Source of the DNA: a virus
Taxonomy: Duplodnaviria > Heunggongvirae > Uroviricota > Caudoviricetes
IMG/VR virus record: IMGVR_UViG_3300042346_001601
Reading direction: 5' to 3' (one strand)
DNA length: 64,000 bases
Shown: positions 1 through 64,000 of the stretch, piece by piece
Layout of the letters: every line of letters starts with the position of its first letter
How positions within the stretch are numbered: position 1 is the stretch's first letter
Position numbers and translations under genes: made by a program
Notes under the pieces: model-generated
What the model saw: only the letters and a program-made list of their open reading frames with translations
Told to the model about the DNA's origin: nothing
Database searches by the model: none

Positions 1-45
1 TGACAGGAGAACCTGAATTTTTTCACTTTTATCTGCTTTTGCCAT
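1..45 (-). CDS. 5' fragment of a gene running off the left edge (MAKADKSEKIQVLLS...)
   Basis: ATG at 45 on the minus strand, open to the window edge, 18 nt downstream of a GATATATA box (64-71). Confidence 0.5.
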   Translation of the reverse strand, partial: MAKADKSEKIQVLLS

Positions 46-63
46 GTTGTTTATTATTTGGTT

Positions 64-71
64 TATATATC
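64..71 (-). promoter_or_regulatory. GATATATA box (putative late promoter)
   Basis: exact motif, 18 nt before ATG 45. Confidence 0.65.
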
Positions 72-72
72 T

Positions 73-1539
73 TTAAGAAAATTCAATGCCAAGATGGGGT
101 TTGCCTTTGGCTTTCAAAGGTCTATAACCTTTAATCTCCTCGGTGACGACAAAGGCTTTGTGTGGATTAACCATTACCCCCATTTTTTTCATCAGGCCTC
201 TGCTGGCCAGGAATGGAGTGCTTTTTTGGACCCTATCCGTGGGAGCAACTTTTACATCCGAGATCTTTACCCCGTTGAGCATGACGTCTAGCAGAATAAT
301 AGGTCTCTTGCTTTTATCTCTACCCACTTCCGTATCGGTGTAACCAACAATGTCGCTGGTAAATTCTTTGCCCCCGATTTTCCACTTCAGCTGATTTCCT
401 ACTTCTTTCGTTTCATCTGCCTGAATCGATGAGGCACTGGAGCCATTTCCAGTGTCGAATTTGGCAACAAGCTTTCCTATCTCTGGGATCTCAATCGTCT
501 CTAAATAACCAACCTCCATCCTAGAGTAGATCCAATTCTTTTTATTGATGACATAATCGATGACGTCCCCCACAATGGGTCTTCCTATGGCCTGAGAGAT
601 GCCTTCTGTTCCAGGCGAGGAATTAACCTCCAGAATATACGGCTCTTTCGTTTTTTTATCGATCATGATGTCTACCCCGCACCAATGGCTACCGACAGAA
701 TTAGCAGCCCGACAGGCTAAATCGGCAATTTTATCATCTATATTATAGGCAGAAACTTTACCTCCTAGAGAGTAATTGGTTCTGAAATCCTTTTTTACTG
801 CTTCTCTTTTCATGGATCCAAGAATAATGCAATTGCTTGGTTTGGTGATTAAAGGGTCAAATCTTTTGAGGATGACCTGAATTCTCAAATCAAAGTTCGA
901 GTCAATTTTTTCCTGAATAAGAATTTCCTTTTCGGGATCCAATTTGGCAATCGTTTGATACACAGATTTCAGAGAGGCGTAAGAATCAACAATTGAAACC
1001 CCAATGCCCTGAGTGCCCGAGAGCAACTTCATTACTACAGGAAACTGACCACCTATTTGTTCCAAGGCAGTATCCAGATTTTCTTCCCCGTTCACCAGGG
1101 CATATCTGGGAACTGGAAGTTCATTCTCTTCCAACACCTTTGAGGTTAAGAATTTACTCTCACACACCTCGATAGATTCCAGAGAATTGACACAGAAATA
1201 ACGGGATGCTTCTAATTCTCTCATGATCTGTTTGGTCAGAGAATTGGAAATAACCCCTCGTCTAGGAATAATAGCGGTCACATCAGGATTTATGAAAATT
1301 TCTCTTTTGTCCCCTGAGGTCTCCCGGAGTAGATGTCCATTATAGATTTTTTCAAGCTGCACATTGTTGATGTTGACAACGTAACAAGGGATACCCCTTT
1401 TTTGGCATTCCTCCAGGAAGGATTTGGACGTCGGACTGGGTTTTACCGTGCCTGAGAGGATCAGGAGTTCAACTCCTTTTTCTTCTTTAGATTCGTTCAA
1501 GAAGTTGCAAAAATTTAACACGGCGGGTAGTGAATTCAT
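73..1539 (-). CDS. rimK: RimK-family ATP-grasp ligase fused to a C-terminal retropepsin-like (RimB-like) protease domain
   Basis: ATP-grasp motifs PVVMKLLSGTQGIGV, DFRTNYSLGG, GVDIM, LEVNSSPG; C-terminal AKFDTGNG aspartic-protease-type motif. Confidence 0.85.
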   Translation of the reverse strand: MNSLPAVLNFCNFLNESKEEKGVELLILSGTVKPSPTSKSFLEECQKRGIPCYVVNINNVQLEKIYNGHLLRETSGDKREIFINPDVTAIIPRRGVISNSLTKQIMRELEASRYFCVNSLESIEVCESKFLTSKVLEENELPVPRYALVNGEENLDTALEQIGGQFPVVMKLLSGTQGIGVSIVDSYASLKSVYQTIAKLDPEKEILIQEKIDSNFDLRIQVILKRFDPLITKPSNCIILGSMKREAVKKDFRTNYSLGGKVSAYNIDDKIADLACRAANSVGSHWCGVDIMIDKKTKEPYILEVNSSPGTEGISQAIGRPIVGDVIDYVINKKNWIYSRMEVGYLETIEIPEIGKLVAKFDTGNGSSASSIQADETKEVGNQLKWKIGGKEFTSDIVGYTDTEVGRDKSKRPIILLDVMLNGVKISDVKVAPTDRVQKSTPFLASRGLMKKMGVMVNPHKAFVVTEEIKGYRPLKAKGKPHLGIEFS

Positions 1540-1563
1540 CCAGAGAATTTTTTTTAGATGTTC

Positions 1564-1571
1564 TATATATC
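1564..1571 (-). promoter_or_regulatory. GATATATA box
   Basis: 24 nt before the rimK start. Confidence 0.65.
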
Positions 1572-1596
1572 TAGAACTCTGAAAAAATTAGATGGT

Positions 1597-1848
1597 TTAC
1601 TGCATCAAGAATTCGATTTCCACCGCTATTCTGATTTTGTGAAGCACTGCACATTTCTCGTACTGTTCCTCCAAAGTGAAGAAATCAACCAGCTCTTCCA
1701 ACCTCTCACATTTGAAAGAAGGGGAGAGACTTTTATCACTTATAAACAAAAAACGGTTTTCTTCTAACAGATGGTAGGTCTCGTCCATATACTGGCAATA
1801 TGCCTCGAATTCTTCATCCGCAATATCTTCAAACTGGTACTTGTTCAT
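1597..1848 (-). CDS. small hypothetical protein with UvrB/UvrC (UVR)-like motif
   Basis: C-terminal EEQYEKCAVLHKI; tight packing with neighbours. Confidence 0.55.
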   Translation of the reverse strand: MNKYQFEDIADEEFEAYCQYMDETYHLLEENRFLFISDKSLSPSFKCERLEELVDFFTLEEQYEKCAVLHKIRIAVEIEFLMQ

Positions 1849-2011
1849 GCTTTTCTAAAATTTGACGGAGGTAGGACAAAGAGGACTCAGAACCTAGAAC
1901 AGCATCAGGAGAGTACCAGTACAGTTGGAGGAATTTTGAATCATCCCCCAAATTTTCCCTGATTTTGCTCAGAGTATCAGGATCGGGTAAAATTGTGTGG
2001 TGGTAACCCAT
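1829..2011 (-). CDS. hypothetical protein
   Basis: 60-aa ORF filling the gap between the PolB C-half and the next gene on the same strand. Confidence 0.5.
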   Translation of the reverse strand: MGYHHTILPDPDTLSKIRENLGDDSKFLQLYWYSPDAVLGSESSLSYLRQILEKHEQVPV

Positions 2012-2014
2012 AAG

Positions 2015-3169
2015 TTAAAAAAGAGTGTTGATCATGAAAAGATTTGGACTGATTGGGTGAAAGCCCATTACTTCGATAAATCTGTTAATAGGATCTAGAA
2101 TTGTTTTGGTGAACTGTTCGTCGTAGTTGACTGGGGGTGCGTATTCATAGGGAAAATTACCCTGGGAATAGGCAAAGACGTTGTTCTCTGCCTCGGATCT
2201 AACCGGCACGAAATAAAATCTGACTTTATCTCCAGATCTCAGAAGAGGATATTTCTCTTTGTACTTGGAGTTGTTTAGCAGAAAATTATGGAAAGCGGAG
2301 GCTCTAACGTGAATCGGACAGGACTTGCTCACCTCGAGTTTTGTCGTGTCATTCAGGATGAATTTTTCGTAGTTGTTAACCGATATTGCGAGAGAGATCT
2401 GCTCGGCTTCTTGGGCCTTGAAATCTTTTTTAATGCTCTTTAACTCCTGAACAAATTCTCTAAGGTTGAAGTTTTTACCCACAGACAGAATATACTTCGT
2501 CAAATAAAGAAGTTTTTCTCTGACAAAAGTGGGGGTTCCTCCCTTGATCATTTCTACCCCTGTTGTTTTAATAAAAGTCAGAGGATCCGAGTGTATCCCG
2601 TCGGCATAGACTTGATTGGTGACATATTTTTTCTTACCCAAGAAAATAGCATTCTTTGAGATTGTTTCAAGTTCAAAGTCCTGGTAGTTTTCAGTGTTCC
2701 ATTTCTTAGAGTAAAGATCAAAACATTTTTTGATGTAGTTTTTCAGCCTTAAATCGTTAATGGCAAGAATAAGTTCTTTGGGATCACCCTGCCAATCACA
2801 GGAAGCAACGACTTCCTCAAAGGTAACATAGTTGGAATCAGTATCAGAGTAAATGACAAGGGGTTTGGCCACTCTTTTAACCTCAGTTAGACCTAATTTT
2901 TCGTGCAGTTCTACGTCCTCGTGCCAAAAATCGTGGAAGTACCGGTTGACTATCTTCTCCGAATATTTAATCATATCCTGACCCTGAAGGGTAACGGCTT
3001 CTGCTACCTCGTGGTTGAAACACACAAAATAACTGTTCCCAATCGAACCATAGATAGAATTCATGGTCAATTTGATCGCCTGTTCTTCATTCTTATATTC
3101 GTTTTTCAGAGCGGTCAGTTCTTCTTTTTTCTGAAGCAGTTCTGATTGGGACAAATTTTCGTACGACAT
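2015..3169 (-). CDS. gp43B: DNA polymerase family B, C-terminal half (split gp43-like)
   Basis: motif B KLTMNSIYG, motif C YSDTDS, KKKY and GVEM motifs; lacks exonuclease and motif A. Confidence 0.93.
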   Translation of the reverse strand: MSYENLSQSELLQKKEELTALKNEYKNEEQAIKLTMNSIYGSIGNSYFVCFNHEVAEAVTLQGQDMIKYSEKIVNRYFHDFWHEDVELHEKLGLTEVKRVAKPLVIYSDTDSNYVTFEEVVASCDWQGDPKELILAINDLRLKNYIKKCFDLYSKKWNTENYQDFELETISKNAIFLGKKKYVTNQVYADGIHSDPLTFIKTTGVEMIKGGTPTFVREKLLYLTKYILSVGKNFNLREFVQELKSIKKDFKAQEAEQISLAISVNNYEKFILNDTTKLEVSKSCPIHVRASAFHNFLLNNSKYKEKYPLLRSGDKVRFYFVPVRSEAENNVFAYSQGNFPYEYAPPVNYDEQFTKTILDPINRFIEVMGFHPISPNLFMINTLF

Positions 3170-3220
3170 TTTTTGATTGTGTTTATTTTATGCTAGAAGG
3201 CTGGTTTGTTTCCATTCCTA

Positions 3221-3228
3221 GATATATA
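3221..3228 (+). promoter_or_regulatory. GATATATA box
   Basis: 4 nt before ATG 3233. Confidence 0.65.
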
Positions 3229-3232
3229 ATTG

Positions 3233-4048
3233 ATGCAAAAGGAGAACCCCATTCAAAGTTTTAAAATTTTCGAGGCAAAAAAAGGAGATCGGGCAGCTGG
3301 CACAAGATTGTCCAGAAAGCAAACAGAAATCTTAAATAAACACGTTGTTGGCACCTGGGAAATGAACAGGAAAACTGACAGGGTGGACATCACAGGCAAT
3401 TTTTATCTTTCTGAACCTTTTAATCAGACCCGGGAAATTGATATTTTCAAGGGGATCGGATTTGGCAAGGTGACCGGGGTTTTTTATTGCACTAGAAATT
3501 TTTTTCAAGATCTAGAGGGATTTCCACAAGAAGTTCAAGGAAGTTTCAACTGTAGCGATAACTCTTTGACCTCCTTGCAGGGAGGACCTACTAAAATAGG
3601 GAAGAATTTCTCTTGCAACAACAACAATCTTAAAGATCTAGTTGGGGGTCCTGTTGAAGTTGGTGGGCAGTACTTGGCCTTTGGTAATCCCTTAACCAGT
3701 TTGGTAGGAGCTCCAGTTAAATTGAAGAAAGGTTTTTACTCCGATTTGGTCGATTTTAATGAAGGTAAATGGAATTATCTAGGTTGGATACAAGCCTTAG
3801 AAGAAGCTAAATCCAAAAATTTTACCCGTATTGAAGCTCTGATTTCAACCCTTCCTTTTTTAGATGTAAATTTCTTGAAGAATTATATTGTCGATAATCC
3901 AGATCGCATGGTGGATCTAGCTATGTTTTGGGAATATCCAGAAGTTGCCAATTTCAGACGGGAGCTAGAAAAAGTTCTAGATCTCAATACGAAGAAAAAA
4001 GTGAAAATTCTGAGCAATATGAGGGGATATTTCTCTACTTTTCGATAA
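3233..4048 (+). CDS. leucine-rich-repeat (LTSLxGxP-type) protein, divergent paralog of the 12.9-15.8 kb array
   Basis: repeats CSDNSLTSLQGGP, CNNNNLKDLVGGP, GNPLTSLVGAP; N-terminus IQSFKIFEA; ATG 4 nt after GATATATA. Confidence 0.8.
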   Translation: MQKENPIQSFKIFEAKKGDRAAGTRLSRKQTEILNKHVVGTWEMNRKTDRVDITGNFYLSEPFNQTREIDIFKGIGFGKVTGVFYCTRNFFQDLEGFPQEVQGSFNCSDNSLTSLQGGPTKIGKNFSCNNNNLKDLVGGPVEVGGQYLAFGNPLTSLVGAPVKLKKGFYSDLVDFNEGKWNYLGWIQALEEAKSKNFTRIEALISTLPFLDVNFLKNYIVDNPDRMVDLAMFWEYPEVANFRRELEKVLDLNTKKKVKILSNMRGYFSTFR

Positions 4049-4796
4049 TGCCGATAGCGGTGGAAGTAGGGGTTTGATCAGAGGCAAAGACTATTCTGTT
4101 CTCATGGAAGAAGCAAATGCATGATTCAGGATCTACATAGTTCAAATGTGATTTGTAAATCGAAGCATCTAAGGGCTTGGCACAATCTATGTCAGAGCTT
4201 CCAATAGTCAATTTATAGTCAAAAGATTCTCCGATAACTCTGACGTAGTCCGAGTGAAGTGAGAAGTTTAGCAGCTCTTCGGAGTTGGACTCCATTCCAC
4301 AGAGGGAAGAAACAGAAGAGAAATCAGAAACAAAAAATTTGAAACTGGCCAAGGCATCTTCTTGACTTTGAACCAGATCAGAAATGGAATCCTCCACATA
4401 AGAAAGCAAAGATAGATCAGCACATTTGATCCTTATTTTCAGAGAGGGGGAGATCAATTTTAATTCCGTTGCGACACACTCATCATCAATAGTGGCAATT
4501 TCCAGGTGTAAAAAAACTTCCTCCTCCGACCTAAAATAGCGGAAGCTATCCATCAGTCTGGTAATATCCAGCAGACCTATTTTAATTCTGTCACACTTAA
4601 GGGCTGAAAATTCAGTTAAGGAATCAAAAATAAGATTAGTGGGAATTCTGGAGAATTTCATGACAGATTTATCGGGGGTGTGAACTTTACAAAAAAGATC
4701 CGTTTCTGTTAATTCTAGCAAGACGCTTCGGTCGACGACTTTTAGCTTCTTGAGAAAAAGGATGAAATTACTCGTGCTGGTTACTCTAATTTTCAT
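4035..4796 (-). CDS. putative DNA sliding clamp (gp45/PCNA-like fold)
   Basis: size about 250 aa, beta-rich two-domain pattern, position in replication cluster; ATG at 4796 (MKIRV) preferred over ORF-track start. Confidence 0.4.
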   Translation of the reverse strand: MKIRVTSTSNFILFLKKLKVVDRSVLLELTETDLFCKVHTPDKSVMKFSRIPTNLIFDSLTEFSALKCDRIKIGLLDITRLMDSFRYFRSEEEVFLHLEIATIDDECVATELKLISPSLKIRIKCADLSLLSYVEDSISDLVQSQEDALASFKFFVSDFSSVSSLCGMESNSEELLNFSLHSDYVRVIGESFDYKLTIGSSDIDCAKPLDASIYKSHLNYVDPESCICFFHENRIVFASDQTPTSTAIGIIEK

Positions 4797-4822
4797 GGAT
4801 TTAGATTTTTTTATTATAGGGT

Positions 4823-5491
4823 TTAGATGGAGGATTCTTTCGATGCATCGCAAAGAGAATCTGATTTTTTTTCTGAGAAATTTGTGAAGTAATGGTAGTC
4901 TGTTTCATATTTACCATTCCCTTCGATAGAATAGACCCTCATGTCGATCTTGTAGCCGGGATTTTTATCAATCCGGTTAAAAGTCCAGGCATTATCCATC
5001 CAGATGATTCTGTTGTTGGGGTAGATAAAGAAATTACCATTGTCCATTTTAAAAACGTGTCCGCACTTGTGTTCGGGGGTTTCTGAGAAATTGGTGTCTA
5101 GAACACTTCTGTTTTCGTGGGACCAGTCCAAGGTAAATAGATAGACACCCTGCCTTTTGAGCCCCGTGATCGAAATCAGATCGGCCCTGAGACCCGACAG
5201 CCTTTCTCTTACCTGGACGTCAATGTAAGAACTGAAACAGTCCCAGTACATGTGTTCACTGAGGGGAAGAACTTCGGCCTGACGGTGCCAACAAAAGGCA
5301 TGAATGGGCCGGCGGGTCCAGTTAACCCCATTTTCTAGAAATGCCTCGAAGAGAGGAACTCTTTTCTGAATAGATGCCACCGAATGAACATCGGCTAGGG
5401 TTAGATCCCCGTGTCCTTTTTCGTGATTGAATAAGAATTCATTTCTGATAAAACAGGTGAGGGTTGGAATGTTGTGATTTAGGTAAGACAT
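4823..5491 (-). CDS. conserved phage hypothetical protein
   Basis: 222-aa ORF in tight operon; resembles a widespread phage family (YLNHNIP...WDCFS) recognised from memory only. Confidence 0.65.
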   Translation of the reverse strand: MSYLNHNIPTLTCFIRNEFLFNHEKGHGDLTLADVHSVASIQKRVPLFEAFLENGVNWTRRPIHAFCWHRQAEVLPLSEHMYWDCFSSYIDVQVRERLSGLRADLISITGLKRQGVYLFTLDWSHENRSVLDTNFSETPEHKCGHVFKMDNGNFFIYPNNRIIWMDNAWTFNRIDKNPGYKIDMRVYSIEGNGKYETDYHYFTNFSEKKSDSLCDASKESSI

Positions 5492-5498
5492 AGGTGTT

Positions 5499-6863
5499 TT
5501 ATTCTTGTTCCTCGTCGCTAGGGGTAAAAATTTCTATCTCTGCATCTGATAATTTAAAAGCAGTCTGGGTTGGACCTGCCAGTAACACCGCCGCTCCTTT
5601 TTTCTGGGTCGCTTTAATCTGGGCAACTGCTTTTTGTTGCTGTTGGATTGCCTTTTTGGTGGATTGAAGGCGAGACTTGATCTCTTTGATTTCTTGCTCT
5701 GTCTCTTGGATGTGATTCGAGGAGAGTTTAATCAATTGGATAGAGGAAAGTCTTCCTGCAATTTCTTTAGAAAACTGGGTTAGAAACTGGGAAATCTCAT
5801 CGTTCTTTCTTCTAGTTTGACTCATGTAGATTAGGAATTTGAGTTTGGCCTCTAAATAGGCCAACTCATGGGTTAGATCCTTTTCATCTTTCATGAATCT
5901 TTTAAGTTTTAGGTCCTCCAGATGCACCGCAAATTCCCCCAGGTATTCTTTAATTGAAGAATATTGGCGTACTGCTCCGTCTTTGATAAAAACAACATCT
6001 TCTTTAACAATAATCTGGGTCATCTTTTTAACTGCGTCCGTCATGACAGAAAATTCTGGTGCCGAAAGTTTCGAGAAGGTGAGAGTCAGATCACATTTAC
6101 TTTGCGAATTGTTACCCAACCTGTATTCCTTGCCCATTTTTTCCAGTTTAGTCAATAATTTATCCATGAAAGAATCATATCTCATAACTGGAGGAAGATC
6201 AAAGATTCGGATCGATTTTTTTTCGGGTTGAACCTCAAATCCGCTTTCGAGCAGCCACACGTTATCCTGATCTTCGTATTTGAAAATTTTGCCTCCAAAA
6301 TCTTTGAAATGTGGTTTAAGAATCTTGTTCTTGCCTTCTAAAAATTCTTGAATGTCTTCTAGTTTTCTCGGTAGAATGTTGCTTCTGTATCCGACGGCAA
6401 TCCCCACAATGTGGGTTAAAAGTCCAATAGGGGTTTCAATGTGCAACCAATCAAAACCCCCTTCCTCGTTCTTTTCATTCAGATCGTAGTGTTTAAAGAT
6501 GATTTCTTTGATGCCCCGATTGACCCTGACTGAGGTGTACCTAGGAGCAGAGGGATTGGGATTGACAGGAGAACCAAAAAAACCATCCCCTTCCAACAGG
6601 GACCCTGAGCACCCAAAGGGTCTGGCTAATTTAGAGATCGCTCCGGCGATTGAAGAATCTCCGTGGTGATATCTGCCAGTTCGAATAACCTCCCCTACCA
6701 AGCCGATGGTTTTTTGAAAAATAGCTGGGCTGTTTTCTAGTACGATCCTCTGGACCGGGGTCAATGAATCATAAAAATTAGGTATACCTCTGGATTGCAG
6801 GACGTACAGGGCATATTCACGATACTGGGTTTCGATCTGCTCTGTGATACTAAGTACTTTCAA
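5499..6863 (-). CDS. gp52: type II DNA topoisomerase, GyrA/gp52-like subunit
   Basis: YALYVLQSRGIP...DSLTPVQR, YHHGDSSI, catalytic-Tyr motif SAPRYT. Confidence 0.92.
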   Translation of the reverse strand: MKVLSITEQIETQYREYALYVLQSRGIPNFYDSLTPVQRIVLENSPAIFQKTIGLVGEVIRTGRYHHGDSSIAGAISKLARPFGCSGSLLEGDGFFGSPVNPNPSAPRYTSVRVNRGIKEIIFKHYDLNEKNEEGGFDWLHIETPIGLLTHIVGIAVGYRSNILPRKLEDIQEFLEGKNKILKPHFKDFGGKIFKYEDQDNVWLLESGFEVQPEKKSIRIFDLPPVMRYDSFMDKLLTKLEKMGKEYRLGNNSQSKCDLTLTFSKLSAPEFSVMTDAVKKMTQIIVKEDVVFIKDGAVRQYSSIKEYLGEFAVHLEDLKLKRFMKDEKDLTHELAYLEAKLKFLIYMSQTRRKNDEISQFLTQFSKEIAGRLSSIQLIKLSSNHIQETEQEIKEIKSRLQSTKKAIQQQQKAVAQIKATQKKGAAVLLAGPTQTAFKLSDAEIEIFTPSDEEQE

Positions 6864-6920
6864 GATTTTAATTTTTCAGATTGTAGCAGCCCTGCAGATA
6901 AGAAGTTTCCCCTTGAGCCG

Positions 6921-7991
6921 TTAATTAATTGAATCTAGATCTAAAAGAACCAATTCGATCTGATCTTGGCCGGCATCTTTCAATTTCTTGATGATCTCTT
7001 TCATGTCTTTTTTGTACTGGGTGGCAAGACAGCCACTGCTAATGTTATCGACGGTATCTATATCAGCTCCTTGATGAATGTTGATTCCAAATTCACCTTT
7101 TTCTTCATTGCCCGGTGAAAAAGTTTTAAATGTTGCCTGACTTTCAGAATCGACTGGCGTGTATCTATGAACCGTGACTGGTTCTGCCTGGATTAATGCA
7201 TCCTCTTTCCCTTTGTGCTTACCCAATTTATAGGTATAAACACCCGGTTGAATGATGGCTAGCCCCTTGGGGTTAATGCCGGAAGCATTGCCCCTACTAG
7301 CCATTAAATTCCGATAACTTTTTACCATAAAGGCTGGCCCAGGTGTGGTGGTGGCTGGATAAAATTGGACTGTTTTATTGGAGTCGGGACCTAGTAAGAA
7401 AAGTGCATCGGTGAAACGATTGGGCATTTTTTTCTTCACCACCAGGTTGTTTCTCAGAGCAACAAGAGTGTATTTATCGGACGGGTACTTGATTCCTTCT
7501 TTTTTCAATAGTTGGCTGAGATCACTCCAATCCATTTCTTTGGCCTCACTAAATTCGTAAGATCCTCCGTCTGGTAACTTACCGAAATCTATATCTCCAC
7601 TTTTTCCCATTCCCATTCTATCGAGCATATCTTGCAATTCTTTTTCCTTTGAGATATTGCCGGAAGGTGCATTTCTTGATCCAGTTCCTTCATCAGATAA
7701 ATATTTGCTGTCTAGGAGACCTTTCTCGGACATCTGCTTTCGATAATCTTCATCCGTTTTTTCTAAAAATCTCTTGCCCATACTGGTAGACCAAAACATA
7801 TTCTGTAAATCTTTACCTGACTTGATAATTGGTTCTTTTAGACCACCGCTTTCTCCCCCTGTTTTGGGAATCAGTGGGGCAACTTCCCCAATGGCATCTT
7901 TTAAAATATCCTGAATTTTTTCATTCTCTGTTATTCTGTCCGTTGACAGACCGAGAAAATCTTGAAAATTCAGAACTTTAGATGATTTCAT
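6921..7991 (-). CDS. protein with C-terminal L,D-transpeptidase (YkuD)-like catalytic domain
   Basis: GINIH...SSGC His/Cys motif; PATTTPG and QPGVY conserved segments; N-terminal VLNFQDFL motif. Confidence 0.55.
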   Translation of the reverse strand: MKSSKVLNFQDFLGLSTDRITENEKIQDILKDAIGEVAPLIPKTGGESGGLKEPIIKSGKDLQNMFWSTSMGKRFLEKTDEDYRKQMSEKGLLDSKYLSDEGTGSRNAPSGNISKEKELQDMLDRMGMGKSGDIDFGKLPDGGSYEFSEAKEMDWSDLSQLLKKEGIKYPSDKYTLVALRNNLVVKKKMPNRFTDALFLLGPDSNKTVQFYPATTTPGPAFMVKSYRNLMASRGNASGINPKGLAIIQPGVYTYKLGKHKGKEDALIQAEPVTVHRYTPVDSESQATFKTFSPGNEEKGEFGINIHQGADIDTVDNISSGCLATQYKKDMKEIIKKLKDAGQDQIELVLLDLDSIN

Positions 7992-8007
7992 GAGGGATTT
8001 TTTTCTT

Positions 8008-8015
8008 TATATATC
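8008..8015 (-). promoter_or_regulatory. GATATATA box
   Basis: 16 nt before ATG 7991. Confidence 0.65.
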
Positions 8016-8017
8016 CC

Positions 8018-8380
8018 TTATAGTTCTTTTTTCATTCCCATTTTGGCAAAAGTTATCAGGAGGGTGTTGAAGATGACACTCACTCCGCTGATCCAAACGC
8101 CCGAGGTGAAAATAAGGAGCAAAAATTCTATAAAATGCCTGATTTTGCCTGCCGTTTCCCCTTGAAATTGAAAAAAATCGGACCAAGGGTTCTCAATGAT
8201 TCCGGCAAAATTAAAAAGACCCAGAAGTACACCTACCCAAAACCCAGAGCATTGCATACAGGTGAGGAGTTTACCCAACTTAGGGTGCATCACGAGAAGG
8301 TAATTTCTGATATCATCAAAAATAGACCCATTGACTAAAAGATTGGTGATTCCCCAGCCTATAAAAGAATAAATAAACAT
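8018..8380 (-). CDS. DUF1360-like membrane protein
   Basis: LLTCMQCSGFWVG motif with hydrophobic helices; ATG at 8380 follows the dnaJ stop. Confidence 0.6.
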   Translation of the reverse strand: MFIYSFIGWGITNLLVNGSIFDDIRNYLLVMHPKLGKLLTCMQCSGFWVGVLLGLFNFAGIIENPWSDFFQFQGETAGKIRHFIEFLLLIFTSGVWISGVSVIFNTLLITFAKMGMKKEL

Positions 8381-8381
8381 C

Positions 8382-9425
8382 TTAAAATATTTTTTGATAT
8401 GTAGCCAGAAATTCCCGCTGAGTTTCATCCAGCTCCTTGGGAATTAGCAGTTTAATTCTCACCAGAAGATCTCCTCTAAAATCAGTGTTAAATTCAGGAA
8501 CACCTTTCCCCGCCAGTCTCAATATTTTACCAGGATCCGTGCCCGGGGGAATAGAAATTTTATATTCACGATCAGGATTTTCCAGACTCGGGATTTTGAC
8601 TTCAGTCCCAAGGCAAGCCTGAACAAAGTTGATCTCGCAGTCGCAGATTAAATTAATGCCATCTCTTTTGTAAAATGGATGGTCCATATCTTCTACAACG
8701 ACGATCAGATCCCCAGGATCGCAAGGTACTTTATCAAAATCACCTTTGCCATCCAGTTTAAAAGAAATCCCAGAGACGGATCCAGCGGGAATTTTTATTT
8801 CAACCTGATCTGTTTTTCTGATGGTGCCAGATCCTGTACAATAGATACAAAGCTCTTCCGCTATCTCACCGATCCCCGAACAGGTATAGCAGGTTTCATC
8901 GATCGACATTTGACCAAATCCAGTATTGACGACCTTTTTAATGAAACCCAAACTCATGCAAGCAGGGCAGATTCTAATTTTACCGTCTTTAGCTCCAGTT
9001 CCTTGACAGGGATTGCAGGGCAATCTTCTAAAGATGTTAACGATCTTCTTAGAACCCTTGATGCTCTCCTCTAGAGTCACCTGGAGTTTTGCGGTGATAT
9101 TTTTGCCCCTTCTTATACCTCCATTATAGGTAGTATTATTATTAAAATTGTTAAAAAGATCTCCAAATCCCCATTGGAATGGTCCTCTTCCTCCCTGGAA
9201 AGGATGATTTCCAAATGGGGACGCAGGCCGATCATATTGAGACTTTTTTTGGGGATTGCTTAGAACCTCATAGGCTTCAGAAACTTCTTTGAATTTTTCG
9301 GCGGCAGCAGGATCCTGATTGTTTTTATCTGGATGGTATTGAAGAGCTAGCTTTCGGTAATTCTTTTTGATTTCCTCCGGAGTAGATTCTTTGGTCACCC
9401 CAAGAATTTGATAATAATTCTTCAT
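8382..9425 (-). CDS. dnaJ: DnaJ chaperone (J-domain, Zn-finger, C-terminal domain)
   Basis: NYYQILGV...YHPDKN J-domain; CxxCxGxG repeats; PGDL and GDLLV C-terminal motifs. Confidence 0.95.
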
Positions 9426-9430
9426 ACAGT

Positions 9431-9775
9431 TTAAAGACCCTGTAAAAAATCCCTTAATTTTTTGGCCTGTGTTTTATCTATGAGAGGCATCCCCTTCCAT
9501 TTCTGAATGACCTGCGTTTTTAATTTTTGAATCTCGGCGCAAATTTCATATTTTTCTTCCTCCTCCCAATATTTCAGAGTTCTGCTGACAAAGTCTTCGA
9601 TTTTATTCTCGGACTCGAAAATTGATAAGAATTCATTGTGTTGCTCTCTCAGAGCCTGAAGAAAAATATCGTGGACTGCCCGATCGATATTTTTCTTCAG
9701 CACGGCGTGTTGTGGATGATCTTCAAAGGAAGATCCCCAACCGGACAAATCGAAGTTTCTAGTAAAACTGCTCAC
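9431..9775 (-). CDS. hypothetical protein with UVR-like motif
   Basis: [15 protein letters not shown]; operon context. Confidence 0.55.
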
Positions 9776-10032
9776 TGGGCCAGGGTATTTTGAAGGGTTT
9801 TGTTAACTTGAAAAAAGAGGTGATCTACTCCTAGATCTCGGGCTTCGAATCCAGTTGCAGCCAAAACTTCGGCCAGCTTCTCTTCCCCGAAATTCTCAGC
9901 TAGGACCTGTCTTCTGACTTCGGCCTGAATTTCTAAATCTGGAGTGTACTTGACACGGGGAACTTCAAGTTGGAGAATTTCTTGCTCAAATTCCTGGAAT
10001 TTTTGGAGGTCTATTGGTTCTATTTTTTTCAT
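9772..10032 (-). CDS. hypothetical protein
   Basis: 86-aa ORF with 4-nt overlap to the downstream gene. Confidence 0.6.
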   Translation of the reverse strand: MKKIEPIDLQKFQEFEQEILQLEVPRVKYTPDLEIQAEVRRQVLAENFGEEKLAEVLAATGFEARDLGVDHLFFQVNKTLQNTLAQ

Positions 10033-10067
10033 AAGTGCATTTTATATGACAGGTTGACTAAAAAATT

Positions 10068-10994
10068 TCATGGGAGAATGAAAGGAAAATCTCTGAGGTA
10101 GGCTAAGAGAGCAAGTTCTTTCATTTTGACCTCGAATTCTATATCTATCTCTAATCCGTAATGAGCCACACTTTCATAGATCCAATCTGAGTGGGCAACC
10201 TCTCTTGCCTGGGCATCTTCGTACTTCTTTTTGGAAGAAGAGAAGTGAACTACGGGCACTGTTCCAGCCGGCCAGGTAGAGAAGCAGAGCTTAAGGGCTT
10301 CTTCTTCGGAGAGAGCAGAGGGGTGACATTGATTATGAAGAAAGTCGAAGGTAATGGGAATCCCTACTCTCTGATGAACCAGCCTAAAAAGATCCTCGGC
10401 GTGAAAGCCAGACTTCTTGTCATCCACCTCCACTACCAATCTTTTTCTGACATTAGGAGGAGTGAGCTCTACCTGTCGGCAGAATCTCTCTGCTGCTTCT
10501 TCTTTCGTAGGCTGGGAAGTGTTGACGTGGATGTTAATGGGGTAGAAATATGACTGATCTAAACCCATCAAATCCATAATTTCTGCGTGTTGCCTAAGAT
10601 CTTTTTGGGCAGCCCGAACCACTGAGTCTTGTTTGGATGCCAGAACTGCGAAGTGGGAAGGGTGGAAAGTTAGTCTTTGATCCCCCATTTTGGCCTCTTC
10701 TCCCGCCATTTGCAAAAAAGATTTGATCTCGGCAAACCCAGGTAGATCTGAAAACTCGTATTCACTACACCAGGGAAAAATATCAGAGGACATTCGATAC
10801 ATTCTTACCCCCTGCTGATTGTTCCATTTAATGATTTGAATTAGATCTCTGCAATTGGCCAAAGCCAGTTCAGACACATAGTCCAGTCCTTTGGCCAGAA
10901 ATGTTTTTTTCACCATTGACCTGTTGGTGGTAATCCGGGGTTGGCCCTGAGTTTCACCCAGAGTTAGATTGATGCAGCAGTAGCCGTGTCTCAA
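10068..10994 (-). CDS. uvsE: UV DNA damage endonuclease (UvsE/Uve1 family)
   Basis: GYCCIN, RMYRMSSDIFP, RLTFHPSHF, NIHV, ITFDFLHN, AHSD, EFEVKMKE motifs. Confidence 0.92.
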   Translation of the reverse strand: MRHGYCCINLTLGETQGQPRITTNRSMVKKTFLAKGLDYVSELALANCRDLIQIIKWNNQQGVRMYRMSSDIFPWCSEYEFSDLPGFAEIKSFLQMAGEEAKMGDQRLTFHPSHFAVLASKQDSVVRAAQKDLRQHAEIMDLMGLDQSYFYPINIHVNTSQPTKEEAAERFCRQVELTPPNVRKRLVVEVDDKKSGFHAEDLFRLVHQRVGIPITFDFLHNQCHPSALSEEEALKLCFSTWPAGTVPVVHFSSSKKKYEDAQAREVAHSDWIYESVAHYGLEIDIEFEVKMKELALLAYLRDFPFILP

Positions 10995-11005
10995 GATAGA
11001 AGGTT

Positions 11006-12793
11006 TTAGATTTTATTTTGCAACCAGTTCTTACGAAGCTCTGAAGAATTACCGAAAGCCATTTCGAGCATTTGTTTAGATTTCTTATCTCCCACAATGG
11101 CAACTATTCTTTTATTTTTCATGACATAATCCCAATCGTCCAAAGATAGAGAACCTAAACCTTTAAGATATCTGATGTTGGACATTTTCTTCTTGGAGCT
11201 AGCCTCTTTATACTCCGCCAGAGAATAGAAATACTCTTTCTGCTTGTCACCAGAGGTAACCAAGGGTGTTTCTAGAATATAAAGCATACGTTTGGCAATA
11301 ACCCAGGGAAACCAGTTGTGAAAGAGGGAGATGAGAAGGGAAGTAATGTGGGATCCATCAGGATCCTGATCGGTGGCGATAATGATTTTTTGGTAGGGGC
11401 ATTGGCCTGAGTCTAATCCTGGGTCCAGATTCAGGATGTGCATCAATTCCAATATCTCTTTGTTATCTGAGAGGTCGGACAGATTTCTGGCGTTTTTGAT
11501 CTTGCCTTTCAGTGCATAAACACCGTCCCGGGCAGGGCTTCTTTTCTGAAGAATACTGCCCATGGCCGATAGACCTTCAACAATAAAAATATTTTCTGCT
11601 ACTCTAGAGTTAGGCGGAAAATACTTATGAGAGAATTTGATATTAATTGATTTTTTCTCTTTCCTGATTTTTTTGAGGGCCGTGTCTTTTTTTCTTTCTT
11701 CAACCTTATCTCTGATTTTTTTGAAAAGAGGTGTGGAAAAAAATTTTTTGATTTGAGGTTCAAACGAATCAGTAATAAGCCTTTCAATCTCTTCCCGCTT
11801 TGTCACATATTTGGTTTTGTTCTGGTCCCCGAACTTTACTAAGGCGGGGGGTAGGTTCAGAATTAAGCAAAAATCGTAGAAGTGATGACCCAAAGAATCC
11901 TCGAGTTCTCCGTTGATGAGATCCAGAATAATCTTCTGGTGGATCCCTGTACACATGGCACTGTTTACAAAAGCTAACGACCCCGAATTCTCCGTTTTTT
12001 CCCAGATTAAAATTTCCCCCAGTGAATTCTTATAAGATAACTGGTGGAGAACATCGGTTGTAATATAAATTCTTTCGGGTCCCCAGTGAAACTCAATGTC
12101 GATTTTTCGGGTGTGAGCTTCAGATTCTAAGACTCTTTTCTTCAGAATCAGGATGGAATGAAGAATTTGGCGATCCCATCGGCACCCATCAAAAATTGTT
12201 TCTAAAGGCACAAAAGACACTGAAGTACCTAATTCTTCCGTCTGCCTGGGCAGAACCTCAGGTTTGCTGGATTTAAAATTCTTCCATTCCTGACGGTAGG
12301 ATTCTTTAGTGTTAGTGGTGTGAATTGAAAAGAAAGATGACAGAGCATTGACTAAACTAACCCCCATTCCGTTGGTACCAATCAGAGTTTCAGAGGTGCC
12401 CTCATTGTCAAAATTAGAACCAGCTCTGAGCATAGAAACAGCAGTCTGGATGTTGCTCATTTTGCTCTTTTCGTTAATTTGAGATCCATCAACAAAACCT
12501 CCTCCGCTGTCAGTAATAGTCACTGAGTTTCGAATTGGATCCACAAAAACTTTTATCCAGGGCATGGATTTTTTCATGCGTTTGGCTTCATCCACACAGT
12601 TGGAAAAGACTTCGTCAAAGAGTTTGTACATCCCAACTGAAATTTGTTTAGGGACCAGACAAATTTTATCGCTTTCTACCGAAGGAATCATTTCCTCCGA
12701 TAACTTAACGGAGCCAACGTAGATAGTAGGCCTTTTTAATATGTGCTCGAAGTCGCTAAGGACCTGGATTTTTTTGCTGGGTTGGATAGTCAT
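11006..12793 (-). CDS. gp39: type II DNA topoisomerase, GyrB-like ATPase plus TOPRIM subunit (gp39+60-like)
   Basis: EVFSNCVDE, AGSNF, GTNGMG GHKL motifs; IVEGLSA, LKGKI, ATDQDPDGSHI, YLKGLGS. Confidence 0.93.
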   Translation of the reverse strand: MTIQPSKKIQVLSDFEHILKRPTIYVGSVKLSEEMIPSVESDKICLVPKQISVGMYKLFDEVFSNCVDEAKRMKKSMPWIKVFVDPIRNSVTITDSGGGFVDGSQINEKSKMSNIQTAVSMLRAGSNFDNEGTSETLIGTNGMGVSLVNALSSFFSIHTTNTKESYRQEWKNFKSSKPEVLPRQTEELGTSVSFVPLETIFDGCRWDRQILHSILILKKRVLESEAHTRKIDIEFHWGPERIYITTDVLHQLSYKNSLGEILIWEKTENSGSLAFVNSAMCTGIHQKIILDLINGELEDSLGHHFYDFCLILNLPPALVKFGDQNKTKYVTKREEIERLITDSFEPQIKKFFSTPLFKKIRDKVEERKKDTALKKIRKEKKSINIKFSHKYFPPNSRVAENIFIVEGLSAMGSILQKRSPARDGVYALKGKIKNARNLSDLSDNKEILELMHILNLDPGLDSGQCPYQKIIIATDQDPDGSHITSLLISLFHNWFPWVIAKRMLYILETPLVTSGDKQKEYFYSLAEYKEASSKKKMSNIRYLKGLGSLSLDDWDYVMKNKRIVAIVGDKKSKQMLEMAFGNSSELRKNWLQNKI

Positions 12794-12892
12794 GGTGTAG
12801 AAGTGTAAATGTAAAACATAAATGCAATTGAAAGTCTTCTATGACAGAATTTTTTAAGGTTTCGAGGTGGTGCTATTCAGGGAGGTATAACA

Positions 12893-12900
12893 GATATATA
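12893..12900 (+). promoter_or_regulatory. GATATATA box
   Basis: 4 nt before GTG 12905. Confidence 0.65.
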
Positions 12901-12904
12901 AGGC

Positions 12905-13888
12905 GTGAAACACCTCCAATCCTTTTCCCTGTTCGAAGCTCGGAAGACTTCAGATCTGACCCAAAAGCAAAAGACTTTCCTGACCAAATACACGCAAGGG
13001 ACCTGGTCGGTCAACCGACAGACCGGTCTGGTCGATGTGGAAGGAGATTTTGACTGTAGTTACAGCGGACTGAGGTCTCTATCGGGCATCTCGTTCGGAC
13101 ATGTCAGTGGGAATTTCTCCTGTGCCGGCAACGATCTGACCTCCCTGGCCGGGGCACCCCAGACGGTGGGTGGGTATTTCTCCTGCGACAACAACCAGCT
13201 GACCTCCCTGGTCGGGGCACCCCAGACGGTGTGTGGGAGTTTCTTCTGTCAAGGCAACCATCTGACCTCCCTGGCAGGGGCACCTCAGACGGTGGGTGGG
13301 GTTTTCGACTGTTCCGGCAACCAGCTGACGACCCTGGCCGGGGCACCTCAGAAGGTAAATAGGAGTTTCGGCTGTTCCGGCAATCGACTGATCTCTCTGG
13401 CCGGGGCACCTCAGACGGTGGGTGGGAATTTCTACTGCGACAACAACCAGCTGACCTCCCTGGTCGGGGCACCTCAGACGGTGGGTCGGGATTTCTGGTG
13501 TTCCCACAACCGGCTGACGACCCTGGTCGGGGCACCTCAGACGGTGGGTGGGTATTTCTTCTGCGACTCTTTCAAACTCCGGAGTGGGGAATGGAATCCC
13601 CAGGGCTGGTTGGCCATTCTGGCCACTGGAGATAGAAAAGCCCGGAGGCTGATTGTGACCCTGCCCATGTTCGATGCCGGCTTCTGGCTGCAGAAACTGA
13701 AGGGAGACTTGAAGAAAGACGGTCAGGTGCTTCTGCAGCTGGCAGACCTCTGGGATAAGTCAGGCTGGGAGGAGCAGAGACAGGAGATCGAACAGAGACT
13801 CAGTCCTGAGCAGCTTCGGGTCATCAAGGCCCTAAAGACCAAATTGGGCTACGTCAATCCCTGGAAAGACTTTGACGGGATTGTCTAG
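12905..13888 (+). CDS. leucine-rich-repeat protein, array copy 1 (8 variable segments)
   Basis: 21-aa repeat GGxFxCxxNQLTSLxGAPQTV; GTG start; conserved N-cap (MKHLQSFSLFEARK) and helical C-cap. Confidence 0.88.
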   Translation: MKHLQSFSLFEARKTSDLTQKQKTFLTKYTQGTWSVNRQTGLVDVEGDFDCSYSGLRSLSGISFGHVSGNFSCAGNDLTSLAGAPQTVGGYFSCDNNQLTSLVGAPQTVCGSFFCQGNHLTSLAGAPQTVGGVFDCSGNQLTTLAGAPQKVNRSFGCSGNRLISLAGAPQTVGGNFYCDNNQLTSLVGAPQTVGRDFWCSHNRLTTLVGAPQTVGGYFFCDSFKLRSGEWNPQGWLAILATGDRKARRLIVTLPMFDAGFWLQKLKGDLKKDGQVLLQLADLWDKSGWEEQRQEIEQRLSPEQLRVIKALKTKLGYVNPWKDFDGIV

Positions 13889-13889
13889 A

Positions 13890-13897
13890 GATATATA
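13890..13897 (+). promoter_or_regulatory. GATATATA box
   Basis: 4 nt before GTG 13902. Confidence 0.65.
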
Positions 13898-13901
13898 AGG
13901 C

Positions 13902-14684
13902 GTGAAACACCTCCAATCCTTTTCCCTGTTCGAAGCCCGGAAGACTTCAGGCCTGACCCAAAAGCAAAAGACTTTCCTGACCAAATACACGCAAGGGACC
14001 TGGTCGGTCAACCAGCAGACCGGTCTGGTCGATGTGAAAGGAGATTTTGACTGTAGTTACAAAAGACTGAAGTCTCTGCGGGGAATCTCGTTCGGACATG
14101 TCAGTGGGGATTTCTGGTGTTTCAGAAACCAGCTGACGACCCTGGCCGGGGCACCCCAGACGGTGGGTGGGAGTTTCTTCTGTGGCGGCAACCAGCTGAA
14201 GACCCTGGCCGGGGCACCCCAGACGGTGGGTGGGGATTTCTACTGTCAAGGCAACCAGCTGACTTCCCTGGTCGGGGCACCCCAGACGGTAAATGGGGAT
14301 TTCTACTGTTTCAGAAACCAGCTGACGACCCTGGCCGGGGCACCCCAGACGGTGAGGGAGGGTTTCTACTGCGACTCTTTCGAAGTCCGAAGTGGGAAAT
14401 GGAATCCCCAGGGCTGGACCGAGATTCTGGCCAAAAAAAATAGCAAAGCCCGGAGCCTGATTGTGATCCTGTTCGATGCCGGCTTCTGGCTGCAGAAACT
14501 GAAGGGAGATCTGAAGAAAGACGGCCAGGTGCTCCTGCAGCTGGCAGACCTCTGGGATGAACCAGGCTGGGAGGAGCAGAGACAGAAGATCGAACAGAGA
14601 CTCAGTCCTGAGCAGCTTCGGGTCATCAAGGCCCTAAAGACCAAATTGGGCTACGTCGATCCCTGGAAGGACGGGATTGTCTAG
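13902..14684 (+). CDS. leucine-rich-repeat protein, array copy 2 (5 variable segments)
   Basis: same caps and 21-aa repeat as copy 1. Confidence 0.88.
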   Translation: MKHLQSFSLFEARKTSGLTQKQKTFLTKYTQGTWSVNQQTGLVDVKGDFDCSYKRLKSLRGISFGHVSGDFWCFRNQLTTLAGAPQTVGGSFFCGGNQLKTLAGAPQTVGGDFYCQGNQLTSLVGAPQTVNGDFYCFRNQLTTLAGAPQTVREGFYCDSFEVRSGKWNPQGWTEILAKKNSKARSLIVILFDAGFWLQKLKGDLKKDGQVLLQLADLWDEPGWEEQRQKIEQRLSPEQLRVIKALKTKLGYVDPWKDGIV

Positions 14685-14685
14685 A

Positions 14686-14693
14686 GATATATA
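14686..14693 (+). promoter_or_regulatory. GATATATA box
   Basis: 5 nt before GTG 14699. Confidence 0.65.
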
Positions 14694-14698
14694 AGGGC

Positions 14699-15802
14699 GT
14701 GAAACACCTCCAATCCTTTTCCCTGTTCGAAGCCCGGAAGACTTCAGATCTGACCCAAAAGCAAAAGACTTTCCTGACCAAATACACGCAAGGGACCTGG
14801 TCGGTCAACCCAGAGACAGGGCTAGTGGATGTAAAGGGAAGTTTTGCTTGTGGGGGTAAAAGATTAAAGAGCTTACAGGGCATCTCGTTCGGACATGTCA
14901 GTGGGAATTTCTACTGTTCCGTCAACCAGCTGACCTCCCTGGCAGGGGCACCCCAGAAGGTGAGTGGGGATTTCTCCTGTTTCAGAAACCAGCTGACCTC
15001 TCTGGTCGGGGCACCTCAGACGGTGGATGGGCATTTTTACTGTGGCGGCAACCGGCTGACGACCCTGGTCGGGGCACCCCAGACGGTGGATGGGGATTTA
15101 GACTGTTCCTACAACCAGCTGACGACCCTGGCCGGGGCACCTCAGACGATGGATGGGCATTTCTTCTGTTCCTACAACCAGCTGACGACCCTGGTCGGGG
15201 CACCTCAGACGGTGGGTGGGTATTTCTCCTGTTCCAGAAACCAGCTGACCTCCCTGTCAGGGGCACCCCAGAAGGTGGGTGGGAATTTCTCCTGTTCCGG
15301 CAACCAGCTGACCTCCCTGGCAGGGGCACCCCAGACGGTGGATGGGTATTTCTCCTGTTCCTACAACCAGCTGACGACCCTGGCCGGGGCACCTCAGACG
15401 GTGGGTGGGAATTTCTACTGCGACAATAACCGGCTGACCTCCCTGGTCGGGGCACCACAGACGGTGGGTGGGATTCTCCGGTGCGACTCTTTCACACTCC
15501 AAAGTGGGGCATGGAATCCCCTGGGCTGGACCAAGATTCTGGCCACTGGAGATAGCGAAGCCCGGAGCCTGATTGTGACCCTGCCCATGTTCGATGCCGG
15601 CTTCTGGCTGCAGAAACTGAAGGGAGACCTGAAGAAAGACGGCCAGGTGCTCCTGCAGCTGGCAGACCTCTGGGATAAGTCAGGCTGGGAGGAGCAGAGA
15701 CAGGAGATCGAACAGAGACTCAGTCCTGAGCAGCTTCGGGTCATTAAGGCCCTGAAGACCAAATTGGGCTACGTCGATCCCTGGAAGGACGGGATTGTCT
15801 AG
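14699..15802 (+). CDS. leucine-rich-repeat protein, array copy 3 (10 variable segments)
   Basis: same caps and 21-aa repeat as copy 1. Confidence 0.88.
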   Translation: MKHLQSFSLFEARKTSDLTQKQKTFLTKYTQGTWSVNPETGLVDVKGSFACGGKRLKSLQGISFGHVSGNFYCSVNQLTSLAGAPQKVSGDFSCFRNQLTSLVGAPQTVDGHFYCGGNRLTTLVGAPQTVDGDLDCSYNQLTTLAGAPQTMDGHFFCSYNQLTTLVGAPQTVGGYFSCSRNQLTSLSGAPQKVGGNFSCSGNQLTSLAGAPQTVDGYFSCSYNQLTTLAGAPQTVGGNFYCDNNRLTSLVGAPQTVGGILRCDSFTLQSGAWNPLGWTKILATGDSEARSLIVTLPMFDAGFWLQKLKGDLKKDGQVLLQLADLWDKSGWEEQRQEIEQRLSPEQLRVIKALKTKLGYVDPWKDGIV

Positions 15803-15833
15803 AGATATAACATAGGTAAAGTATATATAGATA

Positions 15834-16715
15834 ATGAAAGAAAAAATAAGAAGGATTCAAAACTTCAGAGATTTTAGCAACTTGAATAGTTCCTTTAATT
15901 TAGATTTAGTTCTGGAAAAAATGGGTCGAAGAAGCCCAGTTGAATTGGCAAATTTACTGGAAAAATCCATCAAAGGTCTAGGAACGGACGAAGAACTGTT
16001 GCTGAAAACTTTATTAGAAATTCCTGATTTGAAAACTCTGGGGGAAATTGATGCCATTTTTGCTAAATTTCCAGCCGTTTATTCATATAGAAGTGTTGGA
16101 TCCCTTATTAATTCCGAGTTAGGTTTTTTTGATCAGAAAATAATCGATGAAATAAAAAAACACACGGATCAATTGAAAGTCACAAATGACTTCTTACAAA
16201 AACAAGAAGAATCTCGTTTGAAGGACGAAAAAGTTAGAAGAACCGCGGAAGAAAGCATTAAATTGCACGAGGGTATTAAATATCAAATTTACCGGGACTC
16301 TAGAAAAAATCTATCAATTGGAATTGGAATGAATCTAGAAAGATCGGATGCAGATACCAGGTTAAAGGAAATTGGGGCCAATCCAAAATTAATCAGGTCG
16401 GGAAAAGAGAAATTGAATGACAGTCAAATTCAGATTCTGTTTAAAAAAGACGTGGATAAAGCTATCGAAGATGCCAAATCTCTGGTTCCTGATTTGGGTC
16501 AACAGCCCTTACCGGTACAATGTGTTTTGATAGAAATGGCATTCAACCTCGGAAAGTCGGGCCTGTCCGAATTCAAAAAATTCTTATCTCACATCCAAAA
16601 CATGAATTACAAATTGGCTTCCCAAGAGATGCTCAATTCAACCTGGGCCAAGCAAGTGGGGAACAGAGCAAAAGAGCTGGCCAAAAGAATTGAAACTTAC
16701 GAAGTAAAAAAATAA
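15834..16715 (+). CDS. annexin-like repeat fused to a T4-type (GH24-like) lysozyme
   Basis: N-terminal LANLLEKSIKGLGTDEELL (annexin-like); C-terminal HEGIKYQIYRDSRKNLSIGIG (E-x8-D-x5-S), LIEMAFNLG, STWAKQVGNRA. Confidence 0.75.
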   Translation: MKEKIRRIQNFRDFSNLNSSFNLDLVLEKMGRRSPVELANLLEKSIKGLGTDEELLLKTLLEIPDLKTLGEIDAIFAKFPAVYSYRSVGSLINSELGFFDQKIIDEIKKHTDQLKVTNDFLQKQEESRLKDEKVRRTAEESIKLHEGIKYQIYRDSRKNLSIGIGMNLERSDADTRLKEIGANPKLIRSGKEKLNDSQIQILFKKDVDKAIEDAKSLVPDLGQQPLPVQCVLIEMAFNLGKSGLSEFKKFLSHIQNMNYKLASQEMLNSTWAKQVGNRAKELAKRIETYEVKK

Positions 16716-16723
16716 AAAAAAAA

Positions 16724-17287
16724 ATGAAAATACTGAACTTCGGAGAATTTAGGGATCAGATCAGTGAAAATCTGCAATATCACCTCCAAAATGATCTGAC
16801 TCTAGCCACTAGCGTCTTTAGAATTGGCTCCGAAGCCTGGTACGGGGTAATAGATGAGACTAGACGCCTTTGGGAATCAAATTCGATTGAATTAGACGAC
16901 GACGACACTTTTTTGATTAGCACCGAACTGGGCCGAAGGGGAATCTTTGAAGGGAAAGAGGTGTGGCTGGATTTACCTCTCCCTGAAGAGGATCTGCACG
17001 AGGCAGAATATAAGGGCAGGAAGGTTTCTCTGAACAAACCTTTCAGAACCCCGGGTGCTCCTAGAAAATTTGGGGTTTACACTAAAAACGAGTCTGGTAA
17101 CGTCGTTCTAGTTAGATTCGGCCAGCCAGGTATGAGAATAAGAAATGACGATCCTCAGAGATCAAAATCTTTTAGAGCAAGACACAATTGTGATAACCCA
17201 GGTCCCAAATGGAAAGCCAGATACTGGTCCTGTAACGTGTCAAGATACAGAAAACTACTGGGCATTAAATCTTCAAGTCCATGGTAG
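16724..17287 (+). CDS. conserved T4-like phage protein (DUF6321-like)
   Basis: KVSLNKPF...KFGVY...VRFGQPG...SFRARHNC...ARYWSC; N-terminal ILNFGEF motif. Confidence 0.6.
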   Translation: MKILNFGEFRDQISENLQYHLQNDLTLATSVFRIGSEAWYGVIDETRRLWESNSIELDDDDTFLISTELGRRGIFEGKEVWLDLPLPEEDLHEAEYKGRKVSLNKPFRTPGAPRKFGVYTKNESGNVVLVRFGQPGMRIRNDDPQRSKSFRARHNCDNPGPKWKARYWSCNVSRYRKLLGIKSSSPW

Positions 17288-17586
17288 AGTCTAGACCTTT
17301 TTCAGAAAAACAGATCGAGGAAAGCACCTACGAAAGATTCTTTTCTGCTAAAACAGACAGATCCGAACTTCATTGGCACATTGATCTAGAAGATCGATTG
17401 GTGAGGGCTCTCGAAGAAAACGACTGGTTGATTCAGTTGGACAACGATCTACCTCGGGAAATAGGGGAGCACGAATTACTTATTCCCCAAGGCGTGTGGC
17501 ACAGACTGATTCAGGGAACTTCCGATCTCAGGATCTCGGTCAAGAAACTGAATCGGAATTTGACGTCATTAGAGTCTGAATCCTGA
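17281..17586 (+). CDS. cupin-like small protein
   Basis: LHWHIDLEDR and IPQGVWHRLIQG cupin-type His motifs. Confidence 0.55.
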   Translation: MVESRPFSEKQIEESTYERFFSAKTDRSELHWHIDLEDRLVRALEENDWLIQLDNDLPREIGEHELLIPQGVWHRLIQGTSDLRISVKKLNRNLTSLESES

Positions 17587-17956
17587 TTCTAGCTCTTTCT
17601 GAAATAGGGATCGAATTACCGTCCTCGTCTATTCTAACAAATCTGATGTGGGTTCTTAGAATTAATCTCTGCTCACCCGTATAAACATTGTGGGCTCTAG
17701 CTTCAACATAGAGAGTGATAGAGGAGTTTCCTATTTGTGATGGCAGCCCGTAAATTTTAAGCAACTGACCTTCTCGAGCTGGTTTTTCAAAGAAGCACTT
17801 ATCAATGGAGACAGTCACCATTCGGGGAGTGTCGCACAACTGCATGGCGTATCCAGCAGCAGCAGCATCTATCCACTTCAGGAGCTGACCTCCGAACAAA
17901 TTACCGTGAAATCCTAGATCTGATTTTTTTACTGGGTACATGGAAAGCATTTCCAT
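17540..17956 (-). CDS. acyl-CoA thioesterase (HotDog fold, YciA-like)
   Basis: DLGFHGNLFGGQLLKWID motif, FVRIDEDG; ATG at 17956 preferred. Confidence 0.85.
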   Translation of the reverse strand: MEMLSMYPVKKSDLGFHGNLFGGQLLKWIDAAAAGYAMQLCDTPRMVTVSIDKCFFEKPAREGQLLKIYGLPSQIGNSSITLYVEARAHNVYTGEQRLILRTHIRFVRIDEDGNSIPISERARIRIQTLMTSNSDSVS

Positions 17957-17979
17957 GCTATGTAAAATCTTATCCTGCA

Positions 17980-18294
17980 TCAAAAAAGGAGCCAGACCAA
18001 ATTAATCGCGGTAAACTTAGGATCAAAACCAAAAGCCACCTGTAGAACTACAAGGGATGACAAAATAACAATTCTTTTTTTGTTTAAAAATTTTTCTTTT
18101 TTAGGTTGCATATTTATATTCTTAGAAAAAATAGAATCGGACGGGACTAATGAACTTGAAGAAATAGTATATGCTAAAAGAGAATCCTCATTCTCTATAG
18201 GATTAACAATTTCGCAAGAATCTACCGATTGTGCATTCGCCGAAAACACACAAGTGAACGCCAATAGGAATAAAGTCACTACAATTTTTTTCAT
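17980..18294 (-). CDS. hypothetical membrane/secreted protein
   Basis: signal-peptide-like N-terminus (MKKIVVTLFLLAF) and hydrophobic C-terminus. Confidence 0.55.
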   Translation of the reverse strand: MKKIVVTLFLLAFTCVFSANAQSVDSCEIVNPIENEDSLLAYTISSSSLVPSDSIFSKNINMQPKKEKFLNKKRIVILSSLVVLQVAFGFDPKFTAINLVWLLF

Positions 18295-18300
18295 AATTTT

Positions 18301-19545
18301 TTATTTGTTTCTTGCCTGTTCTTGCTGTATTTTTAATTTTTGGGCTGCCGCTCCCCTGAAATTATCCAAATTTCTTTTGATCCTTTGCTGTTCTTGGAGA
18401 TTTAGGCTAGAAAAAGCTGGCATTTCAACCACAGCCTTCATTTTCTCGTAGGAGATCTCTGGATTTCCGGTTTGGAAGGCGGCCAATGAATATTCATCCA
18501 GCAGTCTCCACTGCCAAACTTCAGGTTCCACAAAGAGGATATCTTGGGTGCCTGGATTTTTTAGGGCCATGCTTCCGTAGGTGAAAGATAGAATCCATCT
18601 GTTTTGCTCCCTTAATTTTCTCATGCAGTGAAAAACTGCCTCCAACCTTTCGGGCCGGAATTCCCAGGCTTTAGAATAGGCGGTAATAACTTCTTCAATC
18701 GGATGCCCCAGTTTTTCTTTGATCCTGCCTATCATGTACATCGAGTAGTAAACCTCTTCAGGCCAGCCTCCGGCGTCAACTCTTTTTTGATACCAGGTCA
18801 GAGATTTTTCGTGCTGGGAAGAATCCCGATAACTTTGGGCGAGATAAAACATGTACCGGGTGTTGTTGGGATCTTCCTGCAGAGCCTGAAGTAGAATATC
18901 CGCATCTTTGGAATATTTTTCTTCCAATGAAGATGCTCTTTTCAAAGGAGAAATGTTAGCATTGACCAGACACCTATCACCAGGTATTTGAGCTTGAACT
19001 AGAGGTGCCTTGCCGGGAAGCTCTAAATACTCGTGGAGAACTCCCCGATAAACCCAATCCTGGTCAGATCTGACTATCTGGGCCCTAAAATACTGCAATG
19101 AGTTCAATTTATACTGCAGTTGAAAGCAATCTATATCGGCAGGCAAATCCATGAAAGGATTGGTGCCAGGTTTAAGGTTTGTAAAGGTGTCGTCGGCATC
19201 AATGATCCATCTGTAGTCACAAATTCCTTTGGAGAGTTCCAGGCTTTCTGTTCTATTCACCTCGAAATTAACCCAAGGCCTGTGGTGGAGCTCCCCTGGA
19301 ATTCCTAGATCCTGCATGGTAGTTTCGATCTCTTGAACCGTGTTATCAGAGGAACCTGTGTCACAGATGACCCAATAAGAAATAAAAGGGGCAACGTGTG
19401 TAAGACATTTTCTAATGGTGTCCTCCTCGTCTTTGACGATCATAACCAGACAGAGAGAATATGTTTGGCGGGGGTCTTTAGGTTTGATAGAAGAAGATAC
19501 TTGTGAAGCTGGAAAAATATCAGTTTCTGGCAGAATTTCAGGCAT
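18301..19545 (-). CDS. glycosyltransferase family 2 with TPR repeats
   Basis: LVMIVKDEE, ICDTGSSDNT, IIDADD (DxD), GVLHE, RYMFYLAQSYRD and TPR-like helices. Confidence 0.9.
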   Translation of the reverse strand: MPEILPETDIFPASQVSSSIKPKDPRQTYSLCLVMIVKDEEDTIRKCLTHVAPFISYWVICDTGSSDNTVQEIETTMQDLGIPGELHHRPWVNFEVNRTESLELSKGICDYRWIIDADDTFTNLKPGTNPFMDLPADIDCFQLQYKLNSLQYFRAQIVRSDQDWVYRGVLHEYLELPGKAPLVQAQIPGDRCLVNANISPLKRASSLEEKYSKDADILLQALQEDPNNTRYMFYLAQSYRDSSQHEKSLTWYQKRVDAGGWPEEVYYSMYMIGRIKEKLGHPIEEVITAYSKAWEFRPERLEAVFHCMRKLREQNRWILSFTYGSMALKNPGTQDILFVEPEVWQWRLLDEYSLAAFQTGNPEISYEKMKAVVEMPAFSSLNLQEQQRIKRNLDNFRGAAAQKLKIQQEQARNK

Positions 19546-19630
19546 AGAAAATTATTTCTCATTATATTCTAGGAAGAGAAAAAATTTCAGGAATGACGAA
19601 TAAAAAGTGAGAATTTTTTCTCAAAGAGGT

Positions 19631-20320
19631 TTACACTCGCTTGATATCTCTAATCTTTTGAAGCATGAGGCCTCTACCTGCATAAAAGGTAAAATCCGCC
19701 TCCATCTTCCAATTTCCTTCTTTGGTGTGAGCCATCAACTCTAGATTTTGAACTAGATCCTGCGGTTCAAGTGAAACACACTTCTGGTCGGAAGAAGATT
19801 CAAAGTTCATCTTTGCCATTTTATTACCAGTCCAGATAACAGCCCTCAAGTTGCTGATTTGGACATCCAGAATCTTGACCACTTGATGATCTTGAAGAAG
19901 TTCTAATTTAAAACAGGGTTTTCTGGAGTTGCCATGAGAGGTCAAAGTCAATAAACTGTGGGATTTACTTGCCAGTAAAGAAGGGATGGAGGGATTGTAA
20001 AGAGAAAAGATAGGGTAACAACCGGGATACTTGTGTCTTTTGAATACAATCCGCTGTCCTTTCAGGATATCCTCCAACTGGGAGAGCATATGGTCGACCG
20101 AGGTGAAATTCTTGGACTTGAGGTAGACCACGGGATTTCTACTCAAAGAAACCCGATAGGGAGAAATTTCAATCCCCAGAGACAACCACCGTGTTTCTAA
20201 AAATTTGGCAATCTCTTCAAGATGATTCCGATCCGAGGTGGATGTTTTAGATTTATGGGTCAGAGAATTCTTAAACTTATCGATGAAATCATCAACCAAG
20301 GAAAACTTGTAGGCAGACAT
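19631..20320 (-). CDS. hypothetical protein
   Basis: 229-aa ORF on the operon strand, no recognised motif. Confidence 0.6.
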   Translation of the reverse strand: MSAYKFSLVDDFIDKFKNSLTHKSKTSTSDRNHLEEIAKFLETRWLSLGIEISPYRVSLSRNPVVYLKSKNFTSVDHMLSQLEDILKGQRIVFKRHKYPGCYPIFSLYNPSIPSLLASKSHSLLTLTSHGNSRKPCFKLELLQDHQVVKILDVQISNLRAVIWTGNKMAKMNFESSSDQKCVSLEPQDLVQNLELMAHTKEGNWKMEADFTFYAGRGLMLQKIRDIKRV

Positions 20321-20343
20321 AGAAAAAAATTAGAACTGAAAAA

Positions 20344-20976
20344 TTATTCTGAATCAGGGGTCCGGTTTAGTTCTAAGGCCTTCACGATCTTCTTGTAAAC
20401 GCTCTCGCTACCTTTGGCGGCATTATATTTTTTCAGTTTTCTGTTTTTTGTGTAGAGATCAATCAGGGGTGCAGTTTTTTCTTCATAGTCTCTGAATCTT
20501 TTAGCCACCACCTCTGGATCTTTGTCGTCCTTCCGGTCTTCTCTTTCCGCCCTGGCAGTAATTCTGCCTTTGGCCGTTTCTTCGTCTATATCCAGATAGA
20601 TGGTGTGGCTCAGGCCCAAGCCCATTTTTCCGAGCAAAGAATCTAACAGAGAGGCTTGTTTAACGGTCCGGGGGAATCCGTCAATAATGATCCCATCATC
20701 AGGATCAATTTTCTTCAGTTCCCTCCGGATCATCTTTACAACTGTCTGATCGTCGATGAAATCACCCCGTTCAACTTTTTTCTTGATCTCCGGGTTTTTT
20801 GATTTCCTGAGCAATTCTCCGGTTGAAATGTGGTGGAAGCCTTGCCTATCTGCCAGTTTTTCGGAAAAAGTTCCTTTACCTGATCCCGGAGGTCCCATCA
20901 CAACTAGAATTTTTCCTTGAGAATCCGGCAATTCTCTTTCTATTAAAAAATCTGAGAAATTCTTAACTAAATCCAT
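20344..20976 (-). CDS. adk: adenylate kinase
   Basis: P-loop GPPGSGKGT, HISTGELLR, IIDGFPRT, short-LID R...RKDD; extra N-terminal LVKNFSDFLIE. Confidence 0.92.
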   Translation of the reverse strand: MDLVKNFSDFLIERELPDSQGKILVVMGPPGSGKGTFSEKLADRQGFHHISTGELLRKSKNPEIKKKVERGDFIDDQTVVKMIRRELKKIDPDDGIIIDGFPRTVKQASLLDSLLGKMGLGLSHTIYLDIDEETAKGRITARAEREDRKDDKDPEVVAKRFRDYEEKTAPLIDLYTKNRKLKKYNAAKGSESVYKKIVKALELNRTPDSE

Positions 20977-20980
20977 GTGC

Positions 20981-20988
20981 TATATATC
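20981..20988 (-). promoter_or_regulatory. GATATATA box
   Basis: 4 nt before the adk ATG 20976. Confidence 0.65.
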
Positions 20989-21001
20989 CAAACATAACTC
21001 G

Positions 21002-22711
21002 TTAAGATTCACAGGCAACACACTGAAGATCGTTTAAATTTAATTTTTTTCTGGAAAAAGCCTGGGCAGAGTTCATAGAATGCTGGTAGTACAAAGTTTT
21101 AATCCCGAGCTTCCAGGCATCGATCAGAAGTCTGTTCACGTCTTTGGTTGGCATTTCAGGAGAAATCATCAGATTGAGAGATTGAGCTTGATCGATGTAA
21201 TCCTGTCTCACAGCCGCCTGGTTGATAATGGCCGCCTGGTTGATCTCGGAGAAAGTTCTGAACACTTCTTTCTGATGGTCAGTCAACCAATCGAAATGCT
21301 GGACAGATCCATCGTGCTTTTTGATGCTGTCCCAGATGTATTTGGTGTCTTTATCCAGTTCAACTAGCAATTTTCTCAAAACCGGATTCTTGATTGAGAC
21401 CTTGATCTTGGCGACATCCTTAACAAAACAATTGGACCAAATTGGTTCGATAGACTGAGAAACCTGGCCTAGAATAAAGGCAGAAGATGTGGTGGGAGCA
21501 ATGGCATTCAGAGTCACATTTCTCCGGCCGTATCCAACGAGCATTTCGGGTTCTCCGAAGATGGTGGCTAGCTGCCTAGAAGCAGCATAGGATTCATCTT
21601 TGATGTATTTGAAAACCTCCACGTTCAACTGGGCACTCTCTTTGCAGTCAAAGGGCAGAGATTTGGATTGAAGCAAGGAATGCCAGCCCAATACACCTAG
21701 ACCCAGAGCTCTCTGTCTTTTGGCAAAATTGTAGGCTCTAGACAAATAAAAGAATGCTCTTTGTCCTTCCACTGTGCCGTCCTGCCTCAGATTATCTATT
21801 TTGGTCAGAAATTCCGTTACCACGGCATCCAAGAAATAGACCATGGTTTGAACTGCATCTGTGCCTTTCCATTCGTCGTAATGAAGTAAATTCATCGAGG
21901 ACAGAACACAAACAAAAGATTCGTCATCAGAATTGTGCAAGGCAATCTCAGAACAAAGATTAGAATTGGAAATTTTAAGATCTTTATCCCGATAAACATC
22001 CGGTGACTTGGAGTTCATGGTATCGCTAAACATGATGTAGGGATAACCTATCTCCCCTCTTCTCTGAATGACTTTAGCCCACACCGCTCTTTTTTCCTGA
22101 TCTCCCAAGGTCATCTTGGTCATGAAGTCGTCAGAGACCGTCACGGCGTGGGTCAAATCCTGAATGGGAAATCCCTCGGTTCCGATGTCTAAAAACTCCA
22201 GAATGTCCGGATGGTCGATGGGCAGATAAGGTGAAAATCTGCCTCTTCTGGTCGAGCCCTGGGAGATGTTGTCCACCACACTCTGAAAAAGGTTCATGAA
22301 GTGGACTGCCCCTGGGGCGTGGCCGTTATCACTGACCGTGGCTCCTCGACCTCTGATGTTGCCAAAATAACCTGAAGTTCCTCCTCCCATCTTGCTCATT
22401 TCACCTACTTCTCCTTGGGTATACAGGATAGACTCGATATTGTCCATTAGATGAGAACCAAAGCAAGAAACGGGGAGACCTCTTTTTTTCCCAAAATTAG
22501 CCCAAACTGGAGAGGAAAGGGAGTACCATCCTCTGCCCATATAATCAAAGAATTTGTCGGAAAATCCGGGCATGCCCAGCAATTTTTCTGCATGATCGGC
22601 AATGACTTTTACCCGGACCCCGGGATCTTCATGCTCGGCTAAATAGCCCCTTTTGAGAAAAGTCATGGATTCCCAATTGATCCAGTCGAAAGGTTTTCTG
22701 TCCCCTGTCAT
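21002..22711 (-). CDS. nrdA: class I ribonucleotide reductase alpha subunit (no ATP-cone)
   Basis: PVSCF, GGGT, SNLCSE, APTTSS, KTLYY, C-terminal CVAC. Confidence 0.95.
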   Translation of the reverse strand: MTGDRKPFDWINWESMTFLKRGYLAEHEDPGVRVKVIADHAEKLLGMPGFSDKFFDYMGRGWYSLSSPVWANFGKKRGLPVSCFGSHLMDNIESILYTQGEVGEMSKMGGGTSGYFGNIRGRGATVSDNGHAPGAVHFMNLFQSVVDNISQGSTRRGRFSPYLPIDHPDILEFLDIGTEGFPIQDLTHAVTVSDDFMTKMTLGDQEKRAVWAKVIQRRGEIGYPYIMFSDTMNSKSPDVYRDKDLKISNSNLCSEIALHNSDDESFVCVLSSMNLLHYDEWKGTDAVQTMVYFLDAVVTEFLTKIDNLRQDGTVEGQRAFFYLSRAYNFAKRQRALGLGVLGWHSLLQSKSLPFDCKESAQLNVEVFKYIKDESYAASRQLATIFGEPEMLVGYGRRNVTLNAIAPTTSSAFILGQVSQSIEPIWSNCFVKDVAKIKVSIKNPVLRKLLVELDKDTKYIWDSIKKHDGSVQHFDWLTDHQKEVFRTFSEINQAAIINQAAVRQDYIDQAQSLNLMISPEMPTKDVNRLLIDAWKLGIKTLYYQHSMNSAQAFSRKKLNLNDLQCVACES

Positions 22712-22726
22712 AAATAATTATTTTTT

Positions 22727-24034
22727 TTAGAATAAGTCGTTAACGGTAATTGATTTAGATTTTTTGCTGTAATTAATGGATCTTTTATTGAAGAAGTCGG
22801 TGTGCTTAGTGGTCAAAATTTCATCATTCAGCCACTCTGTTTTTTCTAGCAGATTCTCTTTGACCTCAAAGATATTTTGAATGCCTATGGCGTTCAGAGA
22901 AAGATTAAACCGATGTTTGATAAACTCAACAGTTTCGACCGCGCTTAAAAAATCGAGATCTCCTGCTTCGAAAATCCATTCTACAATTTCAAGCTCTGCT
23001 TCATAGGCTTCAAAGGTGGCATCAATGAGGTCCTCAACCAGGTCCTGAGTCCACCAAGAAGGATTCTCTTTTTTAATCAAATTCACCAGATCAAAACCAA
23101 ATTCTGCGTGGATGTTTTCTTCTTTCGAGGTTGCCTCTACGGCATTGCTAATTCCTTTCAACATGTTCTTGTGTTTATTGAAAGAAAGAATAACCAGAAA
23201 CTGGGAGAAGAGAGAGACATTTTCAACAAACATCGAAAAAAGGACAATGGATTCAAAATAGTCTCTGTTGTCGACAGATTTTGAATTTGAGATAGATTTC
23301 TCCAAATATTTAATTCTTTTTCTGATGGCGGGTACTTCGAGCAAATTCTCAAATTCGGAGTTTAAGCCGAGAACCTGAATGAGATTGGAATAGGCATCGG
23401 CGTGTCTCACCTCAGATTCGGCAAAGGTTGCACCGACACTCCCAATCTCCGGTTTTGGCATTCTCTTGTATAGATCACCCCAAAAAGTTTTAACTGCAAT
23501 CTCGATCTGGGAAATGGCCAGCATCGCCCTCTGCACGGCCGACCTCTCTGGTTCTGACAGGTAAACCTTAAAATCCTGAATATCCGAAGTGAAATTGAAT
23601 TCTGTGTGAACCCAATAGGAATGCCTGATCGCATCTACGTATTCCACTAACTCTGGGTACTCGTAAGGTTTAAGATTGATGCGTTTTGAGAAAAGGTTTG
23701 GTTGGTGCTTTGCCCTGTAGATGATGTACTCCTTGGCAACCTCATTCAGATTGTTGTCCATCAGTTTGTTCTCCACCATATCATGAACCTCATCTACGTG
23801 AGGAACCCTGTTCTTGTCACCTCTAAAGAGGCTTTTTTTGGTCAATCTTGCAATTCTGGCCGCCATTTCAGGATCCACTGTATTAACGCTCCGCATTGCC
23901 TTGACGACCGCCTGTTCTATTTTCTGGGTTTCGAAAGGAACTTTGTCCCCACTTCTCTTAATGACGAAGTGACTTTCGCTGGGAAGAATTTCTTCTGAAT
24001 TGTGCATGGTGGTTATTTTTTTGGTTTTCTCCAC
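22727..24034 (-). CDS. nrdB: class I ribonucleotide reductase beta subunit with N-terminal ATP-cone
   Basis: N-terminal VIKRSG...KIEQA...VE.KLM...VAKEYIIYR ATP-cone; SQIEIAVKTFW, EVRHADAY, FVENVSLFSQF, EENIH ligand motifs. Confidence 0.93.
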   Translation of the reverse strand: MEKTKKITTMHNSEEILPSESHFVIKRSGDKVPFETQKIEQAVVKAMRSVNTVDPEMAARIARLTKKSLFRGDKNRVPHVDEVHDMVENKLMDNNLNEVAKEYIIYRAKHQPNLFSKRINLKPYEYPELVEYVDAIRHSYWVHTEFNFTSDIQDFKVYLSEPERSAVQRAMLAISQIEIAVKTFWGDLYKRMPKPEIGSVGATFAESEVRHADAYSNLIQVLGLNSEFENLLEVPAIRKRIKYLEKSISNSKSVDNRDYFESIVLFSMFVENVSLFSQFLVILSFNKHKNMLKGISNAVEATSKEENIHAEFGFDLVNLIKKENPSWWTQDLVEDLIDATFEAYEAELEIVEWIFEAGDLDFLSAVETVEFIKHRFNLSLNAIGIQNIFEVKENLLEKTEWLNDEILTTKHTDFFNKRSINYSKKSKSITVNDLF

Positions 24035-24073
24035 AGATAGGTCTCCCTAGAGTGAAGTGGATGGTTGTTTTTT

Positions 24074-24556
24074 TTAATAATTATTGGCCTGCCTCTCGAT
24101 GTTGTGTCTGTTCTTGGCCACGTAATAATTGGTGATGGATTCCGGAGTTAAACCCAGGGCAATAGCCTCATTCATCATAAAATGGAGTTTATCTATCCAT
24201 TCGTACCTTAATTCTTTCAGTTCATCTTCGGTCAAATCAGCCAGAGATCTGGACATTGCTTCCGCGTGTTTGGACTTCCAGGGTTTCCAGCAGGCTGGGT
24301 AGGTGTGAATTCCAGTCAAGGCGTTTTGTAATTCCCGATCCTCGTCTCTAATGGCTTCTTCATTCCAGTCGATAAACTCTTTTAACTTCTTGATCGAAGA
24401 TTGAATCTCCTCAAAATTGTACCCGTAGACTTCTTCCTGGATTGATTTTTGGAGGTTAAAAATTAGAGCTAGAGCGTCTTCCCCCTGGTCTCTTAATTCC
24501 TGATAATTGTTGTTGATCTCTAAATGGGCACAAGTCTGAAAATTGAGGTTTGTCAT
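24074..24556 (-). CDS. dimeric dUTPase / MazG-like NTP pyrophosphatase (gp56-like)
   Basis: YEWIDKLHF and YYVAKNRHNIERQ motifs; CWKPWK. Confidence 0.75.
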   Translation of the reverse strand: MTNLNFQTCAHLEINNNYQELRDQGEDALALIFNLQKSIQEEVYGYNFEEIQSSIKKLKEFIDWNEEAIRDEDRELQNALTGIHTYPACWKPWKSKHAEAMSRSLADLTEDELKELRYEWIDKLHFMMNEAIALGLTPESITNYYVAKNRHNIERQANNY

Positions 24557-24594
24557 TATTTAAAAGTTTTTTAGGTCTGTTTGAATGAGTAGAC

Positions 24595-24602
24595 TATATA
24601 TC
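24595..24602 (-). promoter_or_regulatory. GATATATA box
   Basis: 38 nt before the dUTPase-like start. Confidence 0.5.
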
Positions 24603-24630
24603 TAAATAGTCCCCTGCGGTCTGAAATTTT

Positions 24631-26034
24631 CTACGTTAAGTTTTTTAATTGTTTCTCTATTTTGTCAATTTCAATCTGCAATTGCAACATTTTATCTTTG
24701 GTCGATCTTCTCTGGGCATAGAGATCTTTAATGATCGATTTCAGAATGGGCTCCTCGTCGTCACCTCCAAAGAACGAACCTGAAGAGGTTTTGGTCCAGG
24801 AGTCCTGGGAGTGAGATATGTTCTTACCCTTGAAAACTTCTGGGGACAGACCCCACTGAACTATTGTGTTCGGATATAGGGAAGCAAAGTCGTAACAGGC
24901 AACCCATTCGTGCAGACCCTGGATGGGTTCTTTGACATAGCCACCCGTGAATTTGATGTGGTTTTCTTCTTTGCGGAGATTTACAAAAACTTGCTTCCGA
25001 GCCAAGAATTTTCGGAGCATAATGACTTCCGTAGACCAAACAGGGGATAAAGCCCTGCCGATCTCGACCCCGTTGAGACAGGCAATCTTAAAATAAGTCA
25101 GGAGAGTGCCCAATTTTTTATCGATGTAATGGACCAGGGCACAGTCAATGGCGTTGTAAAGAATAAACTTTTTGAAATCTGATTGGTACAAGGTTCGGAG
25201 AGAGCCATCATAGTGAATTTTCTTGAGACCCGTTGCCTTTTCTGCCACATAATCCAGTCGATTACTTTCTTTGATTTTGATAACCCTATCCCATTTTTTG
25301 TAGATTTCCAGATAGTCGACCATCTGCAAGTGAACCGGAATTTGGTTCTGACCGATGAGATATTTAGAGGGTGACATGATCTTGGGATCGATGCCCAGCC
25401 TTTTGGCTCGATTAAGCAAATAGGGCCAGTCGTAACCAAACCAGTTCCAGCCGGTGATCAGAGACATTTTGGCTCCAATGTCTTTGAAAAAAGTGTACAT
25501 CATATCATACTCGGACTCGAATTTCATGTATCTGAAAGACCATTCATCACCCATCTTGCCGAGGTAGGTGTTCACTTCTTCATGAATCTGTGCCTGTGCC
25601 TCGGGGGTTAACTCATCCAAACCCAACACAATCAGTTTACATCTGTCAGTGGCAATACCGATCGACAAGACCCTATTTTTGGCACTTGAGGTGTCCAAAG
25701 AATCACCTAGCTCATCAGTCATCTCGACCTCAATGTCCACGAAATATTTTTTCGGGGTTTGAGATTCCCAAAGAGGTGCAGTTAGATCCCGATCACTCTC
25801 TTCTAACAGTTGAACTATTCGGTATTTGTCGTACTTTTGATTTTTGACTTTCTTGATGGGCTTGCCGTCCCAATTTTTCCAAACAGTGTCTCTGGCCCTA
25901 TCGCTAGCTGAACAAATTTCCCACACGAATCTTTCTTCCTCAGGAATTTCAATGTTGACAAATTCAACATTCCCCTCCTTTGAAAAAGTAGAGACCGTTA
26001 AACCAGTCCCTTTATTTTCTATATCAATGATCAT
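24631..26034 (-). CDS. gp43A: DNA polymerase family B, N-terminal half (3'-5' exonuclease plus motif A)
   Basis: FVDIEVE, GWNWFGYDWPYL, YNAID exonuclease motifs; YDFASLYPN motif A; ATG at 26034 (MIIDIEN) preferred. Confidence 0.92.
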   Translation of the reverse strand: MIIDIENKGTGLTVSTFSKEGNVEFVNIEIPEEERFVWEICSASDRARDTVWKNWDGKPIKKVKNQKYDKYRIVQLLEESDRDLTAPLWESQTPKKYFVDIEVEMTDELGDSLDTSSAKNRVLSIGIATDRCKLIVLGLDELTPEAQAQIHEEVNTYLGKMGDEWSFRYMKFESEYDMMYTFFKDIGAKMSLITGWNWFGYDWPYLLNRAKRLGIDPKIMSPSKYLIGQNQIPVHLQMVDYLEIYKKWDRVIKIKESNRLDYVAEKATGLKKIHYDGSLRTLYQSDFKKFILYNAIDCALVHYIDKKLGTLLTYFKIACLNGVEIGRALSPVWSTEVIMLRKFLARKQVFVNLRKEENHIKFTGGYVKEPIQGLHEWVACYDFASLYPNTIVQWGLSPEVFKGKNISHSQDSWTKTSSGSFFGGDDEEPILKSIIKDLYAQRRSTKDKMLQLQIEIDKIEKQLKNLT

Positions 26035-26067
26035 AATTACGAAGTCAATTTTTGTCTTCTCCAGTTG

Positions 26068-26075
26068 GATATATA
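26068..26075 (+). promoter_or_regulatory. GATATATA box
   Basis: 5 nt before ATG 26081. Confidence 0.65.
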
Positions 26076-26080
26076 CACAT

Positions 26081-26407
26081 ATGACCCCCCGTATTAAAAG
26101 TTTCAAAAAATTTTTATCCGAAAGCTGGAGCGCCTTCGCTCCAGGGAGTGTGGTAGTGCCAGGTGATTGGTATAAAGACAACGTTAACTCCAGAAATTAT
26201 CGTCCAGCCTACACTCAGATGCCCCAGGTAGTTGACGATCTCTACAACACAACTGACTTGTATTCGTATCTAGACGAGTTAGCAGAGGAAGAAGAATTTC
26301 AAAAAATGCTTTCAAAAGACCACAAAGATTCTAAGAAAGTGCTAAAGTACGTAAAACAGAGAATTCATGAGACTCTATCTGGCAAGGCCAAAACGGAAAG
26401 TAAATAG
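26081..26407 (+). CDS. hypothetical protein with N-terminal RIKSFKKFLSES motif
   Basis: ATG 5 nt after GATATATA (26068-26075); distal part of ORF-track 25844..26407. Confidence 0.7.
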   Translation: MTPRIKSFKKFLSESWSAFAPGSVVVPGDWYKDNVNSRNYRPAYTQMPQVVDDLYNTTDLYSYLDELAEEEEFQKMLSKDHKDSKKVLKYVKQRIHETLSGKAKTESK

Positions 26408-26411
26408 AGAG

Positions 26412-28109
26412 TTATAAGCCATATCTGGCTTTTGTGGCATTGTAAACTTGTGTAATTTCAGCTGAGCTAAGAGCTCTATTGTAAATCAAGGTCATACCAA
26501 CCTGTTGATTTAGATATGACGCATACTGTGAATTGTATGAAATTGTGATCGGCAATGTGTTGTTTACATCTCCGCTAAATGTTCCTAAAGTTGTAACTGT
26601 GGTGTTGTTGATTTGATTCCAATTGGTTCCACTTCTTTGGACACCAATTAATTTATATCCACTCCAGCCGTTCAAACCACCATTTGGACTTGTTCTTCCT
26701 TCCAGTCTTGCCGTAGAACTGCTGATAATAAAATACAAATCCTGAGGACTTCCCGCCCATACAATAGACCATCCCGCCACGTTACCGTCGAATCTGCTTC
26801 CCTTTCTAATTATAGTTTTAGCGGAACCAGGATAAGAAGGTATTCCACCCACCCACATAAGAATTGTAAAACCTCCGGTTCCAAAATTCAAACTTGTCGC
26901 GTCCGCTATTTCCACGTAGTCATTGATCCCATCGAATGTGATTATTCCTCCTTCATTCGAAGAATAAGTTGGAGAGTTAACTAAAGTGCCATTAAATCCA
27001 TTCCCACTCAGATCGTACCAGGTTGTTCCAGTCGTGGGATAAGAAGGGGTAAATCCCGCATCTAGATTTAGTACCAAACCGGAAGTAACTATCGGCTCGT
27101 ATTCTCGGTTAACGATCAGAATGTCGTTCTGAGGAGCAGCCCAGCTCAATACGTCGCTGGCTGAACTAAAAGTATTTCTGAACACAACGCCAGACACAGT
27201 CACTAAATCATTACCGCTTGATGCAGTGTAAATAACAGGGGGTGAGGCAGAAGCCCCCGCTGTGGCAGGATTACCCAGATAAATCGTGTAACCACCGGAA
27301 GCCGGAAGGATACCGTTCCAATACCCACCCTGTGATGTTTCATAATAGGAAACAGTATCCGAAGGGCCTAATAAAAAATTGCTTTTTTGGAGAGAGACAG
27401 AAGACAAAGCGCCATATCCGCCCAATAATTGGGCTATGGTAGGCTCGGTTCCATCTACAATATCGACTCTAGGGTAACACCAATATTGTCTAGGTAAGTT
27501 GCTCTCTGCATAGTATAGATAAGTTCTGTGTCTAGCCTGGGTAGATTCTGTTCGCCAGACGAAATCTAGAGAAATACCAGCATATCTACCCAAGCCAATA
27601 GTATATCTGCCAGATTCTGGTTTGTTAGCTCCAGTCCCCGATCCAGATGGCCAAACGTGTCCAACCACTAAAATCCAGGTGCTGTTAGGCATCTCGGCTG
27701 TAGTTGGCGGATCAGACGACGTCCAAAAATAGGGGTTAGTGTTGTTTGTTCCGGTGGAACGACTTAAAACTCCATTAGTAGAACCAAATCCATTTGTTCC
27801 AAAATAGAACCGACCCTCCACATACACTGTCCTTTTTACCCACACAGAAAAACGATAGAGCTTAGTGTGATCTATAGAAAAATTTGTCGTGTTCCAACCT
27901 CCGTCATCATTTCCACCTCCGTCGGGTAGTGACAACCACAAAACCGTTTCGTTGCCCCAAGGGTCCAGACCGTTTACCAGTAGATTCTCTGCTGCCCCGC
28001 CATTTCTGGAGAAACCAGTAGCTGAGCTATTCCCAGCTACCCAAGTTGTGTAGTTGAGTAAATTTTTGGTGTCCCTGGTAACTATCTGGGATTTAATGAC
28101 ATTGCCCAC
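26412..28109 (-). CDS. LamG/concanavalin-A-like domain virion/adhesin protein
   Basis: GLVLNLDAG...WYDLSGNG...FDGINDY...IYNRALSSAEITQVYNA. Confidence 0.8.
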   Translation of the reverse strand: MGNVIKSQIVTRDTKNLLNYTTWVAGNSSATGFSRNGGAAENLLVNGLDPWGNETVLWLSLPDGGGNDDGGWNTTNFSIDHTKLYRFSVWVKRTVYVEGRFYFGTNGFGSTNGVLSRSTGTNNTNPYFWTSSDPPTTAEMPNSTWILVVGHVWPSGSGTGANKPESGRYTIGLGRYAGISLDFVWRTESTQARHRTYLYYAESNLPRQYWCYPRVDIVDGTEPTIAQLLGGYGALSSVSLQKSNFLLGPSDTVSYYETSQGGYWNGILPASGGYTIYLGNPATAGASASPPVIYTASSGNDLVTVSGVVFRNTFSSASDVLSWAAPQNDILIVNREYEPIVTSGLVLNLDAGFTPSYPTTGTTWYDLSGNGFNGTLVNSPTYSSNEGGIITFDGINDYVEIADATSLNFGTGGFTILMWVGGIPSYPGSAKTIIRKGSRFDGNVAGWSIVWAGSPQDLYFIISSSTARLEGRTSPNGGLNGWSGYKLIGVQRSGTNWNQINNTTVTTLGTFSGDVNNTLPITISYNSQYASYLNQQVGMTLIYNRALSSAEITQVYNATKARYGL

Positions 28110-28112
28110 CTC

Positions 28113-28505
28113 TTATATATCCAACCGAACCTCCTCTAAAAACTTGGCCAATTTTTTATCGGTCACCTCTAGATCTCTCATTTTTTGGATGAAAATTTTC
28201 CAGGAGTCGTGGGCATATCTGCCCACACCTGGCAGTTCTGAAACTTGATGAAACCCCTCTAGCCATTTGTGGCTCATCTGAATAATTCTTTGGGCTTTGA
28301 CCCGAGAAAAGCCGGTGCTTTTGATCAACTGAATCAGCTGATCAACATCACAATTTACGGCAGTGTCAGGATCGGGCACGAAAGAAAAAACGTCAGGGAG
28401 CACTTTTCGGACTTGCTGGTTTGAGGTCTGGTTAAGAAGAATGCAGCAGACCAGCATTCTCCAGGGTTCTTCTACATAATCTTCTTGAATAAGTCTTTCT
28501 CTCAT
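28113..28505 (-). CDS. MBD4-like HhH-GPD DNA glycosylase
   Basis: PWRMLVCCILLNQTS, HhH LPGVGRYAHDSWKIF, DKKL..F. Confidence 0.78.
   Translation of the reverse strand: MRERLIQEDYVEEPWRMLVCCILLNQTSNQQVRKVLPDVFSFVPDPDTAVNCDVDQLIQLIKSTGFSRVKAQRIIQMSHKWLEGFHQVSELPGVGRYAHDSWKIFIQKMRDLEVTDKKLAKFLEEVRLDI
28114..28121 (-). promoter_or_regulatory. GATATATA box
   Basis: 4 nt before GTG 28109. Confidence 0.65.
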
Positions 28506-28518
28506 AGAGCAAACATAC

Positions 28519-28544
28519 AAAAAACCCGGCTTAGTTCAGCCGGG
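28519..28544 (-). terminator. intrinsic terminator downstream of hsp20
   Basis: CCCGGCT/AGCCGGG stem (28525-28544) followed by a U-tract on the minus strand. Confidence 0.75.
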
Positions 28545-28570
28545 CTTGCCTAAAAAGGAACTTCTGAAGG

Positions 28571-28927
28571 CTATAAAATTTCAATTTTTTTAGTCAGAGA
28601 CTCTTTTCTTTTGGGGATTCTAAGGTGGAGAATTCCGTCCTGAAGTTTTGCCTCCGTCTTTTGACCTTGAACAGAGTTTGGAAGTTTGAACTTTTTAGAA
28701 ATTTCAGATGACCAGGGATTGGTGTCAGATTTTGCCTGCAGGGTCAGAATATTGTCGCTGACCTCTGCCAGGATTTCGCTCTGTTTATAACCTGGCATTT
28801 TGAATTGGGCTTCGAAGGCATCCTCTTGTTCTGAAACTTTATAGTCCAGATTTTCGACGATCTTAAGATCGTTGCCGAGGATTCTCTCCATCATTTCCAA
28901 GGGGTGGTAATAGTACATAGTTTTCAT
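28571..28927 (-). CDS. small heat-shock protein (Hsp20/alpha-crystallin)
   Basis: MPGYKQSEI...NILTL...F.LP..V...A.LQDGILHLRIPK. Confidence 0.88.
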   Translation of the reverse strand: MKTMYYYHPLEMMERILGNDLKIVENLDYKVSEQEDAFEAQFKMPGYKQSEILAEVSDNILTLQAKSDTNPWSSEISKKFKLPNSVQGQKTEAKLQDGILHLRIPKRKESLTKKIEIL

Positions 28928-29034
28928 AGTGATTTTTTTTAATCACTGCTAATCAATCTTTGTACCAAAAAGAAATTTACGAGGATAATCGAAATTTTGT
29001 CACCCTTTCCCAGGTTTTTTAAGACAATTTGTCG

Positions 29035-29511
29035 TTATTTGCCTTGAAATTTTTTCATGATCTGGATAAAGTCACTGAAGGATTGAATCGGGTTGGACGT
29101 TCTTCCAGTTTTTTTCTTTTTCGTGGATTGGGCGGCTGGAGTTCCAACTTTCAGACTGGGAAATTTATCGCCTGAGCCCTGTTTGGCAGGATCGTAAAAA
29201 TTTTGGTTCGTACCAGGTCCTTCAGGAGGGGTGACCGCTCCCATGCCAGGAGTAGCGTTCAAGGTGGCAAAGGCACCCTCACTTTCACTTAGATCGTAGT
29301 CGGGATAGCCAGAATCTTGAACAAACTTTTCGGCTTGCCATGTTTCTGCACAGTATTCATTTTCGTGCATCCAATCGGCCAGTCTCTCTAGAATGCTGTC
29401 TGAACCAGAACATTCTGATTCGAAAAAAGGCATCTCGTCAGAGAGATCTTCTAGACACACAACTGCGTAACCTTGAGTCGAATTGCCTGTTGGAAAATAG
29501 GTGTTTTTCAT
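29035..29511 (-). CDS. hypothetical protein
   Basis: contains ATLNATPGMGAVTPP...GSGD; C-terminal IQSFSDFI. Confidence 0.65.
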   Translation of the reverse strand: MKNTYFPTGNSTQGYAVVCLEDLSDEMPFFESECSGSDSILERLADWMHENEYCAETWQAEKFVQDSGYPDYDLSESEGAFATLNATPGMGAVTPPEGPGTNQNFYDPAKQGSGDKFPSLKVGTPAAQSTKKKKTGRTSNPIQSFSDFIQIMKKFQGK

Positions 29512-29515
29512 GGGT

Positions 29516-29755
29516 TTATGCTAATATTTCTGAGACGTCTTTGGCGAAAATCCTGACAGTTCGATTTGGATCTTCGATGGCAATATAGCCGATGACCATC
29601 CCATTGACATCTTTAATGGGAGATTGGATTGATAAAATTTTACCACTCGTGTGTCTGACCTTCTTGCCCACATAGGGGTCGTCGCTAGACTGAATCTCTT
29701 GTCTTTCGGTCAGAATTTGATTCAAATTTTGATTGTTGCCGCATCCACAGGACAT
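29516..29755 (-). CDS. hypothetical protein (N-terminal CGCG)
   Basis: ORF 22 nt downstream of a GATATATA box. Confidence 0.6.
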   Translation of the reverse strand: MSCGCGNNQNLNQILTERQEIQSSDDPYVGKKVRHTSGKILSIQSPIKDVNGMVIGYIAIEDPNRTVRIFAKDVSEILA

Positions 29756-29777
29756 AAAAAAGAGTTTAAATTTTTAG

Positions 29778-29785
29778 TATATATC
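29778..29785 (-). promoter_or_regulatory. GATATATA box
   Basis: 22 nt before ATG 29755. Confidence 0.65.
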
Positions 29786-29792
29786 TCAAAAA

Positions 29793-30206
29793 CTATCTAA
29801 AGTTTCCTCTCATTTCTTTCCTTTTTAAATAATAATACAGGTAATTAAGGGCTCTGAGATAGTCGGCCGGTTTAGTAAAAGGCCCCGGAAATTTTTTGAT
29901 TTCATTTCCAAATCCCTCGGGAATTGTGTCGTCAACTTTCGGATTGTATCTTCTAACAATGCCTGTGGGATGGATTGTATAGAAGATTTTCTCCTCACCT
30001 GGCTCTAAAGATTCCTGATCAGGACGAAAAAATTTAAGGGTGTTGTTGAGACCCTGTTGAAGAGAATGCTGCTCAACAAAGCCCAGATCCAGAATTTTTT
30101 GATAAATGTCAGATTTCCTGATGCCTCCAAGAGAAAGACTCCTACGGGTATCGGTTAGATATTCTTCCCGAGGATCGTAGTCTTCATATTCGAGCAGGAA
30201 TCTCAT
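29793..30206 (-). CDS. hypothetical protein
   Basis: ATG at 30206 (MRFLLEYEDY) abuts the upstream stop. Confidence 0.6.
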   Translation of the reverse strand: MRFLLEYEDYDPREEYLTDTRRSLSLGGIRKSDIYQKILDLGFVEQHSLQQGLNNTLKFFRPDQESLEPGEEKIFYTIHPTGIVRRYNPKVDDTIPEGFGNEIKKFPGPFTKPADYLRALNYLYYYLKRKEMRGNFR

Positions 30207-30207
30207 G

Positions 30208-30636
30208 CTATTTTTTCTTCTTCTTGCTCTTGATGTAATCTCTGTAGTCAACCAAATTAGACATTGTTTTTTTAGTTTTGGTTGCTTCTGGGTTCAGATG
30301 CGGAATGATAGGTTTAATGCCTCCCCCGGGGCTGATACCAGGAGAAAAGCTGGGAACCTTCTTGGATCCAATCAAAGGAGAAGTAGCACCCGCCACTGGA
30401 ATTCCTTTTTCTGAGATTTCATCCTCGTTTACTTCTTCTTCTTTTACATAATGAGGGAGTTTTTTAGATTTAGTGGAGGCAAATTTTTCCAACTCCTTGT
30501 TGGTCATTTCTCCGTCTGCTATTTCCTTAATGGCTTTTCTGTATCTAGGATCTATATCCTTCAACTTCAGTTGTCCTGTTCTTAAGGCCCAAGCCTGACC
30601 CATGAAAGATTGCTGTGCTCTTGAAACTGCTGGCAT
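30208..30636 (-). CDS. conserved phage hypothetical protein (MPAxSxAQQ.FMG family)
   Basis: MPAVSRAQQSFMG...KFASTKSKKLP. Confidence 0.65.
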   Translation of the reverse strand: MPAVSRAQQSFMGQAWALRTGQLKLKDIDPRYRKAIKEIADGEMTNKELEKFASTKSKKLPHYVKEEEVNEDEISEKGIPVAGATSPLIGSKKVPSFSPGISPGGGIKPIIPHLNPEATKTKKTMSNLVDYRDYIKSKKKKK

Positions 30637-30680
30637 TTGTTTTTTTGTTTTTTTGTTATTCGGGAGGTCCCGCGGTGATC

Positions 30681-30998
30681 TTATTTTCTAAATTTATTCG
30701 GAAAAAGCATCCTCCACTCGTGGCCTTTAGGCACCTGGGAAGTTTTGACTCCGAAGATTTTTTCTTCTGGACAAGGATCTTCTCCGTTGATGGTGAAGCC
30801 GTTGTTACAAGCCCAGGTTTCTAAACTGCGATTGATGTTTTGTCCGACTGACCAGGGAAATCTCATGCCTCTAGGATTGTCGATGCTTTCTATTCTTGAA
30901 CCTTGAAGAGTCAGAGTGATCTTTGCCCGATTCCGGGTGGATTCTAATTCTACTGTTCTCCCCCTGGACCAAGATTCATAAACAGTGATGTGTTTCAT
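30681..30998 (-). CDS. hypothetical protein
   Basis: N-terminal MKHITVYES; operon context. Confidence 0.6.
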   Translation of the reverse strand: MKHITVYESWSRGRTVELESTRNRAKITLTLQGSRIESIDNPRGMRFPWSVGQNINRSLETWACNNGFTINGEDPCPEEKIFGVKTSQVPKGHEWRMLFPNKFRK

Positions 30999-31007
30999 AG
31001 TCGTTTG

Positions 31008-31577
31008 CTAACCCTCTATTTTTTTTAGTTTGATGTAGTAGTTTGGATCCTCGTAGAGATGATCCATGGCAATTTCCCTGGCCTGCTGTGGTCTTTGGGT
31101 GTGTTCCATCTCGACAAAAACTCCGTCCACTAGCTGTTGAGTTAAATGATCTAGAATTTCTGATAAAGATGAAGAATTTTTACCGGAGTGTTTAAGAGCT
31201 ATATCTAAAATTGTCAGTTTATCCGATTTGCCTCCTTTCAAAAACTCTAAATTCGTCGCACCTTCTTTAAGATACAGTCCCTTCATTTTTTTCTTGATCT
31301 GAGCAGCTGTCATCGGTTTGCTGTTCAAATTCCAGTTGGCGGCAGGATTAATGATTTTAGAGGATTTCTTTTTCCACTCTGGAAATGTCCACAACCACTT
31401 ATTGTAGGCTTTTCCCACTATCTCAAACCCTTTATCCCCCGGCTGAATAGCAATTGGAGACTGGGGAGGAATATAAGAACCCGTTTCAGCCTCGTGGGTC
31501 ATCTCCGGATCTCGATTTAATTTTTGATCGGATTCGTTGAGATATTTTCGAGACTGAAATGGGTTTTGACGTGTCAT
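31008..31577 (-). CDS. hypothetical protein with DUF5661-like C-terminus
   Basis: GVFVEMEHT...AREIAMDHLYEDPNYYIKL. Confidence 0.65.
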   Translation of the reverse strand: MTRQNPFQSRKYLNESDQKLNRDPEMTHEAETGSYIPPQSPIAIQPGDKGFEIVGKAYNKWLWTFPEWKKKSSKIINPAANWNLNSKPMTAAQIKKKMKGLYLKEGATNLEFLKGGKSDKLTILDIALKHSGKNSSSLSEILDHLTQQLVDGVFVEMEHTQRPQQAREIAMDHLYEDPNYYIKLKKIEG

Positions 31578-31594
31578 GATCTATTGATTCTTTT

Positions 31595-31801
31595 TTAGCC
31601 TATCACGGCTTCTATTTTTGATTTGGTGATCTGAGTGGTTTCAAAAAAACCGGATATTCCAGAGAGGTGTGAAGCAACTTTGTGCTCCACCTCGAGCACA
31701 GACTCTGCCTCTACTAAGAATTCGGATTTAATCATAACAGGATCTCCATTTTTTTTGTTATCACCTGACTCAAATTGTACTTTTGCAATGTAGTAAGACA
31801 T
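31595..31801 (-). CDS. DUF4494-like small protein
   Basis: YYIAKVQF...NG...FLVEAESVLEVE...ITKSKI; family recalled as typical of Bacteroidota and their phages. Confidence 0.55.
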   Translation of the reverse strand: MSYYIAKVQFESGDNKKNGDPVMIKSEFLVEAESVLEVEHKVASHLSGISGFFETTQITKSKIEAVIG

Positions 31802-31847
31802 AAGATTTTTTTTCAATTTTTAGCAGATCGAATGGGCTTTGTTTCTG

Positions 31848-33191
31848 TTATATTCCAAGTTTCTCTCTAGTTTTAGGTCCCACTATTCCATCATCCACCA
31901 AACCTTTTTTCCTTTGAAATTCCTTAACAGCCTGTTCAGTTTTAGGACCAAAATTAGTTCTTTGGGTTCCTAAATTTGTCATGCCCAATGCATCCTGGAG
32001 TTTACCGACCTCCTCAGACTTCATTCCTCTTTTTAAGACTTCTTTTCCTCCGCTGCCTGCTGACTGGACGGATCCAGATCCTCCCGAGTCCTTTCCTTCT
32101 GAGTCTTCTTTTTTAACTTCACTAAATCCCAAGGCACCCAATAGAACTTGTTTTTGATCGGAGCTTAAACTGGAAGCCCATTTTTTCAAATCTTCCTTTG
32201 TTTTGATTGACGAAGGAAATTTTATATCTTTTACTTCTTCTTCTTCTTTATATTTTTGATCTTTTTCTCCTTTATTATCTTCTTCTGAAGTTAAAAGTTT
32301 TCTGAATTCTTCTATTTGTTTAACGATTGTTTCGGCCCAAACTTCTTTTGATGATTTGCCAAGGTCAACATTTTCCAATTCTTGCTGACCCCCTTTAGAT
32401 TTTTGAGAGGACTTGAAATTGATTTTTGCTCCTTTTGCATTTAGATCCGTGACCAATTTTCCCATCATTTCTTGGGAAACTTCCACTGCCTTGTCTTTGA
32501 AAGTCGTAGAAAAAGCCAAGCCAAAAAGTTCCAATAAGTTCGATAATTGTTCGGACACAACTTCATTGTATCCTGAGAATTCCTCATCCGATAAAGCCTT
32601 ACCCACCATTTCTATCAATTGGTCATAGGTAGTTTCTTCTCTTAAGGAGGTCATACTTTTAACAATCCCCCTTTCTACTGCATTCATTTCTTTCCAGATT
32701 TGGGGCCAAACCTGGAGCCAAAATTCTTTAGGCTCGATTTTAGTTTCTTCAATAATAGGCTTACCATCAAATTTGACAGACGGAATAAAGTACTTAGACA
32801 CTATAGGAAAAATCTTATTGAGTGACCTTTCGATTAGAGCCTTAATAGCCACTTTATATTTGGAATCGATGTTGTCTAGGGTTTCAGTTTTGACTTCTTC
32901 GATCCAGGTATTCATAACATTGTTTGCTATCCCGTATGGTTCAACACTTTGACCGTTAATGTCGATTTTTTGCTCCATAGGTAATTCTTTGCCCTTAATT
33001 TGATAAAAGGGCGTACTCAAACGTTTTTGGCTTTCTTCTTGATCACCCAGGACTGGAGAATCCCCTCCTCTTTTTTTTCCGATTTTATCGAGTTTTTTTT
33101 CTAATCTTTCTTCCCTTCTTTGCAGTCTCCTCTCCTTTCGACTCATTTCTTCTTCTAAAATATAATCAGAGAATTTAATAATAGAGTTCAT
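31848..33191 (-). CDS. protein with C-terminal peptidoglycan-binding domain (PG_binding_1)
   Basis: VLKRGMKSEEVGKLQDALG...FGPKTEQAVKEFQRKKGLVDDGIVGPKT. Confidence 0.8.
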   Translation of the reverse strand: MNSIIKFSDYILEEEMSRKERRLQRREERLEKKLDKIGKKRGGDSPVLGDQEESQKRLSTPFYQIKGKELPMEQKIDINGQSVEPYGIANNVMNTWIEEVKTETLDNIDSKYKVAIKALIERSLNKIFPIVSKYFIPSVKFDGKPIIEETKIEPKEFWLQVWPQIWKEMNAVERGIVKSMTSLREETTYDQLIEMVGKALSDEEFSGYNEVVSEQLSNLLELFGLAFSTTFKDKAVEVSQEMMGKLVTDLNAKGAKINFKSSQKSKGGQQELENVDLGKSSKEVWAETIVKQIEEFRKLLTSEEDNKGEKDQKYKEEEEVKDIKFPSSIKTKEDLKKWASSLSSDQKQVLLGALGFSEVKKEDSEGKDSGGSGSVQSAGSGGKEVLKRGMKSEEVGKLQDALGMTNLGTQRTNFGPKTEQAVKEFQRKKGLVDDGIVGPKTREKLGI

Positions 33192-33206
33192 AGAATTTTT
33201 TTTTTG

Positions 33207-33214
33207 TATATATC
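33207..33214 (-). promoter_or_regulatory. GATATATA box
   Basis: 15 nt before ATG 33191, just downstream of a terminator. Confidence 0.7.
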
Positions 33215-33229
33215 CAAATGATGTACCAC

Positions 33230-33254
33230 AAAAAAGCAGTCCGAAGACTGCTTT
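33230..33254 (-). terminator. intrinsic terminator with C(UUCG)G tetraloop
   Basis: minus strand AAAGCAGTC-TTCG-GACTGCTTTTTT. Confidence 0.85.
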
Positions 33255-33274
33255 CTAAAATAAAGAAGAAAATT

Positions 33275-33454
33275 CTAAGCTGCCTTGGATTTTTGATCTT
33301 GTATATCAATTCTGATCTGCTGGGCAAGTTTTTTCAGTTCTTGCATTGCAACTCTTACCCGAGTACCAGCGGCTTTATTTCCTTTTTCAGTGAATTTCTG
33401 GAATTCAGGTTCAATTTGAGAGATGAGATTTTTAATTTCTTGAAAAGCTTCCAT
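33275..33454 (-). CDS. histone H1-like protein Hc1 family (59 aa, absent from ORF track)
   Basis: hand translation MEAFQEIKNLISQIEPEFQKFTEKGNKAAGTRVRVAMQELKKLAQQIRIDIQDQKSKAA; KGNKAAGTR.R signature; followed by terminator. Confidence 0.8.
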   Translation of the reverse strand: MEAFQEIKNLISQIEPEFQKFTEKGNKAAGTRVRVAMQELKKLAQQIRIDIQDQKSKAA

Positions 33455-33507
33455 AATAGATAATTTTTATTTATTATAGAATAGTATAAGAAAAAGTTTC
33501 ATCAAAA

Positions 33508-34041
33508 CTAGCGATTCAAGACGTAAACTCCTTTTCTAGATCCGGGTTGCAAATGCCATTCATCACCTAGGATCGAAATTAACATAGATCTAGCGTACTC
33601 CTCGTAGTTATTCAGAACTAGATTTTGATTCATCTCATCCACTATTCTGATTGTTTTTGGGTTTTTCTCCAAGTAATTCAAAAGACATTTGCCAATCTGC
33701 TTGTAGAGCCTCGCCAATTCTCCTCCCTTAAGTTTAAATTTATTGGAGTTAGCTTCGGGTAAATTCTTGGTGTTCTCAATTGCAATGTCTTCGATCACCT
33801 CGGGCTCGATCTGGTTGAGATTAATGACGGCATAAGAATTTTTTGGACCCTCCATATTTTCAAATCTGGAGTATTTGCCAATCAAAAAAACATAACCTTG
33901 CTGGTCTCCTTTTTCTTTGTCTATCTGGAAAAAATAGTAACATAGATCCCCGTCTTTCTTAAAGAGAAAGGGCAAGGTTCCAAACCCATCGGCTTCATTT
34001 AGCTGGGTAATGAATTGAGAATAAGGAAGAATAACTTTCAC
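33508..34041 (-). CDS. hypothetical protein
   Basis: GTG start 17 nt after GATATATA; N-terminal LPYSQFITQLNEA. Confidence 0.65.
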   Translation of the reverse strand: MKVILPYSQFITQLNEADGFGTLPFLFKKDGDLCYYFFQIDKEKGDQQGYVFLIGKYSRFENMEGPKNSYAVINLNQIEPEVIEDIAIENTKNLPEANSNKFKLKGGELARLYKQIGKCLLNYLEKNPKTIRIVDEMNQNLVLNNYEEYARSMLISILGDEWHLQPGSRKGVYVLNR

Positions 34042-34058
34042 TGTGGATTGTTTTATGT

Positions 34059-34066
34059 TATATATC
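34059..34066 (-). promoter_or_regulatory. GATATATA box
   Basis: 17 nt before GTG 34041. Confidence 0.65.
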
Positions 34067-34080
34067 TCTAGAATTTTGTT

Positions 34081-36030
34081 TTATTCTTTCAAAGCGGACT
34101 TCAAAATCTCGTAATTGTTTAAAACAGCTTTAGGTAACATTTTTTTGGCAGCTGTAAAATTGCCTTCCTTCAATTTTGTCCTCACCTCTGTGGCAGACAT
34201 GGATCTTTTACTGACGTGAAGAGCGAAATCAGAAGGTAATTTATCGTGCAGCTCTGTTTTTTTAATGTACTCAAACTGTTTACCGTAATCATCCGCCCTG
34301 TCTTCTCCAGATCCCACCAGATGAGGGATGTAGCCCTCTTCGACCAATCTATTAACAACTGAACCCAATAGACCCAATTTGACAATCTTGTAACCGGCAA
34401 AGTCTTCTGGATAAGCTTCCATCAAGGAATCCATGTACTGCTTGATAATCTCTTCATTAAATGGGGAATTTTTATTTCTGTTGTGACCTGGATAAACGAC
34501 CACAACAAAAACAGGAAAATCGTTTTTTTTCTTCATCTCTTGGGCCATCTTCAAATGTCCCAGATGGAAAGGTTGGAATCGTCCGAGCATCACATTGATG
34601 TTTTTCTCCTCCTTTTTCCCCGTAGATTTTTCTTCTGCTTCTTCAACCGTGTTTTCTTCCCGTTGCTCTAGGTATTCTTCGTGTTTTTGATCGATGGTCT
34701 CTAACTTGGAAATGAATTCGTCGAAGGAAAAGAGAGGATTTTCTTCCTCTTCATTGTCATCAAGTTCTTCTCTGAGATAATCTACGGAAGGAGAATTTAT
34801 TTTCTTGAATTCGAGGAAGCTCGTAAAATCTTGTTTTTCTTGCTCGTTGATTTTTTTCTTGGCCACATAATTTTTGATTTTCTGAACTAGTAGATTGAAT
34901 TGTTCTAAAGTACCGGCTTTTACCAGTCCCGAAGCTCGAGTCTTGATTTTTCTGAATGAATTGAGCATCAACTTGAACAAGGACTCAAAGGCCGGGTCTT
35001 CTTCGACCCATTTTAGAACTCTCCTGTCCGAAATGAGTTGTTTGTTCAATCTGAATTCTTCTTTCTTCAGATAATCAGGTTCATCAAAATCAGTGCCTTT
35101 ATACTTCTCCGAGTACTGACTCAGAAACTTGGCAAACACGTCCGACATATAGGAGATGTATCTTTCCTCCTCAGAATCCCCTTCTGTTTCGAAAGATTTT
35201 ACCCCCTTTTGGAGAATGTAGTTCATAACGTCCAAAAGGGTCAGACCCAGAAAATCACTGGGTTTTCTTTCCATCTGTTGTTGGGTCTTTTCCTTGGCCA
35301 ACTCCGTGAAGATGGGATCAACCATCTTGGCTAAAACTGTTTCGCTTTCTCTATCCGGATGACCAAACCTAAACACGATTCCCTCCACATCTTTATCCAG
35401 GTTATCGTTCAGAGCAGTTTTCTCTAAAGCTGGGTTAAGGACCGAGATGATAAACCTCACGAAACTTTGAGTGGAAAATTTTCGGGTTAGCTCTTTGAAG
35501 GGGGTAGACAAAAATTCCATCAAGGCAACTTTTTGATCGGGCTGAAGCAGGCCCTGAAAAATAATAGGACTTCTTTCCACTCCCAAAAGATCAGCCCATT
35601 CGTCCAGCTTTTCTTTCTTTTGAAGGGTTCTGGCGACTTTGCCTCCCGGCGCCATTTGATGAATGTAAGAAAGAATCAGATTATTTTTGGGCACCCGATC
35701 ATAGACTATTTCAACTGGCTGGGTGTTGGCGAAATACTCTAGGCCAAATCTCCAGCCTCTGGGGATTCTCTCTATAATGTGAGGGGGAAGACTCGTGATA
35801 TAAGAAATAGGTTTCTCATAGTATTTCATCAAAGTACGGTCAACTAGGGTAATTGGATTCCTTTGATCCCGCCGATAAAATTTGAAATTCCCAGTCTCTT
35901 GATCCCTCTCGAAACTAAAGGCAGAACCATCCATCTTTTCATTGATGGTAACAAATTCCCTGAAAAGAGAATTGATAAAATTTTCTCCTTTTTTGTGGTA
36001 AAGATCGTATAGATGATTAATGCCAGACAT
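34081..36030 (-). CDS. RNA-ligase-like (KxDG) domain fused to an HxGH cytidylyltransferase/NMNAT-like domain
   Basis: N-terminal INEKMDG, GLEYF, EGIVFR; C-terminal GRFQPFHLGH, GSGEDR, SATEVR. Confidence 0.7.
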   Translation of the reverse strand: MSGINHLYDLYHKKGENFINSLFREFVTINEKMDGSAFSFERDQETGNFKFYRRDQRNPITLVDRTLMKYYEKPISYITSLPPHIIERIPRGWRFGLEYFANTQPVEIVYDRVPKNNLILSYIHQMAPGGKVARTLQKKEKLDEWADLLGVERSPIIFQGLLQPDQKVALMEFLSTPFKELTRKFSTQSFVRFIISVLNPALEKTALNDNLDKDVEGIVFRFGHPDRESETVLAKMVDPIFTELAKEKTQQQMERKPSDFLGLTLLDVMNYILQKGVKSFETEGDSEEERYISYMSDVFAKFLSQYSEKYKGTDFDEPDYLKKEEFRLNKQLISDRRVLKWVEEDPAFESLFKLMLNSFRKIKTRASGLVKAGTLEQFNLLVQKIKNYVAKKKINEQEKQDFTSFLEFKKINSPSVDYLREELDDNEEEENPLFSFDEFISKLETIDQKHEEYLEQREENTVEEAEEKSTGKKEEKNINVMLGRFQPFHLGHLKMAQEMKKKNDFPVFVVVVYPGHNRNKNSPFNEEIIKQYMDSLMEAYPEDFAGYKIVKLGLLGSVVNRLVEEGYIPHLVGSGEDRADDYGKQFEYIKKTELHDKLPSDFALHVSKRSMSATEVRTKLKEGNFTAAKKMLPKAVLNNYEILKSALKE

Positions 36031-36038
36031 GGTATGAA

Positions 36039-36470
36039 TTATTTATGGGGAGGAAAACTTGTTGGAAAATTTGGAAAAAAAGATAAAGGACCGTATTCTT
36101 GAAGTTCAAAATCAACATATCCTCTGGACTCCAAAAAAAGAAGACTATTGAGAATTTTGCCAATAATTAATTTAGATTTATCATGTAATGGTGAGTTCCA
36201 GGTCATTAAGAGCAAGGGAACATAAACGGATAAAGGAGGAGGAGAAAAACCAAAATTGATCAAATCGTAGACTGATTTTTCCATCGTGTAGATAATTTCA
36301 TCTCCAATCTGAACTTCGTAATCTCCGGTTGAATTGGCCATGACAGAACCATTTAAACCCAGCACTGTCCTAAACAAAATGACTTCGGGGTGTTTAAAGA
36401 TGGATTCTATTCCATCTCCTTCCAGCAAGAAATCCAAAGTGGTGTAGAAAAGATTAGGGAAAACGTTCAT
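36039..36470 (-). CDS. hypothetical protein
   Basis: 143-aa ORF filling the operon gap. Confidence 0.55.
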   Translation of the reverse strand: MNVFPNLFYTTLDFLLEGDGIESIFKHPEVILFRTVLGLNGSVMANSTGDYEVQIGDEIIYTMEKSVYDLINFGFSPPPLSVYVPLLLMTWNSPLHDKSKLIIGKILNSLLFLESRGYVDFELQEYGPLSFFPNFPTSFPPHK

Positions 36471-37386
36471 TACTAACCAGTTTTTTTATTTCCCAAGGAA
36501 TGTCGTGATTGGTTCTCTCTAAGTATCTGACAAAATCTTCCACTATAGATTGTAGTTTATCGGCATGGATAAAAGTCGGTTTTTTTATTAAAGACCAGAC
36601 ATCCTCGAAGGTCTTAACATCACTCGGTCTAACACCAGAACCAAAAAGTAGATCTAGCATCTTTTGAGGATCCCTGGTGACTAGAAAGGTGCTATCTTCT
36701 AAAATTTTAGGTCGGGAGAGTCTTTTTGTTGCTCCCCGATAGGTCTTACGATTCTTATAAACGCCATCTCCTAGTTTGAGAACATACCCAGTATAATCCA
36801 TGATTTGCCCTTCTTTATCAACGGAATCTACATCCTTCAAGGCCGAAAGAATGGCCTGGAAAAGCCAATTCCTGTGGGCAGATTTATACTTGGATTCTTT
36901 TTTTCTCTGGTCCGGGGAGTAAAAAATAAATTTAGCCCAATCCATATCCGCAATTGGAATCAGATCAAGTTGAACCGTGCCGTTCTTGATGTTCCCCTCA
37001 ATGGGCCATTCAACGCTGACTATGTTGATCCCTTTAAACATTTTGATCTCCGGTTTGTAACCCAAAATGTCGGGGAGTTGGTCCTTCAGTTTCTCGGTCA
37101 TTACATCCAACACCTTGGATTCAGGAACACCCCATTTTTGGGCCAGGAAGGGTTTAGAAACTCCCAAATCCACGTCCCCGGAAGTGTCATCTGGACTTTC
37201 TTTTTTTCCAATGCTGCCAATGAGCAAAAAGTCCCTGTTTAATTTTCCATCGCCCAGCAAGGGAAAAAGGGCTTCCCCTAAGTGGGTCAAAGTTTTGGCC
37301 ACTTCATCCTCTCGGATCTTTCTAGAACTGCCAATAGCAGCCCCTCCTTCATTTAATTCCATATATTGTGTGTAGGTATAAATCAT
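36454..37386 (-). CDS. DNA-polymerase-beta-superfamily nucleotidyltransferase
   Basis: LIGSIGKK...SGDVDL (GS...DxD), third acidic residue in VQLDLIP; N-terminal YTYTQYMELNEG. Confidence 0.7.
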   Translation of the reverse strand: MIYTYTQYMELNEGGAAIGSSRKIREDEVAKTLTHLGEALFPLLGDGKLNRDFLLIGSIGKKESPDDTSGDVDLGVSKPFLAQKWGVPESKVLDVMTEKLKDQLPDILGYKPEIKMFKGINIVSVEWPIEGNIKNGTVQLDLIPIADMDWAKFIFYSPDQRKKESKYKSAHRNWLFQAILSALKDVDSVDKEGQIMDYTGYVLKLGDGVYKNRKTYRGATKRLSRPKILEDSTFLVTRDPQKMLDLLFGSGVRPSDVKTFEDVWSLIKKPTFIHADKLQSIVEDFVRYLERTNHDIPWEIKKLVSNERFP

Positions 37387-37388
37387 GC

Positions 37389-37943
37389 TCAAATATCGTA
37401 AAATCTTCTGGCCCCTTTAATGTAACTTGAATACACCCTGCCTTCTTCAGAGCTGGGAGAATCTAGATCAAAATCATCTCCAAATGTTCTTCTGCCACTA
37501 TCGTAGGCTCTACTATAGAAATCCTCATAGTCTTCTCTTGTGTTTCTGCCACTTTTTGTAATGGTTTCACCCCATTTTTCTAGCATATCTTTCTTTTGTC
37601 TCTTAAGACTCTCCAGAGAATCCCCACCTCTAAAAGGCATTTTAAAAACATCAACAATAGATTTAGCCACCTTCTGAACAAGGGACAGGCCCATTCGGAC
37701 CAATCTTAGCGGAGCTCCACTCGGATCTTCTGCCATAGCTTGAAATCTTGCTCTGGCTCCCGAATCTGAAAATTCACCAATTCCCGTTTCCGATTCTTTT
37801 CTTGAATATCGATCCTCTATCCTTCTCTCTATTTCTTCGAACTTACTCCAATCGTCCTCTTTATCAAAATTGGATCTAAACCTGCTTCTTTCTCTGTTTA
37901 TTGCCTCAGAAAACATGGAAAAGTTTTTTAATCTGGGAGTCAT
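37389..37943 (-). CDS. hypothetical protein with N-terminal RLKNFSMFSEA motif
   Basis: ATG 37943, 18 nt after GATATATA (37962-37969). Confidence 0.65.
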   Translation of the reverse strand: MTPRLKNFSMFSEAINRERSRFRSNFDKEDDWSKFEEIERRIEDRYSRKESETGIGEFSDSGARARFQAMAEDPSGAPLRLVRMGLSLVQKVAKSIVDVFKMPFRGGDSLESLKRQKKDMLEKWGETITKSGRNTREDYEDFYSRAYDSGRRTFGDDFDLDSPSSEEGRVYSSYIKGARRFYDI

Positions 37944-37961
37944 AAATCTGATTTTTTGATT

Positions 37962-37969
37962 TATATATC
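37962..37969 (-). promoter_or_regulatory. GATATATA box
   Basis: 18 nt before ATG 37943. Confidence 0.65.
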
Positions 37970-37978
37970 CCAACTTGT

Positions 37979-39502
37979 TCACAATTTAACCTTGAAGACT
38001 TTGTATTTGAATTTCTCTTTCTTATAAATTTGCATTCGAACGTCCCCGTGTTTCATCAGGTAGTTAAGGTATTTAGGAGTAGAAAAGTCATCCACAAAAT
38101 CGATTACGTTCACTTTCTCCTTGCCCTCCATTTTTCTCATACCCCTGCCCAGACTTTGCTTGATCAAAACCTCGCTTTTGTATGATTCAACCAAGAAAAT
38201 GTTATGAAGATTGTTGATCGAAATTCCAGTTGAAAATGTACCAAAGGTTGCTACCAGAATCTTATTTTCTCCGTCCTTCATTCTCTCTTTGTATTCCTCC
38301 CTTAATTTTTCATCAGTGTCTCCATCCACGTAGAAAACCTCTTTCGTACTATCTATTTCTCTCAGTCTATTCCAGATTTGCTTTCCGTATTCATCCTTTA
38401 CGGACTGAAAAAGCACCAGGGAGTTCTTGGATGTTTTCGAAATAAAATCAACGATATATGAAATTCTTTTTTCACTCTCTATCACCAATTTTCTTTCGAT
38501 GTTGTAGATGTCGTTGCCCTCTAAATTCTGGGCAGAGAATTTCAACTGGGCAAGTTTATCCTTGATCTCCTGATCTAGCCAATCGAGGATCACAACCTTA
38601 ATAGAAACAGGGGTGGCGTGGTCGTTCCGAAAAAGAAAATCAGGAGAGATCTCGACCAACACGGGGCCCAGATACTGCTGGATGGTCAGGTGATCGGCAG
38701 AAGACCGATTGGTCAAGGTTCCGGTTAGACCAAATCTCCACCCCGTGTGCATGCATTTGGATAGAATTTTTTTGATGGAAACTGAATTGGAATGGTGACA
38801 CTCGTCCACAAAAACAGCATCCACGTCCTCGAAAAATTCCTTTTCCTGCTTGACCAGAGATTGAAAGGTGCCAATGATCAGATCGCAGCCTTCTCTCATT
38901 TTACTGCCTCCTCCTATCTGTTGGATCTTAACCCCCAATTCATCGATCCCGTAGTCAATGAAATCGTCATTGCCCTGAAACACAAGGTTAGTACTAGGAA
39001 CTACAATTAAAAACTTTTTTATCATGCCCCTCTGCTTGAGAAAGGCAAAAATCATGAAGGCAATCAGTGTCTTACCCGAAGAGGTTGCTATCTCCGACAC
39101 AGAATACCTAAATTTAACAATCTTCCAGGCTGCCTCAATCTGGTAGTCCCTGGGTTTCATCTCCTTATTGGCAAAAAATTCATTGACCCAAGAGGTAAAT
39201 TCCTCCAGTGTCAGGTCTGAAAAAATAAGGTCCTCCAGTCCCTCAATCTCCACCTCGTAACCGTATTCTTTTCCTAATTTATGAATCTCCATCCAAAGAC
39301 CCGTTGGAACTTTCCACACCGGTCCTCTTTTATCGACGAAACTGATGGAACCATCCCACAGTTTTTTCTTTACCAAGGGATGAAAGAACCAATTGTTTAC
39401 CTTTCGGGTCAGAGAAATCTCAACCTGCTTTTTTTCGACTTCAGGGGTCAAAGAATTCAGTAACAACCATTGTTTATCATCTGACACTAAAAATTTTAAC
39501 AT
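37979..39502 (-). CDS. uvsW: UvsW-like SF2 DNA helicase
   Basis: PRDYQ, ATSSGKT, VDECH, GLTGT, FSTGISI, QSLGRGMR. Confidence 0.92.
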   Translation of the reverse strand: MLKFLVSDDKQWLLLNSLTPEVEKKQVEISLTRKVNNWFFHPLVKKKLWDGSISFVDKRGPVWKVPTGLWMEIHKLGKEYGYEVEIEGLEDLIFSDLTLEEFTSWVNEFFANKEMKPRDYQIEAAWKIVKFRYSVSEIATSSGKTLIAFMIFAFLKQRGMIKKFLIVVPSTNLVFQGNDDFIDYGIDELGVKIQQIGGGSKMREGCDLIIGTFQSLVKQEKEFFEDVDAVFVDECHHSNSVSIKKILSKCMHTGWRFGLTGTLTNRSSADHLTIQQYLGPVLVEISPDFLFRNDHATPVSIKVVILDWLDQEIKDKLAQLKFSAQNLEGNDIYNIERKLVIESEKRISYIVDFISKTSKNSLVLFQSVKDEYGKQIWNRLREIDSTKEVFYVDGDTDEKLREEYKERMKDGENKILVATFGTFSTGISINNLHNIFLVESYKSEVLIKQSLGRGMRKMEGKEKVNVIDFVDDFSTPKYLNYLMKHGDVRMQIYKKEKFKYKVFKVKL

Positions 39503-39511
39503 GTCTTTTCC

Positions 39512-39952
39512 TTATTTGATTGTATTACCCCTGAGGTAATCTTCCAAGGCTATTCTTTGACGGATCCCATATAGCATATGGTCTACAGTTTGAACTGTTT
39601 GATCAATATATTTTCTATGGCCCTCAACTAGTTCAATTTTCTGATTAATCTCGGCCACCTCACCCTCTATCATTGTTTTTAAATCATTAGAACCATACCG
39701 AACATCTTTGTTCTCCTGGTAATCCTTCATTTTTCTAGCCCTCTCCTGTCTTTCTTTGGAGGACAGTTTGGTAACGATGGTTGCTAACTTAAAGCCATAT
39801 TCAATCAGGATTTGTCGAGTAGTAAAAAGATCGATCTGGGCTTCCGCCACGGTATGAATGTTTTTAAGACTGAACGAAATCCCCTGAATTTTTTCTCTCC
39901 AATCGGCTCTTTCCTCTTCGAATAGTTTGACAAAATCTTTTTCTGACGACAT
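39512..39952 (-). CDS. uvsY: putative UvsY-like recombination mediator
   Basis: helical 146-aa protein directly upstream of uvsW; C-terminal DHMLYGIRQRI pattern. Confidence 0.5.
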   Translation of the reverse strand: MSSEKDFVKLFEEERADWREKIQGISFSLKNIHTVAEAQIDLFTTRQILIEYGFKLATIVTKLSSKERQERARKMKDYQENKDVRYGSNDLKTMIEGEVAEINQKIELVEGHRKYIDQTVQTVDHMLYGIRQRIALEDYLRGNTIK

Positions 39953-39956
39953 AGTG

Positions 39957-40160
39957 TTAAAATAAGCCTCCTTTGCTCTTTTTATTTTTTCCTAGCTCTA
40001 CCATCTGGCAGCGATTTACTTTTTTGACAGGTTTTGGCATTTGAAAGTTTTCTTCAATGTTTTCTAAATTGTCCAGATCTTGAACCTCGTGCAAGGTACA
40101 AGGAAATTTTAGTTTGGGAGGTGATTTTGGTTTCTCCTCTGGTGTGTAGTTGATGAACAT
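39957..40160 (-). CDS. hypothetical protein
   Basis: 67-aa ORF overlapping the primase stop by 1 nt. Confidence 0.5.
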   Translation of the reverse strand: MFINYTPEEKPKSPPKLKFPCTLHEVQDLDNLENIEENFQMPKPVKKVNRCQMVELGKNKKSKGGLF

Positions 40161-41224
40161 TAAGTTGTAACGAACGAAACTAGATCTAGTACCTCGGAGG
40201 TAAAGTATCCATCGAATCTTTTTATTTTAATTGATTTTTCTCTCAAATAATTAACTAGATCATTCAAATCCCATTTTCTATTTTCAGGTATAGAATTTTC
40301 TTCCAGAAATTTTTTCCAGTTAAAAACAGAATGTCCTTGCGTCAGAAGCTCCGATGTTTTCCTTCTGCCTGCATCATCCCAGTCATACCAATATCGGACA
40401 TCATCAAACTCGAAAGGAAATTTGTTTTCTACGGAGCAAAGGGCAACTGAATTCTTCCAAAGCCAGGCATCCATTGGCCCCTCGAAGATGGTGATGGTGT
40501 GGTCAAAAGAAACCTGAAAGAGGTTGAACACATGGGAAACTGGATCTATCTTTGTGCATTGTTTCAAGAACTCGACATCTCTAACCCCTAAAAGCTTTTC
40601 CCAAATGCCGGACAACTTGTAAGTGTAATATTTAGATCCCCCCTTTTGCAGGGACATGTTTCTCAATTGGAGACCCACCACCTCATTATGATTGGTCAAA
40701 TTAAATAGAAATAATCTCTCCTGTTTAGGGTCCCAGGCAAATCTGTGATCTGTAGGCTGATTCCTACGGCGTAAATATGATTCGACTTGAGAACCTTCTA
40801 CTTCCACTAGAGAAAGTCTTTTCATCAATTCCTTTCGGGAAATGACATATTTCTTGAAATCAAGATTGAAAAGCAGAGAAAAATCAAAAGAACCATATAA
40901 AGTTTTTCTTTTTTCTTTATTTTCTCTAATGATATCTAGAATATCTTTTTTTTCTTCTTGAGTCAAATCTGAGGCCACTCCAAAATCGCGAAAAAAAGCG
41001 TACCCATCTTTGAAAACCCCACATCCTCCGTTGTAACATTTGTAGGCAAAAGTGTTGGTGTAAAAATTGCCTCTTTTCTTTCTGGCATCGTCACTATCAC
41101 CACAATAGGGACAAGAAAAATTTAATCTATTACCGGCTTGAAAAATTTTCTGTTTTCCACCTTCACCCGGAAAGGCATTATGGAGTGAATGTCCAATCAG
41201 AGATTTAATTCTTTCTAGTTCCAT
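40160..41224 (-). CDS. gp61: DNA primase (gp61-like)
   Basis: Zn-finger NFSCPYCGDS...CYNGGC; TOPRIM IFEGPMDA, YDWDDAG, KWDLND. Confidence 0.9.
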   Translation of the reverse strand: MELERIKSLIGHSLHNAFPGEGGKQKIFQAGNRLNFSCPYCGDSDDARKKRGNFYTNTFAYKCYNGGCGVFKDGYAFFRDFGVASDLTQEEKKDILDIIRENKEKRKTLYGSFDFSLLFNLDFKKYVISRKELMKRLSLVEVEGSQVESYLRRRNQPTDHRFAWDPKQERLFLFNLTNHNEVVGLQLRNMSLQKGGSKYYTYKLSGIWEKLLGVRDVEFLKQCTKIDPVSHVFNLFQVSFDHTITIFEGPMDAWLWKNSVALCSVENKFPFEFDDVRYWYDWDDAGRRKTSELLTQGHSVFNWKKFLEENSIPENRKWDLNDLVNYLREKSIKIKRFDGYFTSEVLDLVSFVTT

Positions 41225-41238
41225 AGATCCTGTAAATT

Positions 41239-41273
41239 AAAAAAAGAGGAGAACCTCCCCAGGTTCTCCTCTT
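41239..41273 (-). terminator. intrinsic terminator after the SSB gene
   Basis: 13-bp stem AAGAGGAGAACCT/AGGTTCTCCTCTT with 4-nt loop and U-tract on the minus strand. Confidence 0.85.
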
Positions 41274-41291
41274 ACCCCAACACATTAAAAA

Positions 41292-42290
41292 TTAAAGATC
41301 TGCGTAAAGATCATCCAAAGTGGAAGCAGAGACAGGTGAAGATGGTCTCTTGATTCCTGCTTTAGTCTTTTCTTCGGGTTCTGGACTTTTGCCCACCGAG
41401 GTTGAAGAAGCTTCTTCAAAAATGTCGTTCGTCGTAGGCTGGTAAACAGGGGAAGCTGTAGGGACCGAATATCCACCTCCAGAACTTTTAGAATCTGATT
41501 TGTTAACACCAGCCAAGATTTCGTTGACTAACCTTCCATCGGGTACTGTGTTTTTAATGACATTCATTACCCTTTGAGTTGTGTCCTCGTCCCACTCTCT
41601 ATAATCGAAGGCGGTAAGATTCTTAGGACCTGTTTCCAGGTATTCAAGGATCACCCTCATATCTTCCGGTGTTTTCTTCATTTTTCTGCCATTGATTTCA
41701 ATAGGACATTTATCACCTACAAAAGAACAAAGATCGTAGTTGTTCCACTCCCCAACTTTTCTAGAGTGAACAGAGAAGAGTTTACCTCCAAACAGATCAA
41801 ATGGATTACAGGGTTCTCCGTATTCGGGTTTTAATTGGGCCTCCAGAGTTTCATTTAATTTTTTGCCAAATTTGAAGATCATGATTTTACCTTCAAGATC
41901 TGGATTGTTCTTGTCCTGAACAACTTGAATCAAGGAATAGTAATCTTCCTTTCGACTGAACCCTTTGGCCAATTCCTGATCGGCTGCAGAATGTGAATTC
42001 TTGAGCTTCCAGAAAATATCTTTTAAGATGGATTTTTTACCCACCGTTGATGGACAGTCAACTGAAAATCCCTCGCCAGTTTTTGGATCGGTCAAATACA
42101 CATAATATTTGTGGATCTTGGATTTGGCAGGATCTGCCTGATTGGGTAAAAATCTGATGAGAGATTTGTAGACTCCATCTTTACCTGATTCTGGGTAAGG
42201 CTTGTAGAATTCAAGGTCCTTGCCCTCTTTTTCCTTAGATTTCGTAATAAAATTGTCCAAATCTAAATTAAAAATGTCTAAATTTTCCAT
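41292..42290 (-). CDS. gp32: single-stranded DNA-binding protein (gp32-like)
   Basis: IRFLP, CPSTVG, IMIFKFGKK, NPFDL, WNNYD, acidic tail LDDLYADL. Confidence 0.88.
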   Translation of the reverse strand: MENLDIFNLDLDNFITKSKEKEGKDLEFYKPYPESGKDGVYKSLIRFLPNQADPAKSKIHKYYVYLTDPKTGEGFSVDCPSTVGKKSILKDIFWKLKNSHSAADQELAKGFSRKEDYYSLIQVVQDKNNPDLEGKIMIFKFGKKLNETLEAQLKPEYGEPCNPFDLFGGKLFSVHSRKVGEWNNYDLCSFVGDKCPIEINGRKMKKTPEDMRVILEYLETGPKNLTAFDYREWDEDTTQRVMNVIKNTVPDGRLVNEILAGVNKSDSKSSGGGYSVPTASPVYQPTTNDIFEEASSTSVGKSPEPEEKTKAGIKRPSSPVSASTLDDLYADL

Positions 42291-42355
42291 AATTTCTTTA
42301 ATTTTTTTAAGTTTGATCTTTTAATGGAGAGAATAATAAAAAGTTTCACCCCTTT

Positions 42356-43042
42356 TTATATATCCTTTGAAAATTTTTTTTCTGATGACATGAGGTATAG
42401 ACAGATCCAGGTGGCATCGATTAGATCATCGAGAGGCTTTTGAACTACCTTACTGGATGAGATCCAAGTGGAAGCTCCTGCTCTCAATGTATCTAAGAAA
42501 TTGTTCAGACCAGTCTCAAGATCTCTTTTTTCTAACAGGGCATGATAGAGCTCGTCTTTTTTACAGTTTCCCTTATAGGCATATTTTTTAATGGCAGTAG
42601 GAGAATAAACATAAAAGTTGTCGAAGCCAGTCCTCGTGATTATTCTTTCTCTGAGTAGGGCCGTAGCCATAGAAATATCAATTAACGAATTTCCGTTAGA
42701 GGCAAAGCTCAAACCCTCCATCGCAATCACTAGTTCATCTTCAGGCTCTAACTGAGAAATAAGATGATGCCACAGGGTGTCTACAATTTGGATGTAGTTC
42801 TGCATCTTTGCTCTTTCTTTTTCCGGATAAGAATCAGGAAATGACAATTTATTCAAAAAAAGCAAATGCACATCAGGCATTTGCTCTAAGACAGAATAGG
42901 GTTTGATTGCGGATTTAATAAGAGATTGCTGGGTTCTATCTGATCTAGTAATAGACAGCCAACTGTAGTTGCCATTTTTATACAAACAATAGGCAGGGGA
43001 ATTAAGAGAAAAATCTATCCCAACGTAAATTGGATTGGACAC
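42356..43042 (-). CDS. RuvC-like Holliday-junction resolvase / RNase H-fold nuclease
   Basis: YVGIDFSLNSPA, IAMEGLSF, PTAIKK, DDLIDA. Confidence 0.7.
   Translation of the reverse strand: MSNPIYVGIDFSLNSPAYCLYKNGNYSWLSITRSDRTQQSLIKSAIKPYSVLEQMPDVHLLFLNKLSFPDSYPEKERAKMQNYIQIVDTLWHHLISQLEPEDELVIAMEGLSFASNGNSLIDISMATALLRERIITRTGFDNFYVYSPTAIKKYAYKGNCKKDELYHALLEKRDLETGLNNFLDTLRAGASTWISSSKVVQKPLDDLIDATWICLYLMSSEKKFSKDI
42357..42364 (-). promoter_or_regulatory. GATATATA box overlapping the RuvC-like stop codon
   Basis: 66 nt before the SSB start. Confidence 0.45.
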
Positions 43043-43052
43043 CTAAACAGAT

Positions 43053-43298
43053 TTAAAGGTTTGCTGGGACTGCTTCCCCAACTTTACCCGTGTAATTATA
43101 AACTTTCACCAAATTATCGTAGCATTTTTTCATCTGCTCATCAGTAAGACAATCCACTATATCATTTAAGACCCTTTGATCGTTACCCGAGGCGGCAACT
43201 AGAAGATTTTTCATATGCTGCTTCAGGTCACTTTCCCCGTACATCGGCTGACCGTATTTCATTTCATTTACTCTGGCTAGTTCTGAGAATTTTTTCAT
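43053..43298 (-). CDS. hypothetical protein
   Basis: MKKFSELARVNE; 18 nt after GATATATA. Confidence 0.65.
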   Translation of the reverse strand: MKKFSELARVNEMKYGQPMYGESDLKQHMKNLLVAASGNDQRVLNDIVDCLTDEQMKKCYDNLVKVYNYTGKVGEAVPANL

Positions 43299-43316
43299 GG
43301 ATGTGTTTGTTTTACT

Positions 43317-43324
43317 TATATATC
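43317..43324 (-). promoter_or_regulatory. GATATATA box
   Basis: 18 nt before ATG 43298. Confidence 0.65.
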
Positions 43325-43884
43325 TAATTTGTTTTCTGGACTTCTGAATTCAGTTCCATAAAATTACATTTAAAGCCCACGGTAAAAGTTGAAACTGTAG
43401 GGGCATTAGCGGTGTAATTTAAATCAATGTTGTTGACTGAGGTAAGAGTTACTTCTTTAAAAAGAACTGAAATAACTACTCCCCCCTCATTATCTAAGAT
43501 TCGAAGAGGTAAGATAGGAGTGAACAGGGCATCGTTTTGAAAGGCCAGTTTATCTAAGACAGTTTCCAACATGATAAAGTAATTCACAAATCCTTCACTG
43601 ATCCTAAAAGAAACAGAGAAATCTCTGGAGAATAAATCCTGCACAGGGGTTGCACTCTGGTAATTAATCTGTTTGCCGAGATTTCTGGTTTGTGACACTA
43701 AATCAATGTTCATGGTCGGAAAAGAGACAGATTGAATACTGCTGTTCATATAAGAGGTCAGGGTATCGTAGGGGGTGGGCTGTTTTTTCAGATAATCAAC
43801 CCACTTGGTCTCTACCGAGCCGGGAAAAAATCCTTTCGGGAAATTGAAATAAAAACTATTCGATCTGACATTTAGTATCGCCAT
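43324..43884 (-). CDS. tail tube terminator/tail-tube-fold protein (gp3-like)
   Basis: IQSVSFP...F.VSF.ISE...YF.M...L.ILDNEG...L.Y...F pattern resembling T4 gp3. Confidence 0.5.
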   Translation of the reverse strand: MAILNVRSNSFYFNFPKGFFPGSVETKWVDYLKKQPTPYDTLTSYMNSSIQSVSFPTMNIDLVSQTRNLGKQINYQSATPVQDLFSRDFSVSFRISEGFVNYFIMLETVLDKLAFQNDALFTPILPLRILDNEGGVVISVLFKEVTLTSVNNIDLNYTANAPTVSTFTVGFKCNFMELNSEVQKTN

Positions 43885-43893
43885 GTTAATGAA

Positions 43894-46419
43894 TTATAAA
43901 GTTCCTAATCCCCTATCGGGTCTGGGCCTAGGGGATCCGCCGCTCGAAGGAGGAAAGGCAGGAGATGCGCTGCCGCTATCCTGCCCGCTTTGATTGGTGG
44001 TACTACCTCCTCCGGAGGCTGGACCTCCGTTTGTTCTACCCCCTCCTGTATTGCCATATTCATTCAGCAGGGCCAGATCAAAATTGTTGAAAATACCGGT
44101 GACCGCATCAGTAAAGATCTGTTTTGTAATGCCAGAGTAAATTTGGAATCCAGCTGCTCCGGGGTTGAGGAAATAATCAATAATTTCTGCCGTGGTCCAG
44201 CCAAGAGAGATCTTACCCTGAACATCAGAAGCAATAGCCGATTTAAAAGCTGCCAGGCCCAAGACAGAAAGCGAATTAGCGGAACCAGTGGTGTTTTGCC
44301 CTCCTGTGTTAGAAGAAGTTGCTGTGCTTGAATCGGTCCCTGCCGCAGGGGCAAAGTTTTGCCAAGAACTCTTGCTGTTCTGTACCACTGACGCACTCTC
44401 ATTTGGATTAGATCCCCCAATTGAAATCTGAGGGTTCTTTTGCAACAGAATAGAATCTTGAACAACATTTTGACCGGTGATACCTGGGGTTGGAAGTGGT
44501 TCACCATCCTTCAGCCAATTGCCATAGTACAGGACGGAAGCAGAATTAGCAGAAATCCTGGCGGTACCTAGATTTGTGTTGGCATTCACAACCTCAGTTG
44601 CTGCCAGTTGAATATCGGAAATAGAATTGCCTAGGGCAAGAGATTTTTTGGCCAACTTGTTTTTAATACCTGTCAATTTTGGAACTGCGTTTTGACCTAG
44701 CACAGTGTTGGTTTCAGCTTGAATGGGCTGATTTGAGATGTAAAATCTTCGATTGCTGAAAGTTAAAACCTGAGTTGCCAGACTTTGATCCAACTTAAAT
44801 GCCAACTCACCTCTGGCGGAATTGGCCAGATTTTTGTCTGAGATGGAAGGAGCAAAAAGTTTATTGTTCTGGTTGTCTATAAAAACAAGTTTAAAAGTGC
44901 CCGAGGAGGTGAGATCAATTAGATCAGTTGTGCCATCGGGATTTTTCTTGAAAAAAGTGAATTTGTAGTAGTTGTCAAAAGGCAGGATGGTAACGTAGGC
45001 CTGTCCTAAACCATAGGCTAGACCGTCAGTGGCACCAGCATCTGCCTGTGTGATGATGTTTCCCTTAACCACCAGATTTGTCAGAGTGGTGTTAACCAGA
45101 TTCCTTTCAAAAAACACATTCTGATATTTAATGATCTCTTGGGGTGCAATAGTATTTGCAGGAACAGCAATATTAGATTGGGTGGCTAGTTTATTGTAGA
45201 TCTTTTGAGTTTGAGGATAGATCGAAAGTTGAAGGGGAGCAATATAGGTTCCGTATTTGGCAGGATCGTTAGAAGTGTAGGTTGCTATTCTGACTAGTCT
45301 CGTTTGATTTAGACTGTTGACCAGGGTCATGGTGTATCTAAGGGTAAAACTGGAAGCAAGGGCTGAGTTTCTGACAATGGGTCTGTAAAGGAGAGGTAGG
45401 TCGTAGGCAGTTGTCTGAAGGGTTGAAAAATTGTCGGTTATCAGAAGAGCAGCTCCAATTTGTTCAATGGTCTCAATCTTGTGATCGATGTAGTATTGAT
45501 TGCCAATAGAATTTTGAAAGAGAATAAAATTTTCAATGAAGCCTCCATCGTCGGTGGCAAAATACTCGAAGAAATCCCCCGTGTCGGCTGGAGCAATATA
45601 GGCACCCACATTTTTAAACGGGTCTTCAGTTTCAAGAGACAAAGTTGCATAAAGGTTTGAACCAAGTTTATTGTATCCGTTGACCTGGGTTGTGTCTAAA
45701 ATTTGCCACACGTTGATTCTCATTGGGGCTCCATTGACATATCCCTGGCCGTTTTTACTGGTTTTTCCTGCCAAAGTGTTGGGTTTATTCTGGGCAGAGG
45801 CGACGGAAAACTGATTGTTCATATCCACAAAAGAGGGGATCTTGATCTCAAAGTACTTGTTGTAAATATTCGAACCGATAGTTAAAGGAACTGGGTTGAA
45901 AGTGTAGTTTTGTGCATTACCCGAGCTCAGTTGAACCTGAGAGAAAGTGACATAGCTACCATCTTGACCTAGATATGCAATACTTAGCACCAGACCATCG
46001 ATGTTTTCTAGATTGTAACCCTGGAGAATGTGGTACCTCACAGAGTCATAAACAACCGAGATGTCCGAAGGAAAAACTATAGGCAGGTCGGCAGTAGGTG
46101 TTAATTTAGGGTTGAAGTCGTTGTAAGGAACAATCAAATTGGGATTCAGAGAAATAAAAGAATTTTCCGATACTTGAACAACACTGTCTAAAGATGTATT
46201 CTGGGTCACGCTATAGTTTTCATCCCAGTTGTAAATCTGAACATCGTTCATGGGTGATCCCTTGTACTCCAAAATACCGTTAATTAACTTGTTGAAAGAA
46301 ACTGTCGGGTTACCACTGTTAACATTGTAGGTTTCCGGATTAGGTTGGTCAGCATACATGTATTCCAGCACCAAATAAGGGGTGAGCTGAACGTACTTAG
46401 AAGTTGTGGTAAAGGCCAT
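43894..46419 (-). CDS. large putative structural protein
   Basis: 841 aa, beta-rich, Gly/Ser/Thr-rich tail; ATG 46419 (MAFTTTSKY) after a GATAAATA variant box. Confidence 0.65.
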   Translation of the reverse strand: MAFTTTSKYVQLTPYLVLEYMYADQPNPETYNVNSGNPTVSFNKLINGILEYKGSPMNDVQIYNWDENYSVTQNTSLDSVVQVSENSFISLNPNLIVPYNDFNPKLTPTADLPIVFPSDISVVYDSVRYHILQGYNLENIDGLVLSIAYLGQDGSYVTFSQVQLSSGNAQNYTFNPVPLTIGSNIYNKYFEIKIPSFVDMNNQFSVASAQNKPNTLAGKTSKNGQGYVNGAPMRINVWQILDTTQVNGYNKLGSNLYATLSLETEDPFKNVGAYIAPADTGDFFEYFATDDGGFIENFILFQNSIGNQYYIDHKIETIEQIGAALLITDNFSTLQTTAYDLPLLYRPIVRNSALASSFTLRYTMTLVNSLNQTRLVRIATYTSNDPAKYGTYIAPLQLSIYPQTQKIYNKLATQSNIAVPANTIAPQEIIKYQNVFFERNLVNTTLTNLVVKGNIITQADAGATDGLAYGLGQAYVTILPFDNYYKFTFFKKNPDGTTDLIDLTSSGTFKLVFIDNQNNKLFAPSISDKNLANSARGELAFKLDQSLATQVLTFSNRRFYISNQPIQAETNTVLGQNAVPKLTGIKNKLAKKSLALGNSISDIQLAATEVVNANTNLGTARISANSASVLYYGNWLKDGEPLPTPGITGQNVVQDSILLQKNPQISIGGSNPNESASVVQNSKSSWQNFAPAAGTDSSTATSSNTGGQNTTGSANSLSVLGLAAFKSAIASDVQGKISLGWTTAEIIDYFLNPGAAGFQIYSGITKQIFTDAVTGIFNNFDLALLNEYGNTGGGRTNGGPASGGGSTTNQSGQDSGSASPAFPPSSGGSPRPRPDRGLGTL

Positions 46420-46433
46420 GTAGATTATTATAT

Positions 46434-47261
46434 TTATCTCCCGAATTGGAGGAAGGTTGGGGTGTAGGTCAGTCCGACAGTGATACCTGGGCCCATGATA
46501 TAACCGCTTCTTCCTGCTGCTATCGACCAACCAAAATTTATCCCCACCCCAAACTTTTTTCTGGCTTTTTTGAGAGCTTGACGAGTAGCAGAATCGTCAA
46601 TCATCTCCAGAGCTTGTAGATCGGAGAAACTGATTCCCGGAAAATCTGTGGTTGCCCTGACATAAACTCTTCCTGTTTTTGGATCAGTATAAAGACCAGT
46701 GACTAGATCAATTTTTTGCTCAAAATTCAAAACAACGGGCTGAGAAACAAGTCTGAAATTCAGTTGATATGAACCATCCGGGTTAAGGACTGAATCTGTC
46801 ACTATGCGATAAGGGATTTGTCCTGTGAGGGAGAGAAAGTTATTACCAGGTAATTTCGGTTGGTGTTTGAAGACTAGCTGTTTTGTGCTGTCTCTGATAA
46901 TTGTTGAAGTGGGTACCGAAATTCCGGTATCTCTGTAAACTACTTCCGTTTGAATAATAACGCTTGGCTTTTTATTATTCGCCAGCTCTAGTCTGTCTAT
47001 CAGATCTTTATTATCCTGAGATAATTCATCGTATTTCAGTTTGAGAGCAGATTTTTCTGCCAGCACACTCCCGAAAGAAGAGCTGAGAATACGAACCGAA
47101 TCTTGCTTCGCTAAATAATTATTGTAGTTTCGGGCAGCTTCTTGTTCTGCTTCTTGGGTCAATTCGTATTGTCTCAGCAAAAAAAGACCTGCTAGAAGAA
47201 GCAAAATGAAGAAAAATAAAGATACAACGACTGTGTTAGATCCGGATTCTATTTTATTCAC
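46434..47261 (-). CDS. membrane-anchored coiled-coil protein
   Basis: N-terminal TM helix, coiled coil, C-terminal Gly/aromatic beta-strands (FGVGINFGW...GPGITVGLTY). Confidence 0.65.
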   Translation of the reverse strand: MNKIESGSNTVVVSLFFFILLLLAGLFLLRQYELTQEAEQEAARNYNNYLAKQDSVRILSSSFGSVLAEKSALKLKYDELSQDNKDLIDRLELANNKKPSVIIQTEVVYRDTGISVPTSTIIRDSTKQLVFKHQPKLPGNNFLSLTGQIPYRIVTDSVLNPDGSYQLNFRLVSQPVVLNFEQKIDLVTGLYTDPKTGRVYVRATTDFPGISFSDLQALEMIDDSATRQALKKARKKFGVGINFGWSIAAGRSGYIMGPGITVGLTYTPTFLQFGR

Positions 47262-47499
47262 GGTGATAGATTAATTTGAAGGGTTCCAAAGCACCCGATC
47301 CATATTTATCGGACAATCTGGTCATAAAAGCTTTTTCTGAATTTCTTAAATTTTCAAGTTTGGTCAGGAGATGACCCGCCTCTGTTTGAAGATTCTTGAT
47401 TTTACCATCCACAATAGAGATGTCTTCTAACACTCTAGAGAATTGTATTTTTAGATCTTCTGCCGAGATCATTTCATCTTGGGTCAAAGGGGTTTGCAT
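47254..47499 (-). CDS. small coiled-coil protein
   Basis: heptad pattern; GAATATATA box 21 nt upstream. Confidence 0.6.
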   Translation of the reverse strand: MQTPLTQDEMISAEDLKIQFSRVLEDISIVDGKIKNLQTEAGHLLTKLENLRNSEKAFMTRLSDKYGSGALEPFKLIYHRE

Positions 47500-47555
47500 A
47501 AAAAAAATTTAAATCCTCTGTATATATTCGGTCCAGAAAAAAACGAACTACGGGG

Positions 47556-48269
47556 TCAGTAATTCTGGATCTGAATAAATTCTAGTTCGGTTAGACTTAA
47601 AAAATCAGAAACTGTCATGAAATTGATCAGAAGATTTTTTTCAGAATTTGCTATCCTTTTGATGATTTTATCGTGTAAATCAACTTCAGAAAAATCAATC
47701 ATAACCAGATGTTCACCAAATAAGAGGGAAGTTTTTTGTGCAGTTCGGGGGGAATCTCTATAATCAAAAACTTGAATTGTGTCCCCTATCTTTTTTTCCA
47801 TTCTGCTTATTTTTACATATTTATGGGAATATTTTCCCTGCAGGGGCGGGCTAATTCTGGGAAAATTCCATTCAGAAGCTGGTGTGTTTTGATTGTGTTC
47901 AACTAGATCGGATTTGGTTGGTAAAAGACAGGCAACATTGAGATGTGAAACAGTGATATCCACGAGAAGACAGTGTCTATTTAGAGCTAGATTGTAAAGC
48001 TTGTGGAGATCTGCAGAAATTCGTGACCAATCCGCGATATTAAAATCACAGGCCAAACCCAAATCAAGATCCCACGTCTGAAAATTTTTCCACAGGAAAT
48101 GCCCGTAAATATAGACGTTTTGATATTTAGAAAAAATTTGCTGACAATCAGGATCTAATAAAAATTCTCTAGCGGATGCGTAAGTTAGCATGGGCCAAGG
48201 CCAAGTGGTGATTACCTCCCCTATTTGATACCTGAATTCCTTTCCTTCTTCGTAAAAAATTTTTTCCAC
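47556..48269 (-). CDS. putative Pol-beta-like nucleotidyltransferase
   Basis: VYIYGHF...TWDLDL and LLVDI acidic pattern. Confidence 0.45.
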   Translation of the reverse strand: MEKIFYEEGKEFRYQIGEVITTWPWPMLTYASAREFLLDPDCQQIFSKYQNVYIYGHFLWKNFQTWDLDLGLACDFNIADWSRISADLHKLYNLALNRHCLLVDITVSHLNVACLLPTKSDLVEHNQNTPASEWNFPRISPPLQGKYSHKYVKISRMEKKIGDTIQVFDYRDSPRTAQKTSLLFGEHLVMIDFSEVDLHDKIIKRIANSEKNLLINFMTVSDFLSLTELEFIQIQNY

Positions 48270-48278
48270 AACAAAAAA

Positions 48279-50387
48279 TTAGCTACCAATTCCGCCCCCT
48301 CCAGAAACTGGATTGGTATAAACATAAGGGATATAACCGCATCTATTGGCAGTGCCCGAATAGTTAAACTGATAAAAGATAGACTCGTTGTTTATAAAAA
48401 TTAATCTAATATGGTAGCATCTGAAAGATGAATTACTAATAGATACAGAGGAACTTCCACCTGCATAAACAGTTCTAATGCCACCAAAAGATATGTAGCC
48501 AGACGGCCAAATTCCCGACTCATCCTCTAGAAAAATGTCGAAAATTCTCCTTGATGTATTAGAAAAAGAAATACCCATACCAGGATTTACAGGATCAACT
48601 GTTGTAATATTTTGAAACCCACTTAACTGTAAATAAATGGAATAGTATTCTCCGTTTGCGGTGGGAGTGTTTGCATCTGGAGTTAACAAGTATGCGTAAT
48701 AAGCCTTAATACAAATAACATCAGAATTATTACCATTTATTTCTAATGAAGCATAATTATTCAAAAATCCATTAGCAGAAAATTGGCTTCCGCTTCTTCC
48801 ATTCAGACTATATGAATCAACAACATCTATTTTCTTCACTAGGCAGCCAGAAGCGGAACCAGAGGGGCCAGTTTCACCAATCATCGTTAGATTGTTGCTT
48901 CTACTTTCTAAAATTCTATACCCCGCAGGATTTCTAAAAGTATAAATAGGGGTTCCGGTCGAAGAACCTAAAATTTGAATATTCAATCCCTGATTTCCCG
49001 AGACGTCGATCAAGGTGCTGGCATCTGCGGTCAGACCGGATGAATCGGCCAGATTCTGATACGACAAACTGTTACTAGTCAGTATCTTGTTAGCAGAATT
49101 CATCAAAATCGTAGAGGGTGTAGCCAGGGTCAAGCTGCCAGTGGCTCCCGTAGAAGATTCAAAAGTGATTTGATTTTGAGAAGTCAGTTGCACAAAAGTA
49201 TTGCCGGCTAGTATCACAGATTCCCCAGATCCCCCGGTAGCAGAAAAACTACCAGTAGTTCCTAATAAAATTCTAGTTTCTCCCGGATTGCTAAAAGTGA
49301 TATCATAAGATTCTGCAGTTGGAACAGTCCAATTAAAAGATGGAATGGAGACAGATCCTACAAAGGTTTTATCGAACCCTAAAATCGGATATTGAACAGT
49401 TCCAATGTCATTTAATGTAAAAGTTCTTACTGGCCTCACCAGTCTGGAATTTGATTTATTTGAAAATCCTGAGACACCAAAATTTAAAACACTAGCCAGT
49501 CCGGGGTTTAACTGTGTACTTGTCCAAAAAGTACCAGCAAAAGAAGCAGGGTCTAAAGGCTGTAGTTCTTGATACATTAAAAACATTTCATCGTAACTAG
49601 GAAGATACCAGTCGGAAAATCCATTAAGAGAAAGATCTGCACAGACGCTGGCGGCAATAGGTCTAGTAGCACACCCAAATAAAATCAAATTTGTATTTGC
49701 TGCTCCTGTACCTAAGGCTGAAGATGTACCAGAAATATTAGTTCCAGCGCATCCCCAAGCATAAGTAGTATTCAGGTTGTTTGGCGCACAGACCAAACCC
49801 CCATTACCAGCAGGATTAACATAAAAAACAACCCCTCCTGCCAAAAAAGAACCAACTTTTATATTAACCACAGGAGCCGTACTTACCATTAGTTTCGAGA
49901 GGTTCGGATTGACATTGGAGGTAGTTCCAACAGCATCAGAAATAACTAGGCTGTAATCAGAGGCCGAAGGTCCTGGGAAGACAATGCTATTATGAGTTGT
50001 GCTTCCACCTGGTCCCGATACTCCGGTGATTGCTTCAAATTCAGAGTCCTGCAGAATACTTTCTCCAGTATCAACCCAATTGGTGCCATCATAGAAATAG
50101 ACACTTTGAAATCCAGTGATCCCAATATTAACCCAGATGTCATCAGTTGAAGATTCTGTGGATAATGGGGGCTCAGGAGAAAAAAACCACCTTGCTGCAG
50201 GCGAACCTGTCGCTCCAGGTAAACCGTCTAATCCCACAGGTCCAATCATACCCGTGGGTCCAAATTCTCCCAACGGTCCTGGACTTCCTATCGCATTAAA
50301 ATAGATTTGGGCAAAATTAGAATTAATCTTGGACAGGATTTCGTTCTTGTCGTCCCCTGGAAAAATGTATTTTGAATTGAAAGACAT
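48279..50387 (-). CDS. tail-fibre-like protein with collagen-like repeats and an inserted Lcl/DUF1566-like domain
   Basis: GSPGPLGEFGPTG G-x-x repeats; GGVVFYV...GTGAANT...NGFSDWYLPS.DE...FWTST...VRPVR. Confidence 0.7.
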   Translation of the reverse strand: MSFNSKYIFPGDDKNEILSKINSNFAQIYFNAIGSPGPLGEFGPTGMIGPVGLDGLPGATGSPAARWFFSPEPPLSTESSTDDIWVNIGITGFQSVYFYDGTNWVDTGESILQDSEFEAITGVSGPGGSTTHNSIVFPGPSASDYSLVISDAVGTTSNVNPNLSKLMVSTAPVVNIKVGSFLAGGVVFYVNPAGNGGLVCAPNNLNTTYAWGCAGTNISGTSSALGTGAANTNLILFGCATRPIAASVCADLSLNGFSDWYLPSYDEMFLMYQELQPLDPASFAGTFWTSTQLNPGLASVLNFGVSGFSNKSNSRLVRPVRTFTLNDIGTVQYPILGFDKTFVGSVSIPSFNWTVPTAESYDITFSNPGETRILLGTTGSFSATGGSGESVILAGNTFVQLTSQNQITFESSTGATGSLTLATPSTILMNSANKILTSNSLSYQNLADSSGLTADASTLIDVSGNQGLNIQILGSSTGTPIYTFRNPAGYRILESRSNNLTMIGETGPSGSASGCLVKKIDVVDSYSLNGRSGSQFSANGFLNNYASLEINGNNSDVICIKAYYAYLLTPDANTPTANGEYYSIYLQLSGFQNITTVDPVNPGMGISFSNTSRRIFDIFLEDESGIWPSGYISFGGIRTVYAGGSSSVSISNSSFRCYHIRLIFINNESIFYQFNYSGTANRCGYIPYVYTNPVSGGGGIGS

Positions 50388-50388
50388 G

Positions 50389-51873
50389 TTATGCTAATTT
50401 ACCGCAGAGTCCACCACAGGTTGAATAATAAACTTGATAATCAGTATCGGAAGAGAGCCTAATGATGGTGAAATCGACAAAACTTTGACCACTGGCAAAA
50501 GTAGCCGCCGTGTTAGAACCCGCATTAATGGTTCCTGAGCCTGTCCACAAAGCAACACTTTTGACCAAATTGTTCGAGTTTGTACTAATAACTCTTAATT
50601 GGATAGATTCATAATTTCCTAGATACTGAGTCCAGCTATTAGAGACGGTACCCCCGACAGGAAGGGCTAGTCCCTTATCTGAAGGAGAGGAAGAAGTATC
50701 GAAAAGAAGAAGGTTTCCAGTCTGGATAATATTTGTTCCCAAATACCAATAATAGTAAGTTGTGGCGGAGATAGTCGCAGAATTATCATAGGTAGAGGAA
50801 AGAGATCTAAAAGCAGATCCTAATTGAGACACGAAAATCTTTCCATCCGCCCTAACTGAGAATTTACTGGATCCCCCTGAGGCAAAATTGGCCAAAAACT
50901 GACTAGTGCTGGTCGATGTTCCTGATAACAAGAGACCTGATCCTGAACCGGAGTTGTTAAAAGTCATGGCATAGCCACTTGCACTGGAGGTCAAACTCAG
51001 AGGCACAGATAAACTCAAAGAGGATGATGAAAGATTGTAGTTCTGAGAACTGAAATTCATCGGCTGGGAACCTGATGAAAAATTCATGACCGAGGCCGAG
51101 GTAACAGTCATAGTTGCAGCCGAGGTTAAAGACAAAGTATTGGCTGAAGAAAACTGAAGGGAAGAGGCGGAGCTTTGAACTAGCATCGAGCCTCCTGCTC
51201 TGAATTCCATGCTGTCTTGAGGAACAGTAAACAGCAAATTATAGTTGGAAGAGCTGGGGTTTAACCACCTAAATTGTGGGTGTCTGTTGTAGTCCTGTGG
51301 TGTACCAGCTCCAGTGGCGTTGGTTTTCGAAAATTCCAGGAGAGGGTAATCAGAGGACGAGTTGGTTGAGATCAGAAGTTTCGCATAGGTGGGATTGGTG
51401 GTTTGGGGCACCGACACCGCATCGCTTAAAACTAGGGTGTTTAAATTAGGAAAAGGGGAGTTGAAAACGACCGCATTCTTAGAACCACTCGGGCCTGAAA
51501 TTCCGACTAAAGTAGTAAAGACCTCCGTGGATTGAAGATCGAACCCTGTATCTGTCCATCCTGCTGCAGTGTACTCAAAAATAGAATTCTGATTGAAAGT
51601 GTCTACCCAATAATCACCTTCAATTACGGGATCGGAAGTTCCACCCGCCGGAAACGAGGGTTGAACATACCAACGAGTTCCCCTCAGTCCTTGCTGACCA
51701 GGATCACCCTGAGGTCCCTGAGGACCTACTGGACCTTGAGGTCCAATCTCTCCTTGCAGACCTTGGGGTCCACCTCCATTTTGGATCAAGGACTCAAAGT
51801 TTGCATTAACCTTGTTCCTGATATCTTCTTGGGAATCCCCCAGATTTAGATTAAGAATGTTCAAAGTAGGCAT
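50389..51873 (-). CDS. tail-fibre-like protein with collagen-like repeats (paralog of 48279..50387)
   Basis: GPQGLQGEIGPQG repeats; shared N-terminal GDSQEDIRNKVNANF and downstream blocks. Confidence 0.7.
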   Translation of the reverse strand: MPTLNILNLNLGDSQEDIRNKVNANFESLIQNGGGPQGLQGEIGPQGPVGPQGPQGDPGQQGLRGTRWYVQPSFPAGGTSDPVIEGDYWVDTFNQNSIFEYTAAGWTDTGFDLQSTEVFTTLVGISGPSGSKNAVVFNSPFPNLNTLVLSDAVSVPQTTNPTYAKLLISTNSSSDYPLLEFSKTNATGAGTPQDYNRHPQFRWLNPSSSNYNLLFTVPQDSMEFRAGGSMLVQSSASSLQFSSANTLSLTSAATMTVTSASVMNFSSGSQPMNFSSQNYNLSSSSLSLSVPLSLTSSASGYAMTFNNSGSGSGLLLSGTSTSTSQFLANFASGGSSKFSVRADGKIFVSQLGSAFRSLSSTYDNSATISATTYYYWYLGTNIIQTGNLLLFDTSSSPSDKGLALPVGGTVSNSWTQYLGNYESIQLRVISTNSNNLVKSVALWTGSGTINAGSNTAATFASGQSFVDFTIIRLSSDTDYQVYYSTCGGLCGKLA

Positions 51874-51913
51874 GGGAAGAATGTCTTTCTGTATATATTC
51901 AGACTCTTAAAAA

Positions 51914-54900
51914 TTAAATTTTCTGGATTCTGAAGGAGAAAGTCAAGGAATAATTTTGACCGACCGTTAGAGGATATTCGAAAGAGTAAATCAAATCGGT
52001 GATTTTAGTTAATCTGTAGTTATTTTGTTGATAGTAACCATATCTGATCCGATCTGGATTAATAAGATCTCCTCTTACCAATAATTCAGTTGTTGTTAAC
52101 GCCTCTCCTGTCTTCTTGACAAACAGATCAAAAGTAATCCCTTCGTAGATAGGAACTATATTCTGGTCAATGTAGGTGTTGATATCGTCGTAGATGCTGT
52201 TGGGATTCCCCAATCCAAACTCGCTCACCATGTTGTCGACGAAAACCTGGCTAACCCCGGAATTTAACAGATACCTTCTTAAGATCCTATCCAATCTGAT
52301 AGAACCGATGACGGTGTTGGAAATTTCGTTCCTTTGCCAGAAGATTTCCACTTGGGGGAAGATGTCTTGATCGAAAACGGGTAAATCAACATTACTGAGA
52401 TAATTTCCTAATTGTCCTACCCCAGTGTTAGAAGTGGAGGGGTTTAAATTTTGAATGGCAGGAACCGCGGCAACCGCCTGAGTGTTAATCGCATCGACAT
52501 TGGTGTTGCCTGATGTTCTCACCAGTTCTAGAGTGATGAAAGTGTAGATGGTAACAGTGTAGGGGGTCTGCATCATCTTTGAACCCAGAAAACTTTTGTT
52601 CTCCTTCATCGATCTAGTTCCGGCAACTGGATTCTGGGTTGTAGCCGAGGTCCAAAGATTGTAGTAGCCAGGATCCCAGCTGGAAAGGAAGACTGAGAAA
52701 TTCTTGTAGGAAATTGGTGATTGACCCACTAAAGGAAACACCGGTCCTTGTGGCAAATTCTGAGAAGCCTGAAGAATATTTTGATCCAGAGAGACTTTAG
52801 AAAAAGCCAGATTTTCTATGAGACCAAATCCTTCTTGCTCGGGGGCAAAGGTACAGTTTCTGAAAGTAATGTCTGCCCCTGGGTTGCCGGAGATTGAATC
52901 CGTTTTATCACCCTTGAATCTGAGCACCTTCTTAAACAAAGGTTCGTATGCGCCTCCATACCTTAAAATATCACTGGCCAGCTCGGAACCACCGTTTTCA
53001 ATCTGATAACTGGTAACAACACTAGTGCCTAGAGTTTGAGGCCCTTCGTAGCTCTTGACTGGATATAAGCCAGTTGGTTTATAGAGAGCAGTTGGCTCAG
53101 TAAAAGAAACTTGAAAAGAATTCTGAGAAACCAGGGTACTTTCAGCAATCGGATCCCAATCGTAAGTAGTATAACTAATATAGGGGCTTTCGTTATTAAC
53201 ACGCAAATAAATTTGGGATAGGGAAATTCTTTTTAGAATAAAGTCGAAATAATCTTCTCCCCCGTCTACTTGAAAAACTGGATAATTAGCGTAGGCTGAT
53301 CTTGGTCCTACTGGGATTGTAACTGGCGAGGAGAACGCAAAGGGAATTTGGAATTCATAGGCTCCTGGCTCGATAGCTTGAAAATCAACTAAATTTTGGG
53401 ATCTTCCAACTGGCCAGGGGTAAGTGTAAGACTGACTGGGGACGTAGAAACTACCAGGTCCGGTATCGGAGACGGACCCGGTAGATCCTATTGGGTAAAA
53501 CAAATTGATCTCTTCTCTTAAATCGGTGTCAAAATCTGGATTTTCAATGGTGAAGATTTTTCCAGAATTAGAAAATAGAGTAACTGAACTGTCTGAAGTA
53601 GTGGAGAGATTCAAGGCCGCAGACAACTTGATATCAGCAATATCGTAGAGAGGTGATCCAGTAGGACCCGTAGCTCCTGTTGTTCCAACGTCCGTGGCCT
53701 CTTTCTTGTCACTCATGCAATACATCAGCAGATAATCCAGGTAGGGTGTTCCTCCAGTTCCTCCAGTCGACCCCAAAGGTAAAGCTCTGTAATCTTTAAT
53801 GACGACGTACACTACCAAGAGGACACATTTTTGTTGCACGTTTTCAATAAACTCATACCTAACTGGACTTTGGATTTCAGAATCATCCTCCGGCACAACT
53901 TTGAGGATGGCAGAGAAATTGTAATTTTCATACCCTCTGTAGTTGATAATGTATTTTTCAAGCTCTGATTTGGGGTTCGTAACACTGCTTCTTTTCTTCA
54001 GTACTATCTTTACTCCCCTAAAGACCGTTTCATAAAAACCGGTGGCATAATTGAAATTGAGGTTGCTAAAGTATTCGTACCCCTGATATTTCAGGCTGTA
54101 GTAGGGAGCTGGATAATCTGCGGTTGAGACAGTAAAGAATGAATTAAAGTACAGGGCGTAATTAGGATTGCCACTACGCAATTTCTGAAAATCAACCTCG
54201 CCCGGCAGATAACTTTTCTGTTTTGAAATATCATCAATTGGGAACTGAGGAGGAACCCCCTGAAGAATCAACCACTCGTGGGTCAGATATCGAGGATCTG
54301 GGCTTTCTTTCTGAAAACTAGGGGAAAAATTGGTGGGGCTGAATGCAGGAGAAGAATTCAGTCTGTAAACATTGCCCCTGGCGTCGGTGCCACCTAAGAA
54401 TCCCCATTTGTTCACGAAAGGCACTATTCTAGAAAAATTGGCCCGGGTCTGGGTGAAGTTTTCCCAGAGATACTGGTATTCTGTTTCAAGCTTACCATAT
54501 TCAAATAACTCTGCCTTTTCAAGAGGATTTGGGATCGGCATTTCGTTAGAGATGGATTGAATTCCGTAAAAACCCTCAAACGAGTTCAGATTTTGCTCGG
54601 GGACAATTGTTGTAGGGTAGGGGGTCTGAGGGTCTACCCAACCAACCTGGCTGAAAACTGCTGGATACACGACAGAAAGAGTTCCAGTTTCAGAGAATAA
54701 TATATCCTGGAAATAGTTGACCGTAGTGCCAATAAAGGCAGAGCCTGGGCCTAAAATCCTCTCCGTGGGTGAACCTTTATCAACCAGTATTTCACCACTC
54801 CTTACGATGTATTTTACACCCTCTACGATTTGACCAGGTTGATCAGGAACAAGTTGGAAATATCGATGGAATTCAGGGGTTGGTGTTTCTCCGTATTTAG

Positions 54901-57900
54901 AGGATAGAAAATCGTAGTCAAAATCTTTCAGATCGAAGAAACTGAAAGCACCTGAGTAGAGAGTAGCTACATCCCAAACATTGAAATTGCCATCACTACC
55001 CAGGCTGATAATAGCTTTAGTATCTTCCAAACTTGCGACCAAAAATTCATTGTAGCCCCTGAATTCAGTCACGGTGCCCGAAGTCAAGGAGGGATTATTA
55101 TTGTAGATTGGACGGTCGACGTATCTGGTAACCGAGGAAATTCTAGAAACGGAACCTACCACTCCCCTACCTCCTTCCACTTCGATCCATTTGCCAGGGG
55201 TAATTTTATCTTTCTCGTTGATTGAAAAGGCAACTCTAGATTTAGAGAAATCAGTACCACCAACGAAATTCAGATTTCTATCTAAAGCTGAAACGTCATA
55301 GTTCTCAATTTTAATCAGACCTGAAGTTGTAAAGGTGAAGTAATTTTGCCAAGTGTTATCCTCCGTAGGAGGAGGATTCGTGTTGCCGGAACTTGGGGCT
55401 GTAATGGCAGAAGAAGCTGTGTAGTAGACATTAAAATAGGAGACAATTTGACCTGCGGAATAGCCGGCCGTGCTGGACCAAATTCCGGCATAAGAAGACT
55501 CAAAAGAATCATAGTCAGAAAAGACTGCAATCTTAAAATCTGTGTTGTAATTCGCTCCGCTGTTTCTGGCTCTAATGATAGCGTTATTGTCAGAATTAGC
55601 AGAATCCCAGATAGTGCTGCTGATGGAGAGAACACATTGAACAAACGAAGATGCGACTTGGGACGTTTGGCCCTGAGAGAAATTGAAATAGTGGGTGTTG
55701 CCGTTGTTATAAGAACTTCCAGCCTGCCAATTGAGAACGCTGCCTCCCAATAAGGAAGATTGAATCAGGTCGTATTTTTCATTTAAAGGTCCTCTAGTTC
55801 CATTCGGCCAAATGATCTTGAAGGTAACTGGAGTACTGCTATTAAAAGTTGATAAAAACTGGATATTAATGTTGGCGTGACCGGAAGATTCAGGTAAAAA
55901 ACCCGAAAAACCACCTATTCTTTCATTGGGGCCGGTAAAATCAAGTAGATTTAGTTGCCTATTGAACACAACTAAATTACCGGATTTCATTTCCATATTC
56001 GACTCAGTTCCGAAATTACCAGAAGGCAAAAGAGGTCCGAATTGACCACTTACCGGGGTGTTGTTGGACCAAGTTTGGGTGGTGGAATCGTAATTTTCAT
56101 TTCTGAGGAGGGAATAAAATTTGTCGTTTTTATCGGTGATATAGAAAAGCTTCTGTGGCTCTAAAACATTTACATCATAGGAGCCAGGAATCCAAGAATT
56201 TGCCTCTTGATAGAAAAGTCTGACTCCGGTCGTGCTACTCAAATAATTAGGGTCAGTACTACTAGCATATCCGACATTATTGGTGGAAGGTTTAGGTAGA
56301 TTGTTGTTGCCGGACAGGTTACGATATTGATAGAAGAAATCTCCATTCAATTTAAAACTTCCTAAATCATTTCTGGAAACATACAGACCAAAATATCTGT
56401 TGATGGAATATAAATCAGAATCAGGATCATTAAAGAGAAATTCTAAATTCAATAAATTGGGAATTATGATCCCATTTCTCTCAAAACCTCCTGTCACATA
56501 ATTCTCGAAATCTATCTGGGGGGTGGAGTTGTTGGAAATCAAGAAATCGTACATCAACTCCCCTTTTTTACTATAACTACCTGTTTTGATATCTACTCCT
56601 TGGTAGTAAGTAAAGGCATTAAGCTGATAGGAGAAATCCAAAGGAGCTGAAGAAAATCCAGGATCGTTAATGATAGATCTAATATATTTACCTATAACGG
56701 TGTCCTCTCGAAGATCAAAAGTTGCTATAGCAGCCGCGTTTGGAAGGATTTTACTGTTGAAGTATGAATTAACGTCATCAACTTCAGGCTGGAAAAGAGT
56801 CTCGTTCATTAGCACAACTTTACCAGATCCTGATACAATTTCGTAGGTTGAGTAAACAGAATTTCCAACCATAAATTCTCCAGCCCTATACAAAATAGGC
56901 CGGGCAAAATTATCAACCCCATAAGAGATGACAAAAGGATCAGGTGAATTGACGTCTTGAATAATTTTGTACTGGGTCCCGCTCAGAATTTCGGTTTGGT
57001 TTGTCGAATACGGATAACTCAAAGGCCCCGGGATTTTAAAGATGACAAAGAAATCTGGAATCTCATCCCGCAACCACAATGGCTGGAAGTACCGGAAATT
57101 CTCGTTGTAATTTCTATCAACAAGTGTAGAGGCACCAGAGCCATAGAAGAAATCGTACTGAGAGCTAAAGCCTTCCACTGGCCGGTCCTCCCCATCAGTA
57201 AGTTTTGCAACTTCAAAAATAACATTTTCTGGCACGGTTCCGTTCATGAAGAATCTGTACAGATCTTTAGAATAGGCGTTTTGTCCCGAAACTCGGTATT
57301 TTTTGAATCTTTGATCGCTAAGAACTGGATTTGCATCCATTGAATTCATCCAAACTGAACCATTAGAGTCCAGTGTTAATTTCACATTTCCTGTTAATTT
57401 TGGATTTGTTCTTAGAACTCCAAAGGAAGAATTGTAATCAAAAAGTTTGGGTAAGAAAGTGCAAAGTCTACCTGTATCGGTTGCTATAACACCCGCAATG
57501 GTGGTCACATTTCTGAGGCAGATATTGCAGATTTCAGAAAAAGCAGAAAGGGAAAAAGGTTGTGAAGTGCCATCGCATCTGGTAACAGTGATAGTAACGG
57601 GATACGAATTTGTGTTTGCGATACACCATCTGATACAATCGTAAATAATAGGAGTAGGGGTAACACTCGGGGTAACACTCGGGGTCGGGGTGCTAGTAGG
57701 GGTGATACTCGGGGTTGGTGTGTTGGTAGGGGTGATACTCGGGGTTGGTGTGTTGGTAGGGGTGGTACTAGGGGTCGGAGTATTAGTAGGAGTGATACTC
57801 GGGGTCGGGGTGTTAGTAGGAGTGATACTCGGGGTCGGGGTGTTAGTAGGAGTGATACTCGGAGTCGGGGTGTTAGTAGGGGTGACGCTCGGTGTTACAC

Positions 57901-60900
57901 TAATAGAAGGAGTAATGCTAGGGGTTGGGGAGTTAGTAGGAGTGATACTAGGTGTCGGGGTGTTAGTAGGGGTGACACTCGGGGTTACAGTGGCAGTAGG
58001 GTTTGAGCACTCACAAATATCAAAACCAACTCCCGCTGGACTGCTGCTGCCTGGATTAGGTGGCCAAACATTAGTTAAGGTTAGGCTTGAGAAGCCCAAG
58101 GGGTTCTTAATTTCCACAACCAGAGAAACCTCATCGTCATAATTGCCAGGAACGGTTGTTAAGAGATTTTTTATATAGCTACCGTTTACATTGGTTCCTA
58201 TTTCAAAACTTGATCTATCACCGCACCAAATAACTGGTTCTAGACTAGGAGTTCCAGTGTTTGTTGTAAAATAGATAAACTCTGAATTACTGTTTTCATC
58301 TACACTAAGGTACAAAATCCTTAAAGTAATTGTAGAAATTGGTTGGCTGAAATTCAGGGTATAATTAGCATTAACCGGCGAAGAGTAGAAAGTATCGATC
58401 AATCCTGAATATTTGTTATTATAGGAATCGAAAATAATTTGCTGAATGTCGCAACCGTAAGTAGGTTCGGGTGCCGCGATTCTCAGTGCATTAGGTGTTG
58501 TAGTTGAAGCTGTAATAGTAACACCATTCCAATTAATTGATCTATACAACCAACTTGTACTAGGAAAAACGTTATTAGGAAAGGGTGGAGAAATGAATTT
58601 ATTAGCAGTTATACAACAAGGGGCAGGACTAGTAGAAGTTAAAGTAGGGGTAGGAGGAGGTGCGCAAATATACCCAGTTCCTCCAGGATTGGTGCATCCT
58701 CCTTGCTGTGAAACTATATCACAAGGATCTGAAACTATCCACTGGGCACAGAAAGTTCCACTTTCCCCCGGAAGCACAGAAAATGAAACAAAATTTACCG
58801 AGGGATCGCAATCGGCATATGAAACCTCGCAAGGCTCACCTATTAGATGTGCATCACAGGCTTGTTGGCTAGTGATGTACCCGTTACCCCTACCGTATAA
58901 GGGATACCAAGTACCAACAGGAGAAAGAGTAGGGGATACAGTAGGGGTAACCGTTGGGGTAGGGGTTGGAGAAGGAGTTGCAGATTCAGAAGGGGTTAAA
59001 CTATTAGTTGGAGTTGGAGTCGGGGTACCAGTTTCGCTCGGGGTTGGAGTTTGAGTAGCAGTTTCACTTGGGGTTGGAGTCGGGGTTCCAGTCTCCGTTG
59101 GGGTTGGAGTTAGAGTTGGGGTCTCGCTCGAAGTTGGGGTTGGAGAAGCGGTGATACTCGGGGTTGGGGTTGAACTAGCGGTTTGAGTAGGTCCTGGTAT
59201 TTCAGGTTCTCCTGAAAAAGACTCACTCGAAGCCCCTTCGATATTCATGAACACCGTATACACTCCTAAATTGTCAGATACGGAAGGAGTTGGGGTTGGA
59301 GTTGAGGAGGGGGTTGGAGTTGGGGTAACATCACAAACACCAGACAGTGAAATTTGTCCCGACGATGCAGTTCCTAGCAAAAGCCAGCGGGGCTCTAAAT
59401 CACACGGGTCCTGTCCAAAAGCATAAAAAGAATTGGCAGAGTTGCTAAAAGGATCTGCTAAATTCGGGGTGTTATAAATAAAATCGCCAGGGCCCAGATC
59501 AGATAGAGGCTTAGTGGACCAGGCAACTACAGGAAGTGGACACGGATCATTATCATTATAGTAATTATAGCAATTACAAATGATTGGTGTGGTAGAAGGA
59601 GTTGGGGTGTTTGTCGGGGTTATGCTGGGAGTTGGTGTTTGTGAGGGAGTCTGAGTGGGGGATGGAACTGGATAAGCACTGGACTCAACCAAGCAAACAT
59701 TATCTAAAACCGGTCCGAAACAAGTATTTGGAGAGCTTCCCCTAAATTGGATAGTATTTGAAATTTGGGTAGCAGTAAAAATAACAGATTTAGTTTCCCA
59801 TCCAAAATCAAAGAAAGGGTTATTGGAAGTAGTCCCGATTACTGCACTAGGGAGTATGTTATTAGTGGATAACAAAGTCCCATTTAGTCTAACCTGAACA
59901 GTTCTCGAAGAATTGTCAGCAAGATTTTGTTTATTAGCGCCAATGTTATAACTTAAAATATAGACAGTACCAGGAGTGAGTGTTAAAGCTTGTTGAACGG
60001 TCCCAAAGGCTGCACAGGAGGATAAATTAATAAAGACGTTGTCTGAATTCGGGCCAAAGAAATTAGGAAAATAAGCTGATCTAATGCTTCTAACATCCAC
60101 GTTGCTAAGGGACCAACCTACTACAGAACCACCCGTTTGGGAAGCTACAGAATTTTGAAAATCCCCATTGACGAAAAGATTAGCCTGAGTACAGGGGCTA
60201 TTGGGGCAGATAAAATTAGTAGCTTGAAGAGCGGCGTTGTAAATAGTTTGTAGGCCTGGGGTATTGTTATAAAGACTTTGGATGGAAGAAGGACCTGGGC
60301 CTGGACCCACCAGGTTGATCATCATTGGATTCCCTGTGATTGGGTCATTGGAAGCAACTTGGGAATATAAGGCAGATGAATAGCACAAATCTGTAGGAAT
60401 TCCTGAAATGCTAACCGAACAAGCAGTAAAATTTGGATCATCAGAATTCCCACCAACTCCAATGACAACTATCTCTGAAGTTCCAGGCATGCCATAAAGA
60501 GACAACTGTTTGAAAAGTGTAGCTTGCTGTAAAAGATAAGCATTAGGTGAACTAGGATTTGTACTCGGATTTCCATCAACTATTAAAACAAGAACTTTCT
60601 TGGCATTGGGTCTACCATAGGAAGTTGCCAGGCTAATAGCTGTATTAATCCCCAATCCTGGATTGGTACCACCAGGAAAAGAAACCCCTGAATAGTCCAG
60701 ACAGGAAGGATAAGAAACCGACTGTTGGCAGAAATAATTATAGATCTGGTTATAATTAGATGAAAACTGCAAACTGTTCAGAGAAGGCTGAATTTGGGGG
60801 TCAGGAGACACATCTGACCAAGAATAAGCTGCAACTCTTACTTTACCCGAATTTATTTCATTGATAAAATTATTGACTATCTGGAGAGAAACTAGTCTTT

Positions 60901-63250
60901 CTGCAATGATTGATCCATTGTATGGGGTGTTAGTGCCAGCTGAAACTGAAATGTCGTATGCAATAATCAGATCAACTTCACAAGGTGGGGGTTCCTGAGT
61001 GCAAATACCCCAAACGAAATTAACAGCCATTGCATTAGTTATCGATACACTTATAGATGTGTGAGTACCTGGAAAATAAATAGTTCCAAAACTTTCATTT
61101 CCCGTTACTTCGTTAGGACCAGTTTTAGTTAATGGGAAAGAGAGGGTTGGGTCCTGCAGAACACAGACAATTTCTAAGTTACTGGTGAATTGAGCAACTC
61201 CCGTTGTTCCTCCACTTCCAAGAGAGTAAATTGCTAGAGAAGGATCCGTAACTGGTCTATCGAAAGTGAAAGTGTATACTTCCGTTCCCGTTACCTGATT
61301 TACATTCAGGCCCAAAGCTTCAGTCAGCTGGGGATTTTTAGGACAAAGTAAAGCAAAATATGGGGTATTTGTAACATTATAATAGGAAGTGTTGGGTTGA
61401 GTGGACGAAACGGTAACAGTGGCAATCTGACTGTTCCCCGTATTGTTATTTTCATAAAATCTACCTACCCTATCAAATATATTATTTAAATTCCAAAAAC
61501 TCCAAGAAATGTCTTGAGGAGGACATCCAGTGGATCCGGCAGGGGAAGGAGAAACAGTTGGAGTATTTGAAGGGGTGGGTGAATTGGTTGGGGTGACGCT
61601 TGGTGTTTGTGATGGTGTGTTATTAGGGGTTTTTGTGGGGGTGTTTGTTGGAGTTTTGGTAGGAGTCTGGGTGTTGGTAGGGGTCTGGGTGTTGGTAGGA
61701 GTCTGGGTGTTGGTAGGGGTCTGAGTATTGGTGGGGGTCTGGGTGTTGGTAGGGGTCTGGGTGTTGGTAGGGGTAACAGTAGGAGTTACGCTGGGCGTAA
61801 CGCTAGGTGTTTGAGAAGGGGTTGAGTTAGGAGTCTGGGTGTTGGTAGGAGTCTGGGTGTTGGTAGGAGTCTGGGTGTTGGTAGGAGTCTGGGTGTTGGT
61901 AGGGGTCTGAGTATTGGTGGGGGTCTGGGTGTTGGTAGGAGTCTGGGTGTTGGTAGGGGTCTGGGTGTTGGTAGGGGTCTGGGTGTTGGTAGGAGTCTGG
62001 GTGTTGGTAGGGGTAACGCTCGAGGTTGGAGTGTTGGTAGGAGTCTGAGTGTTGGTAGGAGTCTGAGTGTTGGTAGGAGTCTGGGTGCTGGTAGGAGTCG
62101 GGGTGTTGGTAGGGGTCTGAGTATTGGTGGGGGTCTGAGTGTTGGTAGGAGTCTGGGTGTTGGTAGGAGTCGGGGTGTTGGTAGGGGTCTGAGTATTGGT
62201 GGGGGTCTGAGTATTGGTGGGGGTCTGAGTGTTGGTAGGAGTCTGGGTGGGGGTTGGGGTAGGAGTAGGAGTAGGACAGACTCCTCCTGTACAAAGAGGA
62301 GCAGAATTGTTGTATCCGCAAGTAGTGGCATTAGTAAAAATAGAAACGTTATCTACAATTGCCCGGGCACACAACCTTCCCGAATCACCTGTGGAAAGAT
62401 CAATGGCTTGAACTGCACCTTCACAATCAATATAATTGACAGCAATAGTATTTCCCGTTGTGTTGTTGTACTCATAACATCTACATTCAAAACCACAAAA
62501 ACCCCCTGGGGAACATCCTACTACGGTATTCCAACAACCTGAATTATATCCAGGGACAGGAATTACATTAAAAGCAGCATTGATCCCCTTATAACAAACC
62601 TGAATCCTTGTTCTAGGGCTGAGCGTCGTTGATATTGTCAGATTGTTACAACCCGTATAAGAAATAAATCCTGTTTGGGTGTAAGAGATGTTAACAACTT
62701 GCATGCAGTAACATGCATCTTCGGGGACAACACTGTTCTGAATGGGTCCCGTGGATCCGATGAAATCGGCCGTTCCTCCTTTTACTTCAGGCTGGGCTAC
62801 CCCTATAAAAAAACCAAAAGATCCTGTTCCCCCTGTAAGTCCTTGGTCAGGTCCAAAGCTTAGAACTTCCTGTCGGCAGGAACAACTTTCTAGATCAACT
62901 GAAAAATTGTCGAAATTTTCATATTCATAGACATAACAAGGAGCCGAAGTAAGACACGGAGTTGGAGTAGGGGTTGGAGTCACGGTACTCGTTACCGATG
63001 GTGTAGGCGTAGGGGTGGGAGTAATAGAGGGGGTGGGAGTTGGGGTAATCGAACCACAAGAGCTTTCTTGTGAGACCCCACCTTCTTCACCAATAATAAA
63101 TAAAACAGAATTTTCTATAGCACAAATTGAAGCGGTTGCACCCGCTCCCACATTAAGTTGTTCGGTTGACCCATCAACACAATCTTGGTAATCATAAGTT
63201 GCTGCTTGTAAACCTACCTGACTTACTAAGTAATTATAACAATTTGGCAT
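51914..63250 (-). CDS. giant 3778-aa virion/adhesin protein: Cys-rich modules, Pro/Thr linkers, vWA domain, carbohydrate-binding-like domain, long C-terminal structural region
   Basis: uninterrupted ORF; v[26 protein letters not shown]; LFVNGDF...GPVLDNV DUF642/galactose-binding-like segment. Confidence 0.8.
57650..58000 (-). repeat. 30-bp coding tandem repeat ([10 protein letters not shown])n
   Basis: repeated gtgatactcggggt(c/t)gg(g/t)gtgtt(a/g)gtagg units. Confidence 0.9.
61545..62275 (-). repeat. 18-bp coding tandem repeat (TPTNTQ)n
   Basis: repeated ggagtctgggtgttggta / ggggtctgggtgttggta units. Confidence 0.95.
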
Positions 63251-63299
63251 TTAGATTCTGGTTTAGTAACTCTATCATTCTGTTTAATCTACTCTCTAT

Positions 63300-64000
63300 T
63301 TATCCAACGTTCAAACCACCTTGCGAAGAGAAATTAGGAGAAGAAAGGGTGTCATTCTTGTATTTTCCTGTCGCTTCTAGATCGAAAGAAAAAGGACTTT
63401 GATTTTTTACCTGAATATCAATGCCCATTTTTTTTGTATAAACAATATTGGTTGGATTACCATCTGCCCTAAATCCACCAATATAACCTAACTTATCAGT
63501 TGTCCTAAATTGAAAGATAATAGGGATAATAATGGCATTATTTGAACCCTGCTGGACTGGCTGGAATGCCAAAGAAGTTGAACCTTGAACCTGAACTACG
63601 GATGAAGTTACGGGACCTAAAAAGAAATAAGAGCCACAACTATATCTGCCAATCAGCCATTCATCAGAACTTTCAAAACCCCACTTTAAAGGAAACATAG
63701 AATCTTCTCTAGTAGCAGTAGGTCCCTGTACAAAATCATCTGTAACCGGACTGTATGAAATCTGCTTCCAGTAGTTGGGTAGATTCGCATCATAATAGAA
63801 ATAATCGGATTGTCTGAAGGCCGGGTACACTACCACACCACCGGCAAAATTGGGTTTAACTAAATTAGTAAAAGTTTGACCTGTCACCAAAGCTGGGTGA
63901 TCTTTATGAATACAAAATTCGCTCAGATAGCCACCGCCAACTCCCGCATAACTACCCGTAGAGCCAGTATAATTACCATTCCAAACCGCCGGACCTGTGC
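63300..64000 (-). CDS. 3' part of a putative structural protein running off the right edge
   Basis: frame stays open from 63998 (TGPAVWNGNYTG...) through the ORF-track segment to the stop at 63300. Confidence 0.7.
   Translation of the reverse strand, partial: TGPAVWNGNYTGSTGSYAGVGGGYLSEFCIHKDHPALVTGQTFTNLVKPNFAGGVVVYPAFRQSDYFYYDANLPNYWKQISYSPVTDDFVQGPTATREDSMFPLKWGFESSDEWLIGRYSCGSYFFLGPVTSSVVQVQGSTSLAFQPVQQGSNNAIIIPIIFQFRTTDKLGYIGGFRADGNPTNIVYTKKMGIDIQVKNQSPFSFDLEATGKYKNDTLSSPNFSSQGGLNVG

Follow-up and report, generated by a model that had tools for sequence, protein, structure and literature searches.

The internal proteins of phage T4 are a diverse, injected anti-restriction set with only the capsid-targeting sequence (CTS) in common (PMC3012670). 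IPI, IPII, IPIII and Alt carry this sequence as a short N-terminal leader, which reads MKTYQEFIAEA in IPII and IPIII. T4 proteins are cleaved after Glu at ITE and LTE sites (PMC5694885). The internal proteins otherwise have small, unique folds, and their genes are highly polymorphic between strains.

Several families of LRR proteins are also relevant. The 21-residue bacterial LRRs of the IRREKO class (PMC2946307) and of Internalin-J from Listeria (PDB 3bz5) combine a first half, LxxLxCxxNxLxxL, with a second half, DLxx(N/L/Q)xx, in a nested 10/11 periodicity. Shigella IpaH, Salmonella SspH1 and Yersinia YopM are short bacterial-type LRR solenoids that grip host proteins once they have been delivered into the target cell. 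Plant NLR and RLP LRRs, fungal NLRs with highly internally conserved repeats (PMC4986451) and lamprey VLRs have near-alike repeats with few hypervariable exposed positions. They also show repeat-number changes, paralog shuffling and tandem gene clusters. We found no published description of a hypervariable head-tagged LRR array, and our literature search on phage LRR ejection proteins returned nothing relevant.

Our analysis of a 64,000-nucleotide stretch of DNA (the window) from a large uncultured T4-related phage revealed three consecutive LRR genes, here called c1, c2 and c3. The features of the locus are as follows.

3230..4048, + strand: AT-rich, divergent paralog of 272 aa (GC3 0.37), 38-43% identical to c3, with its own GATATATAA box at 3221-3229
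12893..12901, + strand: GATATATAA late-promoter-like box before c1, 3 nt from the start; the box is conserved upstream of the LRR genes in related phages
12905..13888, + strand: LRR gene c1, 327 aa, GTG start; leader (residues 1-11), N-cap, 8 units plus a half unit, helical C-domain
12905..12937, + strand: leader codons of c1 (MKHLQSFSLFE, then Ala), a CTS-like tag, putatively cleaved at L-x-E
13052..13618, + strand: LRR block of c1 (residues 50-238)
13890..13898, + strand: GATATATAA box before c2
13902..14684, + strand: LRR gene c2, 260 aa; leader and caps as in c1, 5 units plus a half unit
14049..14426, + strand: LRR block of c2 (residues 50-175)
14686..14694, + strand: GATATATAA box before c3
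14699..15802, + strand: LRR gene c3, 367 aa; leader and caps as in c1, 10 units plus a half unit
14846..15538, + strand: LRR block of c3 (residues 50-280)
15834..16715, + strand: downstream neighbour gene, 293 aa; N-terminus leader-like, phage lysozyme domain present

The three genes are separated by spacers of 13-14 nt and have the leader, the N-cap and the C-domain in common. The repeat unit is a 63-bp, 21-residue LRR. Canonical GAPQ units in the 21-residue register number 7, 4 and 9 in c1, c2 and c3. With the one degenerate first unit of each gene, the numbers become 8, 5 and 10, as given by an earlier sequence-only reading of this DNA. A half unit ends each series, and the spacing between units is exactly 21 residues throughout. 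Tandem Repeats Finder located period-63 arrays at 13107-13567, 14104-14371 and 14901-15473, with 78-84% identity and no indels. The sequence-only reading called the caps near-identical. The caps are shared, and the wording is slightly generous, as DNA identity among the copies is 85-93% in the first 210 nt and 88-92% in the last 330 nt. Its observations of a GC-rich array and of a fourth, divergent paralog near 3233 both held. GC content is 0.54-0.57 at 13-16 kb compared to about 0.40 in the flanks, and GC3 of the array genes is 0.69-0.70 compared to a genome median of 0.38. A single-protein scan of genome contigs for a cellular donor of the GC-rich genes returned only one 3.5-kb MAG fragment, and no donor was identified. 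The array is 100% identical in two further independent assemblies, which indicates that it is not a one-off assembly artefact. Long antisense ORFs within it (up to 158 aa) were rejected as genes; they are a consequence of the stop-poor GC-rich repeats.

The sequence-only reading described the units as promoter plus gene. A GATATATAA box does precede each gene, 3-4 nt ahead of the start codon. The window contains 11 copies of the box, compared to 0.38 expected, and the endolysin, tail-fibre-like and virion structural genes also have it upstream. A promoter role is plausible from this distribution. The short distance to the start codon means that the box could instead serve translation initiation. 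Scans of the array for sigma-70 promoters and terminators gave background levels.

Structure prediction and sequence comparison both place the array proteins in the LRR superfamily, in agreement with the earlier identification. The AlphaFold2 model of c2 (pLDDT 91.7) is a solenoid, in which residues 1-15, containing the leader, are disordered (pLDDT below 50). The best sequence match of c3 among solved structures is Internalin-J (E 1.9e-15), followed by the LRR domains of SspH1 and IpaH. Top matches in PDB and BFVD are LRR proteins without exception. The motif F-x-C-x-x-N-x-L-x-x-L is present in 20 of the 20 canonical units, with Cys invariant at repeat position 3, although the Pfam match is marginal (LRR_4, 27.5 bits against a cut-off of 27). 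The model and these matches indicate that the proteins are Internalin-J-like 21-residue Cys-ladder solenoids. They have the first half of the IRREKO unit. Unlike in that class, the second half is x-G-A-P-Q-T-V-x-G-x, with G-A-P-Q invariant, and neither DLxx(N/L/Q)xx nor the nested 10/11 periodicity is present. The caps also differ, the array proteins lack a cell-wall anchor and a secretion signal, and the family belongs to phages rather than bacteria.

The predicted mature proteins are small (28-38 kDa), basic (pI 8.4-9.3) and soluble, with no membrane segment or catalytic domain. The C-domain comprises about 100 residues in six helices and has no Pfam match. Structure searches with it returned only generic helical repeats (HEAT/TOG/Sel1-like, Z up to 6.4). 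It is far smaller than the NEL domain. The array proteins resemble IpaH, SspH1 and YopM in the solenoid but appear to lack the NEL ubiquitin-ligase domain, and their delivery would be by phage capsid and tail rather than type III secretion.

As the sequence-only reading had noticed, all three proteins begin with a T4 CTS-like leader; it ends in L-F-E before Ala. By sequence, MKHLQSFSLFE/A is a match to the CTS of IPII and IPIII (MKTYQEFIAE/A) and ends in a prohead-protease-type site (slashes mark the cut, putative here). Both leaders have a hydrophobic-x-Glu end, and the one here is one residue longer. It has the form of a CTS-like leader, about 10 residues long with (L/I)-x-E preceding a small residue. 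Among homologs, the pattern M-[KRQ]-[HY]-[LI]-[QK]-x-[FY]-x-[LVI]-[FY]-E-[SA] is present in 106 of the 120 best homologs. In these, P3 is L/V/I, P1 is Glu and P1’ is Ser/Ala, and other amino-acid changes are conservative. A leader-like pattern is also found at 18 of 210 ORF N-termini, compared to 1-4 in internal windows. These leaders are on unrelated protein bodies, including an ATP-grasp enzyme and a lysozyme-domain protein, much as the T4 leader is shared by otherwise unrelated proteins.

A T4-type head is suggested by related phages. Each of the four complete relatives tested that carry the LRR family has both Gp23 (PF07068) and Peptidase_S77 (PF03420). The topoisomerase subunit of three of these is 61-62% identical to that of this phage, and that of the fourth 29%. 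The phage’s own 177-kb contig is 74% complete, so the lack of a T4-type capsid, portal or protease in it (Pfam; phmmer searches using head and tail proteins of T4, among them gp17, gp18, gp20, gp21 and gp23) is not evidence of absence, and the head type rests on the relatives. The head protease is likewise seen only in relatives, and packaging and cleavage here are putative.

The repeats are strongly diversified at five codons. The highest column entropies are those of repeat positions 21, 2, 5, 4 and 19 (2.77-1.92 bits), whereas C3, N6, L8, L11, G13, A14, P15 and Q16 are invariant. As the repeats of any LRR vary chiefly at the x positions, entropy by itself would be trivial; the argument depends on the codon pattern together with the comparison of strains. 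At codons 2, 4, 5, 19 and 21, the first and second bases change and the third is kept (NNC or NNT). Minimal changes are 27 nonsynonymous to 1 synonymous at these codons, compared to 13 to 12 at scaffold codons (Fisher p = 2e-4), and pN/pS is 4.7 compared to 0.44 elsewhere. Strong diversification of these five positions in the repeat is evident from this pattern. The in/out alternation and the LRR consensus support the assignment of the variable residues to outward-pointing alternate positions of the predicted LxxLxCxxN strand.

Strain comparison points in the same direction. A scan of IMG/VR for close relatives with a single protein returned only the phage’s own genome; an alignment-based scan did find relatives. 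In one of them (L019, 96.7% DNA identity), 0 of 156 nt differ in the N-cap and 92 of 444 nt (20.7%) in the LRR block, compared to 92 of 3000 nt upstream. This is a seven-fold excess of LRR-block divergence between 97%-identical strains. The relative also has another repeat number and a different second gene. Within the array, repeats do not group by gene. One module is present at 14118, 14307 and 14978, a second at 13247 and 14244, and a third at 13184 and 13436. Caps are mosaic between genes and strains, and synonymous polymorphisms travel with the LRR repeats, as expected from recombination.

These results bear on most of what the sequence-only reading had proposed. The three shared modules are exactly where it had put them, and the variation is centered on the x positions around F-x-C-x-x-N as it described. 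Of the checks it named, structure prediction gave a solenoid. Codon changes at the five variable positions taken together gave the ratios above, and comparison of genomes showed strain-level hypervariability of the LRR block, with variation within the array seen between genomes only. Its proposal of diversified binders built by repeat shuffling fits the mosaic repeats and caps and the codon diversification, but a mechanism of the lamprey type is not supported.

The leader, the fold and the diversified face suggest that the three genes probably encode variable binders that enter the host together with the DNA. We consider the chances evenly balanced that the proteins are late-expressed, packaged, cleaved and injected binders of fast-changing host proteins that form an inherited repertoire. 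The genes would be expressed late from the GATATATAA box. The 11-residue leader would act like the T4 CTS and direct the proteins into the prohead core, where a T4-type prohead protease would cut after L-F-E. The mature proteins would exit with the DNA at infection. Their variable concave face may then bind fast-changing host proteins, most plausibly defence enzymes, like T4 IPI*. Two processes would diversify the inherited repertoire: point mutation, with strong positive selection acting on five codons of each repeat, and homologous recombination, which would link repeats, paralogs and strains. In contrast to the small, unique T4 internal proteins, these would form a tandem multigene family of LRR binders. 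Compared to the plant, fungal and lamprey families, the array is virus-borne, lacks a signalling domain and involves no somatic assembly as in VLRs, and its presumed direction is offence, the binding of host factors, rather than host immunity.

Alternatively, the proteins may be late-expressed binders that do not enter the head. They could be virion-surface or fibre adhesins for variable host surface structures, or act in the cell late in infection, with the N-terminus serving leaderless mRNA translation or virion docking. Hypervariable binders of phages are typically receptor-binding proteins, LRR domains have been proposed as host-recognition modules in phage Goslar, and a box 3-5 nt from the start codon suggests a leaderless mRNA. 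However, these small solenoids with a generic helical C-domain contain no fibre, anchor or trimerisation domain. The presence of the leader type on an enzyme and a lysozyme-domain protein also argues against this role, and its conservative changes and invariant Glu followed by Ser/Ala fit a protease site better than an RNA signal. We regard this alternative as unlikely.

A structural or DNA-condensing role of leader-packaged LRR proteins, with no specific host target, appears quite improbable. It would agree with their basic pI and with the make-up of T4 heads, where about 1000 molecules of internal protein lie within the DNA (PMC3012670). However, it leaves unexplained why diversification is limited to five codons per repeat whose residues are predicted to be exposed and why the LRR block diverges seven-fold in excess between close strains.

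The kept third base (NNC or NNT) resembles the output of a diversity-generating retroelement (DGR). In such a reading, the variable codons would be written by a DGR that mutates the adenines of AAY template codons, or by some other targeted mutator. We find this highly implausible. No reverse transcriptase (PF00078) was found in the 74%-complete contig in a search that matched control genomes, although a quarter of the genome is missing and one could lie there. No non-coding template copy of the repeat was seen, and no further copy lies outside the genes. The adenines of the invariant codons AAC (6), GCA (14) and CAG (16) are unchanged in 19-20 of 20 repeats. The ‘variable regions’ would be 23 separate ones over three genes rather than one C-terminal VR, and synonymous polymorphisms move with repeats as under recombination.

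Programmed copy-choice assembly of cassettes into an expressed gene within the phage lineage, as in lamprey VLRs, would account for the repeat modules common within and between genes and for the mosaic genes of the close strain, but hardly merits consideration: every copy is complete with its own box, leader and caps, neither the window nor the contig contains an incomplete acceptor gene or cap-less donor cassettes, two other assemblies are identical over the array, and variation is between genomes only.

The family of these LRR proteins extends well beyond this phage. IMG/VR contains 450 loci, with arrays of up to 11 genes in some phages, and clustering of the leader and N-cap module alone at 50% identity gives at least 705 clusters. 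Neither the N-cap nor the C-domain occurs in any GenBank phage, and no cultured phage was found with the family’s caps. It is possible, though we put this forward only tentatively, that T4-related jumbo phages of lakes and oceans carry an inherited, recombining, antibody-like LRR repertoire of 10-40 genes per genome. These T4-type-tagged proteins would be injected before gene expression, each variant neutralising a different defence allele or class. If true, such a repertoire would mirror, on the side of the virus, the immune receptors built on LRRs. It would carry the concept of T4 internal proteins beyond a handful of small proteins to entire multigene repertoires, and injected proteins of this kind would constitute a large, widespread class of pre-made phage counter-measures. 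Their binding faces would be a readable record of the arms race and a handle for finding the targeted host defence proteins. The LRR proteins may also provide a natural scaffold for engineered, capsid-loadable binders.

Like T4 ipII and ipIII, the LRR array adjoins a lysozyme gene. The leader-like N-terminus of its product suggests that this neighbour is possibly co-packaged cargo.

The window is taken from a linear viral contig of 177 kb (GC 39%; 74% complete by CheckV), where it spans bases 103315-167314. Among the neighbouring genes are those for a T4-like type II topoisomerase (both subunits), UvdE, DnaJ and a gp32-like single-strand DNA-binding protein. The three LRR genes c1-c3 are arranged head to tail with spacers of 13-14 nt, and all start with GTG. 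Each is preceded by a copy of the late-promoter-like box GATATATAA.

12893-12901, box upstream of c1
12905-13888, +, ORF, LRR gene c1
13890-13898, box upstream of c2
13902-14684, +, ORF, LRR gene c2
14686-14694, box upstream of c3
14699-15802, +, ORF, LRR gene c3
3221-3229, box upstream of the divergent paralog

Period-63 arrays are present in all three genes, and the spacing in the protein register is exactly 21 residues throughout. c1, c2 and c3 contain 7, 4 and 9 canonical units, and each gene adds a degenerate unit at the start of its series and a half unit at the end. Counted with the degenerate first units, these reproduce the 8, 5 and 10 units of the sequence-only reading. The three k-mers it reported as common to repeats within or between genes occur exactly where it placed them, and the GC excess of the array over the rest of the window and the fourth LRR paralog (3230-4048) were confirmed. 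The locus is 100% identical in two further assemblies, so the array is not an assembly accident. Antisense ORFs of 142-158 aa through the repeats (13079-13535 and 14982-15458, -) are not genes; they are a product of the stop-poor, GC-rich repeat. The divergent paralog adjoins a 384-aa ORF (2015-3169, -) in which, of the family B DNA polymerase motifs, only the C-terminal ones are present; the polymerase may be split. A second GC-rich LRR array is found at the contig start (G000:C1:2-337, 355-1287), and the contig begins inside it. Several public contigs also terminate within such arrays (L018, L019, L021-L024). The arrays break short-read assemblies, and copy numbers per genome are therefore lower bounds.

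The identification of the products as LRR proteins holds. Pfam gave a single, marginal match (LRR_4). An AlphaFold2 model of c2 built with 36 homologs has a mean pLDDT of 91.7. Residues 1-15 are disordered in it; the N-cap behind them is a helix plus a strand, and the solenoid leads into a C-domain of six helices. The nearest solved structures by fold are the LRR domains of IpaH, SspH1, YopM, internalin and VLR. Sequence comparison ranks Listeria Internalin-J first (E 1.9e-15), ahead of SspH1 and IpaH9.8. The unit resembles the IRREKO class, 21-residue LRRs with the first half LxxLxCxxNxLxxL (PMC2946307), in both length and first half. Its second half differs, being an invariant G-A-P-Q and then T-V-x-G-x, so the unit is a variant of this class and not a member. 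Folded alone, the C-domain reached pLDDT 75 and matched generic helical repeats only (Z <=6.4). No catalytic domain was found in the LRR proteins by Pfam, fold or sequence comparison. The predicted mature proteins are 28-38 kDa, basic and without a membrane segment.

Among the 20 canonical units, eight repeat positions are invariant and column entropy is highest at positions 21, 2, 5, 4 and 19. These are interleaved with conserved inward residues (V18, G20, F1, C3 and N6), and this alternation together with the LRR consensus places them on the predicted outward face of the strand. Entropy peaks of this kind are common to any LRR protein, so the codon-level evidence is the informative part. The five variable codons change at bases 1-2 and keep base 3, giving NNC or NNT. 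Pairwise pN/pS is 4.7 at these positions and 0.44 at the other 16 codons. Minimal changes are 27 non-synonymous to 1 synonymous in variable codons and 13:12 in scaffold codons (Fisher p = 2e-4). Diversification is concentrated at the x positions of the predicted strand, as had been proposed.

In the close relative L019 the flanking genes are those of the window, and the two sequences are 96.7% identical over 8.6 kb. Its differences from the window are concentrated in the repeats.

Nucleotide differences between L019 and the window
Leader + N-cap: 0/156
LRR block: 92/444 (20.7%)
3 kb upstream: 92/3000 (3.1%)

The first gene of L019 has one repeat fewer, and its C-part most resembles a paralog in the other array. 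The second has the N-cap and C-tail of another subtype. The repeats form no groups by gene or position; the nearest neighbor is often in a different gene or genome, and the mean distance is equal within and between genes (12.0 and 12.3 of 63 nt). This variation is explained by positively selected point mutation combined with recombination between repeats, between paralogs and between strains. A diversity-generating retroelement is not supported, since no reverse transcriptase was found in the contig (74% complete) by a search that did match control genomes, no template-like repeat copy lies outside the LRR genes, and conserved adenine-containing codons are unaltered across repeats. We retain a small reservation for a reverse transcriptase in the missing quarter of the genome. 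Cassette assembly like that of lamprey VLRs, suggested earlier, is not borne out, as every LRR copy is a complete gene and no donor cassettes were found.

GC3 is 0.69-0.70 in c1-c3 and 0.73 in the copy at G000:C1:355-1287, compared to a genome median of 0.38. These four have the highest GC3 among all ORFs of >=200 aa, and the excess is present in caps as well as repeats. Native GC3 (0.36-0.41) is seen in four further LRR paralogs of the genome. Either a recent import from a GC-richer phage with subsequent amplification, or biased gene conversion, would therefore seem to lie behind the GC-rich lineage. A single-protein scan of genome contigs found no cellular donor.

The window contains 11 copies of GATATATAA (0.38 expected) and the genome 22, of which 20 have an ORF start <=19 nt away. 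Behind it lie, among others, genes for an endolysin, a tail-fibre-like protein and two structural proteins of the virion. It is likely a late promoter. The box is conserved in front of LRR genes in related phages (loci L027-L044), and there as here the gap from box end to start codon is 3-6 nt, a spacing that points to late mRNAs with little or no 5' leader.

All three proteins start with MKHLQSFSLFE followed by Ala, bearing out the proposed likeness to a capsid-targeting sequence (CTS). T4 IPII and IPIII start with MKTYQEFIAEA, and in T4 head proteins cleavage follows the Glu of sites like ITE and LTE (PMC5694885). Of the 120 best homologs, 106 fit the pattern M-[KRQ]-[HY]-[LI]-[QK]-x-[FY]-x-[LVI]-[FY]-E-[SA]. 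Within this genome, 18 of 210 ORF N-termini show a leader-like pattern, versus 1-4 for any one internal window of 20 residues. The proteins that bear it are otherwise unrelated; among them are an ATP-grasp enzyme and a lysozyme-domain protein encoded directly downstream of the array. The former, apparently, is a 488-aa protein (73-1539, -) starting with MNSLPAVLNFCNFLNESKEE, which would be a candidate enzyme cargo. The two genes 3' of the array (15834-16715 and 16724-17287, both +) likewise encode leader-like N-termini, MKEKIRRIQNFRDF and MKILNFGEFRDQISE. The first contains the phage lysozyme domain and may be an ejected internal lysozyme; a separate endolysin is encoded elsewhere. In T4, ipII and ipIII also adjoin a lysozyme gene. 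Outside the window, a 98-aa ORF (G000:C1:35368-35664, +) starts with MKTYHQFLNEA, close to the T4 sequence.

No T4-type capsid, portal or protease was detected in the phage's own contig (74% complete). Four complete relatives (289-413 kb) each contain 13-45 matches to the LRR protein, and all four encode Gp23 (E to 1e-41) and a Peptidase_S77 domain. Their topoisomerase subunit is 61-62% identical to that of the window phage in three and 29% in the fourth. From these relatives we infer a T4-type head and protease for the window phage. At least 1687 whole-protein homologs exist, and the leader and N-cap by themselves match at least 705 clusters (50% identity), in nearly every case at residue 1. 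IMG/VR contains 450 loci, many in 100-600 kb contigs, and the longest tandem arrays have 11 genes. The LRR caps (N-cap and C-domain) are absent from the GenBank phages searched; a Vibrio phage shares the 21-residue unit but lacks the leader. Literature searches found no published description of leader-tagged phage LRR arrays. T4 internal proteins have been described as diverse injected anti-restriction proteins with the CTS as their only common feature (PMC3012670). The best reading, to which we give about an even chance, is that the array encodes CTS-tagged, hypervariable LRR binders, which would be expressed late, packaged and then ejected as T4 internal proteins are. An anti-defence target would be a further step beyond this reading.

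Elsewhere in the window, a 3778-aa ORF (51914-63250, -) contains long Thr/Pro-rich tandem linkers. One is (TQTPTN)n, where an 18-bp unit is present in 33 copies (61656-62249); a second repeats a 10-letter protein unit at 57669-57985. The product resembles a giant, mucin-like fibre or structural protein.
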